This document shows positions 1 to 64,000 of a stretch of DNA of 64,000 nt, piece after piece (positions within the stretch are counted from its first letter, which is position 1; each line of letters opens with the position of its first letter). Position numbers and translations under genes: made by a program. A model generated the notes under the pieces. That model made no database searches. It was not told the origin of the DNA and saw nothing but the letters and a program-made list of their open reading frames with translations. This stretch comes from Cyanobacteria bacterium P01_A01_bin.123. Its GTDB lineage: Bacteria > Cyanobacteriota > Cyanobacteriia > Phormidesmidales > Phormidesmidaceae. The stretch is taken from assembly GCA_039815185.1 (NCBI GenBank), contig JBCBZT010000021.1:60192-124191 (forward strand). The letters run 5' to 3'.

Positions 1-929
1 TCCTCTAAAGAATACTTTTCTCCAAAACCATTGCAGAAAAGAGAACTGTCAATCTGTTCAAGCACCATGACTTTGGAACAATCATGTTTGACACCAGAAC
101 GCCATAAATATCTTAGATCTTGACCTGCCAGATGTTTCCATTGCTTATATAAAATTGTATTGCTTAGAAGCCATCCATCCCTTTCTCCAATGATATAAGA
201 TGGCTTTCCTGACTCTAAGCTTTCGTATACTTCACAGTCATAATTTCCATCGTCAGTGGAGAGTACAAAAAGGCATGCTTCCACTGATGCTCCAAAATAA
301 GCCTTTGTGTCTATTAAATAGACATAGCCTGCGAATCTATGTCCCGAATCCTTTCTGACTTGACGCATGACTTTACGAGCGACTGAGTATTTGCATAAAA
401 CTGCTATAGTTCCTTCTCTCTTTGATAACCACTCTGCATGTTTCAATAGCATCCATTCTGAAATGTCGAAATTCCCTGATCCAGTAATTGCATCAATGCC
501 TCGTCTATTTTGGAAATTGGATTTTGAAGGAATGTTTTTGCTATTGAGAGAACTCAATTCGCTACTCGTAACCCAAGGTGGATTGCCAATTATCAAAATA
601 TAGCCTGTATGCTCTGAAATAATAGATTGCCAATCAGTAGTAAAAAAATCAGATTCTCTGAGTGTTACAGTGGCTGAGTTTGGATATCCAGAAATAGATG
701 ATTTAGCATCCAAGATGTATTCGTTATTTATGTCTAAGCCTATGATCCTTGAGTTCTTAAACTCAGCAAGAGCAGCTCGAATAAATGCTCCTTTCCCACA
801 ACTTGGCTCTATAATAATCTGTGGCTTTATTTTGTGATTGAGCTTTAAAGTCGAAACTACTTTTCGGGCAAGATTTTCAGGGGTTTGAAAATCACCAAAT
901 TGCCACTTTAGCAATGATTTCTTTGCCAT
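1..929 (-). CDS. Type II DNA methyltransferase (amino-MTase, M.NspV-like); 3' end runs off the window
   Basis: Translated by hand from ATG at 929: MAKKSLLKWQFGDFQTP..IIEPSCGKGAF (motif I)..IIGNPPWVT (motif IV). Start directly follows the REase stop (TAAATG). Missing from the ORF track. Confidence 0.88.
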   Translation of the reverse strand, partial: MAKKSLLKWQFGDFQTPENLARKVVSTLKLNHKIKPQIIIEPSCGKGAFIRAALAEFKNSRIIGLDINNEYILDAKSSISGYPNSATVTLRESDFFTTDWQSIISEHTGYILIIGNPPWVTSSELSSLNSKNIPSKSNFQNRRGIDAITGSGNFDISEWMLLKHAEWLSKREGTIAVLCKYSVARKVMRQVRKDSGHRFAGYVYLIDTKAYFGASVEACLFVLSTDDGNYDCEVYESLESGKPSYIIGERDGWLLSNTILYKQWKHLAGQDLRYLWRSGVKHDCSKVMVLEQIDSSLFCNGFGEKYSLE

Positions 930-1583
930 TTATCGAACTCTTAGTATTCCTGAAGTTTTTCCGGTCTTATCAATAACGCGGCGATATTGAAGCCTCCACT
1001 GAAGAGCATTTGACATTGTTAAGTAGCCTTGATTTGGACGCGACTCTAAAATCCTATCAGCCAGTTGATTCGCACCGATTTCATCAACAGGAAGATGTCT
1101 TTCTAATATGAAGGCAACAATATCATCTTTATTTGCATCTCGATCTAAGATCTCCCGTAGTCCTGTGGTAGTTTGAAAGTCAGCAGTTCTAGTTTTGTCT
1201 ACAAAAACAGTGTGTTTGATATCTAACCTTCCAGTTCTATTTTCAGAGTCGTCATATTTTTCATAAACAAATACTAGAAGATGATATCCTAATCCAAAAA
1301 CTTTCTGGGCTGCTGATTTAAATGGGCAAGAAGATTGGGGCTGTTTGATACTTGTCACTTTCATGTCAACTTCGAGACCAGGGAAATCAATACCTGACGC
1401 GGAATTACCTGGTTGATAGTCATAACTTTCGGATAAATATGCCGTAAACTTATGCTCAAGATAAGTGCCGATTGCTTTACCGTCTGTTATGCCATAAAGC
1501 GTAGGTTCGTTATATGCAGTTTCGACTTCAGCAAACTTGGCTGCCTCAATGCGCAAGTATTCGGCTGTCAATTCTCGCTTCAT
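930..1583 (-). CDS. Type II restriction endonuclease, NspV-like family
   Basis: LYGITDGKAIGTYLE..GNSASGIDFP..VDMKVTSIKQPQSSCPF (PD-(D/E)xK-type core) resembles R.NspV-type enzymes; adjacent MTase; AT-rich DNA. Confidence 0.8.
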   Translation of the reverse strand: MKRELTAEYLRIEAAKFAEVETAYNEPTLYGITDGKAIGTYLEHKFTAYLSESYDYQPGNSASGIDFPGLEVDMKVTSIKQPQSSCPFKSAAQKVFGLGYHLLVFVYEKYDDSENRTGRLDIKHTVFVDKTRTADFQTTTGLREILDRDANKDDIVAFILERHLPVDEIGANQLADRILESRPNQGYLTMSNALQWRLQYRRVIDKTGKTSGILRVR

Positions 1584-1809
1584 ACTGATTTTAATGATGG
1601 CTCACTCTAAATAGTACACTGCTCCTCTTGTTTGAAGTTGATATCTTCTTGGCTCAAGTTTCTTTAGAGATGTCAGGTATAAGAGCTTATATATTCAGGC
1701 ACCTGAATATAGAGTGAGAGTTACTGATTGACTGAGATTAAGGTAGGTGTGTCTCAGATGGACAGATGTAAGGAGTAGTTTTAACCCCTCATACTTCTCC
1801 CTTACGATC

Positions 1810-2652
1810 TCAATCAACTGCCCATCTGCAAGTCTCTTTCAGCAGATATTTCAACGACAGATCCATGATGAAGCCAATCACGCCGAGCACAATCAGGCAG
1901 GCGAAGATTGTGTCGGTTTGGAAGAATTTTTGAGCGAGTAAGATGCGTCTACCGAGGCCAGTTTCGGCTGCGACCAGTTCGGCGACAACCACCAGATTCC
2001 AAGAAGAAGCCATATTGATCCGAAAGGCATCGATGATGTTGGGCAACACATAAGGCGTAATCACCTGAAACATCACCTGTCGCCGTTGTCCCCCCAGGGT
2101 ATAGGTCGTCTCTAACAGGTCTTTAGGCACAAACTTAACGGCATCCATAATCATCAGCGTGTTATAGAACACAGTGCCGATGAAAATTAGCGCAATTTTT
2201 GGGGCTTCATCGAGACCCAGATAGATAATCAACAGGGGAGTAAAGGCAGGCGCTGGCATATAGCGAACGATGCCGATAATCGGTTCAAATAGCGATCGCA
2301 GACTGGCAAACGCACCCATGGCAATGCCAATCGGCACTGAAACCAGCCCAGCCAACAAGAAGCCTGCGGCCACCCGCAAAAAGCTGGCGATAGTGTCATC
2401 GAGCAGAAAGCCATCGTTCCAAAGCTTGCCCAAAGCTTGAGCGACCTGTACTGGAGAAGGTAAAAACTTGTCTTCTACCCAGCCCAGACTGGCAATGAGC
2501 CACCAAGCCATGAAGGGGATTGCCACGGATAAAATCACGAGAATAGTGCTCAGCGATCGCGGCACATCTTCCCCAATCCGCCAAAACACAGTGGGTTTGA
2601 GGCTGGGAGATTTTTGAGCTGAGGTTTGAACTGAATTAGAAACAGTAGTCAC
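1810..2652 (-). CDS. ABC transporter permease (NitT/TauT/SsuC type), probable guanidine uptake
   Basis: FLPSP motif, multiple TM helices, EAA-like LETTYTLGG loop, VVAELVAAETGLG. Confidence 0.9.
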   Translation of the reverse strand: MTTVSNSVQTSAQKSPSLKPTVFWRIGEDVPRSLSTILVILSVAIPFMAWWLIASLGWVEDKFLPSPVQVAQALGKLWNDGFLLDDTIASFLRVAAGFLLAGLVSVPIGIAMGAFASLRSLFEPIIGIVRYMPAPAFTPLLIIYLGLDEAPKIALIFIGTVFYNTLMIMDAVKFVPKDLLETTYTLGGQRRQVMFQVITPYVLPNIIDAFRINMASSWNLVVVAELVAAETGLGRRILLAQKFFQTDTIFACLIVLGVIGFIMDLSLKYLLKETCRWAVD

Positions 2653-2863
2653 GGTTCAGACTCCGTTAATTCGTCTTTTGTACTTTGCCTTTCGCCCCCC
2701 CTTCAAGCTAATGCGTATACATGAAAAAGGTAGGGATGATTCTTTAGCCAAAAAATATTCAGAGAAGGCGACTGTCAAAGTTGCTAAAGGTTTTTGGAGG
2801 CCCCCAAAGTTTCGGGTTTGGGGGCTTTGAGTCTTGTCAATGCCGACGCAACCGTGTTGATGC

Positions 2864-3925
2864 CTACTGCGCCTCGGCGTAAGCCTGAACAAACTGATCA
2901 TCGAGCACTGCTTCTAGATCGGGGGCTTCGGGGATGAAGCCGACGCTTACCATGAAATCAGCCATTTGTTCGGCAGCGTAGGGCATAGACGTCATATCTT
3001 CCCCCGCTTGGAAGGCTTCTAGATTTTCCTCTAGGGTGAAGAACCGCGTTCCTTCTAAGTAAAGCCCAAACTCATCGGCGCTGACGCTGGCCCGTGCCGC
3101 CATAATTTCATTGGCCCGTTCGGTGTTTTCTTCCATAAAGGCCAGAATGTCAAACCAGGTGTTGATAAGAGCCTGCACTTGCTCGGGCTGTTCATCCCGG
3201 AGGGTATGACTCACCACCAGCAAATCGGGAATTGCCCCTGGATATTCCGCAGAACTAACCAGCTCCTTGCTGCCCTCACGGCTTAAGGCCGTTTCCCAGA
3301 AAGGCACCCAACCTGCGAAGGCATCGACCTGCTCGGCGGCGAAGGCGGTTGCCGCAGCCCCGGTCTCTAAGTTTTTGATCTCAACATCATCGCGGCTTAG
3401 CCCTGCATCTTCTAGCGCTAGACTCAGCAAAAAGTCCCCGACGACGCCTTCTTCTAGGGCAATGGACTTACCGGCAAGATCTTCGACGCTGTTGATATCT
3501 CCGGTGACGATGATTTTGTCATTGCCTGCGGAGTTGTCGTTGACCAACACTGCGACTTCTCCATTGACGGCTGCATCTGCAAAGGAAATAGTGTCATTGA
3601 GGGTTTGGCAATTGGCATCCAGTTGTCCTGAGGCCAGCGCTTCCATCGAGGCTAAATACCCATCAAACCAAATCAGTTCAACGTTGGCCCCATTTTTTTC
3701 AAACAGACCTTCTTCCTCTGCGATCGCCCAAGGCCACCAGCCCGCCCAACTGCTGTAGCCCATTTTGATCGCTTCTCCGTCACTGGCCACTACTTCAGTC
3801 TCTAGGGCAGAAGCTGCCTCATCAGGACTGGGGGTCTCTGTTGCTGGCTCACTTCCACACCCAACCGCGATCAGCAGGGTACATACAAAAGAAAGTAAAA
3901 TTGGTAAAAACGAACGACGTCTCAT
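2864..3925 (-). CDS. ABC substrate-binding lipoprotein (NMT1/SsuA-like), probable guanidine binding
   Basis: Lipobox IAVGC; GYSSWAGWWPW; NDNSAGND; operon context. Confidence 0.88.
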   Translation of the reverse strand: MRRRSFLPILLSFVCTLLIAVGCGSEPATETPSPDEAASALETEVVASDGEAIKMGYSSWAGWWPWAIAEEEGLFEKNGANVELIWFDGYLASMEALASGQLDANCQTLNDTISFADAAVNGEVAVLVNDNSAGNDKIIVTGDINSVEDLAGKSIALEEGVVGDFLLSLALEDAGLSRDDVEIKNLETGAAATAFAAEQVDAFAGWVPFWETALSREGSKELVSSAEYPGAIPDLLVVSHTLRDEQPEQVQALINTWFDILAFMEENTERANEIMAARASVSADEFGLYLEGTRFFTLEENLEAFQAGEDMTSMPYAAEQMADFMVSVGFIPEAPDLEAVLDDQFVQAYAEAQ

Positions 3926-3947
3926 TAACTTCTCCTATTAACTAACT

Positions 3948-4631
3948 CTAATTCTCAACTGGCACCCTCACCTGCGATCGCACCCAATCAAACCACGTAT
4001 CCAATCCCTGCCCTGTCTTAGCCGATACGGGAATCACCGTCACTTGGGGGTTCACCTGACGGATGTTGGCTTCGATTTTGGTGATGTCTACATCGACATA
4101 GGGGGCTAGGTCAGTTTTGGTGATCAGCAGCACATCAGCTTCCCGAAACATGACGGGATACTTCAGCGGTTTGTCTTCCCCTTCGGTGACGCTGAGTAGC
4201 GCAACTTTGGCATGTTCGCCCACTTCAAATTCGGCAGGGCAGACTAAGTTACCCACGTTTTCAACCAGCACCAGCTCAAGGGCTGCTGGCTTGTGATTGT
4301 GCTTCAGTTGGTGGATGCCACCCGCGACCATCTTGGCGTCAAGGTGGCAGGCGCGTCCGGTGTTGATGGCGATTACGGGAACACCGTATTGCCGCAGGCG
4401 ATCGGCATCCAGTTCTGTGGTCATGTCGCCTTCAATCACAGCGATTTTGAACTCTCGGCTGAGGGTTGCCAGGGTTTTTTCTAACAGTGCCGTTTTACCT
4501 GCGCCAGGGCTACTCATCAGGTTGAAGCAGGTGATCTGCCACTCGTCAAAGTGCGCCCGGTTATGATCGGCTCCGTCTTGGTTTGCGTGGAGTAGGTTAA
4601 TGCCGAGGGCGGCGTCAAAGGTTTGATGCAT
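3948..4631 (-). CDS. ghaB: HypB-like Ni-insertion GTPase (guanidine hydrolase accessory)
   Basis: SSPGAGKT P-loop, [23 protein letters not shown]; start set at MHQTF behind RBS AAGGAG. Confidence 0.88.
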
Positions 4632-4650
4632 CTTTAATTTCTCTCCTTCT

Positions 4651-6012
4651 CTAAAAGAACTTGAGGTAGCGTTTGATCTCCCAATCTGAAACATGGGTGT
4701 GGTACTCTTCCCACTCCTGCCGTTTGAAATCGGTGTAGGTTTGGTGCATCAGCGGCCCCATGACTGTTTTCGCTAGGGGATCGGCTTCAAAGGCGTCGAT
4801 CGCCTCTGATAAGGTGCGGGGCAATAGATCAATCCCCATGGTCTCTAATTCATCAAGGGAATACTGATACATATTTTCAGTGTGGGGTTCACCGGGATCG
4901 AGCCCTTCGCGAATGCCTTCTAACCCAGCCGCTAAAATCAGCGCCGCCCCGAGATAAAGATTCGTGGAAATGTCGGCAGCACGGCACTCGACTCGGCCCC
5001 CAGCTAGGGGAATACGGAGCATGTTGGTGCGGTTGTTGTTGCCGTAGCAGATGTATACCGGAGCCCAAGTGAAGCCAGACATGCTGCCCTGGCGCACCAG
5101 TCGCTTATAGCTGTTGACCGTAGGACAGGTCACGGCGACGACTGCTTTAGCATGGCGGAGAACCCCTGCAATAAACTGATAACCGAGTTTTGAGAGCTTG
5201 CAACCGTGCGGATCGTCGGGGTCTTCAAATAGGTTTTTGCCGCTGTCCATATCCGCTAAGGACATGTTGTAGTGTGCCCCGCTACCCGTTTTATCCCCGG
5301 CAATTTTTGGCATAAAGGAGGCGAAGTACCCCTGCTGCCGTGCCAATTCCTTCACCATCAATCGAAAGAAGGTGAGCCGATCAGCCATAGTTAGGGCGTT
5401 GGTGTAGGTGAAGTCCGTTTCAAACTGGCCCTGGGCGTCTTCATGATCGAAGGAATACACATCCCAGCCCAGGTCATTCATGGCGCTGACGATGCTGTCT
5501 AGAATCTTGTAGTTGTCCAGTAGGGTAGGGATATCGTAAGCGGCTTTGGGCAAAATGTCGCGATCGCTGATCGGCCCATAGCTGCCATCCGGATGGTCTT
5601 TAAGAATAAAAAACTCAGTCTCGATACCCAGGTTGAAGGTGTAACCCATCTCTGCGGCTTGGGCCAACACTTGCTTCAAGATTGTGCGGCAGCAGGCGTC
5701 AAACGGTTGTCCCGACAGATATAAATCACTGGCAAACCAAGCCACTTCTGAATTCCACGGCAAAATTGTCACAGTGTCGGGATCGGGCATCGCCGCCACT
5801 TCTTCATCGCTGACCTCTTGGGGTATGCCATCAAGGGCTGCCCCCGTAAACAGTTCTGACCCTGCCATCATCTGCCCCAGATGGGCAAGCGGAACCATTT
5901 TGGCTTTGCACATGCCGTGAATATCGACATAGCTGGCCAGGGCATACTTGACGCCTTTAGCCTCTAAGGAAGCTTTGAGTGAAGCAATTTCAGGGGAGAG
6001 GGATGGGCTCAT
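4651..6012 (-). CDS. GlnT/GmaS-type glutamine synthetase family protein
   Basis: [62 protein letters not shown]. Confidence 0.85.
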
Positions 6013-6018
6013 GGCGTT

Positions 6019-6088
6019 GGGGAGAGGGGGATGGGGAGAGAGGGAGAGGGAGAGGGGGAGAAGGGGGGATGGGGAGAAGGGTTAGGGG
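6019..6088. repeat. G/A-rich short tandem repeat tract (STRR-like)
   Basis: ggggagaggggg atggggagagagggagaggggagagggggagaaggggggatggggagaaggg between ghaA and the GS gene. Confidence 0.7.
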
Positions 6089-6471
6089 ACAAGGGCGGCT
6101 TGGTGAGGGGTGTTGGCTCCAGTGGGGGTGTATTCTATGCGATCGATCTTGAGTTCTCGACCGGAACGGATGTCGTCCATGGGGGCTTGGCAGGTGGGGC
6201 AGGCGTATTGCAGGCCAATTACTGGGCGATAGTCTTGCTGGCAAGCATGGCAAAAGGCGATTAGCGGTGTTTCGGCGATCGCCAGTTCTGCCCCTTCGAG
6301 AAACGTGCCTTGGGTTTGCACGTCAAAGGCAAATTGCAGGCTCACGGGTTCTACACAGGTGAACTGCCCGACGACCAAGTGGATTTTGGCAATCTGGGGC
6401 CGCTCGGGTTGAGACTCCCACCAGTCGCGCACGGTGATGATCAAGGCTTTGGTCATGTCAGTTTCGTGCAT
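6082..6471 (-). CDS. ghaA: HypA-like Ni metallochaperone (guanidine hydrolase accessory)
   Basis: MHE N-terminus, CxxC..CPxC, SGREL. Confidence 0.9.
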   Translation of the reverse strand: MHETDMTKALIITVRDWWESQPERPQIAKIHLVVGQFTCVEPVSLQFAFDVQTQGTFLEGAELAIAETPLIAFCHACQQDYRPVIGLQYACPTCQAPMDDIRSGRELKIDRIEYTPTGANTPHQAALVP

Positions 6472-6479
6472 GGCTGGCG

Positions 6480-7676
6480 TTACTCCCAGGGTGAATCAAC
6501 GGTCATGTCGGCTTCTTCGTTGATGTAGGCGGGGGGCTGCGATCGCGGCAGTTGACCCGAAAGCACCAAATGGGCCATCGTGTCGCAAATCACGCGGGTG
6601 GCCATCAGCGCCGTCATATCGCTGACATCATAGGGGGGCGACACTTCTACGACTTCGATGCCGCACACGGGCACTGCCTGCACAATCCGCTTGAGTAAGT
6701 ACAAGGCTTCGCGAGGCATCAGCCCACCGGGTTCTGGCCAACCTGTGCCGGGGACAAAGCCAGCGTCAATGCAGTCGATATCAAAGCTGATCCACACACA
6801 ATCAGTGCCGTCGGTAGCTTTAGCGATAGCAAAGTCGGCGGCGGCATCCAGGCCCATTTCAGTAATGTCGGTGACGGTGAGAATGTTGGTGGCCCGTTCG
6901 CGGCACACTTTCACCCCTTGACGCGGCACCTGCCAACCGCCAATACCAAGCTGCACCAGGTTTTTAGCCGGGGCATTGGCCATGTTGGTAGCGTGGAACC
7001 AAGGGCAAGTGTGCATCCGTTCATCCAGATCAGTTTCCTGGGTATCCACATGGCGATCAAAGTGGATGATACCCACTTTCTTATCCCCCAGGTGGCGGCA
7101 AATGCCCCGCACCGTGGGGAAACCAATGGAGTGGTCACCGCCCAGCACGATCGGAAAAGCACCCGAACTAAAAATGTGGGCAATGCCCTTAGAGATTTGG
7201 TCAAACGACTTTTCGTTGTTGGCCGGAATGGTGAAGATATCTCCCACATCACATAGGGTGATTTGTTCGCGCAAGTCCACCCCCAATTCAAAGTTGTAGG
7301 GCGTGTAGAGCGCTGAGATGCGGCGAATCCCTTGGGGGCCAAAACGAGTCCCTGGTCGATAGGTGGTGCCTGAGTCGTGGGGTACGCCCACGATGGCCAC
7401 ATCGTATTCGCCGACCTTGTGCACGTCTTCAACATAGGGGGCTTTCAAAAAAGTATTGATGCCCGCATAGTGGGGCAATTCTCCGCGCGAGAAGGTGGAA
7501 ATGCTGCGATCGCGGATACTCTCAGCCGCTTCTAGACCGAACGCTAACCCTTGAGAAACTTCCTGTTGCCAACCCGTCATCGGCAGCTGGTTTTCTTTGG
7601 CGAGGGCACGATTGGCTTCAGTTGAGTCGGGCCTGTCCGAATCAGAAGGCGTTGGTGTGTTTGGCATATCTGTCAT
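6480..7676 (-). CDS. gdmH: Ni-dependent guanidine hydrolase (ureohydrolase family)
   Basis: GGDHS, HFDRHVD, HTCPW, SFDIDCID, PGTGWPEPGG; next to HypA/HypB and a guanidine riboswitch; start set at MTDM behind GGAGG. Confidence 0.9.
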   Translation of the reverse strand: MTDMPNTPTPSDSDRPDSTEANRALAKENQLPMTGWQQEVSQGLAFGLEAAESIRDRSISTFSRGELPHYAGINTFLKAPYVEDVHKVGEYDVAIVGVPHDSGTTYRPGTRFGPQGIRRISALYTPYNFELGVDLREQITLCDVGDIFTIPANNEKSFDQISKGIAHIFSSGAFPIVLGGDHSIGFPTVRGICRHLGDKKVGIIHFDRHVDTQETDLDERMHTCPWFHATNMANAPAKNLVQLGIGGWQVPRQGVKVCRERATNILTVTDITEMGLDAAADFAIAKATDGTDCVWISFDIDCIDAGFVPGTGWPEPGGLMPREALYLLKRIVQAVPVCGIEVVEVSPPYDVSDMTALMATRVICDTMAHLVLSGQLPRSQPPAYINEEADMTVDSPWE

Positions 7677-7734
7677 AGCTGATGCGAATCCTCCAATCTT
7701 GACGAGCAGGCAAAACATAAGTGGGCGGATAATT

Positions 7735-7791
7735 ATAAAAGCCCGGGAGAGTGTGGGCGCAGTGCGCTCCCATGCTCTCCCGGGCTTTTAT
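7735..7791 (-). terminator. Riboswitch expression-platform terminator
   Basis: 17-bp perfect stem ATAAAAGCCCGGGAGAG / CTCTCCCGGGCTTTTAT that sequesters the aptamer 3' end. Confidence 0.85.
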
Positions 7792-7930
7792 CCCGCCGTG
7801 TAACCAGTATTTGAAGAATACTACCTTGCCGCTGGGGGTGGTGAAGTAACCTTCCACTGGCTGCTTCTCTTGGACCAGACATTTAGGCGACGAAACGTCT
7901 TTTCTACCTAAATCGGAACCCTAGAAGCCA
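7775..7930 (-). ncRNA. Guanidine-I (ykkC-yxkD) riboswitch
   Basis: Minus strand CTAGGGTTCCG..GTCTGGTCCAAGAG..ACACGGCGGGATAAAAGCCCGGGAG matches the ykkC consensus; directly upstream of gdmH. Confidence 0.93.
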
Positions 7931-8115
7931 ATAACCCAAATTCGGCCTCGAACCGGTAACTTTCCCTGATCAGGGTTCCATAGTTCTACGGCCAAACCGA
8001 GTTAAATTCAATTGTGATTTAGGTCATGGCCAAACACTCATCGATTATGCATTGCTGCCCGACGCTGCACCATGCCCATGCCTTCAATAGATATCAAGGG
8101 GGTAGACCACAAGGG

Positions 8116-8129
8116 GTATCAGAAACTAC
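8116..8129. promoter_or_regulatory. NtcA binding box
   Basis: GTA-tcagaaac-TAC (perfect GTA-N8-TAC) upstream of the riboswitch; imperfect -10 (TATCTA) 22 nt downstream on the minus strand. Confidence 0.7.
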
Positions 8130-8185
8130 GCAATCGAACTAAAAGCGCAGGTTGACACAAAACTTCATTACAATCGTAAGTATGA

Positions 8186-8620
8186 GTGTGTAATCAACCC
8201 ATGACCACGACCCCGTCTGACCCCGTTAGCCAAATCCAGTATTCACCCGCAACCCTGGCCCGTGCTCGTCGTGCCATTGGCTGTGCCCCTTTTCGATTGA
8301 AACTGCTAACCGACATGCGATCAGAGAGTGTGGCTATCAGCGCGATCGCTGATGCAAAGGGCATTCACAACGGTTATACCCAACGACCGTTATCAGAACT
8401 CGCGGCTGAAAATGAGCTGCTGTGGCTGATTGAAGTGGGGCTACTGCGGCGGGAAGTCGATGGTCAGGGATTAACCGATAGCTTCCGCCTCACCCCCCTC
8501 GGGCGGCAGGTCGTCACTCAGTTGACAGGAACAGGATTTCCGGATTCTCGTCCCCCAGTAAGGGATCAAATATATAATTCGTTGAGCCGTTGGTTGCGTT
8601 GGCCAGGATGGTTGCAGTAA
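8186..8620 (+). CDS. Npun_F0494-family cyanobacterial protein (winged-helix-like)
   Basis: LLWLIEVGLLRREVDGQGLTDSFRLTPLGR motif; true start may be 8201. Confidence 0.75.
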   Translation: MCNQPMTTTPSDPVSQIQYSPATLARARRAIGCAPFRLKLLTDMRSESVAISAIADAKGIHNGYTQRPLSELAAENELLWLIEVGLLRREVDGQGLTDSFRLTPLGRQVVTQLTGTGFPDSRPPVRDQIYNSLSRWLRWPGWLQ

Positions 8621-8768
8621 GTCACGGCAACACCTGGGACTGCATCATCAGGCTCAACCCAGTTCGCGGCAAACCCGCTAAGTTTGCGGCCTAAAAAATA
8701 ATCCCTTTGAACTTGACTTTAGATTTCTCCCTTGTATACCTCAGTCAGCCCCATTAGGAGGACGATTA

Positions 8769-10256
8769 ATGAAGGCAATTATGGTGGTAGGAACCACGTC
8801 CCATGCGGGTAAATCCCTTTTGGTGACTGCCCTTTGCCGAGTCTTCAGTCGTCGCGGCTGGCGAGTGGCCCCCTTCAAAGGGCAAAATATGGCGCTGAAT
8901 GCTTATGTCACCGCGACTGGTGCTGAAATTGGGTATGCTCAAGCGCTGCAAGCCTGGGCTGCTGGGGTGCCTCCCCAAGTGGAAATGAACCCGATTTTGC
9001 TCAAACCCCAGGGAGACATGACATCCCAGGTGGTGTTGAAAGGACGCGCTATTGGCCGGACTAATGCGGCTGAGTATTACGACAAATTCTTTGATGTGGG
9101 TTGGCAAGCGATTCAAGACGCGCTATCCCGGCTGGGTCAAGACTTTGACCTAGTGGTGTGTGAGGGAGCAGGTAGTCCCGCAGAAATCAACCTCAAACAT
9201 CGTGACCTGACCAACATGCGTGTTGCCCAACATCTTGATGCGCCTACGATTTTGATTGCAGATATTGATCGCGGTGGTGTCTTTGCCCATATTATCGGCA
9301 CTTTAGAACTCCTCGATCCTGATGAACGAGCCTTAATCAAGGGCATCGTGATTAACAAGTTTCGAGGGCAGCGAGAGCTGCTGCAATCAGGCATTGATTG
9401 GCTAGAAGAGCGTACTGGGATTCCGGTATTGGGGGTACTCCCCTGGATGGATCAGGTCTTCCCTGCCGAAGATTCACTGTCACTGATGTCCCGTGAACCT
9501 GATCGGGGCAGTGGTGAGGTAACGGTCGCTGTGATTCGCTTGCCGCGCATTTCTAACTTTACGGATTTTGACCCGCTCGAAGCTGAACCTTCGGTGCGAG
9601 TCAAATATGTCAGCTCTCGAGAGGGGCTAGGCTATCCTGATGCGATCATTTTGCCCGGCTCCAAAACTGCGATCGCGGATCTAATTGCCCTCCAGCGTTC
9701 AGGCTTGGCCGAAGAAATTCAAAACTACGCTGCTGCGGGTGGAACCGTGATGGGGATTTGTGGTGGCTTTCAGATCATGGGTGACCTGCTTGCCGATCCG
9801 GAGGGGATTGAAGGTCATGAGGGGCGTTTCAAAGGATTGGGGCTCTTGCCCCTACGGACAGTGATCACGACCCAAAAAGTTGCCCGTCAGCGCAACGCGA
9901 CGTCGCAATATCCTCAAGAAGGGCTCCCCATTGTGGGCTATGAAATTCATCAAGGCCGCACTCAGTTATCTTCTACAAAAGATGATCCTGACGCGCCGAA
10001 TTATCATTCTCTTTTTGACGATCGCAGCTTAGGGGTTGTCGATGAGTCGATGTCTATTTGGGGCACCTATCTGCACGGCATTTTTGATAATGGGGCTTGG
10101 CGTCGCGCTTGGCTCAATCATTTGCGTCAGCAACGGGGTCTTGGGTCTTTACCCACGGGTGTGCCGAACTATCGAGAGCAGCGAGAAGCCATCCTGAGTG
10201 AGCTTGCCGATACGGTTGAAAAGCATCTCAACCTTGATGCTATTTTGCCAAGCTGA
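8769..10256 (+). CDS. cobQ: Cobyric acid synthase
   Basis: GTTSHAGKS, PFKGQNMALN, EGAGSPAEINL, ISNFTD, GICGG, GYEIH, GTYLHG. Confidence 0.97.
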   Translation: MKAIMVVGTTSHAGKSLLVTALCRVFSRRGWRVAPFKGQNMALNAYVTATGAEIGYAQALQAWAAGVPPQVEMNPILLKPQGDMTSQVVLKGRAIGRTNAAEYYDKFFDVGWQAIQDALSRLGQDFDLVVCEGAGSPAEINLKHRDLTNMRVAQHLDAPTILIADIDRGGVFAHIIGTLELLDPDERALIKGIVINKFRGQRELLQSGIDWLEERTGIPVLGVLPWMDQVFPAEDSLSLMSREPDRGSGEVTVAVIRLPRISNFTDFDPLEAEPSVRVKYVSSREGLGYPDAIILPGSKTAIADLIALQRSGLAEEIQNYAAAGGTVMGICGGFQIMGDLLADPEGIEGHEGRFKGLGLLPLRTVITTQKVARQRNATSQYPQEGLPIVGYEIHQGRTQLSSTKDDPDAPNYHSLFDDRSLGVVDESMSIWGTYLHGIFDNGAWRRAWLNHLRQQRGLGSLPTGVPNYREQREAILSELADTVEKHLNLDAILPS

Positions 10257-10489
10257 ACGGAGTCAAATTTGGCATTGGTAGTGGTTCCTTGCAACCGATA
10301 CAGAACATCAGTGGGAGGCCCAAACCTACTGGCCGATTCATCCGCAAGATCGAGACTTTCCACCCCCGGTTCCCACCTATACCTCGCGCTATCTGGGGGC
10401 AGTGGCTGTGCTTTGGACGCTGAATTACCTCCATGAGGCTCAAGCTATTTCCCTCAGCCTTGATCCGGCAGCGTTAATGCTTTTCAGGT

Positions 10490-10792
10490 TCAAATGAGTG
10501 CGTTGAGCCGTTGAACGATAGGGTTTGAAATTTGGGATTGGATATGGCGATACGTTTGTACAATTTCGCTGACAACCCGATCTTCTACCTCAGCTGCCTG
10601 CTCACGAGAAGCATAGGATCGATAAAGCTCAGGATTCGTATCTGCATTGAATAGTGTTTCAGTGATGTCCTTAAACAGGATTTCATCTATCGGTGTTCCG
10701 ATGTCAACCCATGCCGCCGCATCTTGGAGCCTCAATATTGCCTTGTGGCGAATGAACATGCGAACCGGATAATCGCCGTTGCGCGGCTTCAT
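10490..10792 (-). CDS. Hypothetical 100-aa helical protein, paralog of 12782..13087
   Basis: 24/68 ungapped identities over the C-terminal part with 12782..13087 (manual alignment). Confidence 0.75.
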   Translation of the reverse strand: MKPRNGDYPVRMFIRHKAILRLQDAAAWVDIGTPIDEILFKDITETLFNADTNPELYRSYASREQAAEVEDRVVSEIVQTYRHIQSQISNPIVQRLNALI

Positions 10793-11049
10793 AACGTGCC
10801 TTTGAATTCTTAAGAAAATATTAAAGCATTCATCTTAATCCTTGCAAACCGTGCAAATCTGATTCGCTAGCGACTGCCCAAGCTGCGATCAGTGAAATTA
10901 CCCAGGGGGGTAATGCTGACTCAGAGTTGGGGTTGCCATTATGGGAACGTAGCAAGCCAAAAAGCCCATATCAAAGAGTTAAAGGCTTATGTGTGAGGGC
11001 TTTTAGGGCTTGCCGCACAGACCAAATACGAGAAAAGGATAATTGACTT

Positions 11050-11580
11050 ATGAACCCTGCAATTCCTGTAAGCGGCGCTCAAGCTGACTCTCTGCAATCT
11101 AGCAGTGAGCTGTACACCAAGAACATCTTGGGTCCCTCTTGGTTTGAGTTGTATGACCTGCGCGCTGAAGGCAGTGCTGGCAATCCCCTACCTCCAGTGC
11201 AAGTGGGGCCTGCTCAGTCTCCTTATGTGATCGCTTCTAACGAAGAGTTCACCATGAGTGTGAAAGTTCGCTTCAACCAGTCTCCGCTCACCGCTTTGCT
11301 AATGTGCCTCGGCACCGAAGTGAAGATTAACTTCCACTACGAAGGTTTCGGTGGCAACGCAGTTGAAATCGATCTCTCCGAGACGATCACGACTGAGAAG
11401 GACAAGTACGAATACATCGTCAGTATCACCACTACCCCTGATGCTGCGGGTCTAAATGCCGGCCTGTTTGAATTGGCTGCAACCGCTCAAGTTGGCCCTG
11501 GCCAGAACGAGTGCGCTCAGCACGTCTTCGGCTACGGCTACATCCAAGAGTTCTTGCTTCAGGTTTACCAAGCTATCTAA
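11050..11580 (+). CDS. Hypothetical 176-aa beta-rich (Ig-like) protein, probably highly expressed
   Basis: Alternating beta-strand pattern; C-ending codon bias; RBS AAGGA; no signal peptide. Confidence 0.85.
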   Translation: MNPAIPVSGAQADSLQSSSELYTKNILGPSWFELYDLRAEGSAGNPLPPVQVGPAQSPYVIASNEEFTMSVKVRFNQSPLTALLMCLGTEVKINFHYEGFGGNAVEIDLSETITTEKDKYEYIVSITTTPDAAGLNAGLFELAATAQVGPGQNECAQHVFGYGYIQEFLLQVYQAI

Positions 11581-11599
11581 GCCTAAATAAACCTGTCGT

Positions 11600-11668
11600 C
11601 GGTGGCCCTCCTTAGGGCCGCCGTCAAGTAGCTAACGATTGGTTGCTGGCAGGCTTCGACCTGCCAGC
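11600..11668 (+). terminator. Two tandem intergenic stem-loops (partial terminator or mRNA stabiliser)
   Basis: CGGTGGCCCT-cctt-AGGGCCGCCG (11600-11623) and GCTGGCAGG-cttcga-CCTGCCAGC-TTATT (11645-11668). Confidence 0.7.
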
Positions 11669-11686
11669 TTATTCTCTAGAGGTGTC

Positions 11687-12703
11687 ATGATGGCTCACGC
11701 AGACGCATACCCGTTCCACCCAGCGAATCCAAACCAGGAACTTAAGGTGATTCGAGGTATTGGCCCAGCTAAACAACGATGGCTTAATGCCTTGGGCGTT
11801 GATACAGTTGCAGACCTAGCCCGTTGTCAGCCCCAAACGTTGATCGAACAACTCACCGCGCGCAATCATCGCACCTCTCTAGAAGACGTGAAAGCTTGGA
11901 TTAATCGGGCACAAGCCCTTGAGTCTGCCACAGGATCGACTCAAAGGCCTGCCGCCAACTCAACTGCGCCGAGTATTGCCAACGCAATGCCTGACATGGA
12001 CGGTGCCCAAACTGGAGTACGCCCCAAAACCCTGCCTCTCTTAAAAAACGATTCTCCGGTTGAAAATGGGCGATCGCTGGCGACATTTCAAGTCGAATTG
12101 GTAGCTCATCAAGCTGATGAGGAAGAAATTCTGGAAACGCGTGTTTACCACGGGAAAAGTGATGACGCTGAGACTTGGGAGGGGTTAGCCGATGAAGCGT
12201 TACAACAATGGATGATCGCGCACGTCAACGCACCGAAAGACCCTACGGATATCCCTCCAGTACCAACGGACGATAAACTCTTGGCCACTGTCAAGCTGCC
12301 ACAACTCTCATTGCACCAGGATATCTCGTCTCACCCATCAATGATAGTCGTTGAACCTCGTTATCCTTTTTTGTCGAGCGCGATCGCGTCTGGTCAACCC
12401 TTTAACTTGCAGTTGGCGTTTCAACTGACTGATTTAGAACACTTAGAGCACCCTGACTTACCCACAGAATCGATTCAATATCGTATTCAGGTCAAGGCAT
12501 CTCATCTAGAAACCCAACAAACCACAATGCTGACGGATCAAAAAGCCAGCCTGGTTTATGACACGCCAGAAGCAACTTACTTAAACTCACCTGCATTAGT
12601 CTTGCCTGCTCCTGGCATTTACCGACTCAAGGTAAGTGTCACTGTCCTAAATCTGCCGTCAACCCCCGGACGGTTTATTCTGCCTTTGGTTCAAGCCGCA
12701 TAA
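11687..12703 (+). CDS. HhH (DUF4332-like) domain protein with a middle alpha/beta domain and a C-terminal beta-sandwich
   Basis: LKVIRGIGPAKQRWLNALGVDTVADLA HhH motif; start set at ATG behind AGAGG. Confidence 0.8.
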   Translation: MMAHADAYPFHPANPNQELKVIRGIGPAKQRWLNALGVDTVADLARCQPQTLIEQLTARNHRTSLEDVKAWINRAQALESATGSTQRPAANSTAPSIANAMPDMDGAQTGVRPKTLPLLKNDSPVENGRSLATFQVELVAHQADEEEILETRVYHGKSDDAETWEGLADEALQQWMIAHVNAPKDPTDIPPVPTDDKLLATVKLPQLSLHQDISSHPSMIVVEPRYPFLSSAIASGQPFNLQLAFQLTDLEHLEHPDLPTESIQYRIQVKASHLETQQTTMLTDQKASLVYDTPEATYLNSPALVLPAPGIYRLKVSVTVLNLPSTPGRFILPLVQAA

Positions 12704-12781
12704 GTTCAGTCTTTTAACGTTTGAGTCAATTCCAAAGACTCGGTATAATCTGCTGAATCGTTGCTTTCTTAAGGAAAGATT

Positions 12782-13087
12782 ATGAAGTCGATCAGCGCTA
12801 TGCCGATGAAAGCTGTTGTGTGCTGCAGGGTCAAGCAGGCTTTGCTTAAAGATTTTGAGCCTGATATTCAAAGCTGGCCAGCCCCTTTTGATGATCAATT
12901 GATCAAAGAACTCACGACAACGCTGTATCAATCAGACGACTACCGTAACCGCTATGCAACCTGCACTTCAAAGGCAGCAGCGGCAGCGATCGCAGCAGAT
13001 ATGGTCACTGATATTGCCGCTACCTATCGGGAGATCGAAGCCCGCAAGCAGAATGAGCAGATCCAGCAACTCAATGACTTGATTTAG
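12782..13087 (+). CDS. Hypothetical 101-aa helical protein, paralog of 10490..10792
   Basis: Shared TYR.I..N..Q.LN.LI C-terminus; RBS AAGGA. Confidence 0.75.
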   Translation: MKSISAMPMKAVVCCRVKQALLKDFEPDIQSWPAPFDDQLIKELTTTLYQSDDYRNRYATCTSKAAAAAIAADMVTDIAATYREIEARKQNEQIQQLNDLI

Positions 13088-13215
13088 TCATCAGAGATCC
13101 CAATTATTCGGTTTTAGTTGCCGGATTATCCGATTTTTTGAGCAGTCCATGCCAGGATGCTGCTATGGGTGTTGAATACGCCCTAATTTAGGTTGGCCTG
13201 ATTTCTGGGGATGCT

Positions 13216-14481
13216 ATGGTTGCGCTACTTTCACCTTTAATCATTGACCACAACCGTCTGGATGAGCGGATTCAGCGGCTGGCTAAAATTGGTCGCCAAC
13301 CCAATGGCAGCATTCGTCGGTTGGCCTTCACGCCAGAAATTGTGCGGGCGCGATATTTGGTGCAGCAGTGGATGGTGGAAGCCGGTATGGGTGTCCATGT
13401 TGATGCGGCAGGCAACTTGATTGGACGTTACGAGGGCACCGATCCGACTGCGCCAGCTTTAGCCACCGGGTCGCACATTGATACTGTCCCTTCGGGCGGC
13501 AAATTTGACGGGGTATTGGGGGTGCTCGCAGGGATTGAGGCGGTGCAAATGCTGCGGCAAACTCAGCAGCGCCTCACCCACCCGCTTGAAGTGATTATTT
13601 TCACCGATGAAGAAAATACGATGATTGGCGCGCAGGCGATCGCGGGTACGGCCTATACCCAAGATCCAGAACGCTATCGATCCAAAGCGGGAGAATCGAT
13701 CCAAGACTGTTTAGAGTTAATCGGCGGTAATTGGGATGAGTTGGCAACTGCCCAGCGATCGCGGGCTGATATGGCTGCTTTTATTGAACTGCATGTAGAG
13801 CAGGGAGCGGTCTTAGAGCACTACCAAAAAGAAATTGGCGTGGTGCAGGGCGTTGTCGGCATGCAGCGCAAAATCATTACCATCACCGGGCAGGCTAACC
13901 ATGCGGGCACGACGCCCATGGACATGCGTCAAGATGCCCTGGTGACCGCCGCTGAAATTGTGTTGGCAGTGCGCGATCTGGCCCATGATTTTCCCAAGAG
14001 TCAACCCGTCGCGACGGTGGGTCATTTAGATGTTCTCCCTAATGCCGTCAATATTGTGCCCGGTCGGGTCGAGTTGTCAGTAGACATGCGGGATTTGTCT
14101 GAAGCCTGCCTGCATGAGATGGTGAGTCGTTTGGAAGCAAAAATCGATGCGATCGCTGCCAAAAATCGCACGCCTGTCCAGATCAATCCTGTGCTTTGTG
14201 TTGAACCCACCCTTGCTGCCCCTCAAATTCAGACCACGATTGAAGGCATCTGCCAAAGGTTAAATCTAAGCTACTGTTCGCTACCGAGTCGTGCCGGACA
14301 CGATGCCCTGGAGATGGGACGGATTACGGATATGGGGATGATTTTTGTGCCGAGTCAGCACGGTATCAGCCACTCTGAAGCAGAGTATACGTCGCCGGAG
14401 CAATGTACGGCTGGGGCTAATGTTTTGCTACAAACGTTTTTGGAATTGGACAAGCTGTATGCGGCCAATCTTAGGTTTTAG
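13216..14481 (+). CDS. M20 Zn-dependent amidohydrolase (allantoate amidohydrolase / N-carbamoylase family)
   Basis: GSHIDTVP.GG.FDG, DEE, ELHVEQG, NHAGTTPM, AGHDA, GISHS. Confidence 0.92.
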   Translation: MVALLSPLIIDHNRLDERIQRLAKIGRQPNGSIRRLAFTPEIVRARYLVQQWMVEAGMGVHVDAAGNLIGRYEGTDPTAPALATGSHIDTVPSGGKFDGVLGVLAGIEAVQMLRQTQQRLTHPLEVIIFTDEENTMIGAQAIAGTAYTQDPERYRSKAGESIQDCLELIGGNWDELATAQRSRADMAAFIELHVEQGAVLEHYQKEIGVVQGVVGMQRKIITITGQANHAGTTPMDMRQDALVTAAEIVLAVRDLAHDFPKSQPVATVGHLDVLPNAVNIVPGRVELSVDMRDLSEACLHEMVSRLEAKIDAIAAKNRTPVQINPVLCVEPTLAAPQIQTTIEGICQRLNLSYCSLPSRAGHDALEMGRITDMGMIFVPSQHGISHSEAEYTSPEQCTAGANVLLQTFLELDKLYAANLRF

Positions 14482-14569
14482 CCTCCGGCGTCAGCTCAGT
14501 CGAATACTAAACTAGAAGTAGGCACACTTCCCTAATAACCCTGCCTTTGCCGCTCCCAGTAGAGCCCCC

Positions 14570-15409
14570 ATGGCCTTCATCAACCCCAAAACTGACTTTG
14601 CCTTCAAGAAGATCTTTGGCTCCCCCCAAAGTCAGCCCGTGTTGATTAGTTTTCTCAATGGCCTGCTTTACGACGGCACAGACACCGTTCAATCCTTAGA
14701 TATCCTCAATCCCTATCAGGCTCCCCGCATCCGGGGCATGAAAGATACCTATCTCGATGTCAAAGCGCTGCTCAATGACGGCACCAGCGTGATTATCGAA
14801 ATGCAGGTGTTGAATGTCGAAGGCTTTGAAAAGCGGATTCTCTACAACGCCGCTAAGACCTATTCCACTCAGCTGGGTAGTGGCGATGACTACACCCTGC
14901 TCAATCCAGTGATTGCCTTGACCATCACTGATTTTGTCATGTTTGAGGAGCTTGAGGGCTATCGTTCTTGCTTTGTGCTCAAGGAAAAGGATTTTTTAAT
15001 TGACTACTCCAGCTATGACCTAGAACTGGTATTTGTGGAGCTACCTAAGTTTGAACAGTCGCTGGGACAACTCAGAAGCCTGATGGAGCGGTGGTTGTTT
15101 TTCCTCAAAAATGCTAAACAACTGCAAGCAATTCCCGATGAGATGAACGATGTCCCGGCCCTGCGACAAGCCTTTGAGTTTGCCAATCAGGCAAATCTGT
15201 CACCGGAGGAGTTGGAGGATTTAGAACATCAGGAGATATTTATCCATGACCAGCGCAATGCGATTAAGCGGGCCTTAAATCAAGGGTTGGAGCAAGGGCG
15301 AGAAGAAGGGATTCGGCAGGTTGCTAAACAGATGAAGGCTGCTGGTATGGCGATCGCTCAAATTGCCCAAATCACGGATTTATCTGCTGAGGACATTGAG
15401 GAGCTGTGA
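14570..15409 (+). CDS. Rpn family PD-(D/E)XK nuclease / putative transposase
   Basis: INPKTDFAFKKIFG, LDVKA, IIEMQV, ELPKF, GLEQGREEG tail. Confidence 0.9.
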   Translation: MAFINPKTDFAFKKIFGSPQSQPVLISFLNGLLYDGTDTVQSLDILNPYQAPRIRGMKDTYLDVKALLNDGTSVIIEMQVLNVEGFEKRILYNAAKTYSTQLGSGDDYTLLNPVIALTITDFVMFEELEGYRSCFVLKEKDFLIDYSSYDLELVFVELPKFEQSLGQLRSLMERWLFFLKNAKQLQAIPDEMNDVPALRQAFEFANQANLSPEELEDLEHQEIFIHDQRNAIKRALNQGLEQGREEGIRQVAKQMKAAGMAIAQIAQITDLSAEDIEEL

Positions 15410-15510
15410 TTCGATCTGCGATCGCGTCCTTTAATACAAGCCAATAAACCTGCGATCGCGTCCTTCCATACAGAATCTCGCCCTCTTGCCACCAACCTCA
15501 TCAATCTGAA

Positions 15511-15699
15511 TTAACCAGCCTGTTTACCACGCATCCATCGATAACCGACAAACACTAAAGCTGCTGACACTACAATTGCGGGCAAAGGATTCCTCCCTTG
15601 GGTTTCAGGCAATCTCTCAATGAAAAGGTTGTAGAAAATCCAACCTGCGAGACCTAGCCCCAATAGGAATATGATCAAACCCAGAATACGCCTAACCAT
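15511..15699 (-). CDS. Small two-TM membrane protein
   Basis: Two hydrophobic helices; RBS AGGAG. Confidence 0.65.
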   Translation of the reverse strand: MVRRILGLIIFLLGLGLAGWIFYNLFIERLPETQGRNPLPAIVVSAALVFVGYRWMRGKQAG

Positions 15700-15801
15700 T
15701 TTCTCCTAGAAGTAGAAGGGTTGCTCCAACTTTATCCTAAGTTCTTGTACGGATTGGGGCGATTGAGTTGGCAGGAGATTAGCGCCATGTTTGGAATCAG
15801 T

Positions 15802-16150
15802 TCAAGCCTCTAGTAAATTTTTCAAGCGCTTTAGCACACGCAGCACAGCATACAAGTCATTGCTGCGGTTAAGCAGTGAAAACAAGTGAGATGTTGTATA
15901 TTGAGGGGTCTGATAAGATGCAAGCTTAAGAAATAAAAACTCGCTGCCGTTTAGAATAAGACCAAAAGTTGGCTTCTCCGAATCTGGAGTTGCCAGCATA
16001 TAAGCCAAAGCCTGGGGAATTGCCTTAGTGATTGAAAACTCCGAATTCTTAGCTTCAATGACTGTGACCCACAATTGCCGTTGAATCACCACCACATGAA
16101 TAGCACCTTGAATCACATTTGACGTGTCTAGCTGCGATCGTTTGCGTCAT
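15802..16150 (-). pseudogene. Internally deleted PD-(D/E)xK / HsdR-N-like cyanobacterial gene
   Basis: Family-like start MTQTIAARHVK (ATG 16150) joined out of frame to the C-terminal half IQGAIHVVVIQRQLWVTVIEAK..PQALAYM..NGSEF. Confidence 0.6.
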
Positions 16151-16186
16151 GTTTGAATCTGAAGCAGACTAATGTGTTTATTTTAC

Positions 16187-17110
16187 TCAACCCGTAACTT
16201 CAGAAATTGAAGAGGCTCTGCAAGTTGATTTCAGTGTTTCTAGAAACGTAAATGTGGCGGGTAAATGCAGAGCGTCTTTCAAAACTGCACAGCCATTAAT
16301 GCGCTCTAAGGGCACGGGTAACGGAAAAACCTGAAAATCGCTCACAAAAGACTCAATTTCATAGCCGTGCATCACAGTCCCTCCCAATCCCTGCCTCACC
16401 ATGCCCAAAATCGTTGACGCTTCACGCACTTCGTATGATGCAATTTGAATCGAGTGTTGGTGATGGTCAAAATGCTGGATGATCATCCGGTCACAGCAGT
16501 CTTTCTCTGGGGAAAGAATCATGGGATATTGGGCGATTTCTTCCCAACTGAGATGAGTCCCTGCGTGACTTGAATCAGGTGGAAGAATTACCAAAAACTC
16601 ATCCCGAAACAGTTCCCAAGTTTCTAATTCTGGTGAAGAAGGTAAATGGAGCAACCCAATGTCAGCTTGTTTGGTTTGTAGTACTTGTTCAACCTCATCC
16701 TGACAGGTACATTCCACCAGAGACACTGTGATGGACGGAAACTGCTGGCTAAATTGGGCGATCGCTTGGGGTAAAAAAGACGTGGCTAAACTTCTAAATG
16801 TCGCCACCCGCACACTGCCACCGGCAAGCCCACGCACCAAATCAGCTTCTTGTGTCGCCTGATCCAAAGCTGCCAGAATCGTCCGCGCTTGAATTAGAAT
16901 GCGTTTGCCCACAGGCGTTAGCTGAGCGCCATGTCGTCCTCGGAAGAAAAGGCTGATACCCAGTTCTGCTTCTAAACCAGCGATCGCATGGCTAATAGAT
17001 GACTGAGACAGATCTAACTCATCCGCAGCCCGACTAAAGCTTTGATAGTCTGCTACTGCAACCAAAGCTTTGATTTGGGAGAGTTTAAGTCTGTCTGAAT
17101 GACGCCCCAT
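16187..17110 (-). CDS. LysR family transcriptional regulator
   Basis: SFSRAADELDLSQSSISHAIAGLEAELG HTH. Confidence 0.95.
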   Translation of the reverse strand: MGRHSDRLKLSQIKALVAVADYQSFSRAADELDLSQSSISHAIAGLEAELGISLFFRGRHGAQLTPVGKRILIQARTILAALDQATQEADLVRGLAGGSVRVATFRSLATSFLPQAIAQFSQQFPSITVSLVECTCQDEVEQVLQTKQADIGLLHLPSSPELETWELFRDEFLVILPPDSSHAGTHLSWEEIAQYPMILSPEKDCCDRMIIQHFDHHQHSIQIASYEVREASTILGMVRQGLGGTVMHGYEIESFVSDFQVFPLPVPLERINGCAVLKDALHLPATFTFLETLKSTCRASSISEVTG

Positions 17111-17205
17111 ACTGATTCATCCAGTGACAAAGGTCAAGAGCTTGTCCAATTGATATATCCCAGGCAGAATCTGGGATATATCAAAGCGTTCAGGAGGCGA
17201 TCGCG

Positions 17206-17625
17206 CTACTCCTCAATTTTGACCGAGACAATCTTATCGCCTTGGCTAATGGCGTTGACTACATCCATGTCTTCAGTTTTACCAAACACCGTGTGTACCC
17301 CGTCCAAATGAGGCTGGGGCGCATGGCAAATAAAGAACTGACTTCCCCCCGTATCGCGCCCAGCATGGGCCATTGAGAGGGTTCCGGCCTCATGCTTATT
17401 GGGGTTGATTTCGCACTTGATCGTGTAACCCGGGCCACCCCGTCCTGAGCCTTCGGGGCAACCGCCCTGAACCATAAAATTGGAAATCACCCGGTGAAAA
17501 TTTAAACCGTCGTAAAAGCCTGACTGCGAGAGTTTGACGAAATTCTCTACGGTTTTGGGCGCATCTTGGTCAAAGAGCTCTAGATTAATCGTCCCCTTTT
17601 CCGTTTCCATCACTGCACGAGTCAT
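17206..17625 (-). CDS. Cyclophilin-type peptidyl-prolyl isomerase
   Basis: [34 protein letters not shown]. Confidence 0.96.
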
Positions 17626-17685
17626 AGGTACTCCTGTTTCTAAATCTATCTATCCGTTCACCATTGACGCATGAAACGCCAAAGA

Positions 17686-18648
17686 TTAACGATTTTTTGG
17701 CAGTTTCTTTTTGGTCGCCTTGGTCGTCGCCACCGCTTTCGGGTAGACCTTAAATTTATCCATTGCCTGACTGGCCGCTGCAACCACCGCCATATCAGAA
17801 TCACGCAGTGCCCGTTTGAGCAACGGGATCACCTGACGCGATCGCGTTTCGGCCAAAGCTTCCACTGCTGACAGCCTCACAGCGGGATCACTATCTTGAC
17901 AAAGCTTGGCTAATAATGGCATCGCCTTCTTGGTTTCTGCCCGCAAGGGTTGCTTTAAGACGGCTTTGCAGGCGACAGCAATCTGTTGCCGTTTGGCACT
18001 ATCGGGTTCGGTGCCCTCACGCATCATTTGAGAAAATGCAGGCAAGGTCAATGATGTTGCAGACGTTGTTACAACAGGGACTGACTGAGCTGCAGAAACA
18101 ACCGGAACCTCTGAAGCAATATCGTCAGGAGTAATATCGTCAGGGTTGGCTTGAGCCGCTCCAGCTCCAGCGCTAATTGGCGAACCAGTGTCAGTACTGG
18201 GGGGAGTAGGTGTGGCGATCGCAGCGTCAACTGGTGCAGCGGTAATAACTGCATTACGATTGGAGTCAACCTGGTGTTGGAGGCTTTCAATTTCTGTCTT
18301 TAAGGTCATGACTTCAGCATGTGAGGCAGTTACCTCAGCCTTTAAGGTCACAACTTCAGCCTTGGAAGCAGTGGCCCTAGCCTTCAAGGTGGAGACTTCA
18401 TCGTGATGGGTTTTCTGCGTTTGTGCCTGGGCGTCTGCAATCCCTTGGGTTAAACGTTGGTCATAATCCTGCTGGAGCTGGCGCGTCGCGTCTTGGAGAC
18501 GTTTGTTGTGTTCTTGTTCCAGTTGTTGAATGCGGGTGCGACTCCGTTGCAGTGCTTCGTTCTTTTCGACAATTTGGGACTGCGACCAGAAATAAACCAG
18601 CAGCGCCGCAAGCAGGCAGCCAACAATCAACCCAATGATAAACGCCAT
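17686..18648 (-). CDS. Membrane-anchored coiled-coil protein with C-terminal HEAT repeats
   Basis: N-terminal TM helix, heptads, DSDPAVRLSAVEAL / DSDMAVVAAASQA. Confidence 0.8.
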   Translation of the reverse strand: MAFIIGLIVGCLLAALLVYFWSQSQIVEKNEALQRSRTRIQQLEQEHNKRLQDATRQLQQDYDQRLTQGIADAQAQTQKTHHDEVSTLKARATASKAEVVTLKAEVTASHAEVMTLKTEIESLQHQVDSNRNAVITAAPVDAAIATPTPPSTDTGSPISAGAGAAQANPDDITPDDIASEVPVVSAAQSVPVVTTSATSLTLPAFSQMMREGTEPDSAKRQQIAVACKAVLKQPLRAETKKAMPLLAKLCQDSDPAVRLSAVEALAETRSRQVIPLLKRALRDSDMAVVAAASQAMDKFKVYPKAVATTKATKKKLPKNR

Positions 18649-18932
18649 AAGTCACCTCTAAAATCTACAACGCTCCATGGCAGATGTGTCTCAGCGCTCG
18701 ATGGCAGATAGCCTGATTGTCCGTAAGCTATGTTAATCAAGCCGAGACAACGCATTGAGCCTTGTAACGGGTACGTCAGGCTGCGCCATGACACTACAGC
18801 GTCGCCTATTAATGGCTACCGACTTAGCGCATAATGCAGAGTGCTATCAAACACTGCGGTCTATCTAGTTTGCCAGAGTTGAGGCGAGACTGACCTTGTC
18901 AATGCCCATAACTTCAAGCTTCGCTACATTTT

Positions 18933-19571
18933 TCAATCGACGACTTGAGACTGTTTGACCACATCCACTCGGGTTTCATATTCTGCTTCCAGTTCGGCGA
19001 GACGTAGGGCAAATTGGTCTTGGTAATGCTCAATGGTTTTAGCCAACTGTTGGTTATAGTCTTGCTTAAGCTGGGATTGCTTCGCTTGAATTTGCGCCAA
19101 TTTATTGGCGTAGCGCTTTTCATAGAGTTTCTGGAGACGATGGGCAACTTCTTTGAGCCGTTGGTTGTACTCTTCCTCAAGCGCTTTAACCTCAGGAGAT
19201 AATGACGCTGGAGGGTGCTCAGTTTGGGCAAGCTGATCTGAACCCGTAACTGCGATCGCAGGATTAGCTGCATCATGGTTCATCCCCAAAACAGATATGC
19301 GGGCTTCATATTCTTCCTGGAGCTGAGCATTACGCAGGGCAAGCTGATCTTGATAGTGCTCAATGGTTTCGGTCAGGCGGGCTTCATAGTTTTGCCGCAA
19401 ACGCTTCGTTGCCGAAGCCAAATGCTGATCATGACTTTTTGAAAGTTGTTGATTTTTATATTGAGCTTGCCTGAGCAAGGCTTTTTGACGACGATTTTGC
19501 TGCTGTTGCCACCCGTAAATTAAGGCTGCTACGACCAGTCCAATGAGCAATCCAATCAGTAGCCACGCCAT
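18933..19571 (-). CDS. Membrane-anchored coiled-coil protein with an internal duplication
   Basis: N-terminal TM helix; TIEHYQDQ(L/F)ALR.A.L..EYE.R occurs twice. Confidence 0.8.
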   Translation of the reverse strand: MAWLLIGLLIGLVVAALIYGWQQQQNRRQKALLRQAQYKNQQLSKSHDQHLASATKRLRQNYEARLTETIEHYQDQLALRNAQLQEEYEARISVLGMNHDAANPAIAVTGSDQLAQTEHPPASLSPEVKALEEEYNQRLKEVAHRLQKLYEKRYANKLAQIQAKQSQLKQDYNQQLAKTIEHYQDQFALRLAELEAEYETRVDVVKQSQVVD

Positions 19572-19645
19572 AAGCTCTATCCTCAGCCGATAATTGCCAG
19601 AATCATATCAAAGACTTTGGCAATGCGGAGAATCACGCGGCTGAT

Positions 19646-19676
19646 TGGGGGTGCATCACTAAACTATGCACCCCCA
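19646..19676 (-). terminator. Stem-loop downstream of map
   Basis: TGGGGGTGCAT / ATGCACCCCCA 11-bp stem. Confidence 0.6.
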
Positions 19677-19705
19677 TATCACGATGCCCCAATATCACAC
19701 CGAGC

Positions 19706-20500
19706 CTAGACGGCTACTTGAGCGGGCAACAGGGTTAAAACATCTACACCATTCTCAGTGACTGCAACGGTATGCTCAAACTGAGCTGATAGCTGGCGGT
19801 CGGCAGTCAACGCCGTCCAGGCGTCGCCCATGATCTCAACTTCATAGGTGCCTACATTGATCATCGGCTCAATGGTAAACACCATGCCTTTACGGAGTTT
19901 CTTGCCCTTACCTCGGGTACCGTAGTGAGGAATTTGCGGTGCCGTGTGGAAAGTGCGGTGTACCCCATGACCGACAAAATCGCGCACGACTGAAAACCCT
20001 TCCCCCTCTGCATAGGCTTGTATGGCTGCGCCAATATCGCCGATCCGAGCCCCGGGTTTGACTTCACGAATCCCTCGCCACATTGCTTCTTCAGTAACTT
20101 CCACCAATTTCTTGGCGCGGGGAGACGGGTTACCGACTAAAAACGTCCGCGACGTATCCCCGTGGAATCCTTCATAGAAGGGCGTTACATCAATGTTGAT
20201 AATGTCGCCATCTTTTAAGATTTGCTCAGCATTCGGAATGCCGTGACACACCACTTCATTAACGCTGGTACAAATCGATTTTGGGAATGGGGTTTCCTTG
20301 GGGCCATAACCCAACGGCGCACTGCGAGCCCCATGTTTCTGCGTCCATTGTTCCGCTGCGGTATCAAGTTCTAGCGTACTCACCCCTGGCTTCACCAGCG
20401 GAGTGAGATAATCTAGCAGCTTAGAGGCCAAATGACAGGCTCGCCGCATGGTTTCGATTTCGCGCTTAGAGAGCAGGGTGATGACTTCGCTTTGTTGCAC
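19706..20500 (-). CDS. map: Methionine aminopeptidase type I
   Basis: SVNEVVCHGIP, DIINIDVT, GDTSRT, GHGV..FH, TIEPM, AQFEHT; start uncertain (GTG 20500 chosen). Confidence 0.95.
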   Translation of the reverse strand: MQQSEVITLLSKREIETMRRACHLASKLLDYLTPLVKPGVSTLELDTAAEQWTQKHGARSAPLGYGPKETPFPKSICTSVNEVVCHGIPNAEQILKDGDIINIDVTPFYEGFHGDTSRTFLVGNPSPRAKKLVEVTEEAMWRGIREVKPGARIGDIGAAIQAYAEGEGFSVVRDFVGHGVHRTFHTAPQIPHYGTRGKGKKLRKGMVFTIEPMINVGTYEVEIMGDAWTALTADRQLSAQFEHTVAVTENGVDVLTLLPAQVAV

Positions 20501-20668
20501 GGGTTCTGCTGGGTGATAAATGGTTGATCTAATTTCTAGGGTAACGTTGCCAAGCTCACTATTTTTCTGAAATTTCAAACAAAATCATTCTTAGCCCCGA
20601 TCAAATCCATTGCATACCGATCTGAAACCCTAACGAGGTTGCTTTAAAGGTATCAAGGGTTACCTGAG

Positions 20669-20740
20669 CCGCCCCCCTGCCCCCCCATTCTGGAGGGTTC
20701 TGGAGTTCAAAGTCTCCCAGAAGTGGGATTTAGGGGGCGA
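20669..20740. repeat. Cyanobacterial small dispersed palindromic repeat
   Basis: cgcccccctgcccccccattctggaggg..aaagtctcccagaagtgggatttagggggcg; a possible degenerate relative lies at ~2797-2827. Confidence 0.6.
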
Positions 20741-20846
20741 ATGCAGCACATTTGCGACTTTTCATACAGCCTCTAAATAGTCTGGAAACCAGGCAACACT
20801 AATCCAAACTCTAAACTCTAAAATTGGCACCATTCAAGGCAAACCT

Positions 20847-21770
20847 ATGGCCCTCTTTGACTTATCTCGCCTCTTAGTCATCGGTATTTCTTCACGCGCA
20901 CTCTTTGATTTGGAAGAAGAAGCCAAAGTGTATGACGAACAAGGGCTAGAGCCTTATATCCAGTATCAGCTTGAACATGAAGACAAAATTCTGCTGCCAG
21001 GTACGGCATTCCCTTTGGTTCAGGGGCTGTTGTCGGTCAATCAGCACCAGTCTGAGCGATTGGTTGAAGTGATTATCATGTCGCGCAATAGTCCAGACAC
21101 GGGGTTGCGGATTTTTAATTCTATTAAGCACTACAACCTTGATATCACCAGAGCTGCCCTCAGCGGGGGTGAACCGCTAGCCCCCTATTTAGAGGCGTTT
21201 GCGGTGGATTTATTTTTGTCAAAATCAAAATCCGATGTGCAGGCGTCGATTGATGCTGGGGTGGCGGCAGCGCTGCTCTACGACCCGCCAAATCTCACTC
21301 CCCAGGCTGTGGATCAAGTCCGCATTGCCTTTGATGCTGATTCCGTTTTATTTTCAGAAGAATCAGAGGCGATTTATCAAAGCAAAGGACTAGAGGCGTT
21401 TTATGAAAATGAACGCAAAAATGCCAACAAACCCCTCCAGGAAGGGCCATTTGCCAAGCTACTCAAAACCCTGAGTGTGATTCAACAGAGTTTTGATCAG
21501 GCAAATTCACCAGTCCGCATCGCCATCGTCACGGCCCGTAGCAGTCCTGCCCACGAACGGGTGATTAATACCCTTAGAGCCTGGGGCGTGCGGGTAGACG
21601 CAGCTTTTTTTCTGGGAGGTGTGTCAAAAGATAAGGTGCTGAAAGCTTTTGGTGCTCAAATCTTCTTTGATGATCAGGAAGTGCATTTAGGCTTGGCTTC
21701 AGCCGTGGTTCCTTCCGGGCTCGTCCCCTACCGTACGGATTCGGTACTGCATCAACCCACAGATCCTTAG
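20847..21770 (+). CDS. 5'-nucleotidase family protein
   Basis: LVIGISSRALF, SRNSPDTG, RIAFDADSVLF, VTARS.PAHER, IFFDDQ. Confidence 0.9.
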   Translation: MALFDLSRLLVIGISSRALFDLEEEAKVYDEQGLEPYIQYQLEHEDKILLPGTAFPLVQGLLSVNQHQSERLVEVIIMSRNSPDTGLRIFNSIKHYNLDITRAALSGGEPLAPYLEAFAVDLFLSKSKSDVQASIDAGVAAALLYDPPNLTPQAVDQVRIAFDADSVLFSEESEAIYQSKGLEAFYENERKNANKPLQEGPFAKLLKTLSVIQQSFDQANSPVRIAIVTARSSPAHERVINTLRAWGVRVDAAFFLGGVSKDKVLKAFGAQIFFDDQEVHLGLASAVVPSGLVPYRTDSVLHQPTDP

Positions 21771-21844
21771 GCGTCTGCCAATCTCATCTAGACAGACATA
21801 GCTTTGCCCCTTAAGTAACCTGTCGTAGTGCTCTTGAAAGATTC

Positions 21845-22711
21845 TTAGCGTCGAACGTGATGCAATCTACCATTGCGGATTTGAACTACAGGATGATTGG
21901 ACATCCGCACTAAATGTTCATCATGGGTGGTTACGATCACTGTGATGCCAATGGAGTTGAGCTTCTTCAGAATTTTGATCACCTGCATTGAGTTGTCAGA
22001 ATCTAAATTGCCTGTAGGTTCATCAGCCAGCAGTAGCGGCGGTGTGCTGACCACTGCACGGGCAATGCTGACCCGTTGCTGCTCGCCCCCAGACAGCTGC
22101 TCTGGGAAACATTGGGCTTTCCCTTGCAGGCCAACCATTTTCAGCGTTGGCCAGAGGCGACGGTTGATTTCTTTGCGGGTGAAGCCCTGAGCCCATAGGA
22201 CAAAGGCCACGTTCTCGGATACTGTCCGGCGGGGAATGAGTTTGTAGTCTTGAAAGACCACGCCAATACGTCGCCGTAGATGGGCCAAGCGATCGCCGTA
22301 TAAATTGGAAACCTGAACATCGTTTACGACTACTTCCCCAGAAGTCGGACGCTCTTGGCCGTACAGCAGCTTGAGCAAGGTTGATTTCCCTGACCCAGAA
22401 GGCCCCGTTACGAACAAGAAGTCACCCCGCTTCACCTGCAGGCTGACGTTTGTCAAAGCCTGAACGCCATTTGAATAGGTTTTGCTGATGCTGCGTAACG
22501 ATACGGTGGTGGCAGCAGTGGCAGCTGCTTCTACGGACTTTGGAGCGGCGGCGTCTACGGGCTTTGGAGCGACGGCGTCTACGGGCTTTGGGGTTGAAGA
22601 CGTTTCTTCAGGATGGGAGGTGACCATCTGTAAGCGATCGCGCAACAGCGTCCGAACATCGCTGGGAAGCTGGGCAAAGTTGTTGTTAGGTTGGGGGGCA
22701 ACAAACGTCAT
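21845..22711 (-). CDS. ftsE: Cell-division ATP-binding protein FtsE
   Basis: [43 protein letters not shown]-terminal PKPVDA repeats. Confidence 0.9.
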
Positions 22712-22859
22712 AGAACTACCTATGGGGCAAGACTTAAGCAAACGGAACGGTTCGGTACATCGGAAGAATTAAGTATTGTAAAGTTTTTTGTTGATGTTAC
22801 TGAGGCAACATTCTACTCGACATTGGCGACATAACAATCTCCAATCCAAAAATCAAATA

Positions 22860-22901
22860 AATCGCAACAGGAACGCTATCGATAGCGTTCCTGTTGCGAT
22901 T
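22860..22901 (-). terminator. 42-bp perfect palindrome, likely terminator of the WecB/TagA gene
   Basis: AATCGCAACAGGAACGCTATC|GATAGCGTTCCTGTTGCGATT, with a T-rich tail on the minus strand. Confidence 0.75.
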
Positions 22902-22931
22902 CTAAAGCTACATGTGGCGAGAGTGGATGAT

Positions 22932-23681
22932 CTATTCTGGCTTTTGGGGATAAGTCAGGGCTCTCCAGGCAAACTTTGGTAAAGCCAGCATGCGTCGCCA
23001 GCGCCAGGGTTCTTGATAGAGGCGATAGAGCCATTCCAGGTTGTTGTTACAAAACCAAGCGGGAGCTCGTTGTTTAACCCCGGCCCAAATATCAAAGCTG
23101 CCGCCGACCCCGACCCAAATGGAATGGGGGCAAAGGGAGCGATGTTCGGCGATCCAAAATTCTTGGCGGGGAACGCCTAAGCCAACAAAAATCAGACTCG
23201 GTTGTTGGTCGCGCAACTGCTGCTGAAAAGCAGGTTGATCTTCAGCACTGAGATAGCCATTTTGTACCCCAGTAATTGTCAGATTGGGCAATTGAGTCTG
23301 CCAGCGATCGCGGGCTGTTTCAGCCACGCCTGGTGCCCCACCATAGAAAAATACGGATTCCTGAGGCAAACAGTGCTTGAGCAAATCTGCTGCTAGCTCA
23401 ATACCCGGATAGCGATGTAGGCGTTGCCCTTTGAGGCGAAAATACAACACGACTCCAGCCCCATCGGGAATCACCAGTTCTGCCTGTTGAATCAACCGCT
23501 TCAACCCCAGATTGTGATCTGCCTGCATCGACATTTCTGCATTGAGGGTAACGACATGACTCCCCTGCCCCCGCCGGAGCCGCGCCAACAGCCAGGTCGC
23601 GTAGTCAGCTCCATAATGCACGGGCAAATTCATGACTCGGAGTTGAGCTAGCGTATCTGGCTCCATCATGGTTCTCCTCAA
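22932..23681 (-). CDS. WecB/TagA/CpsF glycosyltransferase
   Basis: VVTLNAE, IPDGAGV, VGLGVPRQE, GVGGSFD, RAP, LEWLYRL..EPWRWRR. Confidence 0.94.
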   Translation of the reverse strand: MRRTMMEPDTLAQLRVMNLPVHYGADYATWLLARLRRGQGSHVVTLNAEMSMQADHNLGLKRLIQQAELVIPDGAGVVLYFRLKGQRLHRYPGIELAADLLKHCLPQESVFFYGGAPGVAETARDRWQTQLPNLTITGVQNGYLSAEDQPAFQQQLRDQQPSLIFVGLGVPRQEFWIAEHRSLCPHSIWVGVGGSFDIWAGVKQRAPAWFCNNNLEWLYRLYQEPWRWRRMLALPKFAWRALTYPQKPE

Positions 23682-23797
23682 ATACCCCTCTGTCCTTCAC
23701 AAAGGTAACTCTGATCACTACTGAACTACTCCTGAACCCCCCTCACCGGATTCGAATCAAAGCGTCCAAGCCCCTGTCGACTCACAGTCGCCGACCA

Positions 23798-24715
23798 TCA
23801 AGGTAATTCTACCGAGGTTGGCTTAGCAATATGGGGCAGGCCCCAACCTAGCTTTTCTCGTAAGACTTTAAAGAATTCAGGGGGGTGTAACCGAATGAAT
23901 TTGGCCGAATAGCGCGATCGCTTGACAATCACCAAATCCTCTGGGGTAACGTAGCATCCTGCGTTGCCATCCACCACCATCACCAGTTGGTCGGGATTGG
24001 CCGAGGCAATGGCAATCGGTTCTGATTCGGGAAACACCAGGCCACGAGAGGCCAGGGAATGGGGACAAATGGGAATCAACTGCATCACCGGGACCCCCGG
24101 TGTAATCACTGGCCCCCCTGCAGACAGCGAATAGGCGGTTGATCCGGTCGGCGTTGAAATGATAATCCCATCGGCTGCAATATCCACCGGGGCATGACGA
24201 CCCACCGCGACTTCAAAATGGCACATGCTGGTCAACGGTTCCCGGTGCAGTACCATTTCGTTGAGACACAGCGCCTCCCACATCAAGCTGTCTTTGTGGA
24301 AAAGCTGCACTGCCATCATCGCCCGTTCTTCAATCTCGTACTGGTTTTTGAGGACGGTATCAATCACTTGAGGCAGCTGATTGACATAGGCTTCAGTTAA
24401 AAAGCCCATGTGTCCTGTGTTGATCGTGAGCAGCGGAATATCAGCCGGGGCCACCTGCCGAAATGCTGATAGCACTGTACCGTCACCCCCCAGCACCACG
24501 GCAAACGCCATGTCGTCGTCAAAATCCTGCGGTACCAAACTATCGATCGGGGTATGACACACGGGTCGATTGGGACTGGAATAGCCCAACAGTCCACCGA
24601 CCCCTGTCGCAATACAGACCTGATAACCGTGGTCGCTGAATTTCTTGATGAGGTCTTCAGCTACCTGACAAGCTACAGGCTTTATATCGTTGTAGATGAT
24701 GCCAACCTTCGGCAC
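23798..24715 (-). CDS. nadK: NAD(+) kinase
   Basis: [29 protein letters not shown]. Confidence 0.95.
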
Positions 24716-25055
24716 GTACTGTTTCCGAATGAGAGTAGAAATACGAAATTCAAAAACGCCAAAACCTGCCTCGGTTACATCTACGCATAACCCATTGCTG
24801 GGAAACTATGACGCCAAAACAGAGGTGCGCTTTTTCATTAGGCTACCGCATTTTTGAACGCCCCTTGGTTCTGGAGGGGGGCTTAATTTAGAGACAATCG
24901 CTGGCAAATCTGTCACCAATTCACCATAGATGGGGTAGATCTGTCAGCCCAGTCCCGTTATGGTGGCTATTAAGTCCAAGCCGTTAACGGCCAAGCTGAT
25001 TGGCTTTAGATCGTTTCCAGTCCCGTTTATTGCTTGCCCTTCGCCATCGCTGTCG

Positions 25056-25319
25056 ATGCCTACTAAGCGTTTACCTGAAACCACTGCTTACGTTCGAATC
25101 ACCCACCAATCTTGGCAAAACGGTAACCTCGAGGGAGAAGTACGCGCCAACGACTACGAGTGGCACTTTAAGTGGCGCTTTCGTAAGGGTCAGCTCAAAA
25201 TCGAGCCGTCCTTAGGCAGAGCTTTAATTCAAGAACCTTTGGGGCGGTTTTTAGAGCGATTTGATTACCAGCTGGAACCGGGCGGCGATTATTCCTTCAC
25301 GATTCGTGCCCAGCTGTAG
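25056..25319 (+). CDS. DUF3146 family protein
   Basis: LPETTAYVRIT..PSLGRALI.EPL.RFLE..DYQLEPGGDY. Confidence 0.8.
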   Translation: MPTKRLPETTAYVRITHQSWQNGNLEGEVRANDYEWHFKWRFRKGQLKIEPSLGRALIQEPLGRFLERFDYQLEPGGDYSFTIRAQL

Positions 25320-25342
25320 GGTCATCTTTCAATCTGCCGCAG

Positions 25343-25783
25343 TCAATCGAGCGCCGTCAATCGAGTCAAATACCGCTCGATTAATAGCATCGCCACAATG
25401 TCATCAATTGGGCAGGGGGGAGTTCGCATGCCCTCGGGTAGCAGCCGTAGCCATCCCTGAGGCGGGTGCAGTTGCCAGTAGCGATCGCGGGCTTCCAGGC
25501 TGCTGTATCGTTCATCTACCAAAATGACGCGGGGTGCGTTGGGCAAGGTACTGATCTGCTTTTGCCATTGTGGCGCAGTGGTTTGGTCGCCCATCACCAC
25601 CATCGAAATCGGGAACTGCTGGCATAAGCCTTGCACCTGACTCAAGACATCTCCAGCGTTGACAACGGCTCGATAGCACAGGGTACGATCGACGCCCATA
25701 ATCGCTAATCCACATTTATCTCGACCTGGATCAAACCCCAAAATGACCGGTTGACGCAACGGTTCAGCAGCAGTAAACGACAC
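25343..25783 (-). CDS. YqgF/RuvX-family nuclease
   Basis: ILGFDPGRDKCG, VDERYSS.EA, IDDIVA. Confidence 0.88.
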   Translation of the reverse strand: MSFTAAEPLRQPVILGFDPGRDKCGLAIMGVDRTLCYRAVVNAGDVLSQVQGLCQQFPISMVVMGDQTTAPQWQKQISTLPNAPRVILVDERYSSLEARDRYWQLHPPQGWLRLLPEGMRTPPCPIDDIVAMLLIERYLTRLTALD

Positions 25784-26121
25784 AAAACCCCACTCATAAC
25801 AAAACAGCTAACAAACAGCCTCAAGCTCAATTATTGCCTGAATCAAAGTCAAGCTTGGTTAGCAATGAGACCAAGGGGGCACTGAAGACACCAGAAGACA
25901 GCAGGTAAGGGCTAGGCACGAATCCCTGGTTTAGAGTCTGAATCATGGATTCTCCAGTCTGAATACGCATGTCTCACTTTGGCCCAATTTTCTTTAGATA
26001 CCGTAAGATTTGAGGGAAATTAGCGCGATCGCCGGGATTTTTTGCTAGAAATACAGCTTAAATGTTATCTTGAATGGTACATATGTATGCACCCTTATGC
26101 CCCATGGGGCTAGGCTAGCCA

Positions 26122-29100
26122 GTGCACGTTAAAAGCGTCGAGCTGTCTCACTTCAAATCGTTCGGGGGGACAACCCGGATACCGTTGCTGTCAGGCTTTA
26201 CCGTCATTTCTGGCCCCAATGGTTCCGGCAAATCGAACATTTTAGATGCGCTCTTGTTTGCCTTGGGGTTATCTAGCTCTAAGGGGATGCGGGCTGAACG
26301 TCTGCCCGATTTGGTCAATCAAAATCAAAGCAGCCGTCGCTCCACGGTGGAAGCTAGTGTGACGGTGGTGTTTGACATTAGTGATGTCGGTGAGGCGTTA
26401 CTGCGCGAAGAGGCCGATGATGCATTGCCCTTGGCCTATGGTGAAAACGGGAATGGAGCGCCGACTAACGGCAATGGCCATCAGCCTCGGGAAGATGCTA
26501 GCCAAAATGGGCATGCCAAAAATGGACATGGGTCAAATGAAAATGGCGTCGGCAACGGGAATGGCCATGGTGTCGCAACCCTAGAAAATATTGTCCCTTT
26601 GCCCAAGGAGTGGAGCGTGACCCGACGATTGCGGGTGACAGCTCAAGGTACCTACACCTCAAATTATTACATCAACGGCGAAGCCTGCACCTTGGGCGAT
26701 CTCCATGAGCAACTCCAGCGGTTTCGGATCTACCCCGAAGGCTATAACGTTGTGCTACAGGGGGATGTCACTAGCATCATTTCTATGAACTCGCGTGAAC
26801 GGCGAGAAATTATTGACGAACTGGCTGGGGTCGCTGCCTTTGATCGCAAAATTGACCAGGCTAAACAAAAGTTGGATGCCGTCAAAGATCGAGAAGAGCG
26901 CTTCCGGATTGTCGAGCGTGAACTGATTGCCCAGTTGGAAAAACTGGCCTTAGACCGTCAAAAAGCTGAGAAATACCAAAAGCTCAAGACCAAGCTCCAA
27001 GAACAAACGGTTTGGGAAATCGTATTGGCTTGGCAAGAACAGCAGAGAATCGTGCAGCGGTTAATGGCGCAAATTGCAGCGGGCGATCGCCAGACAGCTA
27101 CGTTTACGGAAAACATTCAGACCCTGACTGAAACCATTCAGCAGGCTACGGCAGTCCTGGAAATCCTCAACGCAAAAGTTAAAGCCCTAGGCGAAGACGA
27201 TCATCTGGCGCTCCAGGCTAAGCTAGCTACCCAAGAAGCGGAACTGCGACAGCTGCAAAGGCAAGACGGCGAGTTAACGGCAGCCAGCCGCACCCTAGCA
27301 GAACAGTTGCAAGAAACCCAGCGGGCCACTCAAACCCACACCCAAGATTTGCACCAACTCGATCAGCAACTGGCCCAGCTGCAAGGGAAAGAATTGACAG
27401 CGCTGCAACAGGCTTACCAAGAGGCTCAGCAAACCCTAGAGCGAAGTCGGGAAGCTGCCAGTGAGATTGCCGATGCGTCTCAAAGTTGGGTGCAGGCCCA
27501 AACCCAACTACGCCACGAGATTGAAACCCTACGTCAAACCCTCGATCCCCAGCGGGCCGAACAGGTGCGCCTGCAAGAGCGCACTGCCCAGCTTGAGCAT
27601 CAAATTCAGCAGCAGGTTGAAGCCCTAGACGCGATCGCCGCAGAGATGCCTGAAACGGGCCTTGGCCCTTTTTCGGCAACGGGGTTAGAAGATGCCCAAG
27701 CGCAGGTGCAAAAACTGGCCCAAGCCGTCTCAGAGACCGAAGCCGAACTTAACACCCAGCGTCAAACCCAAACCCGGCTAATCCAAGAACAGCGAGACAA
27801 GCAGCGGCAGCTTGACAAGCTCGAAGCTCAGGTTCAAGCGATGCAAGAAAGCCAGGGAACTCAAGCCACCAAAGTACTGCTAGATCAGGGTTTACCTGGT
27901 ATCTGTGGTTTGGTGGCCGAACTCGGCAAGGTTGATCCGCGCTTTCAGTTGGCCTTAGAAATTGCTGCCGGCTCTCGCCTGGGTTACCTTGTGGTCGAAG
28001 ATGACCGGGTTGCTGCCAGCGGCATTCAACTGTTGAAGCAAAGGCGGGCAGGGCGAGCTACCTTTTTGCCCCTCAACGCCATCCGTCCGCCCCGGTTTAA
28101 GCCTCTGGAGGCTTGGAAGCGCCCCGGTGGTTTTGTAGACTATGCCGTTAATTTGATCGACTGCGAACCCGCTTATCAAACCGTCTTTGCCTATGTGTTC
28201 GGCAGTACTGTGGTGTTTGAAACCCTGGGTGATGCCCGTCAAAACCTGGGTCAGTTTCGCATGGTCACCCTCGATGGGGAAATTTTAGAAACCAGTGGAG
28301 CGATGACCGGGGGTAGCATGCTCAACCGTCAGGGGCGACTCCACTTTGGCACTGTGGAGGCAGGCGAATCTCAAGAAGCAATCGCCCTGCGGCAGCGCCT
28401 CCAGGAAATCGACCAGATTTTAGACCGCTGTACCCGCACCATCGCTACCCTGACTGAAACAGCCCAGACCCAGGGCCAAGCCTTAATCGACGCCCGTCAG
28501 CACCACCGCGAACTGCAACTCCACAGCCAACAGTTTGAAACCCAACTCCAGCAACAGCTCAAACGCCAAACCCAAGCTGAACAGCAGCGCCAGCAGTATC
28601 AGCAAGAACTTACCGCTGCTCAAACCCGTCTCCAGTCGTTGGTTCAGACGCTTCCTGCTTTAGAAACCCAACTGAGCGAGCAACAGCAGGCGCTAGCTGA
28701 TTTAGAACAGTCCCAGACCCACAGTGAGTGGCAGCAAGCCCAGGTCAAGATTCGCGCCCTGGAAGCTCAAGTGAGTGAACACCAACAGGCCCTCCAAGCT
28801 GCTCGACAAAGGCTACAAACGATGCAAAGCCAGCAGCAACGACTGCAAGAGAAAATTCAGCAATCCCAAGCCCAACTCGAAACGGGACGGCAAACCCAGC
28901 AAGCCCAGATTAATCAGCAGGCAGATTTGCATCAGCAGCAAACGGCCCTGACCCAAAAAATTACCCAAACTCAAGCCGCGATCGCAGAGTTGGATCAAAC
29001 CTTAGCGGCAGAAAAAAATAACCGCGATCGCGCAGAACGGGAACTCAAACAGCACCAAGTCAACCTGCAACAGCTTGAATGGGAACAGCAAAAGCTACAA

Positions 29101-29865
29101 GAAACCCAGCAAGACCGACGGCAGCAGATGGCCGCGCTAGAAGCCCAGCTTGAAACCCAGCAGGCTGAACTCCCCGACCCGCTCCCCGAAATTCCGGAGG
29201 AGATGACCCTAGAAAAGCTGCGGCAAGCCCTGCAATCGCTAAAACGCCGCCTAGAAGCCATGGAACCTGTCAACATGCTGGCCCTAGAAGAATATCAACG
29301 CACCGAAGAACGCTTGAGCGAACTCACCCAAAAACTCGAAACCCTAGAAGAAGAACGCACCGAACTGCTGTTGCGGATTGAAAACTTCACGACCCTACGC
29401 TGCCAAGCCTTCCGCGAAGCCTTCGACGCTGTCAATGAAAACTTCAAATCCATTTTCGCCACCCTCTCCGACGGAGATGGCCACCTGCAACTCGACGATC
29501 CCCAGGATCCATTCAACGGTGGGCTGAACTTAGTCGCCCACCCCAAGGGCAAACCTGTACGCCGCCTGGCTTCCATGTCTGGGGGAGAGAAGTCTCTCAC
29601 AGCGCTGAGTTTTATCTTTGCCTTGCAACGCTATCGGCCCTCGCCCTTTTATGCCTTTGATGAAGTCGACATGTTCTTAGATGGGGCAAATGTGGAGCGA
29701 TTAGCTAAGATGATTAAGCACCAGGCCCAGCAGGCCCAGTTTATGGTTGTGAGTTTGCGACGACCCATGATTGAGTCTGCTCAGCGCACCATTGGCGTTA
29801 CCCAGGCTCGGGGCGCTTATACCCAGGTATTGGGCATTGATTTGCAGGCCAGTGCCTCTGTGTAG
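26122..29865 (+). CDS. smc: Chromosome segregation protein SMC
   Basis: GPNGSGKSN, hinge GRATFLPL, MSGGEKS, AFDEVD, long coiled coils. Confidence 0.98.
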   Translation: MHVKSVELSHFKSFGGTTRIPLLSGFTVISGPNGSGKSNILDALLFALGLSSSKGMRAERLPDLVNQNQSSRRSTVEASVTVVFDISDVGEALLREEADDALPLAYGENGNGAPTNGNGHQPREDASQNGHAKNGHGSNENGVGNGNGHGVATLENIVPLPKEWSVTRRLRVTAQGTYTSNYYINGEACTLGDLHEQLQRFRIYPEGYNVVLQGDVTSIISMNSRERREIIDELAGVAAFDRKIDQAKQKLDAVKDREERFRIVERELIAQLEKLALDRQKAEKYQKLKTKLQEQTVWEIVLAWQEQQRIVQRLMAQIAAGDRQTATFTENIQTLTETIQQATAVLEILNAKVKALGEDDHLALQAKLATQEAELRQLQRQDGELTAASRTLAEQLQETQRATQTHTQDLHQLDQQLAQLQGKELTALQQAYQEAQQTLERSREAASEIADASQSWVQAQTQLRHEIETLRQTLDPQRAEQVRLQERTAQLEHQIQQQVEALDAIAAEMPETGLGPFSATGLEDAQAQVQKLAQAVSETEAELNTQRQTQTRLIQEQRDKQRQLDKLEAQVQAMQESQGTQATKVLLDQGLPGICGLVAELGKVDPRFQLALEIAAGSRLGYLVVEDDRVAASGIQLLKQRRAGRATFLPLNAIRPPRFKPLEAWKRPGGFVDYAVNLIDCEPAYQTVFAYVFGSTVVFETLGDARQNLGQFRMVTLDGEILETSGAMTGGSMLNRQGRLHFGTVEAGESQEAIALRQRLQEIDQILDRCTRTIATLTETAQTQGQALIDARQHHRELQLHSQQFETQLQQQLKRQTQAEQQRQQYQQELTAAQTRLQSLVQTLPALETQLSEQQQALADLEQSQTHSEWQQAQVKIRALEAQVSEHQQALQAARQRLQTMQSQQQRLQEKIQQSQAQLETGRQTQQAQINQQADLHQQQTALTQKITQTQAAIAELDQTLAAEKNNRDRAERELKQHQVNLQQLEWEQQKLQETQQDRRQQMAALEAQLETQQAELPDPLPEIPEEMTLEKLRQALQSLKRRLEAMEPVNMLALEEYQRTEERLSELTQKLETLEEERTELLLRIENFTTLRCQAFREAFDAVNENFKSIFATLSDGDGHLQLDDPQDPFNGGLNLVAHPKGKPVRRLASMSGGEKSLTALSFIFALQRYRPSPFYAFDEVDMFLDGANVERLAKMIKHQAQQAQFMVVSLRRPMIESAQRTIGVTQARGAYTQVLGIDLQASASV

Positions 29866-29958
29866 TTCTGTTAAAGATCGCAAATCTCGGTAAGATATAT
29901 TCTTATCTAGATTTAACTATTATTTCTTTTCGATTAACCCCGAAATCGGGATCCGAAT

Positions 29959-30924
29959 ATGACCTTCGACCAAACCACTCGTCTTCGCTCAGATTTACTT
30001 GGAACCCCGGTTATTACCCGCAATGGGGCCAAGCGCCTGGGTGTGGTGAGTCAAATGTGGGTGGATGTGGATCGCGAAGAAGTGGTGGCCTTGGGACTAC
30101 GAGAAAATGTCCTCTCAGGAGTGCTCTCCAGCGATCAGCAGATTATGTTGCTGAGCAGCATCCGTGAGATTGGTGACGTCATCTTGGTAGATGACGATAT
30201 GGCCATTGAAGACGATGTGAATGTAGCTGCCTACAGTAACTTGATCAGTTGCGAAGTCATCACCGAGTCGGGTGAGACCCTGGGCCGCGTCAGAGGCTTC
30301 AAGTTTGATGTGATCACGGGCAAGATTGAATCTTTAGTGATTGCTTCTTTGGGGCTGCCGCAAATCCCTGATCAGGTTGTTAGCACCTATGAGTTACCCA
30401 TTGAAGAGATTGCTAGCCACGGCCCCGATCGCCTGATTGTATTTGAAGGTGCTGAAGAGAAACTGGTGCAGCTCTCGGTCGGCATTATGGAGCGCTTGGG
30501 CATCGGCAGTCCGCCGTGGGAGCGAGACGATGCAGACAACTACATCATGCCGGTATCGACTTCAAATCAGCTACCGTCTGGATTACAACAGCCGGTTCAA
30601 GAGCCTCTACGCGATCGCGCCCCATCTGTCCAGCAGCCCATTCAAGAGCGTTGGAGTGATGATGACTGGGGCGAACCAGAACCTCTCCCCATCCAAGAAC
30701 CGATACAGCCGCAGCGGGCTGAGCTCGCTTACCCAGAAGAGACAGACAACTGGAGTGAGGCGCCAAGTCAACCTGCCTATGCAGACTATGGCAATGATGC
30801 AGATATCGACCCAAGTGATGACCCCTGGACGGATGATGAGGATCCAAAACCTTACCAGGCACAACCCGTCAATATTCCTCAGAAGAAGAAAGTCACAGAG
30901 TACGAGGAAGAGCTGGATTACTAG
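29959..30924 (+). CDS. PRC-barrel domain protein with an acidic tail
   Basis: Two PRC-like repeats; typical cyanobacterial smc neighbour. Confidence 0.85.
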   Translation: MTFDQTTRLRSDLLGTPVITRNGAKRLGVVSQMWVDVDREEVVALGLRENVLSGVLSSDQQIMLLSSIREIGDVILVDDDMAIEDDVNVAAYSNLISCEVITESGETLGRVRGFKFDVITGKIESLVIASLGLPQIPDQVVSTYELPIEEIASHGPDRLIVFEGAEEKLVQLSVGIMERLGIGSPPWERDDADNYIMPVSTSNQLPSGLQQPVQEPLRDRAPSVQQPIQERWSDDDWGEPEPLPIQEPIQPQRAELAYPEETDNWSEAPSQPAYADYGNDADIDPSDDPWTDDEDPKPYQAQPVNIPQKKKVTEYEEELDY

Positions 30925-30933
30925 AGACTCCAA

Positions 30934-31320
30934 ATGCTCGAATTCATTACCCTTCCAAACGAACTTCCCCCCGTTGCCCCCTATTCCCACGCGGTTCGGG
31001 CGGGAGATTTTTTGTTTGTGACTGGGCAGTTGGCAGAAGACCCCACAACTGGCGAAGTTGTCAAAGGGCCAATCGAAGCCCAAACTCGCCAGGTGATGGA
31101 AAATCTGAAGCGGGTACTGACCCATGCCGGGACTGGGTTTGACAAGGTCGTCATGGTCAGGATTTTTGTCACCGACTTTCGCTATTACGAAACCGTCAAT
31201 GAAATCTATGCATCGTATTTTGAACAGAATCGTTTGCCTGGACGCACAACCGTTGGCGTCATGGGGCTAGCAGGTTTCGGTGATGTGGAAATTGATTTGA
31301 TCGTGTACTGCGGAGAATAA
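30934..31320 (+). CDS. RidA/YjgF family protein
   Basis: APYSHAV, FVTGQ, VNEIYASYF, PGRTTV, VEID. Confidence 0.92.
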   Translation: MLEFITLPNELPPVAPYSHAVRAGDFLFVTGQLAEDPTTGEVVKGPIEAQTRQVMENLKRVLTHAGTGFDKVVMVRIFVTDFRYYETVNEIYASYFEQNRLPGRTTVGVMGLAGFGDVEIDLIVYCGE

Positions 31321-31375
31321 GCTTTAAGCGCCGTATCACGCCGCTTTACACCCGGAATGCGTAGTGAGGATATTG

Positions 31376-34300
31376 CTACATCTCCCGCCATGCACTGGTT
31401 GCGATCGCGGCTTTAATTTTTTGATGACAGCGATCGCGATGTTGCACTGCCACCAAATCACCAGGGAGCGCCTGTACACAAGCCTCAAATCCCTTTAAAG
31501 CAGCCCCATATTCCCCCAAATTGAACTGGGTCAGTGCCGTTTCAAACGTAGTTTTGAGCTGCCGCTTTTGCTCTCGAATTGCCACCGGATCAGCATCAAA
31601 TATTTCAAAGATTGATACCGGCTCAGATTTGCCTTTTACACACACCCGGTCAATCAGACGGTACGCATAAACATCAGGATCTTTTAGGCGCATCAAAGTT
31701 TCATGGGAGATTAGCAGCGGCACACCATAGTGCTTGGTCAATTTTTCAATGCGAGCGGCCAGATTAACCGTATCGCTGATCACCGTGCTATCCATGTGAG
31801 ATGGGCCACCGACGGTACCAAGCATCATCAGGCCAGAATTGATGCCAATGCCATTGCTCACTGGGGAATAGCCGTTTACCGCGCGATCGCGATTGTAAGC
31901 CTGGAGGTTTTTCAGCATGGCGATCGCGCTCCGCACGGCATCATCAGCATCCCCTGGAAACAGCGCCATAATGGCATCACCAACATACTTGTCGATGAAG
32001 CCACCATTCTCCACAATGGCGGGTTCCATGCAAGACAAATAAGTATTAATGAACTTGAAATTTGCAGCCGGGGTCATTTGCTCTGACAAGGCGGTAAAGT
32101 TGCGAATATCGGCAAACAACACCGACATATCTTGCTGGGTCTGATCTCCCAAGCGCACATCCACGATGCTTTCTTTCTCAAGCAGCTGCAAAAATTCGTG
32201 GGGGACAAAGCGGCTGTAGGCAATGTTGAGTTGGGAGAGCCGCAGATGCGTCTTGATGCGGGCCAACAGCTCATTCTTGGCAATCGGTTTTGCCAGATAG
32301 TCGTTAGCCCCTGTTTCTAAACCTTGAATCAAATCTGTCACCTGGTTCTTTGCCGTCAGCATTAGAATTGGCAATTCGTTGGCAGAGAACCGCTCTCGCA
32401 GTTTGTGTGTCACTTCGTAGCCCGTCATGTTGGGCATCATCACATCTAACAAAATCAAGTCGGGTTGAAACCCTTGCTTAATGACGCGAAATACATCTTC
32501 ACCGCTGGCAGCCTGCGCGATCGCGTAATTCTCTAGCGACAAATGATTGCGTAAGACCTGCAAATTCACAGGCTCATCATCCACAATCAAAATCTTGAAC
32601 CGTCGATTGAGCTCTGCCGACTCCGCTACGACAGCCGGACTCAAGGCCCCATTTGAGTCCGGTGAACCGACAACCAACTGCTCTAAAGCGGGAAGATAAA
32701 GCGGCTCGGGCGTCGCCGGGATATCTACAGCAGCCAGTTCTGCGGGTGTGGCTAATGGCAGCGTGAAATGAAACTGTGAACCCGTGTCAACGCTAGACTC
32801 GACCCAAATGTTGCCGCCGTGGAGTTCAACCAATTGTTTGGTAATCGTAAGCCCGAGGCCAGTGCCACCATATTGTCGTGCCACCGAACCATCCGCTTGT
32901 TCGAAGGATTCAAAAATCCGCTCTCGCTTGTCTAACGGGATGCCCACGCCGGTATCTGAGACAGTAATGATGATTTTTTTTTCGGGCTGATCCGGCAACG
33001 GAGACGCTGTCACCGCTATCTTGCCCACCGCCGTGAACTTAACGGCATTACCAATCAGGTTATGCAGAATCTGCTGCAAGCGATTTTCGTCAGCTTGCAC
33101 TAGGGGCAACTCAGCCGGAATCTCATTCACCAATTGCAGTTGTTTATGGCCGATCAGCCCCGTACTCAAGGCCAACACCATATCTGCTAATCCTCTCAGG
33201 TGAATTGGCTTCTGTCGCAAGGTCAGGTTGTGGGCTCGCAGCGTTGAGAAATCTAGGATGTCGTTAATGAGGTTGGAGAGACGACGCCCACTGCCTACGA
33301 TCAGTGCAAGGTTGTCTTGGGTGGCTTTGGACAATGATCCTGTCACGCCCCCGATTAATGACTCGGCAATGCCGATGATGCCATTCAGCGGGGTGCGCAA
33401 CTCATGGGACGTATTGGCTAAGAATTCATTCTTCAGGCGATCGAGCTGTTTGAGTTCAGCATTGGCCTGGGCGAGTTCCTGGGTGCGAGTTGCCACCGTC
33501 ACTTCCAACTCGGTGTTAAACGTTTCAAGTTGGTTCGCATAGCCTTCAAGGGCGTCCATCACCTGGTTATAACGGGTAGCAATGTGCCCCACTTCCGTAA
33601 ACGGATCGACCGGAGCCCGTAAACTAAAATCTTTGCGCTGAGAATGCTCATCCATAATTTGGAGCAATTCATAGGCGTCCGTTTTAGCCTTGTGTTCGGC
33701 GTAGTTGAGCCCTATATCTTCGGCTTCGGCCGAGACCCGCAGGGGAAACCGGGAGTTAATGCCCCATAACAGCAGATAGGCCACCCCAAAGGCCCAAACA
33801 AAACACACACTAATACCCAGCAACTGAACCAGCAGCTGACTGAAACGATTGAGCCCAGTATGTAGCAGATCACTTTGGCCAAACAGGGCAACGGCCAACG
33901 TCCCCCAGACGCCGCTGCCGCCGTGTACTGCGATCGCATCTACAGCATCATCGATACGGTAGTGCTCCAAAATGCGGATGGTAGTGTGAGCCACAAGACC
34001 AGCAACTGCCCCAATCAAGACCGCAGCAGAGGTACTCACAACATGGCTAGAGGCTGTAATCGCAACTAAACCGGCAATTGAACCATTGATTAAACTTTCG
34101 GGCTGGGCAACGCCTGTGTAAAACCAGTTGATAACCGTTAGGGTGAGCATGCCAGCGACGCCAGACATGACTGTATTTACCATGATGCCAGCGATTTGGT
34201 CATTGAAGGCCAGCGTACTGCCACCGTTAAAGCCTAACCAGCCGAACCACAACAACATGGCCCCGAGTACTGACATGGGTAAGTTAGAGCCATGAATTTT

Positions 34301-34873
34301 ATGGACTTGCCCATCGGGTGTGAATCGCCCTATGCGTGGCCCGATGACTAGCAGGGCAGCGAGAGCTACCCACGCTCCCACGCTGTGCACCACGGTAGCA
34401 CCTGAAAAATCCACAAATCCAAGCTGGCGCAACCAGCCAATCGCCTCCCCAGTGGCAATGCCATTCCAAGCCCAATGACCAAATATGGGATAAACAATGC
34501 CCGAGACAAGGACGGCAATAATGCCATAGGCCGCAAACTGCAATCGTTCAGCCACTGCGCCCGATACGATTGTGGTGGCAGTGCTGCAAAACATCGCCTG
34601 AAATAGGAAAAACGCTGCCACCCGAGGGGCATTGGGCTCCACTTGGAAGAGAAAGTGATCAAGTCCTAGCCAGCCCCAAAATGAGGAGCCAAACATCAGC
34701 CCAAAGCTAAAACCCCAAAAAAGAAAGCCAGAAATCCCAAAGTCGGCCAGGTTTTTGACTGCAACATTAATGCTGTTTTTCGTACGAGTCAAACCAGACT
34801 CTAAACACATAAAGCCGGGCTGCATTAAAAAGACGAGCCCCGAACAGATTAATATCCAGCCAACATCATTCAT
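31376..34873 (-). CDS. Ammonium transporter-histidine kinase-receiver-adenylate cyclase fusion
   Basis: Amt (DFSGATVVH, GWLGFNGGS, DDAVDAIAVHG), HisKA (SHELRTPL), HATPase (GGTGLGL), REC (LLDVMMP), class III cyclase (FADIRNFT, DKYVGDA, VNLAARIE). Confidence 0.92.
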   Translation of the reverse strand: MNDVGWILICSGLVFLMQPGFMCLESGLTRTKNSINVAVKNLADFGISGFLFWGFSFGLMFGSSFWGWLGLDHFLFQVEPNAPRVAAFFLFQAMFCSTATTIVSGAVAERLQFAAYGIIAVLVSGIVYPIFGHWAWNGIATGEAIGWLRQLGFVDFSGATVVHSVGAWVALAALLVIGPRIGRFTPDGQVHKIHGSNLPMSVLGAMLLWFGWLGFNGGSTLAFNDQIAGIMVNTVMSGVAGMLTLTVINWFYTGVAQPESLINGSIAGLVAITASSHVVSTSAAVLIGAVAGLVAHTTIRILEHYRIDDAVDAIAVHGGSGVWGTLAVALFGQSDLLHTGLNRFSQLLVQLLGISVCFVWAFGVAYLLLWGINSRFPLRVSAEAEDIGLNYAEHKAKTDAYELLQIMDEHSQRKDFSLRAPVDPFTEVGHIATRYNQVMDALEGYANQLETFNTELEVTVATRTQELAQANAELKQLDRLKNEFLANTSHELRTPLNGIIGIAESLIGGVTGSLSKATQDNLALIVGSGRRLSNLINDILDFSTLRAHNLTLRQKPIHLRGLADMVLALSTGLIGHKQLQLVNEIPAELPLVQADENRLQQILHNLIGNAVKFTAVGKIAVTASPLPDQPEKKIIITVSDTGVGIPLDKRERIFESFEQADGSVARQYGGTGLGLTITKQLVELHGGNIWVESSVDTGSQFHFTLPLATPAELAAVDIPATPEPLYLPALEQLVVGSPDSNGALSPAVVAESAELNRRFKILIVDDEPVNLQVLRNHLSLENYAIAQAASGEDVFRVIKQGFQPDLILLDVMMPNMTGYEVTHKLRERFSANELPILMLTAKNQVTDLIQGLETGANDYLAKPIAKNELLARIKTHLRLSQLNIAYSRFVPHEFLQLLEKESIVDVRLGDQTQQDMSVLFADIRNFTALSEQMTPAANFKFINTYLSCMEPAIVENGGFIDKYVGDAIMALFPGDADDAVRSAIAMLKNLQAYNRDRAVNGYSPVSNGIGINSGLMMLGTVGGPSHMDSTVISDTVNLAARIEKLTKHYGVPLLISHETLMRLKDPDVYAYRLIDRVCVKGKSEPVSIFEIFDADPVAIREQKRQLKTTFETALTQFNLGEYGAALKGFEACVQALPGDLVAVQHRDRCHQKIKAAIATSAWREM

Positions 34874-35811
34874 AAACCCGATCCCAATAATGAGTTAGAG
34901 GTGGTTTAAGGAGGGTTCCTAGCGATAAGGTTTGTGGCTAAGGCTCAAACAAAAGACACCACGTGAATTGAGTTAGGCCACTTTTATACAAACTTAAGTT
35001 CCTGATACGGTGCTTCGCATCCCTCTTCAGGAAAAACGCTTTAGCATTACATGACTTGAGGTTATTTTGATCAATGCATGATGGCTAAACCGAATTTGGA
35101 GATGACGACATCTGTATCACTCTTGTTATGAACTGAACCAAAATCGTTTGGAGGACAAGCGTTGTGAAGATCTAACCTGGAGGTACAGCTAAGTTTAACT
35201 ATCGCTATTATTCTCTAGATCCAGATAATTTACCAAGGGCCAAAATGCTGATTATTAGGCTATTTTAAGCTGATAAAGATAGATTTGAATCAATACTTTT
35301 AATTTGACGTAGAAATGGATATCAATCAGATTAACCCATCAAGCGCTGCCAGCAGTAATCTCAAGACGCATAGCGCTGTGATGTTAATCACGCAGAGATC
35401 TATCCTTAATCTCTTCTTATTAAGAATAGAAAGCCTCTTGACGGTAGTCAGCAGGTCGCCAGTTATCCAGTCAGCTATAGGGGGAACAGACTCAACTCAA
35501 CCTGTAGACCTATAAATGCTGGCAACAGTTCAGAGGGTAGATTAATCGCCACAGAATTCGATGCAGTTGTGTCCCCCATTGCTATTTTCACAGAGGGATT
35601 TCACGATAGTGGGTGCCTTAAGGAACACAGCCGAAACCACAAATTTCCCAGAAGAGGTTTGTGATGCGCGAATAGTGCATGGATGGGGCCATTTCTTGGC
35701 TAGAAACAGGATGTATTTGTATGTTGCGCGTAGTGCGGACTCCTTTCCATCTAAGGATAGAAACTGCGATCGCGCTGTGTAGCTACATTTTCGTATAAAA
35801 TATCACTATCA

Positions 35812-36978
35812 TTGGTCAGTGCCGTGCTCAGTACTATGCTTTCATCCGCTAACTCTGTGGGCCAGTTCAGCCATCGCTGTCGCCGATCTCTTGCGGTCGC
35901 ACTAGGATTGCTGCTGGGCAGCAGTGGCGTGCTTGTGCCGGGTCTATCTGGGCAGGCCCAAACTAATCCGGTTAGCCAGGCTCGAATTACAGAGATTTTG
36001 AATGGTAACCAGGTCTACATCCAGAATCGTCAAGCTGCCGTCAACGCGATCGCGACTCGAAATCAACAGGTACGTACCGGGCGATCGCGTGCTGAGCTCC
36101 GGTTTAACACTGGGGCAGTGGGCCGCTTAGCCCAAAATACCTCCCTAGTGGTTGGGCAAGATTGTGTCCGCGTGCGCCGGGGACAACTTTTAGTCAATGG
36201 CCCCGGTCGGGGTTGTACCAACCAAACAGTTCTAGGCGTAAGGGGCACGACTTATACCCTGGCCGTTGACGAGGCAGGCAGCGCTACCGTGACCGTGCTT
36301 GAAGGCAGCATGGAATTAACCCTGGTTGATCCCAGTCTGACTGACCAGTCTGCTTTAAATCAGCGGATCAAACATGATTCTGACACAGCGTCTTATCCCA
36401 GCTGCACGCTCAAACAAGAGAGCACGCCGGTTGTCTCCTGTGCACCATTACCGATCACTGAAGGACTCCGGGTTACCGTTGACCCAGAAGGACAACTGCA
36501 AGCCATTCAACCCCTCACACAAGCTGAATTTACAGCGATCCTCACTGGCCCGTTGATGGCTAATTACACCAACCCCCTGCCCGGTCAAGATCAGCTCCGC
36601 GAGAGCTTTCAAGGCCTGTATCCTGGCGTGCTCTTCCCAGACATTCCTGGGCCTATGCCAGATCCTGATTCGCCTCAGGCTCAGGCATCCTGCGATGTCA
36701 CCGTAGCTAACTATCGTCGAGAAGTCGAGGATTTAGTAGACAGCAACTGGACACCTCCCCCACCCCCTGCTCCAGGGTTTTGGCTAGCTGTGGTCACCTA
36801 CGACATCGATCAGGATGGCGAGGTTGAAGATTTAACCGTGTCGCAACCTAGCGGTGATGCAGGCTACGATCAATCCGCAATTGACAGCATTCTGTCTGCC
36901 GCTATTCCGCCCCCGCCTGCCTGTTATCCCAATGCCTTGCTAGAGATTAATCACCGTTTCCAGTTGGATTACTTTTAG
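35812..36978 (+). CDS. Exported FecR-domain protein with a C-terminal TonB_C-like domain
   Basis: Signal-like N-terminus; VRTG.SRAELRF..GVRGT; C-terminal YDIDQDGEV..VSQPSGDAGYDQSAIDSI; true start probably 35836. Confidence 0.75.
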   Translation: MVSAVLSTMLSSANSVGQFSHRCRRSLAVALGLLLGSSGVLVPGLSGQAQTNPVSQARITEILNGNQVYIQNRQAAVNAIATRNQQVRTGRSRAELRFNTGAVGRLAQNTSLVVGQDCVRVRRGQLLVNGPGRGCTNQTVLGVRGTTYTLAVDEAGSATVTVLEGSMELTLVDPSLTDQSALNQRIKHDSDTASYPSCTLKQESTPVVSCAPLPITEGLRVTVDPEGQLQAIQPLTQAEFTAILTGPLMANYTNPLPGQDQLRESFQGLYPGVLFPDIPGPMPDPDSPQAQASCDVTVANYRREVEDLVDSNWTPPPPPAPGFWLAVVTYDIDQDGEVEDLTVSQPSGDAGYDQSAIDSILSAAIPPPPACYPNALLEINHRFQLDYF

Positions 36979-37096
36979 TGTGAAGTTTCCTCGCGGGCGG
37001 TAGGGGTAATTTTAAGGGGTAGATTCCACGATAGGAATCACTAAGACGCAGCAGTAGCGTATTCCACCTCGGGAGTGCGCTACTGCTTTGAATTTG

Positions 37097-37201
37097 TATA
37101 GCGGTAGCCATAAAGCTTTTTACGCTACCGCGAGCCAGATTGCTTGTAGACTCAACATCCTGGCGATACTCGGTGCATTGAGCAATCTGGCCAGCGCGAT
37201 A
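37097..37201. repeat. 105-bp dispersed MITE/REP-like element, copy 1
   Basis: Colinear with 50887-50991 (88/105 identical by manual count); two hairpins. Confidence 0.85.
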
Positions 37202-37380
37202 AGTCTGGATTGATCGACTCGCAAATAGAGACCAAACGGGCTGACGAAACCACGAGTAGCGGCAACCCTATTTTTCTTTGCAAAGTAAAATCAAGATCAT
37301 TCCTATTTAAAAAAAGTTGATCTAAGACTATTGCTTTCTATAATAAGATTGTGCAAGTATAGCCTTGGAAAGCAAAGTTT

Positions 37381-37854
37381 TTGATCATGGATGTTTTGGA
37401 TCTGAAGGTACTTCAGCAACTCATGCATCAAGCTCGGATGACCTGGTCTGAATTAGCCTCTGTTTTGGGCTTGTCAGCCCCTGCCGCTGCCGATCGGGTG
37501 AGGCGGCTAGAAGATAAAGGGGTGATTCAGGGATATGCCACGGTGGTGGATCCGGTCAGCTTGGGCTACACACTGACTGCATTTGTGTCAGTCACCCTAG
37601 AACATCCCCAACATCGGGCTGCTTTCATTGCCAAAGTGGAAGCCCTGCCGGAAATTCAAGCCTGTCATCACATCACTGGCGATGACGATTATCTGCTCAA
37701 AGTCCGTGCTCAGAGCACTCAAGATCTAGAGCGCATCATCAGCGACGAGCTGAAAAGTCTCTCTGGTATCCAGAGAACTCGAACTGCGATCGCGCTTTCA
37801 ACCCTTAAAGAAACCACTGCATTGCCCGTTCCTGAATCAGATAGCCAGGCTTAA
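37381..37854 (+). CDS. Lrp/AsnC family regulator
   Basis: ARMTWSELA..GLS..RVRRLEDKGVIQGY; CHHITGDDDYLLKV. Confidence 0.95.
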   Translation: MIMDVLDLKVLQQLMHQARMTWSELASVLGLSAPAAADRVRRLEDKGVIQGYATVVDPVSLGYTLTAFVSVTLEHPQHRAAFIAKVEALPEIQACHHITGDDDYLLKVRAQSTQDLERIISDELKSLSGIQRTRTAIALSTLKETTALPVPESDSQA

Positions 37855-38028
37855 AGCTGCATCAATCGCGCCAGATCTGATTCAACCCAAAGCATGTTCC
37901 CAAATCCCTTTACGACTCCACTATTTGGCGTTTCGACGGCTACCAATAGTGGTGCTAAAAGCCCCTTGGGACATGGCTTCTGCAATTCAAAATCGCAAAT
38001 CTAAAATCCAAAATAGGGATCGTTTGCC

Positions 38029-38646
38029 ATGCTTCTACTCATCTTGCTTAAAGGCATCCTGCTGGGTCTTTCTATTGCTGCACCCGTTGGCCCCATTGGC
38101 GTCCTTTGCATTCGCCGTACGCTTGCCCTCGGCAAACTCGTCGGACTCGTCTCTGGCCTAGGTGCGGCCACAGCTGATGGCGTTTATGGCTGTATTGCTG
38201 GCTTTGGCCTGACCTTCATCTCGCAGTTCCTAGTTGCGCAAGCATTTTGGCTGCGTCTGATTGGGGGCATTTTTTTATGCTATCTCGGGGTCAAAACCTT
38301 CCTATCGCAACCTGCAAATGAAGCCGCAGAGACACCTCAAGGCGCAACCCTGCTGAGTGCCTATGCTTCTACCTTTGTGCTGACGTTGACCAACCCGGCA
38401 ACCATCTTTTCTTTTGTGGTGATCTTTGCAGGCTTAGGGATTGCCAGTTCAGGTCAAGATTATGTTTCATCAGGGATGCTCGTTTTGGGCGTGTTTTTGG
38501 GATCAGCCCTGTGGTGGCTTTTGCTGAGTTGGGGTATCAATTTGTTTCGCACAAAATTCAATCCCCAGAGAATGCGCTGGTTGAATCGGGGCTCTGGGCT
38601 GGTGATTCTAGTCTTTGGGATCATTGCACTGAGCTTGAGAGGGTAG
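38029..38646 (+). CDS. LysE family amino-acid exporter
   Basis: IAAPVGPIG, GLGAATAD, LTLTNPAT. Confidence 0.92.
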   Translation: MLLLILLKGILLGLSIAAPVGPIGVLCIRRTLALGKLVGLVSGLGAATADGVYGCIAGFGLTFISQFLVAQAFWLRLIGGIFLCYLGVKTFLSQPANEAAETPQGATLLSAYASTFVLTLTNPATIFSFVVIFAGLGIASSGQDYVSSGMLVLGVFLGSALWWLLLSWGINLFRTKFNPQRMRWLNRGSGLVILVFGIIALSLRG

Positions 38647-38713
38647 CTCAGTCGCTGACGATTTAGGGAGCAGGTCTGATAGAGTCAAGGAGAACGCTGG
38701 CGGGTAGATACCT

Positions 38714-41700
38714 GTGTTTATTGCAACCTGGCTACACCAGCTCGGATTGGAGCAATATGTCGAGGCTTTTGACAGCAACGACATTGATCAAGACGTTTTA
38801 CTCACCCTTACCGATGGCGATTTAAGGGAACTTGGGGTTAAATCGCTAGGCCATCGTAAGAAACTGTTGGCGGCTATCCGCAGCTTAGCAGCAGTCCCTG
38901 TATCCCCTAGGCCGCGACAAGATTTGCCAGGCGAAAATCGCCAAGTCACGGTTTTATTTGCCGATATCTCGGGATTTGTGGCCCTTTCTCACCAGTTAGG
39001 TGCTGAAGCTACCCATGGTTTGCTGACTCAGTATTTCCAGGCGGTGGATGCCATCATCGATCGCTTTGGGGGCTGGGTCGATAAGCACATTGGCGATAAT
39101 GTGATGGGCATCTTTGGTGCGCCTGTCGCTCACAAAGACGATCCCAGAAGAGCTGTTATGGCAGCCTTTGAGGTTCGTGATGCGGTGACTCAACTCGGTC
39201 AACCGTTCGACCAAACGGTAACCGTACATATCGGTATTGCTAGCGGTCAGGTTGTCGCCAGCCGTACTGGGAGTGATGTGCATCAAGAATATACGGTGAT
39301 TGGGCCAGCAGTGAATTTGGCGGCTCGACTGCAAGGGTTGGCGACGTCAGGCGAAATTATCTTGGATGAGTCTACCCAGCAGGCTGTGGGGCCTGGCCTA
39401 GCGGCGATCGCGGAAAGCAATGTCTCCATCAAAGGGCTGCCTGAACCGATCCAAATTTGGCGGGCCGTGGCTTTCAATCCCAGTCAACCCACTCAAGAAC
39501 CCTCACGCCTGGTCGGACGACAGCGGGAACAGCAGTGCTTTGTCGCCATGTTGCAAACCTGCCTAGAGACTCTGCAGGGGCAGACCCTCTACATCAGAGG
39601 AGAAGCGGGCATTGGCAAATCGCTTCTGGTTCAACGGTTACGTCAGTACGCTATTGCCCATGGCTTTCAAGTCCATCAGGTTGAAATCTTAGATTTTGGC
39701 CGGGGGCCAGGAGACTTATGGCAAGAGTTAACCGCAGGATTGCTAGCGATATCGGTTGGGGATTCCCTGGAAAAGCGACGGGCGATCGCAGATCAGACCA
39801 TTAATGCTGGAGACTTGGATGAATCGCGGCGGTTGTACCTCAATGCATTGTTAGATATTCCCCAGCCTCCCCGATTGCAGGCACTATATGAACTTCTGGA
39901 TAATCAAACCCGCCAGTTGGAAATCGTTCGCACGGTGGCGCATCTCCTGACTGTGCTGAGTCAACATCAGCCTTGCCTGGTGGTCATGGAAGATCTGCAC
40001 TGGATTGATGACTCAACGTTGACCCATCTGCCGTGGCTAATCGAGGCGGCGGCTGGCTGTCCTTGTCTGTTCTTACTGACGTCTCGGCTTGAGGGAGAGC
40101 CCATTGATGCAGCGTGGCTAGCTTCCCTTCCCCTGAAAGCGGAGTCGTTAGTGTTCACCCTAGATCCCCTGACAGTTGAGAATGCAACGACGATAGCTGA
40201 TCGGTATCCCCAGCGCGCTTCGACTTTTATTGAGAGCTGTATTCAGCGGGCCGAGGGCAACCCCTTGTTTTTAGAGCAACTCCTGCAAGCCGGAGAGGAA
40301 GCAGTTAGCGAAATTCTGCCGGGTACCGTGCAAAGCGTGGTTCTGACTCGGGTAGACGGTTTAGCGGTGGCGGATAAGCAGGCATTGCAGGCCGCGTCTG
40401 TGCTGGGCCGTCGATTTTCGCCGGATGCCTTACGCTACATGTTGAGCGATCGCCAATATGATTTAACAGAGTTGTTGAACCAACATCTGATTGAGGCCAA
40501 TAGTGCGGGCTATCGCTTTGCCCATGCCCTGATTCGAGAGGGCATTTATGGTTCACTATTAAAGCGCGATCGCCGCACCTTTCACCGCCAAGCTGCCACC
40601 TGGTTTGAACAGCAAGACCTAGAACTCTGGGCCATTCACCTAGATCGAGCTGGAGACAGCCAAGCCGTCACCGCCTACGAAGCAGCAGCCCAGCATCATC
40701 TCAATCAGTTTCGTTATAACCGGGCCTTACCTTTGGCAGAGCGAGGACTGATTTTGGCCCAATCTCCAGCATCCCGCTATGCCCTGACTCAACTCAAGGC
40801 CAAGATTATTCGGGCTACTGACGATGTACCCGCCGCGATCGCACTGCATCGACAAGCCGCGCAAATTGCCACAACTCCCCTAGAAACCGCTGATGCTTGG
40901 ATTGGTGTCGCGGCCTGTGTCCGCTTGTTAGGGGGTTATCAGGAAGGGCTCGATGCCCTAAAGCAAGCTCAAAAGCAGGTGGTAGGGTTGGAGGCAGCCC
41001 GCGCCTTATCCCAGATTCATTATTTACGCGGCTGTTTTTGCTATGCCGCTGGGGACTTGAATGCGTGTCTTAGCGAAAATACCCAGGCGCTCGACTATGC
41101 TCAGCAGGTGAATGAACCGGAACTGATTGCCCGCGCCATGAGCAATCTGGGCGATGCCTACTATGCCCGTTGCCAAATCCACACCGCTTTTAACTACTAC
41201 GATCGCTGCGTCTCGATGGCGCAAGCGCAGGGGTTAGGGCAGATTGAAATTGCCAACCGGGCTCAGCTTGCCGTCATGCACCGTTACCGACACGACCTGA
41301 CAACAGCGCTGACAGAAATTCAGCAGACGATTGCCATTGCTCGTCAGATTGGCGAACGCCGAACGTTAATGTATGCGCTGGATACCCAAGGCGAATTTCT
41401 AACCGAACAGGGGCAGCTTGAGTTAGCCCATGCTTCCCTGACTGAAGCGTTTGAGTTGTCTGAACGGTTGGGCAACTACCGTTATCGCGCCTACATCATG
41501 CAGCGGCAAGCCCGAGTTTTGATTGAGCAGGGCGATCGCGCTGCCGCCAGGTCAGTTCTAGAAGTAGCCTTAGCGATTTGTCGTGAGACTGACATGCGAT
41601 TTGTCTCACCTCGGGTACTGGGATTGCTAGCAAGGGTAGCGACAAGCGATCGCGAACGGCAACAATTTCTAATGGAGGGCAATGATGTCCTCCATCAAGG

Positions 41701-42076
41701 TTGCATCTCCCATAACTTTCTCTGGTATTACTACGATGCGATGGAAGCATCCTTGGAAGCCTGCGACTGGGAACAGGCGGATCATTACGCGACAGCTTTA
41801 GCAAACTATGCAGCCGTGGAGCCCTTTCCCCGCAGTGATTTTTGGGTAACCCGTTGCCGGACATTAGCTGCCATTGGTCGGGGTAGTCGCGAGCAGCCAT
41901 TAGGTCAAAAACTACAGCGCCTCCGAACTGAAGCCCAGACGGCTGGATTGAGGTTGGGGTTGGTCGAAATTGAGCGATCGCGCTCACCCCTCAAACTAGT
42001 CGATCCGAATCACATCCCGCAGGCCAAACCAGTTGTAGCGCCGGATGCCCCAGGGAAGCCCGACCAGTACGCCTAA
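38714..42076 (+). CDS. SAM-class III cyclase-STAND ATPase-TPR protein
   Basis: SAM (WLHQLGLEQY..LGHRKKL), cyclase (FADISGF, DKHIGD, VNLAARLQ), GEAGIGKS, MEDLHW, GNPLFL, TPRs. Confidence 0.9.
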   Translation: MFIATWLHQLGLEQYVEAFDSNDIDQDVLLTLTDGDLRELGVKSLGHRKKLLAAIRSLAAVPVSPRPRQDLPGENRQVTVLFADISGFVALSHQLGAEATHGLLTQYFQAVDAIIDRFGGWVDKHIGDNVMGIFGAPVAHKDDPRRAVMAAFEVRDAVTQLGQPFDQTVTVHIGIASGQVVASRTGSDVHQEYTVIGPAVNLAARLQGLATSGEIILDESTQQAVGPGLAAIAESNVSIKGLPEPIQIWRAVAFNPSQPTQEPSRLVGRQREQQCFVAMLQTCLETLQGQTLYIRGEAGIGKSLLVQRLRQYAIAHGFQVHQVEILDFGRGPGDLWQELTAGLLAISVGDSLEKRRAIADQTINAGDLDESRRLYLNALLDIPQPPRLQALYELLDNQTRQLEIVRTVAHLLTVLSQHQPCLVVMEDLHWIDDSTLTHLPWLIEAAAGCPCLFLLTSRLEGEPIDAAWLASLPLKAESLVFTLDPLTVENATTIADRYPQRASTFIESCIQRAEGNPLFLEQLLQAGEEAVSEILPGTVQSVVLTRVDGLAVADKQALQAASVLGRRFSPDALRYMLSDRQYDLTELLNQHLIEANSAGYRFAHALIREGIYGSLLKRDRRTFHRQAATWFEQQDLELWAIHLDRAGDSQAVTAYEAAAQHHLNQFRYNRALPLAERGLILAQSPASRYALTQLKAKIIRATDDVPAAIALHRQAAQIATTPLETADAWIGVAACVRLLGGYQEGLDALKQAQKQVVGLEAARALSQIHYLRGCFCYAAGDLNACLSENTQALDYAQQVNEPELIARAMSNLGDAYYARCQIHTAFNYYDRCVSMAQAQGLGQIEIANRAQLAVMHRYRHDLTTALTEIQQTIAIARQIGERRTLMYALDTQGEFLTEQGQLELAHASLTEAFELSERLGNYRYRAYIMQRQARVLIEQGDRAAARSVLEVALAICRETDMRFVSPRVLGLLARVATSDRERQQFLMEGNDVLHQGCISHNFLWYYYDAMEASLEACDWEQADHYATALANYAAVEPFPRSDFWVTRCRTLAAIGRGSREQPLGQKLQRLRTEAQTAGLRLGLVEIERSRSPLKLVDPNHIPQAKPVVAPDAPGKPDQYA

Positions 42077-42790
42077 AAACAGAGTCCAAAATGCGATAGT
42101 GATAGGCATAGACAGGGTAAATGATTCCCCAAGATAGGTGATCAGCAGGGTCGAAGGTGTCATCCCCAGCAAGGTCGCACCCATGTAGATGGGCAATGAC
42201 AACCGAGCCATGCCAGCACTATAACTGACTAAATCAAACGACACGACGGGCAGCAGGCGGGTGATAAACACGAGCCACCCTAAAAATAGATGGCCACGAT
42301 GAGTCGTAAAGTAGATCGTTTTGCCACTTAACGCTCGAATTGAAGATCTCCCCAAGGTATGTCCTAAGTAATAGGCCACCATCGCCCCTAAAAATCCGCC
42401 CATAACGGTGTATAAACCACCCACCCAAGTTCCCCAAACGGCCCCTGCGGCACACGCCATTGGTAAACCAGGAATTTGACTGACAACCACAGAAAGCGCC
42501 AGCACTGCAATGTAGAGCAGAGGCCCCCAAGCGCCGAGTTGAGCAATGACTTCCTGGAGTCCTGCCTTTGTTAAGAGATTCATGTCGTAGCGGTGTAGGC
42601 CACCGATGACTGCGACACAGGCGATGATTAAGGCCAACGCGATCGCGTTTGAACGGGTCAATATAAATCGACGACGGCGTCCAATGGGGGAGCGGGAGTG
42701 TTTAGTTGAAGATAACGGTTTGTTATAAACCGCAGGAAAAGAGCAGGAAGTGCGGCGCATTGTGACACCTATGTTGGGGGCATAGGTCAA
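41996..42790 (-). CDS. TVP38/TMEM64 (DedA/VTT) membrane protein
   Basis: IPG..AGAVWG, RLLPVVSFDLVSY.AG; start uncertain. Confidence 0.88.
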   Translation of the reverse strand: MTYAPNIGVTMRRTSCSFPAVYNKPLSSTKHSRSPIGRRRRFILTRSNAIALALIIACVAVIGGLHRYDMNLLTKAGLQEVIAQLGAWGPLLYIAVLALSVVVSQIPGLPMACAAGAVWGTWVGGLYTVMGGFLGAMVAYYLGHTLGRSSIRALSGKTIYFTTHRGHLFLGWLVFITRLLPVVSFDLVSYSAGMARLSLPIYMGATLLGMTPSTLLITYLGESFTLSMPITIAFWTLFLGVLVGLPWGIRRYNWFGLRDVIRID

Positions 42791-43225
42791 TCATGCAGTT
42801 GACGTTATATTTTCTGGGTGATTTCTTCCCCAAGGTTGATGTGACCTTAATGGGGAATTTCCATTGACTGAAATCATGAGTTTCAGTGATTTAAACCCTA
42901 GCCATAGCTAGCGCTATCGTTTTATGAGTTAAAACTCCAGTTGCCCAATCAGATATGATTTGTGAGTTTCTCTATGTTGAATTGTTAACAGTTCATTGGA
43001 TTGAGGCAATGCAATCCGAATAAACTTAGAAATAGCAGTCTATAGCTTTATCAGTCACACTAATTAGAGCAGCATCGGTCACTCGTCTTCCTGTTCTGAC
43101 AATCGATTCTCGGATCTTCCCTAGTTTCTCCCGATTCATTGATAGTTTACAGTTGAGCGGCTTCAGGGCTGCAATGCTCGCCGCCTTGAGTTTGGGTGCT
43201 TCGTCTGGAACAGTCATAAAGACTT

Positions 43226-45403
43226 GTGAAGATACCGATGACTGACTTTTGTCCCACACTAATGCCTCAAACGCGTTTTCCTCAACAGCGCGTCGCCCCC
43301 CGACTTATGGAACAGCCTAATTTCCTTCAAACCCAAGGGCATCGAACGCTAGCCGCAATTGTGGTTACTGACGCAGTGGGATTTAGTGCTCGCATGTCGA
43401 TTGATGAAGAATCTACGCTGCGACTTATTCAGCGGGACTTAAAACTGATGGAAACGTCCTGTAGCCGTTTAGAAGGGCGTGTTTTAAAGTCCACGGGTGA
43501 TGGCCTGCTGATGTATTTTGCCAGTGCTGTTCAAGCCGTACGCTGTGCGTTGGAGATTCAGCGCCAATTGGCCCAGATCAATCAACCCTTGCCATCCGAC
43601 AAGGCTTTACTACACCGCATTGGCATCCATTTGGGAGACGTGTTTTTTAGTCAGTCTGACGTGATGGGTAATGGGGTCAATATAGCCGCCCGCTTACAAA
43701 CAGAAGCCCAGCCAGGAGCCATTTGCATTTCGCAAATTGTTCACGATGTCGTTAAATCTCAGCTCAATCTAGATGCTGCTTTTTTAGGACCCCTCCACCT
43801 CAAAAATATTCAAGAGGCTGTCCCTGCCTATCAAATCCAACCCGTTCAGGTGCCGCCCCCACCCCCGGAAAGAAAATCAGAGGCGTCTGAGCCAGGTCAA
43901 ATGGCCGCTGGTGACAAAATAGCCGGACGCTACATTATTCAACGGTTGCTGGGGCAAGGTGGTTTTGGGCGATCGTATTTAGCAGAAGATACTCAGCGGT
44001 TTGGGGAACTCTGTGTGCTCAAAGAGTTTGTGCCCGCGAAGAAATCGGGCAATGCTGTACAAAAAGCACTAGATTTATTCAAACGAGAAGCCAAAACGCT
44101 TTATCAGATCCAGCATCCCCAGGTTCCTAAGTTTTTAGCCTGTTTTACCCAGGCCCAGAGACTCTTCATCGTTCAAGAATATATCGATGGTGTGACCTAT
44201 TCCCAACTGCTTCGTCGCCGCCGCAAGCAAGGCGAGCAGTTTTCTGAACCAGAGGTCACTCAATGGCTGAAGCAGATGCTCCAGGTTGTGGAATATCTCC
44301 ATGGGTTAGAGCTGATTCACCGAGATATTTCGCCAGACAACATCATTTTCTCCCGCGATCGCAACCTGCCAGTCTTAATTGACTTTGGCTTAGTCAATGA
44401 TGCGATTAACCGGATTTGGTCTAAAGCCAATGATGAAGAACCCGGCAATAAAGCCGCCTCAATGGTCGGCAAATTTGGCTACTCACCACCCGAGCAAATT
44501 CGCTTAGGGCAATGTTATCCCTGTAGTGATCTGTATGCCTTGGGGGTAACCGCATTGGTGTTACTCACCGGTAAAAACCCCCGAGATTTGATGGATCGTG
44601 ACTCCCTAGAGTGGCGCTGGCAATCTCTGGTGACGCTGAGTCCATTGCTCAAGGCAGTGCTAGAAAAGCTAACAGCCCAGCGTCCTAAAGATCGCTATCA
44701 GTCTGCTCAGGAAGTATTAGCAGTCCTCGCAGCTATTCCTACCCCGATTGAAGAGTCAGCCGAAGAATCGACAGTCATTGCCTCTCCGAGCCAAATGTGG
44801 ATCGTTGATCCCGATCCGATGTTTGAATTCGCAGCTTCTCACACTCCCCCAGCTGCATCCTTGCTAGCAGACTGCCCAGATTTTATCAACCAGTGTCGCC
44901 AAGAACTTGCCCAGGTGATTGGCCCAATGGCTGATATCATCGTGGACGATGTTTTACAGCAAGTACCTGCCGCGACCCCTCAAGGCTTTGTCGAAGCCCT
45001 TGCTTCCCAGCTTTCAGATGCCGATCAAGCTCATGACCTGACTAGCCGACTTTTGCACTCTGCCGCCAAAGTTGCTACGAGTACGGCATCAATAGCCTCT
45101 CAAGGTAGGGGCTCTCAAGCTGTTTCGAGACAAGTTTCTAGCAATCGGCACCCCTCAACAGCGAGTCGCTCGACTAACAGTCGAGCCCCAGGCGGGGGGA
45201 GCCCATCCAACCTAAACTCAGCATTTGTGCAACGCTGCCAAGATGAGCTAGCCCATTACATTGGCCCCATGGCTACCTTTTTAATTGAAGAAACCCTGGC
45301 TGATTATCCTGATATTGATTGCCAGCACTTGGTTCAAAAGCTCGCTGCTGAAATTCCTGACGATCGCAGTGCCCTACAATTTCAACAACAGCTGTTGCGC
45401 TAA
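43226..45403 (+). CDS. Class III cyclase-Ser/Thr kinase fusion with two C-terminal helical repeats
   Basis: TDAVGFS, KSTGDG, VNIAARLQ; LGQGGFG, VLKE, HRDISPDN, IDFG, YSPPEQ; ELAxxIGPMA twice; true start may be 43307. Confidence 0.9.
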   Translation: MKIPMTDFCPTLMPQTRFPQQRVAPRLMEQPNFLQTQGHRTLAAIVVTDAVGFSARMSIDEESTLRLIQRDLKLMETSCSRLEGRVLKSTGDGLLMYFASAVQAVRCALEIQRQLAQINQPLPSDKALLHRIGIHLGDVFFSQSDVMGNGVNIAARLQTEAQPGAICISQIVHDVVKSQLNLDAAFLGPLHLKNIQEAVPAYQIQPVQVPPPPPERKSEASEPGQMAAGDKIAGRYIIQRLLGQGGFGRSYLAEDTQRFGELCVLKEFVPAKKSGNAVQKALDLFKREAKTLYQIQHPQVPKFLACFTQAQRLFIVQEYIDGVTYSQLLRRRRKQGEQFSEPEVTQWLKQMLQVVEYLHGLELIHRDISPDNIIFSRDRNLPVLIDFGLVNDAINRIWSKANDEEPGNKAASMVGKFGYSPPEQIRLGQCYPCSDLYALGVTALVLLTGKNPRDLMDRDSLEWRWQSLVTLSPLLKAVLEKLTAQRPKDRYQSAQEVLAVLAAIPTPIEESAEESTVIASPSQMWIVDPDPMFEFAASHTPPAASLLADCPDFINQCRQELAQVIGPMADIIVDDVLQQVPAATPQGFVEALASQLSDADQAHDLTSRLLHSAAKVATSTASIASQGRGSQAVSRQVSSNRHPSTASRSTNSRAPGGGSPSNLNSAFVQRCQDELAHYIGPMATFLIEETLADYPDIDCQHLVQKLAAEIPDDRSALQFQQQLLR

Positions 45404-45431
45404 AGTTGAACTGACTTTACAGAATACATTT

Positions 45432-46127
45432 ATGAGTCTAACCGCTTCTGATGCAGTGCCTTGCGTGCTGGTGGTTGAAGCCAATGCGACCCTAGCTCAA
45501 ACCATCAGTATGGACCTACGGGAGGCAGGTTATGAAGCCATCGTGGCCTATGATGCTGATGCTGGCCTCACCCAAGCTCAGACCACCCAACCTGAGCTGA
45601 TTGTGATTGATCGGATGTTAACGGGGGAATCAGGGTTAGATCTGTGTGTCAAACTGCGATCGCAGGGTACGCGAACGCCGCTCTTGTTAATGATGGTGCG
45701 AGAAAAGTTAGAAGATCGAATTGCCTGTTTAGAAGCCGGAGCTGATGACTATATCCTCAAGCCCTATCGGGCTGACGATTTTCTCAGTCGAGTTCATATG
45801 TATTTACAACCTGCCGCAACAGATGCAGAGAACCTGCGTTTTGGTGAACTCACCCTAGATATTTCCAACCGCACCGCCCTGCGTGGGGGACGCGTCATCG
45901 GTTTGACCATGAAAGAATTTGAACTGCTGAAGTATTTGATGGAGCACCCCAAAGAGGTGTTAACTCGCGAACAAATTTTAGAGAATGTTTGGGGTTATGA
46001 CTTCATGGGTGAGTCCAACGTGATTGAAGTCTACGTGCGCTATCTGCGCCTTAAAATTGACGGCGAAAATGAGAAGCGCTTGATCCAAACGGTGCGCGGG
46101 GTTGGTTACGTTCTAAGAGAAACGTAG
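45432..46127 (+). CDS. nblR: Response regulator NblR
   Basis: OmpR-type, LTMKEFELLKYLMEHP..WGYDFMGESNVIEVY; atypical receiver; next to DUF192. Confidence 0.85.
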   Translation: MSLTASDAVPCVLVVEANATLAQTISMDLREAGYEAIVAYDADAGLTQAQTTQPELIVIDRMLTGESGLDLCVKLRSQGTRTPLLLMMVREKLEDRIACLEAGADDYILKPYRADDFLSRVHMYLQPAATDAENLRFGELTLDISNRTALRGGRVIGLTMKEFELLKYLMEHPKEVLTREQILENVWGYDFMGESNVIEVYVRYLRLKIDGENEKRLIQTVRGVGYVLRET

Positions 46128-46241
46128 CGTCATTGTCCATTTCAAGTGGGTAGCCGTGTTTTAGACCGACAGTAGTTTCTTACAAAGCACTGCCGTGATT
46201 GTTATAGTTGGGGCACCTAAGCCAATTGATGGATCGCTTTC

Positions 46242-46838
46242 ATGATACGCCGCTCTGCAATGTACCAAATCCCTTGTCGTAGCGTGATTTTGAGCTTGTC
46301 GCTGCTGCTTATGAGCAGTTGTTCTGCACCTAATTTGAGTGCAGAACAAAGCCCACCCGATTTATCCACGTCTACCCCCTCTACCCCGGCTGAAACCAGC
46401 CTAGACACCCCTGACTCTACACCCACTTTGACAGACGATTTAGCGGCCTTAGCTCAAAATCTGCCGATCACGGCCCAAGCTGAAATTGGTGCTACTGTGA
46501 TTCAGCTAGAAGTAGCCAATACCCCTCAGCAGCAAGCTTTAGGATTGATGTTCCGTTCTGAACTGGCTGCCGATCAAGGCATGTTGTTTCCATTTACGAC
46601 CCCCCGTCCTGTTCAGTTTTGGATGAAAAACGTGTTCATCCATCTCGACATGGTTTTCTTACGGGATGGGCTGGTGCAAGCGATTGAAGCTGATGTCCCG
46701 CCTTGTGTCGAAGAACCCTGCCCTACTTATGGGCCTCGAGATGTGGTGATTGATCAGGTGATTGAGCTGCGGGGAGGCCGAGCTGCTGAGTTGGGACTTG
46801 CAGTGGGCGATCGCATTGAGATCTTAGCTGCCGAATAG
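46242..46838 (+). CDS. DUF192 lipoprotein
   Basis: Lipobox MSSC; GLMFR..GMLF..FWMKN..LDMVF..VIEL.GG. Confidence 0.9.
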   Translation: MIRRSAMYQIPCRSVILSLSLLLMSSCSAPNLSAEQSPPDLSTSTPSTPAETSLDTPDSTPTLTDDLAALAQNLPITAQAEIGATVIQLEVANTPQQQALGLMFRSELAADQGMLFPFTTPRPVQFWMKNVFIHLDMVFLRDGLVQAIEADVPPCVEEPCPTYGPRDVVIDQVIELRGGRAAELGLAVGDRIEILAAE

Positions 46839-47115
46839 GCTACTATCAATCGAGTTGCTTGACCCAATGTAACTGAAGGTAAACTTTAAAGGCCAATTTG
46901 AGTGGTTAAAACTAATTTAGAGATCTGCAATTGATTGCTGTACAAGGGTTGTCTATACCGCTGGCTTGGCACAATCCGGGCTGAGTCATAGCTATTGATC
47001 GCTACCGTTCAAGCAACCTTGCAATGTGTTGAGCATCAACCTGAGTTCAGTTCGAAGCTTCATATCTTCCCTTACAATCCTTGCATCGGACTAGACAGAC
47101 AAAGGGGTATCTACA

Positions 47116-47157
47116 TTAATGGAAGCTAGGCAACTGTTAACGGAAGCTAGGCAACTC
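47116..47157 (+). repeat. 21-bp tandem duplication containing GGAAGCTAGGCAACT twice
   Basis: ttaatggaagctaggcaactg / ttaacggaagctaggcaactc. Confidence 0.75.
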
Positions 47158-47234
47158 AGTTCATCATCTCTAAGCTGCTCGATTGAGCAGATCAGCAAAT
47201 CGCATCAATCCAGCCAGCAGCAGGTGATCATGCC

Positions 47235-47426
47235 GTGAAAACGACTCGCTCTTCTCAATTCATTCGTTTTTTGCAAGACGATTTGGCGATATCAGCGTCT
47301 TCAATCGAGATTGCGCTCAAACATTGCGAACAAGATCCTGGCCCACTGCCGATGATTCTGTGGCAGTACGGTTTAGTGACGATGGAACAGCTTGAACAGA
47401 TTTATGACTGGTTAGAAGCCGCTTAG
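47235..47426 (+). CDS. DUF2949 small protein
   Basis: FLQDDLAI..GPLPMILWQYGLV..EQL..IYDWL. Confidence 0.88.
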   Translation: MKTTRSSQFIRFLQDDLAISASSIEIALKHCEQDPGPLPMILWQYGLVTMEQLEQIYDWLEAA

Positions 47427-47574
47427 CCTCAGAGGCTATCGTGCCCCTGGTCAAATAATTAGGGGTTATTGCAGTCCAGACTTGCGCACAAACCTGGATC
47501 GAAACTTCAACCTTTCCTTGACCTAAAACTCAATCAGCTATTTGATCATAAGTATCCCGTCTCATGGTTAAGCG

Positions 47575-49395
47575 ATGCGAATACTGCTGATCGATGATGA
47601 CGAAGTGCTGATGGAGATTTTGGCAGAGAGCCTGATCAGGCAACGTTATGCCGTGGACATTGCTGTCGATGGTGAAACAGCTCAGGATTTTTTGGCGCTG
47701 TTTGCTTATGACCTGATTGTCTTAGATATGCTGCTGCCTGATATAGACGGTATTTCGCTGTGTCAACAGTTCCGCCAGCAAGGCATCGATATCCCTATTT
47801 TGATGCTGACGGCGAAAGATAGCAGTACAGATAAGGTTCAAGCCCTAGACGCTGGGGCGGATGACTATGTCGTCAAACCCTTTGATTTTGATGAGTTGTG
47901 TGCTCGTGTGCGGGCGCTGTTGCGTCGAGACAGTCATGTTTCAACCACTGTACTCAGTTGGGGCGATTTAAGCTTACAGCCGGATACCTTTGAAGTTTTC
48001 TACGCGGAACATCAGCTGCATACAACCCCCAAGGAATATGCGCTGTTGGAGCTGTTTTTGCGCCATACCAACCGAGTCTTTAGCCTCGATGCCATCATTG
48101 AAAATCTTTGGTCGTTTGAAGACCCGCCCAGTGGTGATGCGGTGAGAACCCATATCAAGGGGTTGCGCCAAAAGCTTAAGGCTGGCGGAGCGCCCAAAGA
48201 TTTAATTGAAACCGTATATGGGTTGGGATATAGACTGAAACCCCTAGACCCTGCTTCTACACCTGCTCAGTCCCTGCCTGCCTCAGGCCTCAAACAACCT
48301 ACTAAATCTGACATTGACGCTGCCGTTGCTAAAGTCTGGGCAGAAAACCAGGACACGATGCAAGCGCGGCTAAATCTGCTGGAAGCAACGGCGGCGGCGC
48401 TCGGTGGCGGACAACTCAGCGCAGAGCTACAGCATACAGGACGATCCCAGGCACATAAATTGGCAGGTTCTCTGGGTTGTTTTGGCTTTTCAGAGGGGTC
48501 ACGTTTGGCGCGCGAACTGGAACATTTGCTGCGGCTTGACGCGCCGCTCGATGATCAGCATGTCTCTCGCGTGTCGACGCTGGTAGAAAGTCTGCGCCAG
48601 AATTTGGCGAGTGGAGCTGGCAACCCAGCTGTATCAGCAACAACCGCTAGCGCTGCCCAGATCTTGGTTGTGGGCGCAGCGCAATCCTTCAACCAAAAGC
48701 TGGCGGCTGATAGCTTGGCGGTTGGTATCCGGAGTATGATTGCGCCTAACCCAAGTCAGGCCCATGCCATTCTTCAAACTCAAATCCCAGACGGAGTGCT
48801 GCTATGGTTAGATGACGATAATCTCGATGCGTCAATGGCGCTACTGGAGGCGATCGCGCAACGTTCTCATCACATTCCAGTGCTGATCGTGACAGACATT
48901 CGGGATTTTCTTCAACGATTACAGATGGTGCAGCAAGGGGCAGATCGAATTCTCCCGGCCTCGATGTCGCCCCAACAGGCATTAGAAGTGGTACAACAGA
49001 CACTACAGGCGACCCGCGAAGCCTTTAAGGTCTTGATTGTTGATGATGATAACCAGGTGTTGAAACTGCTGAAAACGATCCTATCGCCGTGGAGATTTCA
49101 ACTCACAACCTTAGATAATCCAGCTCAGCTCTGGAGTACCTTGGAGACGGTTCAACCGCATTTGTTAGTACTCGATGTGGAAATGCCAGAGGCGAATGGT
49201 TTAGAACTTTGCCAAGTTCTGCGGGCAGATGAGAAATGGCGGCAGTTGCCGGTTCTGTTTCTAACCGTCCATGAAGATGCCAATACTCAACAGCAAGCAT
49301 TTAATGTTGGCGCGGATGACTTTATCAGTAAGTCTGCTATGGCGACAGAATTACCAACTCGGATTTTAAATCGATTGCAGCGATCGCAGCTCTAA
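47575..49395 (+). CDS. RcaC-like multidomain response regulator (REC-wHTH-Hpt-degenerate REC-REC)
   Basis: LIVLDMLLP, TPKEYALLELF..ETVYGLGY, AHKLAGSLG, LVLDVEMP. Confidence 0.9.
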   Translation: MRILLIDDDEVLMEILAESLIRQRYAVDIAVDGETAQDFLALFAYDLIVLDMLLPDIDGISLCQQFRQQGIDIPILMLTAKDSSTDKVQALDAGADDYVVKPFDFDELCARVRALLRRDSHVSTTVLSWGDLSLQPDTFEVFYAEHQLHTTPKEYALLELFLRHTNRVFSLDAIIENLWSFEDPPSGDAVRTHIKGLRQKLKAGGAPKDLIETVYGLGYRLKPLDPASTPAQSLPASGLKQPTKSDIDAAVAKVWAENQDTMQARLNLLEATAAALGGGQLSAELQHTGRSQAHKLAGSLGCFGFSEGSRLARELEHLLRLDAPLDDQHVSRVSTLVESLRQNLASGAGNPAVSATTASAAQILVVGAAQSFNQKLAADSLAVGIRSMIAPNPSQAHAILQTQIPDGVLLWLDDDNLDASMALLEAIAQRSHHIPVLIVTDIRDFLQRLQMVQQGADRILPASMSPQQALEVVQQTLQATREAFKVLIVDDDNQVLKLLKTILSPWRFQLTTLDNPAQLWSTLETVQPHLLVLDVEMPEANGLELCQVLRADEKWRQLPVLFLTVHEDANTQQQAFNVGADDFISKSAMATELPTRILNRLQRSQL

Positions 49396-49424
49396 GACTT
49401 TTCCTGTGAAAGGGGGCGACAGCC

Positions 49425-50423
49425 TTAAGCCGGCCGTTCTTGTTGAGCGGATGAGTCTGCAACTGGGCCAAAAATGGTGCGGGTGAAGCGAACATACCAA
49501 GCCGCAGCTTGTACCTGAATGATGTAAGCCATGGCAATAATCAAGGCAATCTCAGATCCTTGTTCTTTACCAAAGGCAGTCATCGCGATCGCTAATGCAA
49601 TGGACAGATTCCGCATGACGGTGCCATAAACCAGCGCGATCGCGTCTCCTCGGTTGAAGAAAAATTTGCCGATCAAGGTGCTGAGGAGAAAATTACCCAG
49701 ATACAAAATAGCCAAAGGAATGAGGAAAGAGATCAGTATCAAAGGATTGGCGATAATATCCTTTGCCTTGAGAGCCATGGCCACAAATACGATGCCTAAA
49801 ACCCCTAGGGTTGAAAAAACCGGAAACTTTTGCTTGAGCGTCTTGTGGTATTTATCGGCCCCTACAAGTTGAATCAGGGAGATGCGAGTGACAAATCCCA
49901 GAATCATGGGTAGAAAAACAATCATCACGATTTGCCTAAAGATGCTGACCAAGGGAATTTCCACGACCGTCCCCATCAACCATTTGGCATAGAAGGGCGT
50001 GGCCAATGAACCCAGAATCAAGCCAATCACCGTCATTTTGATGGCAGCACTTATGTTGCCTCTGGCAAATCCAGTCCAGGAAATAGTCATGCCGCTAGTC
50101 GGCAGTAGGGAAGCTAGCAGCAGACCCAGGGCAATTAAGGGTTGATCTGCAAAAAATATCTTCCCCATGCCAAAGGCGAAGAACGGAATTAAGCCAAAAT
50201 TGATCAGCTGGGTGAGTAACTGCACCCGATAATCTCCCCCCGACAACACTTTTTGAAGTTGCAGGTTGACCATCATGGGATAAACCATGAGAAAGGTGAG
50301 GGGAATAATCAAGGCTTTTAGCGGTGCTGGATTGGTCAAGGCCCCGACGAGGATGCCCGCCACCATCAAGATAGGAATCGACCAAACCAGATTTTTCTGG
50401 ATGAAGCTTAATGCTTTCAACAC
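49425..50423 (-). CDS. ACR3/SBF (arsenic-resistance / bile acid:Na symporter-like) transporter
   Basis: MVYPMM, LLPTSGMTISWTG, MRNLSIALAIA; about 10 TM helices. Confidence 0.8.
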   Translation of the reverse strand: MLKALSFIQKNLVWSIPILMVAGILVGALTNPAPLKALIIPLTFLMVYPMMVNLQLQKVLSGGDYRVQLLTQLINFGLIPFFAFGMGKIFFADQPLIALGLLLASLLPTSGMTISWTGFARGNISAAIKMTVIGLILGSLATPFYAKWLMGTVVEIPLVSIFRQIVMIVFLPMILGFVTRISLIQLVGADKYHKTLKQKFPVFSTLGVLGIVFVAMALKAKDIIANPLILISFLIPLAILYLGNFLLSTLIGKFFFNRGDAIALVYGTVMRNLSIALAIAMTAFGKEQGSEIALIIAMAYIIQVQAAAWYVRFTRTIFGPVADSSAQQERPA

Positions 50424-50468
50424 AACGCACTTTCCTCCTTAGGCGTGATGGGAACTGAGTGGGATAAC

Positions 50469-50864
50469 TTAATCAACGGTTGCAGCAGCGCCACGCTTGC
50501 GAATGGGTAACCCTGCTTTTTGCCACGCCATCATGCCGCCGCTTATGTTAAAAACCTTTGTAAACCCAGCTTGTGCGAGTTGTTGAGCGGCGATAGGACT
50601 ACGGTGAGCCGTCAGACAAATGACCGCGATCGCCTCAGTTTTTGATAGTGCCCGAAACCATTTGGGCAGCACCCAGTTTTGCACTATCGGAAATCGTCCC
50701 ATCACAATCCGAGGCAAGCTGAGATTGATGGCATTAGGCGCATGAAATAGGGCATATTCCCACCCACTGCGAACATCAATCAGTCGTGGCGGATTGGGGA
50801 GACGAGAAAATTCTTTGGGGGTTAGCTCTATTACAGTGGGTTGAAGTGATGAAATAGATGGCAT
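50469..50864 (-). CDS. Rhodanese domain sulfurtransferase
   Basis: LIDVRS..EY..H.PNA, ICLTAHRS, GGMMAW. Confidence 0.92.
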   Translation of the reverse strand: MPSISSLQPTVIELTPKEFSRLPNPPRLIDVRSGWEYALFHAPNAINLSLPRIVMGRFPIVQNWVLPKWFRALSKTEAIAVICLTAHRSPIAAQQLAQAGFTKVFNISGGMMAWQKAGLPIRKRGAAATVD

Positions 50865-50886
50865 AAAAATCCTTTAAATGCGGTGA

Positions 50887-50991
50887 TATAGCCGTAGCCA
50901 CAAAGCTTTGTGCGCTACGGCGAGCCAGATTGCCTGTGTATTGAGCATCCCAGCGATACTAGGTGCATTAAGCAATCTGGCCAGCGTTATA
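50887..50991. repeat. 105-bp dispersed MITE/REP-like element, copy 2
   Basis: TATAGCCGTAGCC..GGCCAGCGTTATA; matches 37097-37201. Confidence 0.85.
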
Positions 50992-51029
50992 AAAACGGTT
51001 GCCCAAAGGATTTGAGCATTGGGCAACCG
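50991..51029 (-). terminator. Rho-independent terminator after petC
   Basis: CGGTTGCCCAA / TTGGGCAACCG stem followed by TTTTT on the minus strand. Confidence 0.7.
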
Positions 51030-51137
51030 CTAAGAGGAGAAAATTGACGGTGGGTTGTAGGAGATTGAATCTCGTCCACATCTAGGGGCTTCGTTTTTCC
51101 CTCAACGAAGGGCTCCGGGGTTCAAATCGGATGTGGT

Positions 51138-51671
51138 TTAAACCCACCAAGGCGATTCGCCCGTACGAGGATCAACACCAGTCCAGGGAGACAGCCAAAT
51201 AGCATCATCCTGCACGGCCACCTGCACAATCTTCAGCGGCAGGTTAGCTGGCCCCCGTACGACAACGCCATCTGGGGTGTAGCGCGATCCATGACACGGA
51301 CATTGAAACTGCTGATCCATGGGATTCCAGGGAAAGGTGCAGCCAAGATGGGTGCAATTATTGACGAGGCCTATGGCGTCTAACGTGCCATCGTCTTTAA
51401 CGATCAGATAGGTGGGTTCTCCTGCCAGTCCGGCGATCAACGCACGGGTTCCAGGGGGTTCAGCTAAAAGTTGGCTGGCGGGAATCGGATTACCCCGTTG
51501 ATCTTTTGCCAGCTTGCCACCCCCCGCACTTACCTCGACAGGTGGTATGAGAAATTGAGCGGCGGGATAGAGCGCTGAACCCACTGTAGTTGCTACGGCA
51601 GCACCCGTGAGGAAGTTCAGCAACTGCCGCCGTGACAGCGATGGGCTTTCCAATGAAACGACTTGATCCAT
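51138..51671 (-). CDS. petC: Cytochrome b6f Rieske Fe-S subunit, additional paralog
   Basis: Tat motif SRRQLL, CTHLGC, CPCHGS, VVRGPA, DPRTGE.PWW; no petA adjacent. Confidence 0.92.
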   Translation of the reverse strand: MDQVVSLESPSLSRRQLLNFLTGAAVATTVGSALYPAAQFLIPPVEVSAGGGKLAKDQRGNPIPASQLLAEPPGTRALIAGLAGEPTYLIVKDDGTLDAIGLVNNCTHLGCTFPWNPMDQQFQCPCHGSRYTPDGVVVRGPANLPLKIVQVAVQDDAIWLSPWTGVDPRTGESPWWV

Positions 51672-51735
51672 AATTTTGATTGACCTCCGATAACGCTGGG
51701 GCAATCCTGTGCGATCGCCCCCAGACTCTTGAACA

Positions 51736-51954
51736 CTAGGCTTGCGGGGTTTGGTCTTTGTGATGAGTGTTAATGCCTAAGAGGCTGTAAAGACCACAGA
51801 AGCCAAATAAGCCAGTCAGCGCTGCGATCGCCCCGGTCACATCTAAACCAATCCCCAGCGCCGAGCCAGAATATACGCTCAAGCCCAGATAGAGCAGTCC
51901 ACCGGCCAGCATGAAGCGAATCATCCGATCAAGTATGCCAACGTTATTAACCAT
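51736..51954 (-). CDS. DUF2892 (YgaP-like) membrane protein
   Basis: NVG.LDR.IR..TGLFGFCGLYSLLGINT. Confidence 0.9.
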   Translation of the reverse strand: MVNNVGILDRMIRFMLAGGLLYLGLSVYSGSALGIGLDVTGAIAALTGLFGFCGLYSLLGINTHHKDQTPQA

Positions 51955-52039
51955 GGGTTGTTCTCCAAATGTTCATTATTAGGTGTTGTTTGCAGCTGGG
52001 GCAGCGTTCCACCACCAGTCCAATATTGGGTTCAAAGGT

Positions 52040-52447
52040 TCAAGCAGCCACAGGCACCGCACTCGGCAATCGATCCATCACCGCCTGCATTTTCTGACTC
52101 GCCTCCAGGGCAATTTCCTTTGCCCTAGGGCTGTGAATCATCAGAAACATGATTAACGGATCCACCGCAGAGACTTCAACGCGGCCATCGTTGTGTTCTT
52201 GCACCACGACATTACAGGGGTATAGAACTCCCGCTTTGTCGTCGGTTTGGAGCATCTGATACGCCACTCGTGGATGGCAGGCTCCCAAAATCGTGTAGCG
52301 ACGAAACTGGATATCCAGCTTCTGTTTGAACGCTGATTGGACATCAATCTCAGTTAAAATCCCCAAGCCTTCTGCCTTGAGAGCTTGGGTAACTTGGGCG
52401 ATCGCTTCTTCATAAGAAGCACACAAAGTTTTGCTGAAGTGATACAT
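52040..52447 (-). CDS. DUF302 protein
   Basis: GILTEIDVQ..YTILGACHP..LYPCNVVV. Confidence 0.9.
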   Translation of the reverse strand: MYHFSKTLCASYEEAIAQVTQALKAEGLGILTEIDVQSAFKQKLDIQFRRYTILGACHPRVAYQMLQTDDKAGVLYPCNVVVQEHNDGRVEVSAVDPLIMFLMIHSPRAKEIALEASQKMQAVMDRLPSAVPVAA

Positions 52448-52527
52448 AAGCTTTTGATCTTGCCTCGTAATAACTGTTTGTGAAGAGATACGTCGCAATC
52501 AAAAAGGATATTGCGCCTTTCATTGAT

Positions 52528-52550
52528 TCATTATATAACCAGATAGTAGT
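52528..52550 (-). promoter_or_regulatory. Putative ArsR/SqrR operator overlapping a TATAAT -10
   Basis: TCATTATATAACCAGATAGTAGT; 18/23 identical to the reverse complement of 57411-57433. Confidence 0.65.
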
Positions 52551-52616
52551 CTAATTGGCAAGAGCTGAAAATTTCTGATCTGCTTTAGCTGTTTCGAATC
52601 GGAGGATGGATAGTCA

Positions 52617-53381
52617 ATGCCAAATACTGAAGTTGGCCCCGTTGTCTGGCATGACCTTCTGACTAATGACGTGACTAAGGCAAAGCGCTTCTATGCTGAA
52701 CTACTCGGTTGGGAGTATCAGATTGAGCATGCCGCTGACTTTGTCTGGAAGCCTGGTGAGGCTGACTATCCGTTGATTTTGTCCAACGGGGAGGCACATG
52801 GAGGCTTCGTCGATTCCGGCCAGGATATGCCTTCTCATTGGGTTGCTTATGTCTCGGTTGAGGATGTCGATGCAGTAGCTGTGAGGGCGGAGGTACTGGG
52901 GGCGATAGTTGTTCGAGAGCCGTTTGATACGCCAGGGGTTGGACGCAGCGCAGTGATTCAGGATGCCCAGGGTGCCATCACCTGCCCACACGTGCCCACA
53001 CACAACTTTCCACCGCCCAGAGGGACGTTTGTGCGGGATGAGCTGATCACGGAAGACGTTGAGCAAGCAAAGATTCTCTACAGCAAGCTGTTTGATTGTC
53101 AGGCCAGCAATGTCACCAGAGGACCCATGGGAAGCGACGCCAACTTCAAATGTGCTGACAATACAGACGTGGTTGGCGCGATCACGCGATCGCTCGGTGG
53201 GTCTGCTATCTGGGTGACGTATCTCGCAACCCGCGATGTTAACTCAACCGTCACCCAGGCAAAAAATCTCGGTGCGATCGTCTACATCGAAGCAACTGAT
53301 GTACCCAAGGTGGGTCAATTTGCAGTCCTTGCAGACCCAACAGGTGCAGTGTTTGGCCTCTTAGCACCCCACGAATCATGA
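52617..53381 (+). CDS. Two-domain VOC/glyoxalase family protein
   Basis: WHDLLT.D..AKRFY.ELLGW; WVAYVSVEDVD; DPTGAVF. Confidence 0.9.
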   Translation: MPNTEVGPVVWHDLLTNDVTKAKRFYAELLGWEYQIEHAADFVWKPGEADYPLILSNGEAHGGFVDSGQDMPSHWVAYVSVEDVDAVAVRAEVLGAIVVREPFDTPGVGRSAVIQDAQGAITCPHVPTHNFPPPRGTFVRDELITEDVEQAKILYSKLFDCQASNVTRGPMGSDANFKCADNTDVVGAITRSLGGSAIWVTYLATRDVNSTVTQAKNLGAIVYIEATDVPKVGQFAVLADPTGAVFGLLAPHES

Positions 53382-54553
53382 ATCAGAAAATACAGCCAAG
53401 AATTTTAATCCTGGGAGGATATGGCAACACAGGTTTTTTGATTGCCAGATTATTGCTCCAGGAAAGCAATGCCCAGCTGGTTATTGCGGGAAGACATTTG
53501 AGTCGAGCCCAGAGAGCAGCCGATGAATTAAACTGCGAATTTGAGACGAATCGCGTTTCTAGTCAACAGGTAGATGCGGCCAACAAACTGTCCTTAGAAG
53601 CTGCTTTTACAGATATCAATATCGTTGTAGTCGCGTCAAGCACCATTAATTATGTTCGTAATATTTCAGAATCCGCTCTTGCGGCAGGTGTCGACTATCT
53701 GGATGTTCAACTTTCCACGCCTGAAAAATTAGCTGCGCTCAACGCTTTACAGCAGAAAATTGAAGGGAAGGGACTGTGTTTTGTGACGGATGGGGGCTTT
53801 CATCCGGGGGTTCCGGCGGCAATGGTACGCTATGCAGCTCCCAAATTTGATACGCTGGAAGCTGCTAATATCAGTGCGGCCTTTCAACTCAATTGGCAAA
53901 CGCTACAGTTCTCAGATTCGACCCTTGCTGAGTTTATTGATGAATTAAATCATTTCAATCCATTGATATTCAAGAATAAGCAATGGGTGAAAATGAATCT
54001 GCAAACGTTTCCAACGTTTAACTTTGGCGATCGCTTTGGTGAACGTTACTGCCTGCCCGTGTTTTTAGAAGAACTCCGCCCATTGCCAGATATGATTCCA
54101 TCCCTGAATGAAGCGGGTTTTTATATTTCAGGGTTTAACTGGATGACTGACTATGTCATTATGCCGATTGCCTTTGCGATGCTCAAAGTGTTTGGTGAAA
54201 ACGCCAAAATTCCGATGGGAAGACTCTTCCTCTGGAGCTTAAGAAAATTTAGTCGCCCACCTTTTGGTGCTGTTTTGCAATTAGAGGCTAAGGGCATGAA
54301 AGATAAGCAAAACAGCTGTCTACAGATGAGACTTATCCATGATGATACTTATGCTTTAACGGCTATCCCTGCGGTGGCCTGCTTACTGCAATATCTGAAC
54401 GGCAAGATTCGACGCCCAGGGTTATGGTTCCAGGGTAATTGGGTCGAGCCAATACAGTTTTTTGAGGATATTGAAAGACTTGGCGTTAGCGTTAGTTTGA
54501 GCGAGTCGCCATCCAATAAAGCTTATGCATCAATGGCAAAGACAGAAATCTGA
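53378..54553 (+). CDS. Saccharopine dehydrogenase-like NAD(P) oxidoreductase
   Basis: ILILGGYGNTG, IAGR, YLD, GGFHPG. Confidence 0.82.
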   Translation: MNQKIQPRILILGGYGNTGFLIARLLLQESNAQLVIAGRHLSRAQRAADELNCEFETNRVSSQQVDAANKLSLEAAFTDINIVVVASSTINYVRNISESALAAGVDYLDVQLSTPEKLAALNALQQKIEGKGLCFVTDGGFHPGVPAAMVRYAAPKFDTLEAANISAAFQLNWQTLQFSDSTLAEFIDELNHFNPLIFKNKQWVKMNLQTFPTFNFGDRFGERYCLPVFLEELRPLPDMIPSLNEAGFYISGFNWMTDYVIMPIAFAMLKVFGENAKIPMGRLFLWSLRKFSRPPFGAVLQLEAKGMKDKQNSCLQMRLIHDDTYALTAIPAVACLLQYLNGKIRRPGLWFQGNWVEPIQFFEDIERLGVSVSLSESPSNKAYASMAKTEI

Positions 54554-54592
54554 ATAAGCAACACACAAAGTTTTTCGGAGGATAGATCACAA

Positions 54593-55918
54593 ATGCCTAA
54601 TATCGCGGTAATTGGCGCGGGTTTAGGAGGCCTGCCTGCGGCCTATGAACTGCGGCACCTCCTGCCCCGTGACTGCACAGTGACGCTGATCTCCAATGAG
54701 ACTCACTTCACGTTTATTCCAGGGCTGATCCAAGTCGCCCTGGATCTGAAGTCCCTTGCCCACGTCCAGCTCGATTTGCAAACCCTCACTCGGCGTCATG
54801 GACTGGACTGGATATGTGGCAATGTCACTGCACTTGATATTGCTAATCGACGCATTACCCTCAAAGACCCCAAAATGGGCGAGAAAATCATTGACTATGA
54901 CTATGCGATGATTGCCACAGGCGCTTCCCTGGCATTTGAGCAAATTTCAGGTTTAGGCCCCCATGATGGATACACCCAGTCTGTTTGCACACCCGATCAT
55001 GCGATCAAAGCAAGGGAGGCATGGCTCCAGTTTCTGAAACAGCCAGGTCCATTGGTCGTTGGTGCAGCGCCGGGGGCTGGTTGCTTCGGCCCAGCCTATG
55101 AGTTTGCCCTCATGGCGGAGCAAGAACTGCGTCGTCGAGGGCTACGCGACCAAGTCCCCATCACCTATGTCACGCCTGAACCCTATGTCGGACATTTGGG
55201 CGTGTCTGATGTGAAAAATGCGCGGGAACTAACTGCCAAGTTGATGCAGGAGCGGGGCATTGAGGTGATCGACAATATGAGGATTACGGCGGTTGATGCT
55301 GAGCAGATAACGCTGGCCAATGGCCGAACGCTGCCGTTTCAGTACGCCATGGTTCTTCCGACCTTCCGAGGGGTTCAGTTTGTTCACGATGTCCCCGGAT
55401 TAGGCGATGAGAAGGGGTTTATTCCAGTATTGCCCACCCAACGTCATCCCGACTTTCCCCATATCTATGCAGCTGGGGTGAGCGTCAAGTTAGCGCAACC
55501 CGCTCAGACAGAGATTCCGATCGGCCTACCCAAAAGCGGCCAAATGACGGAGGCAATGGCGACGGCTGCTGCTCACAATATTGCGGTTGACTTGGGAGCG
55601 ATTCAGGCACCCCTGCAAAGTCCGACCTTGGATGCCCTCTGTTTTGCCGAGTTTGGCGATACTGGGATTGCCTACATTGCTGCGCCTGTGATTCCAGATC
55701 CAGAGACTGGGCAGCGGCGATCGTCCTATGCGATGCGAGGGCCCTGGGTCGTTTGGGCGAAAGTAGCCTTTGAGGAATATTTCATGCTGAAAATGCGCTA
55801 CGGCGTGGGGATGCCCTGGTTTGAAAAGTTGGGGTTACGCACCCTCTTCAATTTGAAGTTGTTCAAATCTTTGTCACCTAAAGAGTTTCAGGCTCTGGCT
55901 CGGATGCGAGCTGGGTGA
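54593..55918 (+). CDS. sqr: Sulfide:quinone oxidoreductase (type I-like)
   Basis: GAGLGG FAD motif; SVCTPDHA; GAGCFGPAYE; PEPYVGH; PKSG; LCFAEFGD; KVAFEEYF. Confidence 0.88.
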   Translation: MPNIAVIGAGLGGLPAAYELRHLLPRDCTVTLISNETHFTFIPGLIQVALDLKSLAHVQLDLQTLTRRHGLDWICGNVTALDIANRRITLKDPKMGEKIIDYDYAMIATGASLAFEQISGLGPHDGYTQSVCTPDHAIKAREAWLQFLKQPGPLVVGAAPGAGCFGPAYEFALMAEQELRRRGLRDQVPITYVTPEPYVGHLGVSDVKNARELTAKLMQERGIEVIDNMRITAVDAEQITLANGRTLPFQYAMVLPTFRGVQFVHDVPGLGDEKGFIPVLPTQRHPDFPHIYAAGVSVKLAQPAQTEIPIGLPKSGQMTEAMATAAAHNIAVDLGAIQAPLQSPTLDALCFAEFGDTGIAYIAAPVIPDPETGQRRSSYAMRGPWVVWAKVAFEEYFMLKMRYGVGMPWFEKLGLRTLFNLKLFKSLSPKEFQALARMRAG

Positions 55919-55987
55919 GGCAAGCATCCTGCCTGTGTGAATAAACGCTTAGGGAGAGGCGTGAAAATAACATCCCAGTTACCGAGG

Positions 55988-56014
55988 AGGGGCGAACGGA
56001 GGTTCGCCTGTACA
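55988..56014. repeat. REP-like hairpin (GGCGAAC-N4-GTTCGCC)
   Basis: Resembles the common cyanobacterial GTAGGGGCGAACGGCCGTTCGCCCCTAC repeat. Confidence 0.5.
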
Positions 56015-56277
56015 ACTCACTAGCGTGATTGGCTAGTCCCTTAATCCCATTAAACTCTTTAATCCATAATCATTCTGGAGATATCCATGAGGAATTTTTT
56101 CAGTATCCTGTTATCCATCAATCCAGCGCTCATTCAAGAATGGAAAACGGTGGCTACTCAGGCAGGCGTGGAGAATCCGCTTCAGCCCTGAATTTGGATG
56201 AAATATTAGCCGCTGTTAAAGTCCAGATTGACTATTCTGGGATCACAGCTTTCCCCACTGCGATCTCAAACTATTCG

Positions 56278-56730
56278 CTAAGACTGTACTTGCCGTTGGG
56301 ATTGTGTCCCAGTCTTTAGCCCGTTTAAAACCCACTTACAGGCCAGAGACCCGATTAAAAATGCGGCCAAAAACAACAATGGATTCCAAATGCCTAAGAC
56401 CAAGGCTACAATACCAGGGCCTGGACAGTACCCAGCAATGCTCCAGCCCACTCCGAAGATAGCGGCACCGACAACTAAGGGCCAATTAATGACCTGCTGA
56501 GTCGGTAAATAGAACATCTGGCTGAACCACGGATGGGGGAGCCGCAGGACAAACCGAAACGTGATCACAGTGATCCCGACGGCGCCACCCAACACAAACA
56601 GTAAGGTTGGATCCCAAGCCCCGGTCACGTCTAAGAAACCCAGCACGCGATCGCGATCAATCATCTGCGACAATCCGAGTCCTAGGCCAAACATCAGCCC
56701 TGCGATGAATGCTACTCCATTCTGTTTCAC
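56278..56730 (-). CDS. YeeE/YedE-type sulfur transporter subunit (PmpB/DUF6691-like)
   Basis: GFLDVTGAWDPTL, FGVGWSIAGYCPGP. Confidence 0.88.
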   Translation of the reverse strand: MKQNGVAFIAGLMFGLGLGLSQMIDRDRVLGFLDVTGAWDPTLLFVLGGAVGITVITFRFVLRLPHPWFSQMFYLPTQQVINWPLVVGAAIFGVGWSIAGYCPGPGIVALVLGIWNPLLFLAAFLIGSLACKWVLNGLKTGTQSQRQVQS

Positions 56731-56753
56731 GATTGAGTCATCCTCTATTCACA

Positions 56754-57167
56754 TCAAATAACGTGTCGCATGACAAACACTGTCACCATCGCAGTGCCTA
56801 AAAACGTAATCACAGCAACCAGCGATCGCGACGACAATCGCCCCAAACCACAAACGCCATGTCCACTAGTACACCCACTACCCAGCCGGGTGCCAAAGCC
56901 GACAAGCAATCCACCGACAATCATGGCCCAGGGGGAAAACGTCGATAGGGGAGTAGGCTGCGGAGCCAGTCCATACTCATACCATCCACCCCCCAACACC
57001 ATGCCGAGGATGAAGAACCAACGCCAAAGCTCACTGAGCTTAAATGCAATTGCACCATTGACAATGCCGCTAATCCCAGCAATGCGGCCATTGAAGGCTA
57101 GCAGCAGTGTTGCACTAATGCCAATCAGGACACCTCCCACTAGCGCCATCACCCAGGTAAACGTCAC
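56754..57167 (-). CDS. YeeE/YedE-type sulfur transporter subunit (PmpA-like)
   Basis: GRIAGISG, GCTSGHGVCG; start set at GTG behind AAGGA. Confidence 0.9.
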   Translation of the reverse strand: MTFTWVMALVGGVLIGISATLLLAFNGRIAGISGIVNGAIAFKLSELWRWFFILGMVLGGGWYEYGLAPQPTPLSTFSPWAMIVGGLLVGFGTRLGSGCTSGHGVCGLGRLSSRSLVAVITFLGTAMVTVFVMRHVI

Positions 57168-57270
57168 AATATTGAACTTCCTTTCACAGTAATAAACCTT
57201 GTCCAAGTCCAGACCTGGCCTTTGATTCGCAGGAAAACTCTATCGTCTTCTTTGAGAAATAAGCACTCTA

Positions 57271-57433
57271 ATATTATATTACTATCTACGCATATACTCT
57301 AAAGGATGATTTTTGATTGATCCGACCGCCATCCGCTGATCGCGTGGGGTTCGTGTAAAGGATTGAGATTAACCCAGGATGCCGGATTTCTGAGGGGCAA
57401 GCCTCTATCAACAACTACTTAGTAATATAATGA
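57271..57433. promoter_or_regulatory. Divergent yeeE/arsR promoters, each with an operator-like ATTATATTACTA box
   Basis: ATATTATATTACTATCTA at 57271 and ACAACTACTTAGTAATATAATGA at 57411-57433; each contains TATAAT. Confidence 0.65.
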
Positions 57434-57474
57434 GTTAAGACAATCTAGCCTGTATTCGCAATCCCTTGAATGCA

Positions 57475-57918
57475 ATGCCCAGCAAAACTACCCAGAAAGA
57501 ATCAACCCAAAAATCGAGTCAGCCAAAATCGAGTCAGCCAAAATCAAGTCAGCTAGACGACGATTGTCGCGTGGCTAATTTATCGCCAGTGGCCTTAAGT
57601 TTGATGGCTGGGTTTTTCAAAGTGCTGTCTGAAGCAAGCCGGTTGCAAATCGTTTGTGTGTTGAAAGCAGGGTCTAAGAACGTTACTGAAATCATTGAAG
57701 CAACAGGCTTAGGGCAAGCCAATGTCTCTAAGCATCTTAAAATGCTGGCTCAGGCTGGCGTAGTCTCCCGTCAACAACAGGGCGTGTCTGCCTACTATCA
57801 GATTGCCAATCCGTTTGTCTTTGAACTGTGTGAACTGGTCTGCGATGCGCTTTCAATCCAAATTGAGCATCAGAATCAGCAATTTGAACAGCTAGACGTG
57901 ATTCGGCAAGGGCGTTGA
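57475..57918 (+). CDS. ArsR/SmtB regulator, SqrR/BigR-like persulfide sensor
   Basis: FKVLSE.SRLQIVC, QANVSKHL, ELCELVC (Cys in helices 2 and 5); N-terminal 15-nt repeats (KSSQP). Confidence 0.85.
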   Translation: MPSKTTQKESTQKSSQPKSSQPKSSQLDDDCRVANLSPVALSLMAGFFKVLSEASRLQIVCVLKAGSKNVTEIIEATGLGQANVSKHLKMLAQAGVVSRQQQGVSAYYQIANPFVFELCELVCDALSIQIEHQNQQFEQLDVIRQGR

Positions 57919-57945
57919 CACTGAAACCGTTTCTGTAGCGTTGAT

Positions 57946-58359
57946 TTAGACTAAGCTCGGTGGGCGATACCCTAACCCGGTGACAAATTGCTCTTGAAAA
58001 CACTGGACATCTTCAGGATTGGGCATACCGTGGGACACAATGGCAATGTGATAGCGATTCATGACACTGGTTGGGTTGCAGCCCGCATCGAGATCGTTGA
58101 AGACCAGCGTCATAATTGGGGATGGAGAATAGGGGAACCCATTTTCGTTAAGTACGGCCCAGCAGTCATCACAGGGTTCTATCCCTAAGGCCGGATCCAG
58201 TTTCAATCGCAAGATCCAGCGATCATTTAAGAAAATAACGGTGGCGCAATCAACGGGCGATCGCGCGATCGCCCGTTGATTGGTTCGCAGCGTTGTCAGT
58301 AGGTAAAACAATATCCGCTGAGTGAGACTTGCGTTGGCAAAACAATAGAGGAATTCCAT
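57946..58359 (-). CDS. Conserved cyanobacterial hypothetical protein
   Basis: MEFLY.FANASLT.R..VMNRYHIAIVSHG..GLGYRP family pattern. Confidence 0.7.
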   Translation of the reverse strand: MEFLYCFANASLTQRILFYLLTTLRTNQRAIARSPVDCATVIFLNDRWILRLKLDPALGIEPCDDCWAVLNENGFPYSPSPIMTLVFNDLDAGCNPTSVMNRYHIAIVSHGMPNPEDVQCFQEQFVTGLGYRPPSLV

Positions 58360-58606
58360 AGCGCTGACCCTAGGTTGCTCCAATTTCAGCCTAGGGTAAG
58401 AATCTGAGGAAGATGTGAAGAACGGCTGCTAAATCACATCCGATTTGGAACCTTAAGTTTTTAACTTAGGGAAAATGATGGATCGGAACGTAGACACGGT
58501 TTATTAATTATGAAGAACTGCCGCCATTTTTGAGCGTCTCAATAGCGAGACCGTTACGATCTGCGTGGATGCTCGCAATACTTATCAATCAAGACTTGTC
58601 TGATCA

Positions 58607-61600
58607 GTGAGTTCTTACATGTCAGCAGCCTACCCACGAGCCTTGCAACGTCTCAGCGTTGAGCAGATACTGGATCCCCAACCCCTAACGGTTGATCCAG
58701 ATACAGCCGTCGCGGCTGTTGTTGAGCAGATGAGCCAGACGGTAGAACAGACCTGCCACCGCTCTGAAATTGCCCTCCATTCGTCTTCGACCGCCTTAAA
58801 CTGTGCCCTGGTTATGGCTGGGTACCAACTGCTGGGCATCTTTACAACGCGAGATTTAGTGCAACTCGTCGCGCAAGGGATGGATCTAAACGCGATCGCG
58901 GTTTCAGCGGTCATGACCCGACCCGTTATTGTCCTCAAGCGTTCCCAGGCCCACAGCATTTTTACTGTGCTGGCGACCTTGAAGCAGCACCAAATTCACC
59001 AGCTACCGATAGTAGATGAAGTTGGGAACCTGCTGGGGATCGTCACCCAAACCAGTCTGCTTCAAATTCTCGAACCCGCTGAGGTGCTAGCAGAAGTTGA
59101 ACAACTTCAGCAATTGAGCGAGGCTCAAACTGCCAGGCTAAATCAGGCTAACCAACAGCTTCAGCAGGCCAATCAAGCCGTGCAATCAGAAACTGCTGAG
59201 CGCCAACGATTAGAAGTGGCCTTACACCATGCCAACCAGGTGTTAGAAGAACGGGTTGGCATCCAAGCTGCTCAGCTCGTGCAGACCAATGAAGCGCTCA
59301 GACGGGAACGCGACTTCATCGCTGCGGTGCTAGATACGGTGGGTGCGTTAGTCACCGTACTGGATCAAGCGGGCAGAATTGTCAGATTCAATCGCACTTG
59401 TGAGCATGTCTCAGGCTATCGCGCTGATGAGGTACAGGGCCAACTCATTTGGGATGCCCTAATTCCGCCGAAAGAACAGGCCACGGTGCGTGCCGTTTTT
59501 CAACAGCTGACACAATCGCAATCGGCAAATCAGTATGAAAACTACTGGGTGAGCAAAGATGGGACGCGCAGGCTGATCAGCTGGTCGAACACGACGTTAA
59601 AGAACGCGGCTGGCGATGTTCAATATGTTATTGGCACAGGCATCGACGTGACTAGCCAGCGCCAAACCGAGCAAATCTTAGCCCGCCAGTATCGACAAGG
59701 GCACCTTTTGGGTGAAATTACTCGTAAAATTCGGGACTCCCTGGAGATAGAAGATATTCTCCAGACGGCTGTTACTGAGGTTAGAAAGCTTTTAGCCTGC
59801 GATCGCGTTGTGGTAATCAAGTGCGATACCCACCAAACGGGCCGCGTCATCCAAGAATCGATCCGGTCAGCCGATGAGACATTATCCCTGTTGAATCAGG
59901 TCGTGTCGGATCTGGCGTTGATGGCCCATCCCCCTATCGATACGCCTCAAGTTTGTGTTTGCCAAGATCTCAACTCAGCCCCCTGTTCGCTCTACAGCGC
60001 CGACTTCCTCAAGCAATATGGGGTTCGCGCCTGCATTGAAGTTGCCATTTATGTGGGTAATCAGTTCTGGGGGGTGATCACGGCTAGTCAAGGAGATCGG
60101 CCCCACCAGTGGGAAGCATTTGAAATCGATCTGATGCAGCAGCTTGCTAACCAGATGGGGGTTGCCCTCTCCCAGGCTCAACTGCTGCACAATTTAGAAT
60201 TTCAAGTTGCCCAACGGGCCCAGCAGCTGATTCAAACCAATCATCAACTGGAACGGGAAATCCAAGAGCGCATCCAAACCGAAAACGATCTGCGGGAGAG
60301 CCAGCAAAAGCTCGCAGGCATTCTCGACAATGCCGATGAAGCGATCATTTCGATCGATAGCCAGCAGCGAATCGTCCTCTACAACCAGGGTGCCGAGCGC
60401 ATCTTTGGCTATACCTTTGCTGAGGCACACCATCAGCCCCTCGACATTTTGCTACCCGCAGCATTCCAGCAGATCCATCGGCAGCATGTGCGTCATTTTG
60501 CGGCTTCCTCGCAGACCTCCCAATCCATGGCTCATCGGCAGCGAGACGTGCTGGGGCGGCGCCAAACGGGTGAAGTGTTTCCGGCGGCGGCTTCGATCTC
60601 AAAGCTGCAAACCAAGAGCGGCCAGTTGTTCACTGTCATTCTCAAAGACATTACCGACCAGCGCCAGTCTGAGGCGGCCCTCAGGCGCAGTGAAGAACAA
60701 CTGCGCCTGACCACAAACGCCCTGCCTGCACTAATCTGCTACGTCGATACTGAGCAACGATATTGCTTCAATAACCAAACCTACGAAGATTGGTTTAAAG
60801 TCCCGATTGCTGATCTGCGAGGGCGCTATGTTTGGGAGGTGATGGGCAGTGAGTACTACGCTCAAGTGCAACCTCATATCGACAAGGCGCTGTTGGGCCA
60901 GCGGGTCAGTTTTGAAGCGGAAATAACGCTTCCTGACGGGCGATCGCGCTACCTGTTGGCAACTTATATTCCGGAGGTAAACGATCAAGGTAAAGTCAAG
61001 GGATTTTTTGGGTTGACGAACGACATCAGCGATCGCAAAGCGACCGAACAGCTAAAAGATGAATTTGTCTCCGTGGTGGGGCATGAGCTGCGCACGCCAC
61101 TGACGTCTATTCACGGTTCGCTCAAGCTGTTAGCCACCCAGCGGCTCGGGACCCTAGTGCCTCAGGGACAAGAAATCTTAGCGATCGCCCTGAAAAATAC
61201 AGAACGGCTCACCCGTCTGATCAACGATGTCCTCGACTTAGAACGCATTGAATCAGGCCAGGTAACCTTGGCCATGCAGACCTGTAATGTTGCCGAGCTG
61301 ATGATACCCGCAGCTCAAGCCATGCAAACCATGGCTAACGACCACGGCGTGCAGCTATTGGTAACGCCCCTAGATGCAACGATTTGGGCTGATCCTGATC
61401 ACATGGCCCAGGTGCTGACCAACCTACTCAGCAACGCCATCAAGTTTTCGTCCGCCGATTCCACAGTGTGGCTGAACGCCGTTAACCGTGAGACCGATCT
61501 CATGCTTTATGTCAAAGACCAAGGGCGAGGTATTCCGCCTGATAAATTAGAAATAATATTCGAGCGCTTTCAACAAGTCGATGCCTCAGACTCACGACAG

Positions 61601-61729
61601 CGGGGGGGAACCGGTCTGGGGCTGGCCATCTGCAAACAAATCATGCGGCAGCACGGTGGCCAAATTTGGGCTGAAAGTACTATTGGTGAAGGCAGCACAG
61701 TCTTCTTAACGCTACCTATTAGGGAATAG
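58607..61729 (+). CDS. Sensor histidine kinase CBS-PAS-GAF-PAS-PAS-HisKA-HATPase
   Basis: CBS pair, PAS/PAC motifs, CBCR-like GAF, GHELRTPL, NLLSNAIKF, GGTGLGL. Confidence 0.93.
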   Translation: MSSYMSAAYPRALQRLSVEQILDPQPLTVDPDTAVAAVVEQMSQTVEQTCHRSEIALHSSSTALNCALVMAGYQLLGIFTTRDLVQLVAQGMDLNAIAVSAVMTRPVIVLKRSQAHSIFTVLATLKQHQIHQLPIVDEVGNLLGIVTQTSLLQILEPAEVLAEVEQLQQLSEAQTARLNQANQQLQQANQAVQSETAERQRLEVALHHANQVLEERVGIQAAQLVQTNEALRRERDFIAAVLDTVGALVTVLDQAGRIVRFNRTCEHVSGYRADEVQGQLIWDALIPPKEQATVRAVFQQLTQSQSANQYENYWVSKDGTRRLISWSNTTLKNAAGDVQYVIGTGIDVTSQRQTEQILARQYRQGHLLGEITRKIRDSLEIEDILQTAVTEVRKLLACDRVVVIKCDTHQTGRVIQESIRSADETLSLLNQVVSDLALMAHPPIDTPQVCVCQDLNSAPCSLYSADFLKQYGVRACIEVAIYVGNQFWGVITASQGDRPHQWEAFEIDLMQQLANQMGVALSQAQLLHNLEFQVAQRAQQLIQTNHQLEREIQERIQTENDLRESQQKLAGILDNADEAIISIDSQQRIVLYNQGAERIFGYTFAEAHHQPLDILLPAAFQQIHRQHVRHFAASSQTSQSMAHRQRDVLGRRQTGEVFPAAASISKLQTKSGQLFTVILKDITDQRQSEAALRRSEEQLRLTTNALPALICYVDTEQRYCFNNQTYEDWFKVPIADLRGRYVWEVMGSEYYAQVQPHIDKALLGQRVSFEAEITLPDGRSRYLLATYIPEVNDQGKVKGFFGLTNDISDRKATEQLKDEFVSVVGHELRTPLTSIHGSLKLLATQRLGTLVPQGQEILAIALKNTERLTRLINDVLDLERIESGQVTLAMQTCNVAELMIPAAQAMQTMANDHGVQLLVTPLDATIWADPDHMAQVLTNLLSNAIKFSSADSTVWLNAVNRETDLMLYVKDQGRGIPPDKLEIIFERFQQVDASDSRQRGGTGLGLAICKQIMRQHGGQIWAESTIGEGSTVFLTLPIRE

Positions 61730-61780
61730 CACTGCCACTCGCCGGCATTATTGTGGAAAACTCAACTTTAGAGAATTACC

Positions 61781-62167
61781 GTGCCGAGTAAACGTATCCT
61801 CCTAATTGACGACGAGCCAGATATCCACAGAATCGCCCAGATTGGCTTAATGATGGAAGCCGGATGGCAGATGCTAACAGCTTCATCTGGTGATGAGGGC
61901 CTCGATATTGCGATCAGGAAACAGCCAGACGCCATATTACTCGATGCCATGATGCCTGGCCGAGATGGGATCGCCACCTTAGAACAGTTGCGAATTATGC
62001 CAGAGACCCAAGACATTCCCGTGATTTTCTTAACCGCCAAAGCGCAGGCTGCCAGTCGACGCCAGTTTTATGCATTGGGCGCAAAGGGTGTGATCACTAA
62101 ACCATTTGATCCGACCACGCTAGCCAGCCAGATTGCAGGCTTTTTGGTTTGGGATCTCGCGCCTTAG
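61781..62167 (+). CDS. Single-domain (CheY/RcaF-like) response regulator
   Basis: ILLIDDE, ILLDAMMP, FLTAK, KPF. Confidence 0.93.
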   Translation: MPSKRILLIDDEPDIHRIAQIGLMMEAGWQMLTASSGDEGLDIAIRKQPDAILLDAMMPGRDGIATLEQLRIMPETQDIPVIFLTAKAQAASRRQFYALGAKGVITKPFDPTTLASQIAGFLVWDLAP

Positions 62168-62336
62168 TCCCTAACTGAAGCACCGCCCCATCCAGATTCA
62201 TAGTTTTCCCTAACCAGGCAATTCCCTCACAATATCCTCAAATTCTCTCTGTAGGGTACGAGCTGAAGGGAGTTTTCCCGCCGGATGAGCTTTCAAGGTT
62301 CAAGATTTATTTCTGCACAAGAAAAGGAGATTTGTA

Positions 62337-62507
62337 ATGGCTAGACTGCAAAAGGTGCTAACTTCTACAGGTCAGACGATTCAGCAGGCGATCGATTCTA
62401 TCATAGGAGCTGCTGGGCGCATTTTTAGCCCCAGTGATGATGAATATCCAGAGACTGGAGTTCAGCCGTTTGAAGGCGATATTCCAGAGACTCATCATCA
62501 TGATTAG
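62337..62507 (+). CDS. 56-aa small protein with RIFSPSDDEYPETGVQPFEGD motif (absent from the ORF track)
   Basis: Translated by hand; strong RBS AAAAGGAG; motif recognised from a family of small cyanobacterial proteins. Confidence 0.8.
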   Translation: MARLQKVLTSTGQTIQQAIDSIIGAAGRIFSPSDDEYPETGVQPFEGDIPETHHHD

Positions 62508-62554
62508 TTCTGTCGTCTTCCACCCATTGGGCTGAATTTAGACAGGCAAATCGA

Positions 62555-63100
62555 TTACTTGTTTGGCAGGGTAAACGTTTCGCTGGGTGGCATTGGTGGC
62601 CAAAGCTCATCGGGTCTGAGAATTGGCAGTGCATCCTCCTCTATGGGTTCCATGCCACCAATGCTGATTGGGGTGCCGACGACTGTGGCATCAACCAGAT
62701 TGAGATTTTCCATGGATGCGCCTGCAACGTCTACGTAATAGAGTTGAGCTTGAGCAAAATTAGCGTTGTCTAAGTCAGCCATGGCCAAGCTAGCGTTGGT
62801 CAAAAAGGCTCCCGTTAGGTTAGCGCCAGTGAGATCGGTTTTGGACAAATCCGCCCCTTCTAGGTTGGCCCAAGAGAGATCTGCCCCGGTCAGCTCTGCC
62901 CCGCGCAAATCGGCCCCAACGAGATGGGCTCCGCTCAGGTCTACCCCAATCAGATCGCAGCCAGCACAGCTATTGGTGATCAGCAATTGACGCACATTGG
63001 CAGATCGAGTGTCATCATCAAGGGGCGCTTCTGCTAGGGCGGAACTGGCGAGTAGCAAAGCTGACAACAAAGATAATGCGGCAAAATAGCGATTCTTCAT
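62555..63100 (-). CDS. Secreted pentapeptide-repeat protein
   Basis: Signal peptide, LL.TNSCAGCDL, A(D/N)LxG repeats. Confidence 0.92.
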   Translation of the reverse strand: MKNRYFAALSLLSALLLASSALAEAPLDDDTRSANVRQLLITNSCAGCDLIGVDLSGAHLVGADLRGAELTGADLSWANLEGADLSKTDLTGANLTGAFLTNASLAMADLDNANFAQAQLYYVDVAGASMENLNLVDATVVGTPISIGGMEPIEEDALPILRPDELWPPMPPSETFTLPNK

Positions 63101-63515
63101 AGCATCCTCCTTTCAGCATTGGTGCTGTGGCGGTTTGTCTAAGCCGTGTCTCAAACGACAGCGCTGTTCAGCAATGAAATCGTATCCAGATCTAGAAAAA
63201 TGCTTTGACTTCGAGAGAGATCAGGCTTAAAGAGAAGCCATGTTCATTTTTGACGGTTTCGTAACCCAGGCAAAAGCTTTGTTGATGGGAATGCTTTCGA
63301 CATTTGGCTGAGCTGAGCTCAAAACCACTTGATTAGGCTTAGTCCACTCTCTTCAATTGTTGCATGACTGGCGGTAAATGTTGGTGTTGGGCAATGAATT
63401 TAATGAAATGATACGTGCCCGCTAATCCTCATAAATTCCTCAAAGTGTTGATTTATAACGCTAGTTGGAGGTCATAAAAGAGACTTCCAAAGTTTGTTTT
63501 TTGGATTGGATTCTT

Positions 63516-64000
63516 ATGGTGCAAACGACATATACAAATCCAAATACAGCCAATACCCAGACCGATTTTATTCTTGAATTTGAGCAAGTTAGGATTCAAG
63601 ATATTCCGCTAGTCGGTGGCAAAAATGCCTCCCTGGGGGAAATGATTCAACAGCTAACCCACCACGGGGTTCGCGTTCCCACAGGCTTTGCAACCACCGC
63701 TTATGCCTATCGCTACTTTATTCAGCAGGCAGGCTTGGAAGAACGCTTGCGATCGCATCTAGCACACCTAGATATCGAAGACATTCAGGCACTCCGGTGC
63801 TGTGGTCAAAAGGTTCGATCCTTGATTCTCGAAACTCCGTTCCCTCCTGAGCTTGAAGCCGCTATTACCCAGGCCTACCTTAAACTCTGTGCTGACAGTC
63901 AGCATCAGGCGATTGATGTCGCCGTCCGCTCTAGTGCCACGGCAGAGGATCTCCCCGATGCTAGCTTTGCGGGCCAGCAGGAAACCTACCTTAACGTCCA
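63516..64000 (+). CDS. ppsA: Phosphoenolpyruvate synthase, 5' part (runs off the window)
   Basis: Translated by hand: DIPLVGGKNASLGEM..VPTGFATTA..VAVRSSATAEDLPDASFAGQQETYLNV. Confidence 0.95.
   Translation, partial: MVQTTYTNPNTANTQTDFILEFEQVRIQDIPLVGGKNASLGEMIQQLTHHGVRVPTGFATTAYAYRYFIQQAGLEERLRSHLAHLDIEDIQALRCCGQKVRSLILETPFPPELEAAITQAYLKLCADSQHQAIDVAVRSSATAEDLPDASFAGQQETYLNV

Follow-up and report, generated by a model that had tools for sequence, protein, structure and literature searches.

Guanidine has only lately been recognised as a source of nitrogen, and new enzymes that use it (GdmH, CgdAB and MgdH/MgdL) have come to light chiefly through its riboswitch regulons. The closest described relative of the locus considered here is gdmH-ghaA-ghaB/gimABC of Synechocystis sp. 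PCC 6803 (PMC12704784), which has the same riboswitch class, hydrolase, chaperones, importer, gene order and NtcA-type box. In Synechococcus WH8020, gdmH is flanked by a 'GS', known by that label alone, and by a urea transporter (PMC12704784); the literature searched holds no more than this brief reference to a GS next to gdmH. The second point of reference is the gamma-glutamylmethylamide synthetase GmaS (EC 6.3.4.12; RhGmaS, PMC7948447; TIGR03105, rhizobial GlnT, 'type III glutamate--ammonia ligase'), whose gene is taken to indicate methylamine use (PMC7948447).

The window, by which we mean the whole stretch of 64,000 nucleotides analysed from Cyanobacteria bacterium P01_A01_bin.123, carries on its minus strand an operon in the order guanidine-I riboswitch, gdmH, ghaA, X, ghaB, binding protein and permease, X being the ligase gene that is the subject of this work. 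The relevant features are as follows:

8116..8129, no strand assigned: perfect GTA-N8-TAC NtcA-type box, ~180 nt upstream of the aptamer
7775..7935, minus strand: guanidine-I riboswitch aptamer (RF00442, 73.5 bits against a cut-off of 63)
7737..7789, minus strand: predicted terminator hairpin pairing with the 3' end of the aptamer, with a U-rich run after the hairpin
6480..7676, minus strand: gdmH, Ni-dependent guanidine hydrolase (likely start 7676; the longest open reading frame reaches 7718)
6082..6471, minus strand: ghaA/hypA, HypA-type nickel chaperone (TIGR00100, 118.4 bits against a cut-off of 88.1)
4651..6012, minus strand: X, gamma-glutamyl ligase of the GlnT/GmaS family, distinct subfamily, 453 aa
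3948..4631, minus strand: ghaB/hypB, HypB-type nickel chaperone, likely start 4631 (TIGR00073, 314.8 bits against a cut-off of 121.2)
2864..3925, minus strand: GimA-type importer binding protein
1810..2652, minus strand: ABC permease, gimB-type
930..1583, minus strand: Type II restriction endonuclease (NF052465, 346 bits against a cut-off of 290)

The preliminary description had placed an intact, full-length GlnT-family gene between ghaA and ghaB on the same strand of a riboswitch operon, and both statements are borne out, the former by the open reading frame, TIGR03105 and the mapped catalytic residues, the latter by the matches to RF00442 and to the gdmH, ghaA, ghaB and ABC genes. A ribosome-binding site precedes the gdmH start at 7676. 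Read off the sequence with the likely gene starts, the spacers measure 8 nt between gdmH and ghaA, 69 between ghaA and X, 19 between X and ghaB, 22 between ghaB and the binding protein and 211 between the latter and the permease; no terminator-like site was found on the minus strand from gdmH to ghaB. The one candidate for an internal promoter of X, a sigma-70-like site within ghaA (9 of 12 positions), is of a kind no more frequent than chance predicts (5 found, 5.1 expected). The restriction endonuclease and a methyltransferase-like frame (in the window up to 929) split the operon between permease and ATPase; past this restriction-modification insertion, outside the window, the operon resumes with the ATPase (C101:58661-59434) and ends with a MetX-like hydrolase (C101:57639-58646), a continuation that the preliminary description missed. 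On a contig of another run, the permease leads directly into the ATPase start.

RF00442 is the sole Rfam match in the window, and the terminator hairpin forms a long stem in both the MFE and the centroid folds (z = -4.55), so that aptamer and hairpin have the predicted layout of a transcriptional ON-switch, from which X would be guanidine-inducible. The NtcA-type box is weak evidence when taken alone, because such boxes are no more frequent in the window than chance would have it (3 found, 4.2 expected); an exact box nonetheless lies 193-309 nt before the 3' hairpin of the aptamer in 15/15 related operons examined, which makes it a candidate input for nitrogen starvation. The gdmH product is an arginase-family protein that matches Synechocystis GdmH (7ESR) at E 2e-243 and agrees with the published GdmH motif at 28 of 29 positions; it adjoins its nickel chaperones and is nearly identical in its core to the Synechocystis enzyme. 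Judged by these residues, it is a canonical GdmH. An altered specificity of X-linked GdmH found no support: between 16 linked and 40 unlinked sequences, 14 positions differ, most of them conservatively or near the N-terminus, and no such position could be tied to the active site. Matched by offset and without alignment, W60, W63, D136 and D234 of the binding protein lie at +1 to the W59, W62, D135 and D233 named for Synechocystis GimA, and W206 stands where the latter has F205; among the binding proteins encoded next to X, several types of pocket can be told apart.

X matches TIGR03105 with 566.7 bits (cut-off 469.6) over profile positions 2-434 of 435 and reaches 336 bits, under the cut-off of 429, against TIGR00653 for classical glutamine synthetase (GSI). 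The earlier assignment to the GlnT/GmaS family is hence upheld and refined, since in the tree the X subfamily forms a clade apart from the GmaS copies beside mgsABC. Its closest solved relatives are RhGmaS of Rhodovulum (PDB 7CQL) and PDB 9QUR, a 'glutamate--methylamine ligase' (E 2.5e-120 and 2.7e-92, respectively). In a residue numbering that takes the PDB chain to carry a tag of 20 residues, the catalytic D177, E186 and R312 of RhGmaS correspond to D189, E198 and R328 of X, and the metal and glutamate ligands are kept as E131, E133, E191, H247, E342, R304 and R344 of X. A broken enzyme is ruled out, X having no internal stop and its catalytic and metal residues being intact when mapped to RhGmaS.

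The amine site is where X departs from its relatives. Of the seven residues that form the methylamine pocket of RhGmaS (Y147, Q175, D177, E179, E186, N188 and K30'), X keeps five; the other two are changed, Q175 to S187 and N188 to D200, in 89/89 X sequences. Residues S187, D200, E53, T56 and A58 are found in 89/89 X sequences (Q175S, N188D, A45E, A48T and F50A in RhGmaS numbering), whereas positions 187, 200, 53 and 58 are Q, N, A and F in 42/42 other GlnT/GmaS sequences; S187/D200 recurs in 81/81 metagenomic copies of X. The Asp50' and Glu-flap positions of glutamine synthetase are Thr56 and Trp316 in 89/89 sequences of the subfamily; GmaS likewise has neither the Asp50' nor the flap glutamate, and shares the Trp flap with X. 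Going by these substitutions, the amine pocket of X is roomier and more acidic than that of GmaS, and has no ammonium residues of glutamine synthetase. The AlphaFold model of the X homologue at locus L076 has the expected secondary structure (pLDDT 81.7). A second GlnT with a canonical methylamine pocket is present in the same genome and in most X-bearing genomes, and X would therefore not be needed for methylamine.

A strain-specific accident is ruled out, for X was found in 169 GTDB stretches and at least 587 metagenomic stretches, including records of the culture-collection strains PCC 7104 and PCC 6406. The survey for the same insertion that the preliminary description had called for thus places X in many guanidine-riboswitch loci, and the functional link to guanidine is supported more widely than had been proposed, in picocyanobacteria, in Phormidesmidaceae and in carboxylase operons. 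Among 201 picocyanobacterial genomes, which are related and not independent, X occurs in 60 and gdmH in 102; all 60 carry gdmH, within 4 kb of X in 58 and with contig ends in the other 2, and X occurs in 0 of the 99 genomes lacking gdmH. With 60 of the 102 gdmH-bearing picocyanobacteria sampled carrying it, the X subfamily is a frequent but unexplained component of guanidine regulons. In Phormidesmidaceae, the family of this genome, at least 31 of the 69 X-bearing genomes have X under a riboswitch, with gdmH in 11 of these 31 loci and with the riboswitch directly before X in 20. The latter arrangement is that of one genus: in the 20 genomes listed, an intact riboswitch and terminator lead straight into X. 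In 5/5 of this type tested, gdmH is found at another site, where a second riboswitch precedes it, X therefore having kept a switch of its own. In other bacteria, X is found inside guanidine-carboxylase operons (L076, L188, L193 and L200). By the reference labels used, L188, L200 and 8 of 11 gdmH operons hold no accessory hydrolase or oxygenase, so that the compounds shared by these contexts are guanidine and ammonium. Guanidine-linked loci occupy most deep branches of the X tree; a profile search of X representatives yielded no further context.

Hydrolases are frequent neighbours. Among 80 metagenomic loci, X has a MetX-like hydrolase as partner in 45 and a member of the creatininase family in 17 (creatinine is a cyclic acylguanidine); a class-I glutamine amidotransferase lies beside X in 18 of 80 GTDB loci, several of them in methylated-amine clusters with tdm, tmm, dmm, amine oxidase or Amt. 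A Rieske gene occurs in many X-related operons and also in the gdmH operons of two genomes without X (G419 and G422); none was found in this operon, nor in this genome at E 1e-30. An obligate pair of ligase and Rieske oxygenase is ruled out by Rieske without X in those two genomes and by X without a close Rieske here. Nor was any genome found in which X and a creatininase replace the two known pathways: in 5/5 tested genomes with this pair, gdmH is absent and cgd genes of the carboxylase route are present.

Our best reading, to which we assign a probability of roughly 0.4, is that X glutamylates guanidine or methylguanidine, and not ammonium, in an ATP-driven reaction and in concert with an amide hydrolase; of the possible acceptors, we rank guanidine itself first. 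We favour it because X is restricted to gdmH carriers in picocyanobacteria and riboswitch-led in Phormidesmidaceae, because it also occurs in the unrelated guanidine-carboxylase pathway and most of its deep branches are guanidine-linked, and because its changed pocket is invariant, amide-hydrolase partners are frequent and a second, canonical GlnT is present. Nitrogen starvation (through NtcA) and intracellular guanidine would jointly permit read-through of the operon, and the ABC importer would concentrate guanidine. X would then activate glutamate as gamma-glutamyl phosphate and join it to a nitrogen of guanidinium; from the resulting acylguanidine, the amide hydrolase (MetX-like here, of the creatininase family elsewhere) would later free guanidine for the slow, low-affinity GdmH; X would thus act as a trap or carrier for guanidine. 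In loci that also encode a Rieske oxygenase and an SDR, demethylation of the glutamylated compound could come first, as in aniline-type systems. If this reading is true, X performs an undescribed step in microbial nitrogen harvesting.

Several observations sit uneasily with guanidine as the acceptor. Many X loci are without guanidine genes (no riboswitch, gdmH or carboxylase in the flanks of 42 of 80 GTDB and 52 of 80 metagenomic loci, some of these flanks being short), and several lie in methylated-amine clusters. The window's X is a mosaic: residues ~120-240 group with non-riboswitch paralogues from methylated-amine contexts (support 0.973), the rest with riboswitch-led copies (support 0.993), and because the two parts group with different contexts, the tree suggests that these contexts may share a substrate. 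X and Rieske form no obligate pair, and a ligase and a hydrolase with no step in between run a futile cycle if trapping brings no benefit. The small residue at 187 and D200 also resemble classical glutamine synthetase, and 43 of the 107 gdmH genomes of Phormidesmidaceae, like the Synechocystis operon, have no X. We know of no enzyme of this family that acylates guanidine, which is a poor nucleophile (pKa ~13.6).

A bolder extension, which we hold to be unlikely, is that X is the first enzyme to acylate free guanidine with glutamate and that, with the hydrolase, it constitutes a third, ATP-driven, cross-phylum route of guanidine assimilation. Were this true, guanidine, glutamate and ATP would yield glutamine and urea at a cost no higher than that of GdmH plus glutamine synthetase, with activity at far lower guanidine, in a route spread over cyanobacteria, proteobacteria and actinobacteria-like contigs.

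The alternative that survives best, though we consider it doubtful, is that X glutamylates methylamine or dimethylamine derived from methylated guanidines or from trimethylamine breakdown, an oxygenase and a MetX-like or creatininase-like hydrolase then removing the methyl group to leave glutamine. X keeps all catalytic residues of GmaS and 5/7 of the methylamine-pocket residues, and the greater room in its own pocket would suit dimethylamine (the RhGmaS Km for which is 16 mM). At several loci (L010, L011, L249, L253, L282 and L283) its neighbours are tdm, tmm, dmmABC, amine oxidase, Amt or mgsABC; the mosaic centre of the window's X derives from such a context, and dimethylguanidine hydrolases are known. 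Furthermore, an unknown route for methylamines seems to be needed in Phormidesmidaceae, because Tdm-like genes occur in 66 of 131 genomes, dmmC in 0/131 and a close mgsC in 2/131. The match of tdm and X is, however, imperfect (22 of 69 X-bearing genomes have no tdm, 19 of 66 tdm genomes no X), a canonical-pocket GlnT is usually also present, and the absence of X from the 99 gdmH-less picocyanobacteria is left unexplained. Nor do minimal operons show an enzyme that splits methylguanidine: GdmH is canonical, a Nitrospira homologue made no urea from methylguanidine, the known methylguanidine route releases the methyl group as formaldehyde and not as methylamine, and methylguanidine is not bound by a Gd-I switch. 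The proposal in the preliminary description that X takes up methylamine from methylguanidine is accordingly weakened, because the pocket differs invariantly from that of GmaS, GdmH is canonical and the genome yielded no N-methylglutamate synthase (best mgsC match 36-38% identity); it stays alive because other X copies sit in methylated-amine clusters. Guanidine itself as acceptor had not figured among the earlier hypotheses.

It is quite unlikely that X glutamylates some other small nitrogen compound (e.g. hydroxyguanidine, an amidine or a urea derivative) entering by the same importer family, with guanidine as a mere cue. The several pocket types of the binding proteins, the varied accessory hydrolases near X (isochorismatase-like, metallo-lactamase-fold and creatininase-like) and the Gammaproteobacteria-like contigs in which X accompanies a TIGR03427 binding protein, a TetR regulator and a MetX-like hydrolase, often without a riboswitch, would fit such a compound; yet they point to no single one, and the window's binding protein keeps the residues named for guanidine binding.

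Still less probable is a dedicated glutamine synthetase that captures ammonium as GdmH or the carboxylase route sets it free. All contexts seen (GdmH, carboxylase, amine oxidase, Amt) have ammonium as their one shared product, minimal operons comprise only X and an ammonium-releasing pathway, and RhGmaS has equal kcat for ammonium and methylamine; its Km for ammonium (8.7 mM), however, is ~300-fold above that for methylamine. The corresponding suggestion in the preliminary description loses ground because X lacks the two ammonium residues of glutamine synthetase, the Asp and the flap Glu being replaced by Thr56 and Trp316 in 89/89 sequences; glnA is present in the genome, and pairing with a glutamyl-amide hydrolase is the pattern of organic-amine ligases. 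That X is a passenger of nitrogen-scavenging islands with no functional tie to guanidine is very improbable, for although canonical GlnT modules lie near gdmH in G441, L143 and L256 and guanidine operons accept restriction or toxin-antitoxin insertions, X stands first behind an intact riboswitch and terminator in the 20 genomes listed above, is confined to gdmH carriers among the picocyanobacteria sampled and recurs in two unrelated guanidine pathways.

Compared with described systems, X shares with GmaS the catalytic Asp/Glu/Arg, the metal ligands and the Trp flap, but is set apart by its separate clade, invariant pocket changes, guanidine-riboswitch control and a genome in which no N-methylglutamate synthase was found; because databases label X as glutamine synthetase or GmaS, part of the gmaS methylamine signal may be mis-assigned. 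From the Synechocystis locus the operon differs in X itself, between ghaA and ghaB, and in the MetX-like hydrolase at its end. The aniline and 1-naphthylamine systems AtdA1-A5 and NpaA1-A5 (PMC11335346), in which a GS-like ligase glutamylates the amine, a Rieske enzyme acts on the tagged compound and an amidotransferase-like hydrolase reverses the tagging, resemble X in its frequent amidotransferase- or Rieske-type partners; theirs, however, are aromatic amines, whereas no Rieske was found in the operon and genome considered here and Rieske occurs without X. MgdH/MgdL of Vreelandella boliviensis (PMC12508155) and DmgH (PMC11399263) are likewise extra enzymes for methylated guanidines in guanidine-riboswitch or nickel-ureohydrolase operons, but consist of a 2-oxoglutarate dioxygenase with a lyase and of a heteromeric ureohydrolase, respectively, with no ATP-dependent glutamyl ligase described; among the rows seen of the proteomics supplement of PMC12508155, none bears the name of a type III or methylamine ligase. 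Finally, the guanidine carboxylase pathway (Gca, CgdAB, AtzF) is biotin-dependent and of an unrelated fold, yet, as is proposed for X, it acylates a nitrogen of guanidine at the expense of ATP, and X is found within operons of this pathway at L076, L188 and L200.

The ligase encoded between ghaA and ghaB, the genes for HypA- and HypB-type nickel chaperones, belongs to a real, widespread and uncharacterised enzyme subfamily lodged in a known kind of operon. Searches of the openly readable full-text literature found no account of a ligase of this type in guanidine operons, and the one mention they brought up is a 'GS' near gdmH, the gene for the Ni-dependent guanidine hydrolase, in Synechococcus WH8020 (PMC12704784). 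The features of the locus are as follows:

7775-7935, minus strand: guanidine-I riboswitch (Rfam)
4651-6012, minus strand: ligase gene, 453 aa, passing the TIGR03105 cut-off and failing that of GlnA
G000:C101:57639-58646 (source genome, locus L268): MetX-like alpha/beta hydrolase gene, 15 nt after the ATPase gene, single copy in this genome

The riboswitch is the sole Rfam match within the window (73.5 bits against a cut-off of 63), and 3' of the aptamer a predicted hairpin base-pairs with the 3' end of the aptamer and precedes a U-rich run. Downstream lie gdmH, ghaA, the ligase gene, ghaB, a binding protein and a permease, with spacers of 8, 69, 19, 22 and 211 nt if the likely start codons are taken; the preliminary description of a full-length ligase gene between ghaA and ghaB, on their strand and with short spacers (69 and 19 nt), is thereby upheld, and its expression would be driven by guanidine. 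The ghaA-ligase spacer (window 6013-6081) is pyrimidine-rich and repeat-like and has no Shine-Dalgarno sequence. A type II restriction endonuclease and a methyltransferase-like ORF (window 1-1583; C101:59567-61774) split the importer operon between permease and ATPase, and beyond this pair the genome contigs carry, on the same strand, the ATPase and then the MetX-like hydrolase, a PRK07581-family protein by similarity to that of locus L051. Because the permease runs directly into the ATPase start in a contig from another run, where the pair is absent, we regard the pair as a strain-level insertion; other guanidine operons are interrupted by HipA-like and HIRAN genes (L050:5829-7552) or by a TumE-type toxin-antitoxin pair (L140:8539-9254). 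A second guanidine-I riboswitch of the source genome (C43:95915-96038, L147) precedes the gene for a sodium:solute symporter, which is a candidate for another guanidine importer, and 5 kb from the operon (window 13216-14481, plus strand) is an allantoate-amidohydrolase-family enzyme that scores near but below the cut-off for the N-carbamyl-glutamate amidohydrolase ErtE.

The closest solved structures to the ligase are methylamine ligases (9QUR, E 2.5e-120; 7CQL, E 2.7e-92), and residue mapping to the accessible text of PMC7948447 finds every catalytic and metal residue of RhGmaS, the Rhodovulum gamma-glutamylmethylamide synthetase, kept, which together with TIGR03105 confirms the earlier assignment to the GlnT/GmaS family with intact motifs. 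The proposed phylogeny retains this membership and places the ligase elsewhere than with GmaS beside mgsABC: in a tree built on 146 GS-like proteins of the fetched loci and the source genome, it forms with relatives at 61-89% identity a clade of its own, apart both from the GmaS copies of alpha- and betaproteobacteria that adjoin mgsABC and from the source genome's second GlnT (contig C6), 43% identical to it. The ammonium residues of GS are missing, T56 and W316 holding their positions; in the amine pocket S187 replaces Q175 and D200 replaces N188 (RhGmaS numbering second), and the neighbouring-subunit loop carries E53, T56 and A58. S187, D200, E53, T56 and A58 occur in 89/89 sequences of the subfamily, positions 187, 200, 53 and 58 being Q, N, A and F in 42/42 other GlnT/GmaS sequences, and S187 and D200 recur in all 81 scored metagenomic copies. 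The protein is thus, judged from its sequence, an intact gamma-glutamyl ligase whose pocket matches neither that of GS nor that of GmaS. The gene is doubled, in tandem or on both sides of an Amt gene, at L010, L074, L249 and L250. The second GlnT (C6:82110-88588, L150) accompanies an iron alcohol dehydrogenase and an aldehyde dehydrogenase, with a divergent Amt gene, a small conserved ORF and a peptidase C26 nearby, and this locus looks like an amino-alcohol gamma-glutamylation pathway.

Nor is the association peculiar to one strain, as 169 GTDB stretches and at least 587 confirmed metagenomic stretches carry the ligase. Of the best 80 GTDB loci and the best 80 metagenomic loci, 38 and 28, respectively, have a riboswitch, gdmH or a carboxylase gene within the flank that was fetched, and in 16 and 1 a riboswitch immediately precedes the ligase; both sets contain relatives as well as some genomes that appear more than once, and flank length ranges from 2 to 17 kb. 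Riboswitches were scored by motif pattern, and Rfam gave the same answer at each of 10 loci compared, nine of them positive and one negative. Among 131 genomes of the source genome's family, the ligase occurs in 69, gdmH in 107 and both in 64, the five with the ligase and without gdmH all being fragmented assemblies. The order gdmH-ghaA-ligase is found in 11 genomes; in at least 20, those listed all from one genus, the ligase is the first gene after the riboswitch, gdmH standing elsewhere behind another riboswitch in 5/5 tested, and three of these separate loci read gdmH-ghaA-ghaB without the ligase. An exact NtcA-type box lies upstream in 15/15 operons examined. Of 201 picocyanobacterial genomes, 60 have the ligase, every one with gdmH (58 within 4 kb), and it was found in none of the 99 lacking gdmH; co-occurrence p-values overstate significance both here and in the family sample, the genomes counted including kin and not being independent. 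Phylum-wide the distribution is patchy (7/401). Some non-cyanobacterial copies sit in riboswitch-led guanidine-carboxylase operons (L076, L188, L200), others adjoin a TIGR03427 binding protein, a TetR regulator and a MetX-like hydrolase, and in a 167-sequence tree guanidine-linked loci occupy most deep branches and methylamine-linked ones few.

We tentatively propose, with a probability of about 0.4, that guanidine or methylguanidine is the acceptor onto which the ligase would transfer glutamate from gamma-glutamyl phosphate. This reading is consistent with control by a switch for intracellular guanidine, with the presence of the ligase in both known guanidine pathways, and with a pocket that is roomier and more acidic. 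It also suits the partners, which come from amide-hydrolase families; one such family acts on a cyclic acylguanidine, the class to which creatinine belongs. Glutamyl transfer to guanidine is chemically demanding (guanidinium pKa ~13.6).

It is rather unlikely that the substrate is methylamine or dimethylamine. The names cgdAB, tdm, tmm, dmm and mgs are used here presumptively, for family or BLAST matches. In 18 of the 80 GTDB loci the ligase is accompanied by a class-I glutamine amidotransferase and there is no riboswitch. A second GlnT, together with alcohol and aldehyde dehydrogenase genes, often stands next to it, and several of the loci belong to clusters that also contain tmm, tdm, dmmABC, amine oxidase, Amt or mgsABC. 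Residues ~120-240 of the window ligase group with the amidotransferase-linked paralogues and the remainder with riboswitch-led copies, a mosaic most simply read as probable recombination between interchangeable enzymes. Both tmm and a tdm-like gene are present in the source genome, where no close dmm or mgs genes were found; across the 131 family genomes tdm-like genes occur in 66, close mgsC in 2 and dmmC in none. A tmm gene with a shortened tdm-like gene is seen at G000:C76:26873-39185 (L148) and likewise at L011, which also has dmmABC-like genes, L281, L283 and L286, such cyanobacteria apparently having a trimethylamine pathway whose dimethylamine step is not accounted for by dmmC. Two cyanobacteria carry mgsABC (L287, L288; G425, G427), adjoined in G425 by sarcosine-oxidase-like genes. 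The suggestion that methylamine comes from methylated guanidines requires a hydrolase not seen in minimal operons: the window GdmH aligns nearly residue by residue with the Synechocystis enzyme, a Nitrospira homologue failed to produce urea from methylguanidine in the accessible part of PMC11410670, and the characterised methylguanidine route, as far as the available text of PMC12508155 goes, releases formaldehyde under a Gd-I switch that does not respond to methylguanidine. The idea keeps some plausibility because a methylguanidine amidinohydrolase in older work (PMC12623156) and dimethylguanidine hydrolases (PMC11399263) are on record in the text available.

Action on another imported compound is improbable. 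Ammonium capture downstream of GdmH, as proposed earlier, suits every genomic context and is slightly less probable still, because T56 and W316 do not fit, glnA is already in the source genome and, in the accessible text of PMC7948447, the Km of RhGmaS is 8.7 mM for ammonium vs 27 micromolar for methylamine. That the ligase is a mere passenger is least likely of all.

The guanidine or methylguanidine reading would also involve partner genes, and the distribution of two of them, the MetX-like hydrolase and a Rieske oxygenase, weighs against it. The MetX-like family occurs in 99 of the 131 related genomes; the hydrolase tracks any GlnT (both in 92, alone in 8 and 7, neither in 24) and gdmH too, and is therefore not specific to the ligase. 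Because it was not found in either related genome with close mgsC, it may take the place of N-methylglutamate synthase in the step after GlnT enzymes. Its best PDB matches, 5D6O and 5E4Y, are labelled homoserine O-acetyltransferase, and we take them to be small-ester hydrolases. A cyanobacterial trio of desaturase-like, MetX-like and canonical-pocket GlnT genes recurs (L154, L156, L143, L256), at times plasmid-borne, at times directly after the guanidine operon. A Rieske oxygenase follows many such operons, including gdmH operons without the ligase, and was already noted for picocyanobacteria in the accessible text of bioRxiv 10.1101/2022.08.17.504260; the carnitine-oxygenase-like gene ending gdmH operons at L001, L004, L143-L145 and L269-L272 encodes a candidate methylguanidine demethylase, by analogy with MgdH. 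The aniline and naphthylamine systems, as set out in the available text of PMC11335346, follow a logic similar to that proposed here for the ligase.

What the first reader, a model, noticed from the sequence alone, without database searches (positions are those of the whole stretch)
10490..13087. Uncharacterised four-gene module built from two pairs of paralogous domains
Seen: the divergent 100-aa ORF (10490-10792) and the terminal 101-aa ORF (12782-13087) align without gaps over their last 68 residues with 24 identities (P.D..L.K..T.TL..D..Y..S..AA..V..I..TYR.I..N..Q.LN.LI). Between them, the 176-aa protein and the C-terminal domain of the HhH protein share a beta-sandwich pattern (IAS.xxF; GLFELAATAQV vs GIYRLKVSVTV; LLQV vs LVQA at the C-terminus). 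None has a signal peptide, TM helix or catalytic motif. Inference: a cytoplasmic assembly in which a major beta-sandwich subunit co-assembles with a minor subunit carrying a nucleic-acid-binding HhH domain, plus two helical partners. Candidates are a filament, shell, nucleoid-associated or stress/defence complex. I recognise no named system with this layout.
Basis: partly seen in the sequence, partly recalled or inferred. Interest (0 to 1): 0.82.

Follow-up and report, generated by a model that had tools for sequence, protein, structure and literature searches.

The report
Undescribed cyanobacterial Ig-fold polymer system
These four genes are one version of an undescribed gene module, common in one family of cyanobacteria, in which a small protein with a predicted antibody-like fold sits behind a conserved switch-like promoter and likely is made in bulk and self-assembles into a polymer carrying accessory proteins, probably as part of a defence or damage response.

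Summary
The two ~100-aa helical genes (A, D) are paralogues (36%, E 1e-11). The 176-aa protein B and the C-terminal domain of C are distant homologues, linked through a third paralogue, E; B has a predicted Ig-like fold. The module is real but modular: B occurs in 67 of 173 genomes of the order, and only 9 of 68 loci carry both A and C. Fuller loci add a LuxR-type regulator (R), E and a SMI1/KNR4 protein ending in the same Ig domain. New here: a conserved inverted-repeat plus -10 promoter precedes B (59 of 63 upstream regions) and also precedes caspase-like CHAT, haem-peroxidase and TPS genes elsewhere. B has psbA-like codon bias (rank 6 of 5034), a 3' hairpin and a co-occurring cysteine pair. 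In some loci the B slot is polymorphic (23% identity beside 92-93% neighbours). Best reading: an inducible, abundant Ig-fold polymer with minor cargo-bearing subunits, serving defence (0.45). Assembly itself is untested. No named family, structure or paper matched, and this scan had not noted it on other DNA.

The parts
10490..10792 (-). Gene A: 100-aa all-helical protein of an unnamed family, divergent from B
   Evidence: AF2 model pLDDT 82.7 with five helices; no Pfam, PDB sequence or fold match
10897..10914 (+). Inverted-repeat box ATTACCC-aggg-GGGTAAT, predicted activator site (consensus RGTACCC-N4/5-GGGTRAT)
   Evidence: top-scoring site of the whole genome (35.8)
10934..10942 (+). Extended -10-like element TGCCATTAT, 19 nt behind the box; predicted promoter of B
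   Evidence: spacing 18-20 nt in all 59 sites; A, and T at the last position, invariant
11050..11580 (+). Gene B: 176-aa predicted Ig-like beta-sandwich, predicted major subunit; conserved N-terminal segment ExYxxNILGP; invariant Cys86 and Cys155
11600..11623 (+). GC-rich stem-loop directly after B (predicted mRNA stabiliser or attenuator)
   Evidence: region z -3.9; 42 of 69 B genes have z < -2 downstream against 1 of 44 C and 0 of 37 S genes
11645..11668 (+). Second stem-loop with a T-rich tail, terminator-like, before the likely start of C
   Evidence: the simple scan finds about 3 such sites by chance in the region
11687..12703 (+). Gene C: HhH (about 11735-11923), linker, middle domain M (about 12071-12235), Ig-like C-terminal domain homologous to B/E (about 12260-12697); predicted minor subunit
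12782..13087 (+). Gene D: 101-aa paralogue of A

Best explanation
The locus encodes a small predicted Ig-fold protein (B) that is likely made in bulk from an activator-dependent promoter and likely self-assembles into a polymer (fibre or lattice), into which the rarer protein C would be built through its homologous C-terminal Ig domain, probably as one arm of an inducible defence or damage response. Steps: (1) shown by comparison: a conserved box plus -10 element lies before B; inferred: a PAS-like/LuxR-HTH protein (R) binds it and activates B. (2) Shown: B has strongly biased codons and a 3' hairpin, its partners do not; inferred: B is made in large excess over C. (3) Predicted: B is a complete Ig-like sandwich with a conserved N-terminal arm that is unstructured in the monomer model; inferred: the arm docks on the next subunit and the Cys86/Cys155 pair locks the fold or the polymer on oxidation. 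(4) Shown: C and, in other loci, SMI1/KNR4 proteins end in the same domain but lack the arm; inferred: they cap or decorate the polymer and display HhH, M or SUKH modules. (5) Shown: A/D travel with the Ig genes; inferred: assembly chaperone or anchor. (6) Shown: the same promoter precedes CHAT/caspase, haem-peroxidase and TPS genes; inferred: a joint response to attack or cell damage.
For: Major/minor asymmetry: B 28 of 36 C-ending F/Y/I/N codons, rank 6 of 5034 genes, among psbA, nifH and phycobiliprotein-like genes (names recalled from the sequences; binomial p 2.6e-6, 0.013 after correction); above local background in 53 of 69 B genes but only 10 of 26 HhH-C, 16 of 37 S, 21 of 56 A, 10 of 66 R, although all are GC-poorer at four-fold sites. 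Hairpin after B in 42 of 69. Tandem B copies in 5 of 68 loci, each copy mostly with its own promoter. N-terminal residues E20, Y22, G28, P29 conserved while residues 8-23 have pLDDT < 50. Cys pair: both in 114, neither in 69, one in 3 of 186 sequences. Shared Ig domain under different N-terminal modules: HhH-M-Ig, SUKH-M-Ig, M-Ig, Ig alone; these fused domains form one side of a 100/100 branch. Promoter: 59 of 63 non-redundant upstream regions score >= 14, 0 of 80 shuffles; strict pattern 68 matches against 7 for the reversed control in 173 genomes, 30 of the 68 at B modules by my comparison of coordinates. R neighbours B in 39 of 68 loci and carries the site before its own gene in 4 loci of one genus. 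Conflict context: SMI1/KNR4 in 26 of 68 loci, polymorphic B slot, M4 peptidase plus emfourin inserted in 2 loci, co-regulated genes.
Against: No structural test of self-assembly exists in this work. The monomer model has a full set of strands, so strand donation is not required by the fold. B's fold matches are generic (best Z 9.4, many ties) and include soluble ligand-binding domains. An iterative CAI ranked B only 687 of 6424 (its reference set drifted to genes that do not look highly expressed), and the codon list has apparent chance entries near the top. B bias is absent or negative in 16 of 69 loci, many of them of the R-B-C-S-R type. B often stands without C (35 of 68 loci) and 8 of 68 have no partner within the fetched stretch. 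No R gene lies in this locus; R-like genes are elsewhere in the genome and also occur away from any Ig gene. The weight matrix was trained on the regions it scores. The Cys correlation largely follows one clade. Kin are not independent in any of these counts. In the own genome, sites other than B's score 25.6 or less, near the shuffled background (19 real against 7 shuffled at >= 20).
Confidence: 0.45

Rival explanations
1. Soluble sensor/adaptor conflict system: the Ig domains are variable ligand-binding or homotypic docking modules that recruit HhH and SUKH effectors when a foreign molecule is bound; no long polymer forms.
For: Polymorphic B slot with conserved flanks (L101 vs L104: X 23%, C 21%, E 92%, R 93%, S 79%); SUKH is the commonest immunity domain of polymorphic toxin systems (PMC3482391, passages); the Ig-like AGS-C domain of a Pycsar cyclase is among the weak fold hits (9ard, E 2.4e-3); one domain shared by several neighbours; CHAT/caspase and TIR genes in the regulon.
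Against: No enzyme, NTPase or toxin domain in the module; signs of very high expression and tandem duplication of B fit a structural protein better; many loci hold only B and A.
Confidence: 0.25
2. Closed protein shell or storage compartment, with B as the coat and C/S as lumen- or surface-targeted cargo.
For: Major/minor asymmetry and cargo fused to a coat-like domain fit a shell as well as a fibre.
Against: No enzyme cargo is a recurrent neighbour; the predicted topology resembles Ig domains rather than known shell proteins (absence from these lists is inconclusive).
Confidence: 0.12
3. Nucleoid-associated or DNA-protecting complex in which the HhH and M domains bind DNA and B scaffolds them.
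For: HhH in C; M is a small three-strand-plus-helix pattern by eye, as in some DNA-binding domains (inference).
Against: HhH is missing from several C homologues and C from half of the loci; B is acidic by inspection and has a conserved cysteine pair; co-regulated genes are not DNA-protection genes.
Confidence: 0.07
4. Accessory or cargo module of an extracellular contractile injection system (eCIS).
For: The genome has eCIS operons; a promoter-like site (25.3) lies before a hydrolase gene close to an eCIS_core gene; weak CIS12 hit (E 0.066).
Against: The CIS12 hit covers only the HhH and is far below cut-off; no tube, sheath or baseplate family is among the 30 commonest neighbour families of 68 loci; no viral fold match at E <= 0.001.
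Confidence: 0.05

Closest known systems
Bacillus endospore appendages (F-ENA, DUF4183; S-ENA Ena1/Ena2) (PMC11844507, abstract and passages)
   Same: Small beta-sandwich major subunit polymerised through a conserved N-terminal hook; a minor protein carries the same domain at its C-terminus (F-Anchor); Ena1/2 have conserved cysteines.
   Different: No sequence or fold match found; Ig-like prediction here; no spores or collagen-like partners; partners are HhH, SUKH and helical proteins under a LuxR-type promoter; polymerisation is not shown here.
Donor-strand Ig-fold fibres (chaperone-usher pilins such as AggA 4ph8; TasA-type fibres, the latter seen only in a search listing)
   Same: Ig-like subunit with an N-terminal extension; AggA is a Foldseek hit (E 2.9e-4, TM 0.40); a tip subunit of the form [cargo domain]-[pilin domain] parallels C (recalled).
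   Different: No signal peptide, usher or periplasmic chaperone; the B model is not missing a strand; the match is no better than to unrelated Ig domains.
Polymorphic toxin-immunity systems with SUKH (SMI1/KNR4) immunity proteins (PMC3482391, passages)
   Same: SUKH domain in 26 of 68 loci, sometimes tandem; allelic exchange of adjacent genes inside a conserved frame.
   Different: No toxin domain or export system in the cassette; SUKH is fused to M and Ig domains; the window's own locus has no SUKH gene.
Wzt C-terminal carbohydrate-binding domain (PF14524; 6o14, 2r5o)
   Same: Best structural neighbour of the B model (Z 9.4, rmsd 3.4, 116 aligned; Z 9.0, rmsd 2.7, 117 aligned).
   Different: 13-14% identity, tied with many other Ig folds; B is free-standing, with no ABC transporter.
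NarL/LuxR (GerE) HTH regulators and 7-2-7 sites (PMC4549865, passages)
   Same: R has a GerE HTH (E 3.5e-8); the box half-site TACCC resembles the NarL site TACCCCTAAAGGGGTA; position near -43 resembles activating NarL sites at -38 to -49.
   Different: Half-sites are 1-2 nt closer (7-0-7 or 7-1-7); R has a PAS-like rather than a receiver domain; binding is untested.

Membership tests
Chaperone-usher / donor-strand pili | Sec signal peptide on subunits | tested here: not met
   No N-terminal hydrophobic stretch in B, C, A, D; 2 of 69 B ORFs exceed 2.0 in a 10-residue window
Chaperone-usher / donor-strand pili | Usher and periplasmic chaperone genes adjacent | tested here: not met
   Neither in the window nor among recurrent neighbours of 68 loci
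Chaperone-usher / donor-strand pili | Incomplete Ig fold completed by the neighbour's N-terminal strand | tested here: inconclusive
   Monomer model shows seven long strands and a disordered conserved arm; no multimer model could be made
Endospore appendages (DUF3992 / DUF4183) | Pfam or structural match to ENA subunits | tested here: inconclusive
   No Pfam hit at E <= 0.1; not listed in fold searches, which does not exclude it
Endospore appendages (DUF3992 / DUF4183) | Spore-forming Firmicutes host, exosporium anchor | tested here: not met
   Named homologues are cyanobacterial
Bacterial microcompartment / encapsulin | BMC-H/T/P or HK97 shell domain | tested here: not met
   No Pfam or NCBIfam match, no PDB sequence match; the model is a beta-sandwich with Ig-like neighbours
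Polymorphic toxin-immunity system | Immunity-domain gene (SUKH) | tested here: met
   In relatives only: PF09346 E 2e-9 to 4e-11, 26 of 68 loci; absent from the window's locus and not found in its genome
Polymorphic toxin-immunity system | Toxin with trafficking domain and variable C-terminal toxin tip directly upstream | tested here: not met
   Genes upstream of SUKH are HhH-M-Ig or B; no toxin family in the proteins scanned
eCIS | Tube, sheath and baseplate genes in the locus | tested here: not met
   None in the window region or among the commonest neighbours
Known anti-phage systems (PADLOC) | Match to a defence-system profile | not tested
   The PADLOC library was not scanned
LuxR/NarL-activated promoter | Direct binding of R to the box | not testable with these tools
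   Only co-location, spacing and a site before R itself

The most novel reading that the evidence does not exclude
A bacterial clot or trap: an inducible, allele-swapped Ig-fold protein stockpiled in the cytoplasm of cyanobacterial filaments that polymerises and is cross-linked by oxidation (its cysteine pair, co-regulated haem peroxidases) when a cell is breached or killed by co-regulated caspase-like proteases, displaying SUKH and HhH modules that neutralise the attacker; the promoter box defines a previously unrecognised danger-response regulon.
Probability: 0.15. Interest if true: 0.93.

Novelty: categorically new. Interest (0 to 1): 0.72.

Why it matters
None of the core proteins (B, E, A/D, the M domain, the C-terminal domain) has a family entry or a solved relative in the libraries searched, yet the module is in about 40% of genomes of one cyanobacterial order. 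If B polymerises, it is a new class of signal-peptide-free Ig-fold polymer with interchangeable cargo subunits. Independently of that, the conserved promoter gives a testable handle on when the caspase-like CHAT proteins, haem peroxidases and TPS exoproteins of these cyanobacteria are switched on, which bears on how multicellular bacteria respond to attack.

Tried and rejected
Complex prediction of four B copies was not available, so there is no verdict on assembly. My first guess, a recalled Acaryochloris jelly-roll compartment, was dropped: no paper held the terms and the model is Ig-like. No Pfam/NCBIfam family for A, B, D (D has a weak HpaR hit, 19 bits against a cut-off of 121), none for E/X proteins; no PDB sequence relatives. 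Fold searches with A gave nothing usable (best E 3.4, best Z 5.8); the Atlas gave no hit for A and only unnamed clusters for B, one mostly Actinomycetota by structure (TM 0.67/0.81), which I could not follow to genomes. No B match in phage or plasmid collections, none for two distant members in plasmids; the SUKH part alone matches Streptomyces plasmid genes. No RNA holder listed. Iterative CAI was uninformative. The sigma-70 scan was at chance level. The box does not fit the LexA, NtcA or HetR consensus as I recall them. A stricter pattern on 10 genomes missed known sites. Ten literature searches found no description of the module; a term search in PMC7159879 found no SUKH, HhH, immunoglobulin or peroxidase in the main text. 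Supplements of PMC7159879 and PMC3482391 were not read and could list such loci. Earlier findings of this scan returned nothing on this family; one search returned two notes on the neighbouring guanidine operon.
Full report
Observation. A and D align without gaps, 24 of 67 identical, E 1e-11. B and C do not match pairwise, and their family profiles match weakly (48%, E 1.8e-4). A third paralogue family, E, found beside many B genes, bridges them: B-E 99.2%, E-C domain 96.5% over 130 columns. Contigs from a run of another study cover the whole stretch, one spanning 10644-12297 and one 12325-13600 (X5).

The proteins. B has no Pfam, NCBIfam or PDB sequence match. Its 27 close homologues are cyanobacterial where named. 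The AlphaFold model (pLDDT 81.9, 26 sequences) is a beta-sandwich with residues 8-23 below 50, although E20, Y22, G28 and P29 are conserved. Fold searches return generic Ig-like domains, best the Wzt C-terminal domain (Z 9.4, rmsd 3.4, 116 aligned), tied with many others; no viral match reaches E 0.001. Cys86 and Cys155 are invariant in B; across 186 superfamily sequences both are present in 114, neither in 69 and one in 3, mostly along one clade. C is HhH (DUF4332, E 1e-7), linker, a 55-residue middle domain M, and the Ig-like domain. A models as five helices (pLDDT 82.7) with no fold match. Hydropathy shows no signal or TM segment.

Distribution. The B profile hits 5 of 401 genomes sampled across the phylum (6 of 401 with the wider profile) but 67 of 173 in the window's order. 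In those 173 genomes A is in 63 and the C-type domain in 48 (some weak C hits are E genes); 52 of the 63 and 44 of the 48 also have B. Within one genus of 53 genomes, 23 have both A and an Ig gene, 23 neither, 7 one. Kin are not independent and many assemblies are incomplete.

Neighbourhoods. I mapped 68 loci centred on a profile hit: the window, L001, L010-L015 and 60 regions that I chose by hand from the 87 places. A is present in 33, C in 33, a SMI1/KNR4 gene (S) in 26, a PAS-like/LuxR-HTH gene (R) in 39, E in 15; A and C together in 9; 8 have no partner in the stretch (Pfam identities). Recurrent layouts are B(-B)-A, R-B-C-S-R, and R-X-C-S-A-E. S often ends in M plus the same Ig domain as C. 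The order cobQ, A, B, C recurs in L062; L127 keeps A and C without B; L119 keeps A alone. So the window holds one reduced version of a modular cassette, with a duplicated A. The genome has a second B (C15) and an E (C1) elsewhere, R-like genes at three places, and no S found.

Polymorphism. In the R-X-C-S-A-E loci, X is a divergent superfamily member in B's position. Between L101 and L104, X is 23% and C 21% identical while E is 92%, R 93% and S 79%; L103-L120 and other pairs are similar (11 loci compared, some incomplete). The tree of 73 domains puts B, E and the fused C/S domains each on one side of a well supported branch, with X spread between them (several long branches). X and C identities do not track each other closely (L101-L117: X 48, C 27; L112-L117: X 30, C 55), so strict cognate pairing is not shown.

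Signs of a major product. B has 28 of 36 C-ending codons for F, Y, I, N against a genome mean of 0.39, rank 6 of 5034 genes; the second B ranks 15; neighbours in the list look like psbA, nifH and phycobiliproteins (names recalled), mixed with apparent chance entries (p 2.6e-6, 0.013 corrected). A, C and D are near the mean. Across loci B exceeds its local background in 53 of 69 cases, the partners in a minority, though all are GC-poorer at four-fold sites. An iterative CAI did not rank B high (687 of 6424). A double hairpin follows B (z -3.9); 42 of 69 B genes have a downstream z below -2, against 1 of 44 C and 0 of 37 S. This is what an operon with one abundant structural gene and rarer downstream genes looks like (established pattern, recalled); it is not a measurement of expression.

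The promoter. Word counting upstream of B found AGTACCC in 24 of 63 non-redundant regions against 5 of 337 background regions. It is half of an inverted repeat, RGTACCC-N4/5-GGGTRAT, followed after 18-20 nt by TGCCATGAT-like nine-mers. A matrix trained on these regions scores 59 of 63 at 14 or more, and 0 of 80 shuffles; the four misses include the genome's second B. X loci keep a variant of it. The window's site, ATTACCC-aggg-GGGTAAT at 10897-10914 and TGCCATTAT at 10934-10942, is the best of the genome (35.8). It is rare before the other genes (C 2 of 43, S 0 of 38, A 2 of 57, E 4 of 23, R 5 of 67; four of the R sites score 32-34 and are separate from B's). The half-site resembles the NarL 7-2-7 site TACCCCTAAAGGGGTA, and activating NarL sites lie at -38 to -49 (PMC4549865, passages). 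R has the same HTH family, so R is the likely reader (inference).

The regulon. A strict pattern gives 68 matches in 44 of 173 genomes against 7 for the reversed control. By coordinates 29 lie before B and 1 before R in a module. I fetched 20 other sites (19 of the remaining 38, plus one). The first downstream genes were haem peroxidase (4), TPR-CHAT or CHAT-CHASE2 (3, one followed by a caspase gene), a small unknown gene followed by a TPS-domain gene (3), a large unknown operon (2), an unknown gene followed by a TIR gene (1), a BTRD1-repeat protein (1), an FAD oxidoreductase (1), other unknowns (2), and 3 without a convincing target (part of the output was cut). In the own genome weaker sites precede a TPR-CHAT gene, a DUF1822/CHAT-CHASE2 operon, a hydrolase and two large unknown genes, but these scores overlap the shuffled background (19 against 7 at 20 or more).

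Mechanism. I read B as the abundant subunit of an inducible polymer, joined by its conserved N-terminal arm and locked by the cysteine pair; C and S as minor subunits that enter through the shared Ig domain and display HhH, M or SUKH modules; A/D as assembly helper; and the whole as part of a defence or damage programme (0.45). The promoter, co-occurrence, shared domain, codon bias and polymorphism are shown by comparison; assembly, R binding, location and purpose are inferred. The main rival is a soluble sensor/adaptor conflict system (0.25); shell (0.12), nucleoid complex (0.07) and eCIS accessory (0.05) are weaker.

Comparison with the known. It would work like the N-terminal-hook fibres of Bacillus spores, where a minor protein also carries the subunit domain at its C-terminus (PMC11844507, abstract and passages), and it borrows the SUKH domain of polymorphic toxin systems (PMC3482391, passages). 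It fails the membership tests for pili, shells, toxin-immunity pairs and eCIS. Ten paper searches and a term search in PMC7159879 found no description; most subscription papers are not in the library and no supplements were read.

Verdict. A real, undescribed, modular system with its own conserved promoter and a plausible regulon; mechanism inferred, not shown. Interest 0.72.

Noticed in passing
G000:C15:97382-106182 (L015): Second B copy, also strongly codon-biased but lacking the box, between a short LuxR-HTH gene and an NB-ARC/WD40-like gene, then a 1197-aa HhH-containing unknown; ParM-like and relaxase-like genes follow, suggesting a mobile region (names recalled from sequence).
   Followed up: partly
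G000:C1:4386-4877 (-): Orphan E-type Ig paralogue with a basic C-terminal tail, overlapping an NAD-dependent epimerase-like gene end to end.
   Followed up: partly
L187, L188, L195, L185: Animal-type haem peroxidase genes behind the same promoter; a near-identical site recurs in 15 genomes of one genus, several of which have no B match.
   Followed up: partly
L176:584-3181 and L190:1224-7901: Operon of large proteins (865-888, 538, 630 aa) without any Pfam match in those scanned, behind the promoter and divergent from a related gene; an undescribed system in its own right.
   Followed up: no
L180:1127-1519, L184:377-688, L194:1219-1533: Small (about 104-aa) beta-rich unknown genes directly behind the promoter and ahead of TPS-domain and CHAT genes.
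   Followed up: partly
L081:8905-10388 and L121:1787-3239: M4 peptidase plus emfourin inhibitor pair inserted between the SUKH-M-Ig gene and A.
   Followed up: partly
L113:8309-11794: A TPR-like 807-aa gene and a NUDIX gene inserted at the same position of the cassette.
   Followed up: partly
G000:C96:37279-55986 and G000:C9:55450-71070: Two eCIS-type gene clusters in the own genome (tube, baseplate-like, eCIS_core proteins).
   Followed up: partly
L120:9386-12381: Cassette in decay: X, C, S and R are each split into pieces.
   Followed up: no
window 12721-12749: Sigma-70-like site (10 of 12) before D, so D may have its own promoter; at chance level in the scan.
   Followed up: no
window 4651-7718: Glutamine-synthetase-like, HypA-like and agmatinase-like genes of the neighbouring guanidine operon, already noted by earlier findings; no link to this module seen.
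   Followed up: no
window 17686-19571: Two adjacent genes for proteins with an N-terminal membrane anchor and long coiled-coil-like repeats.
   Followed up: no
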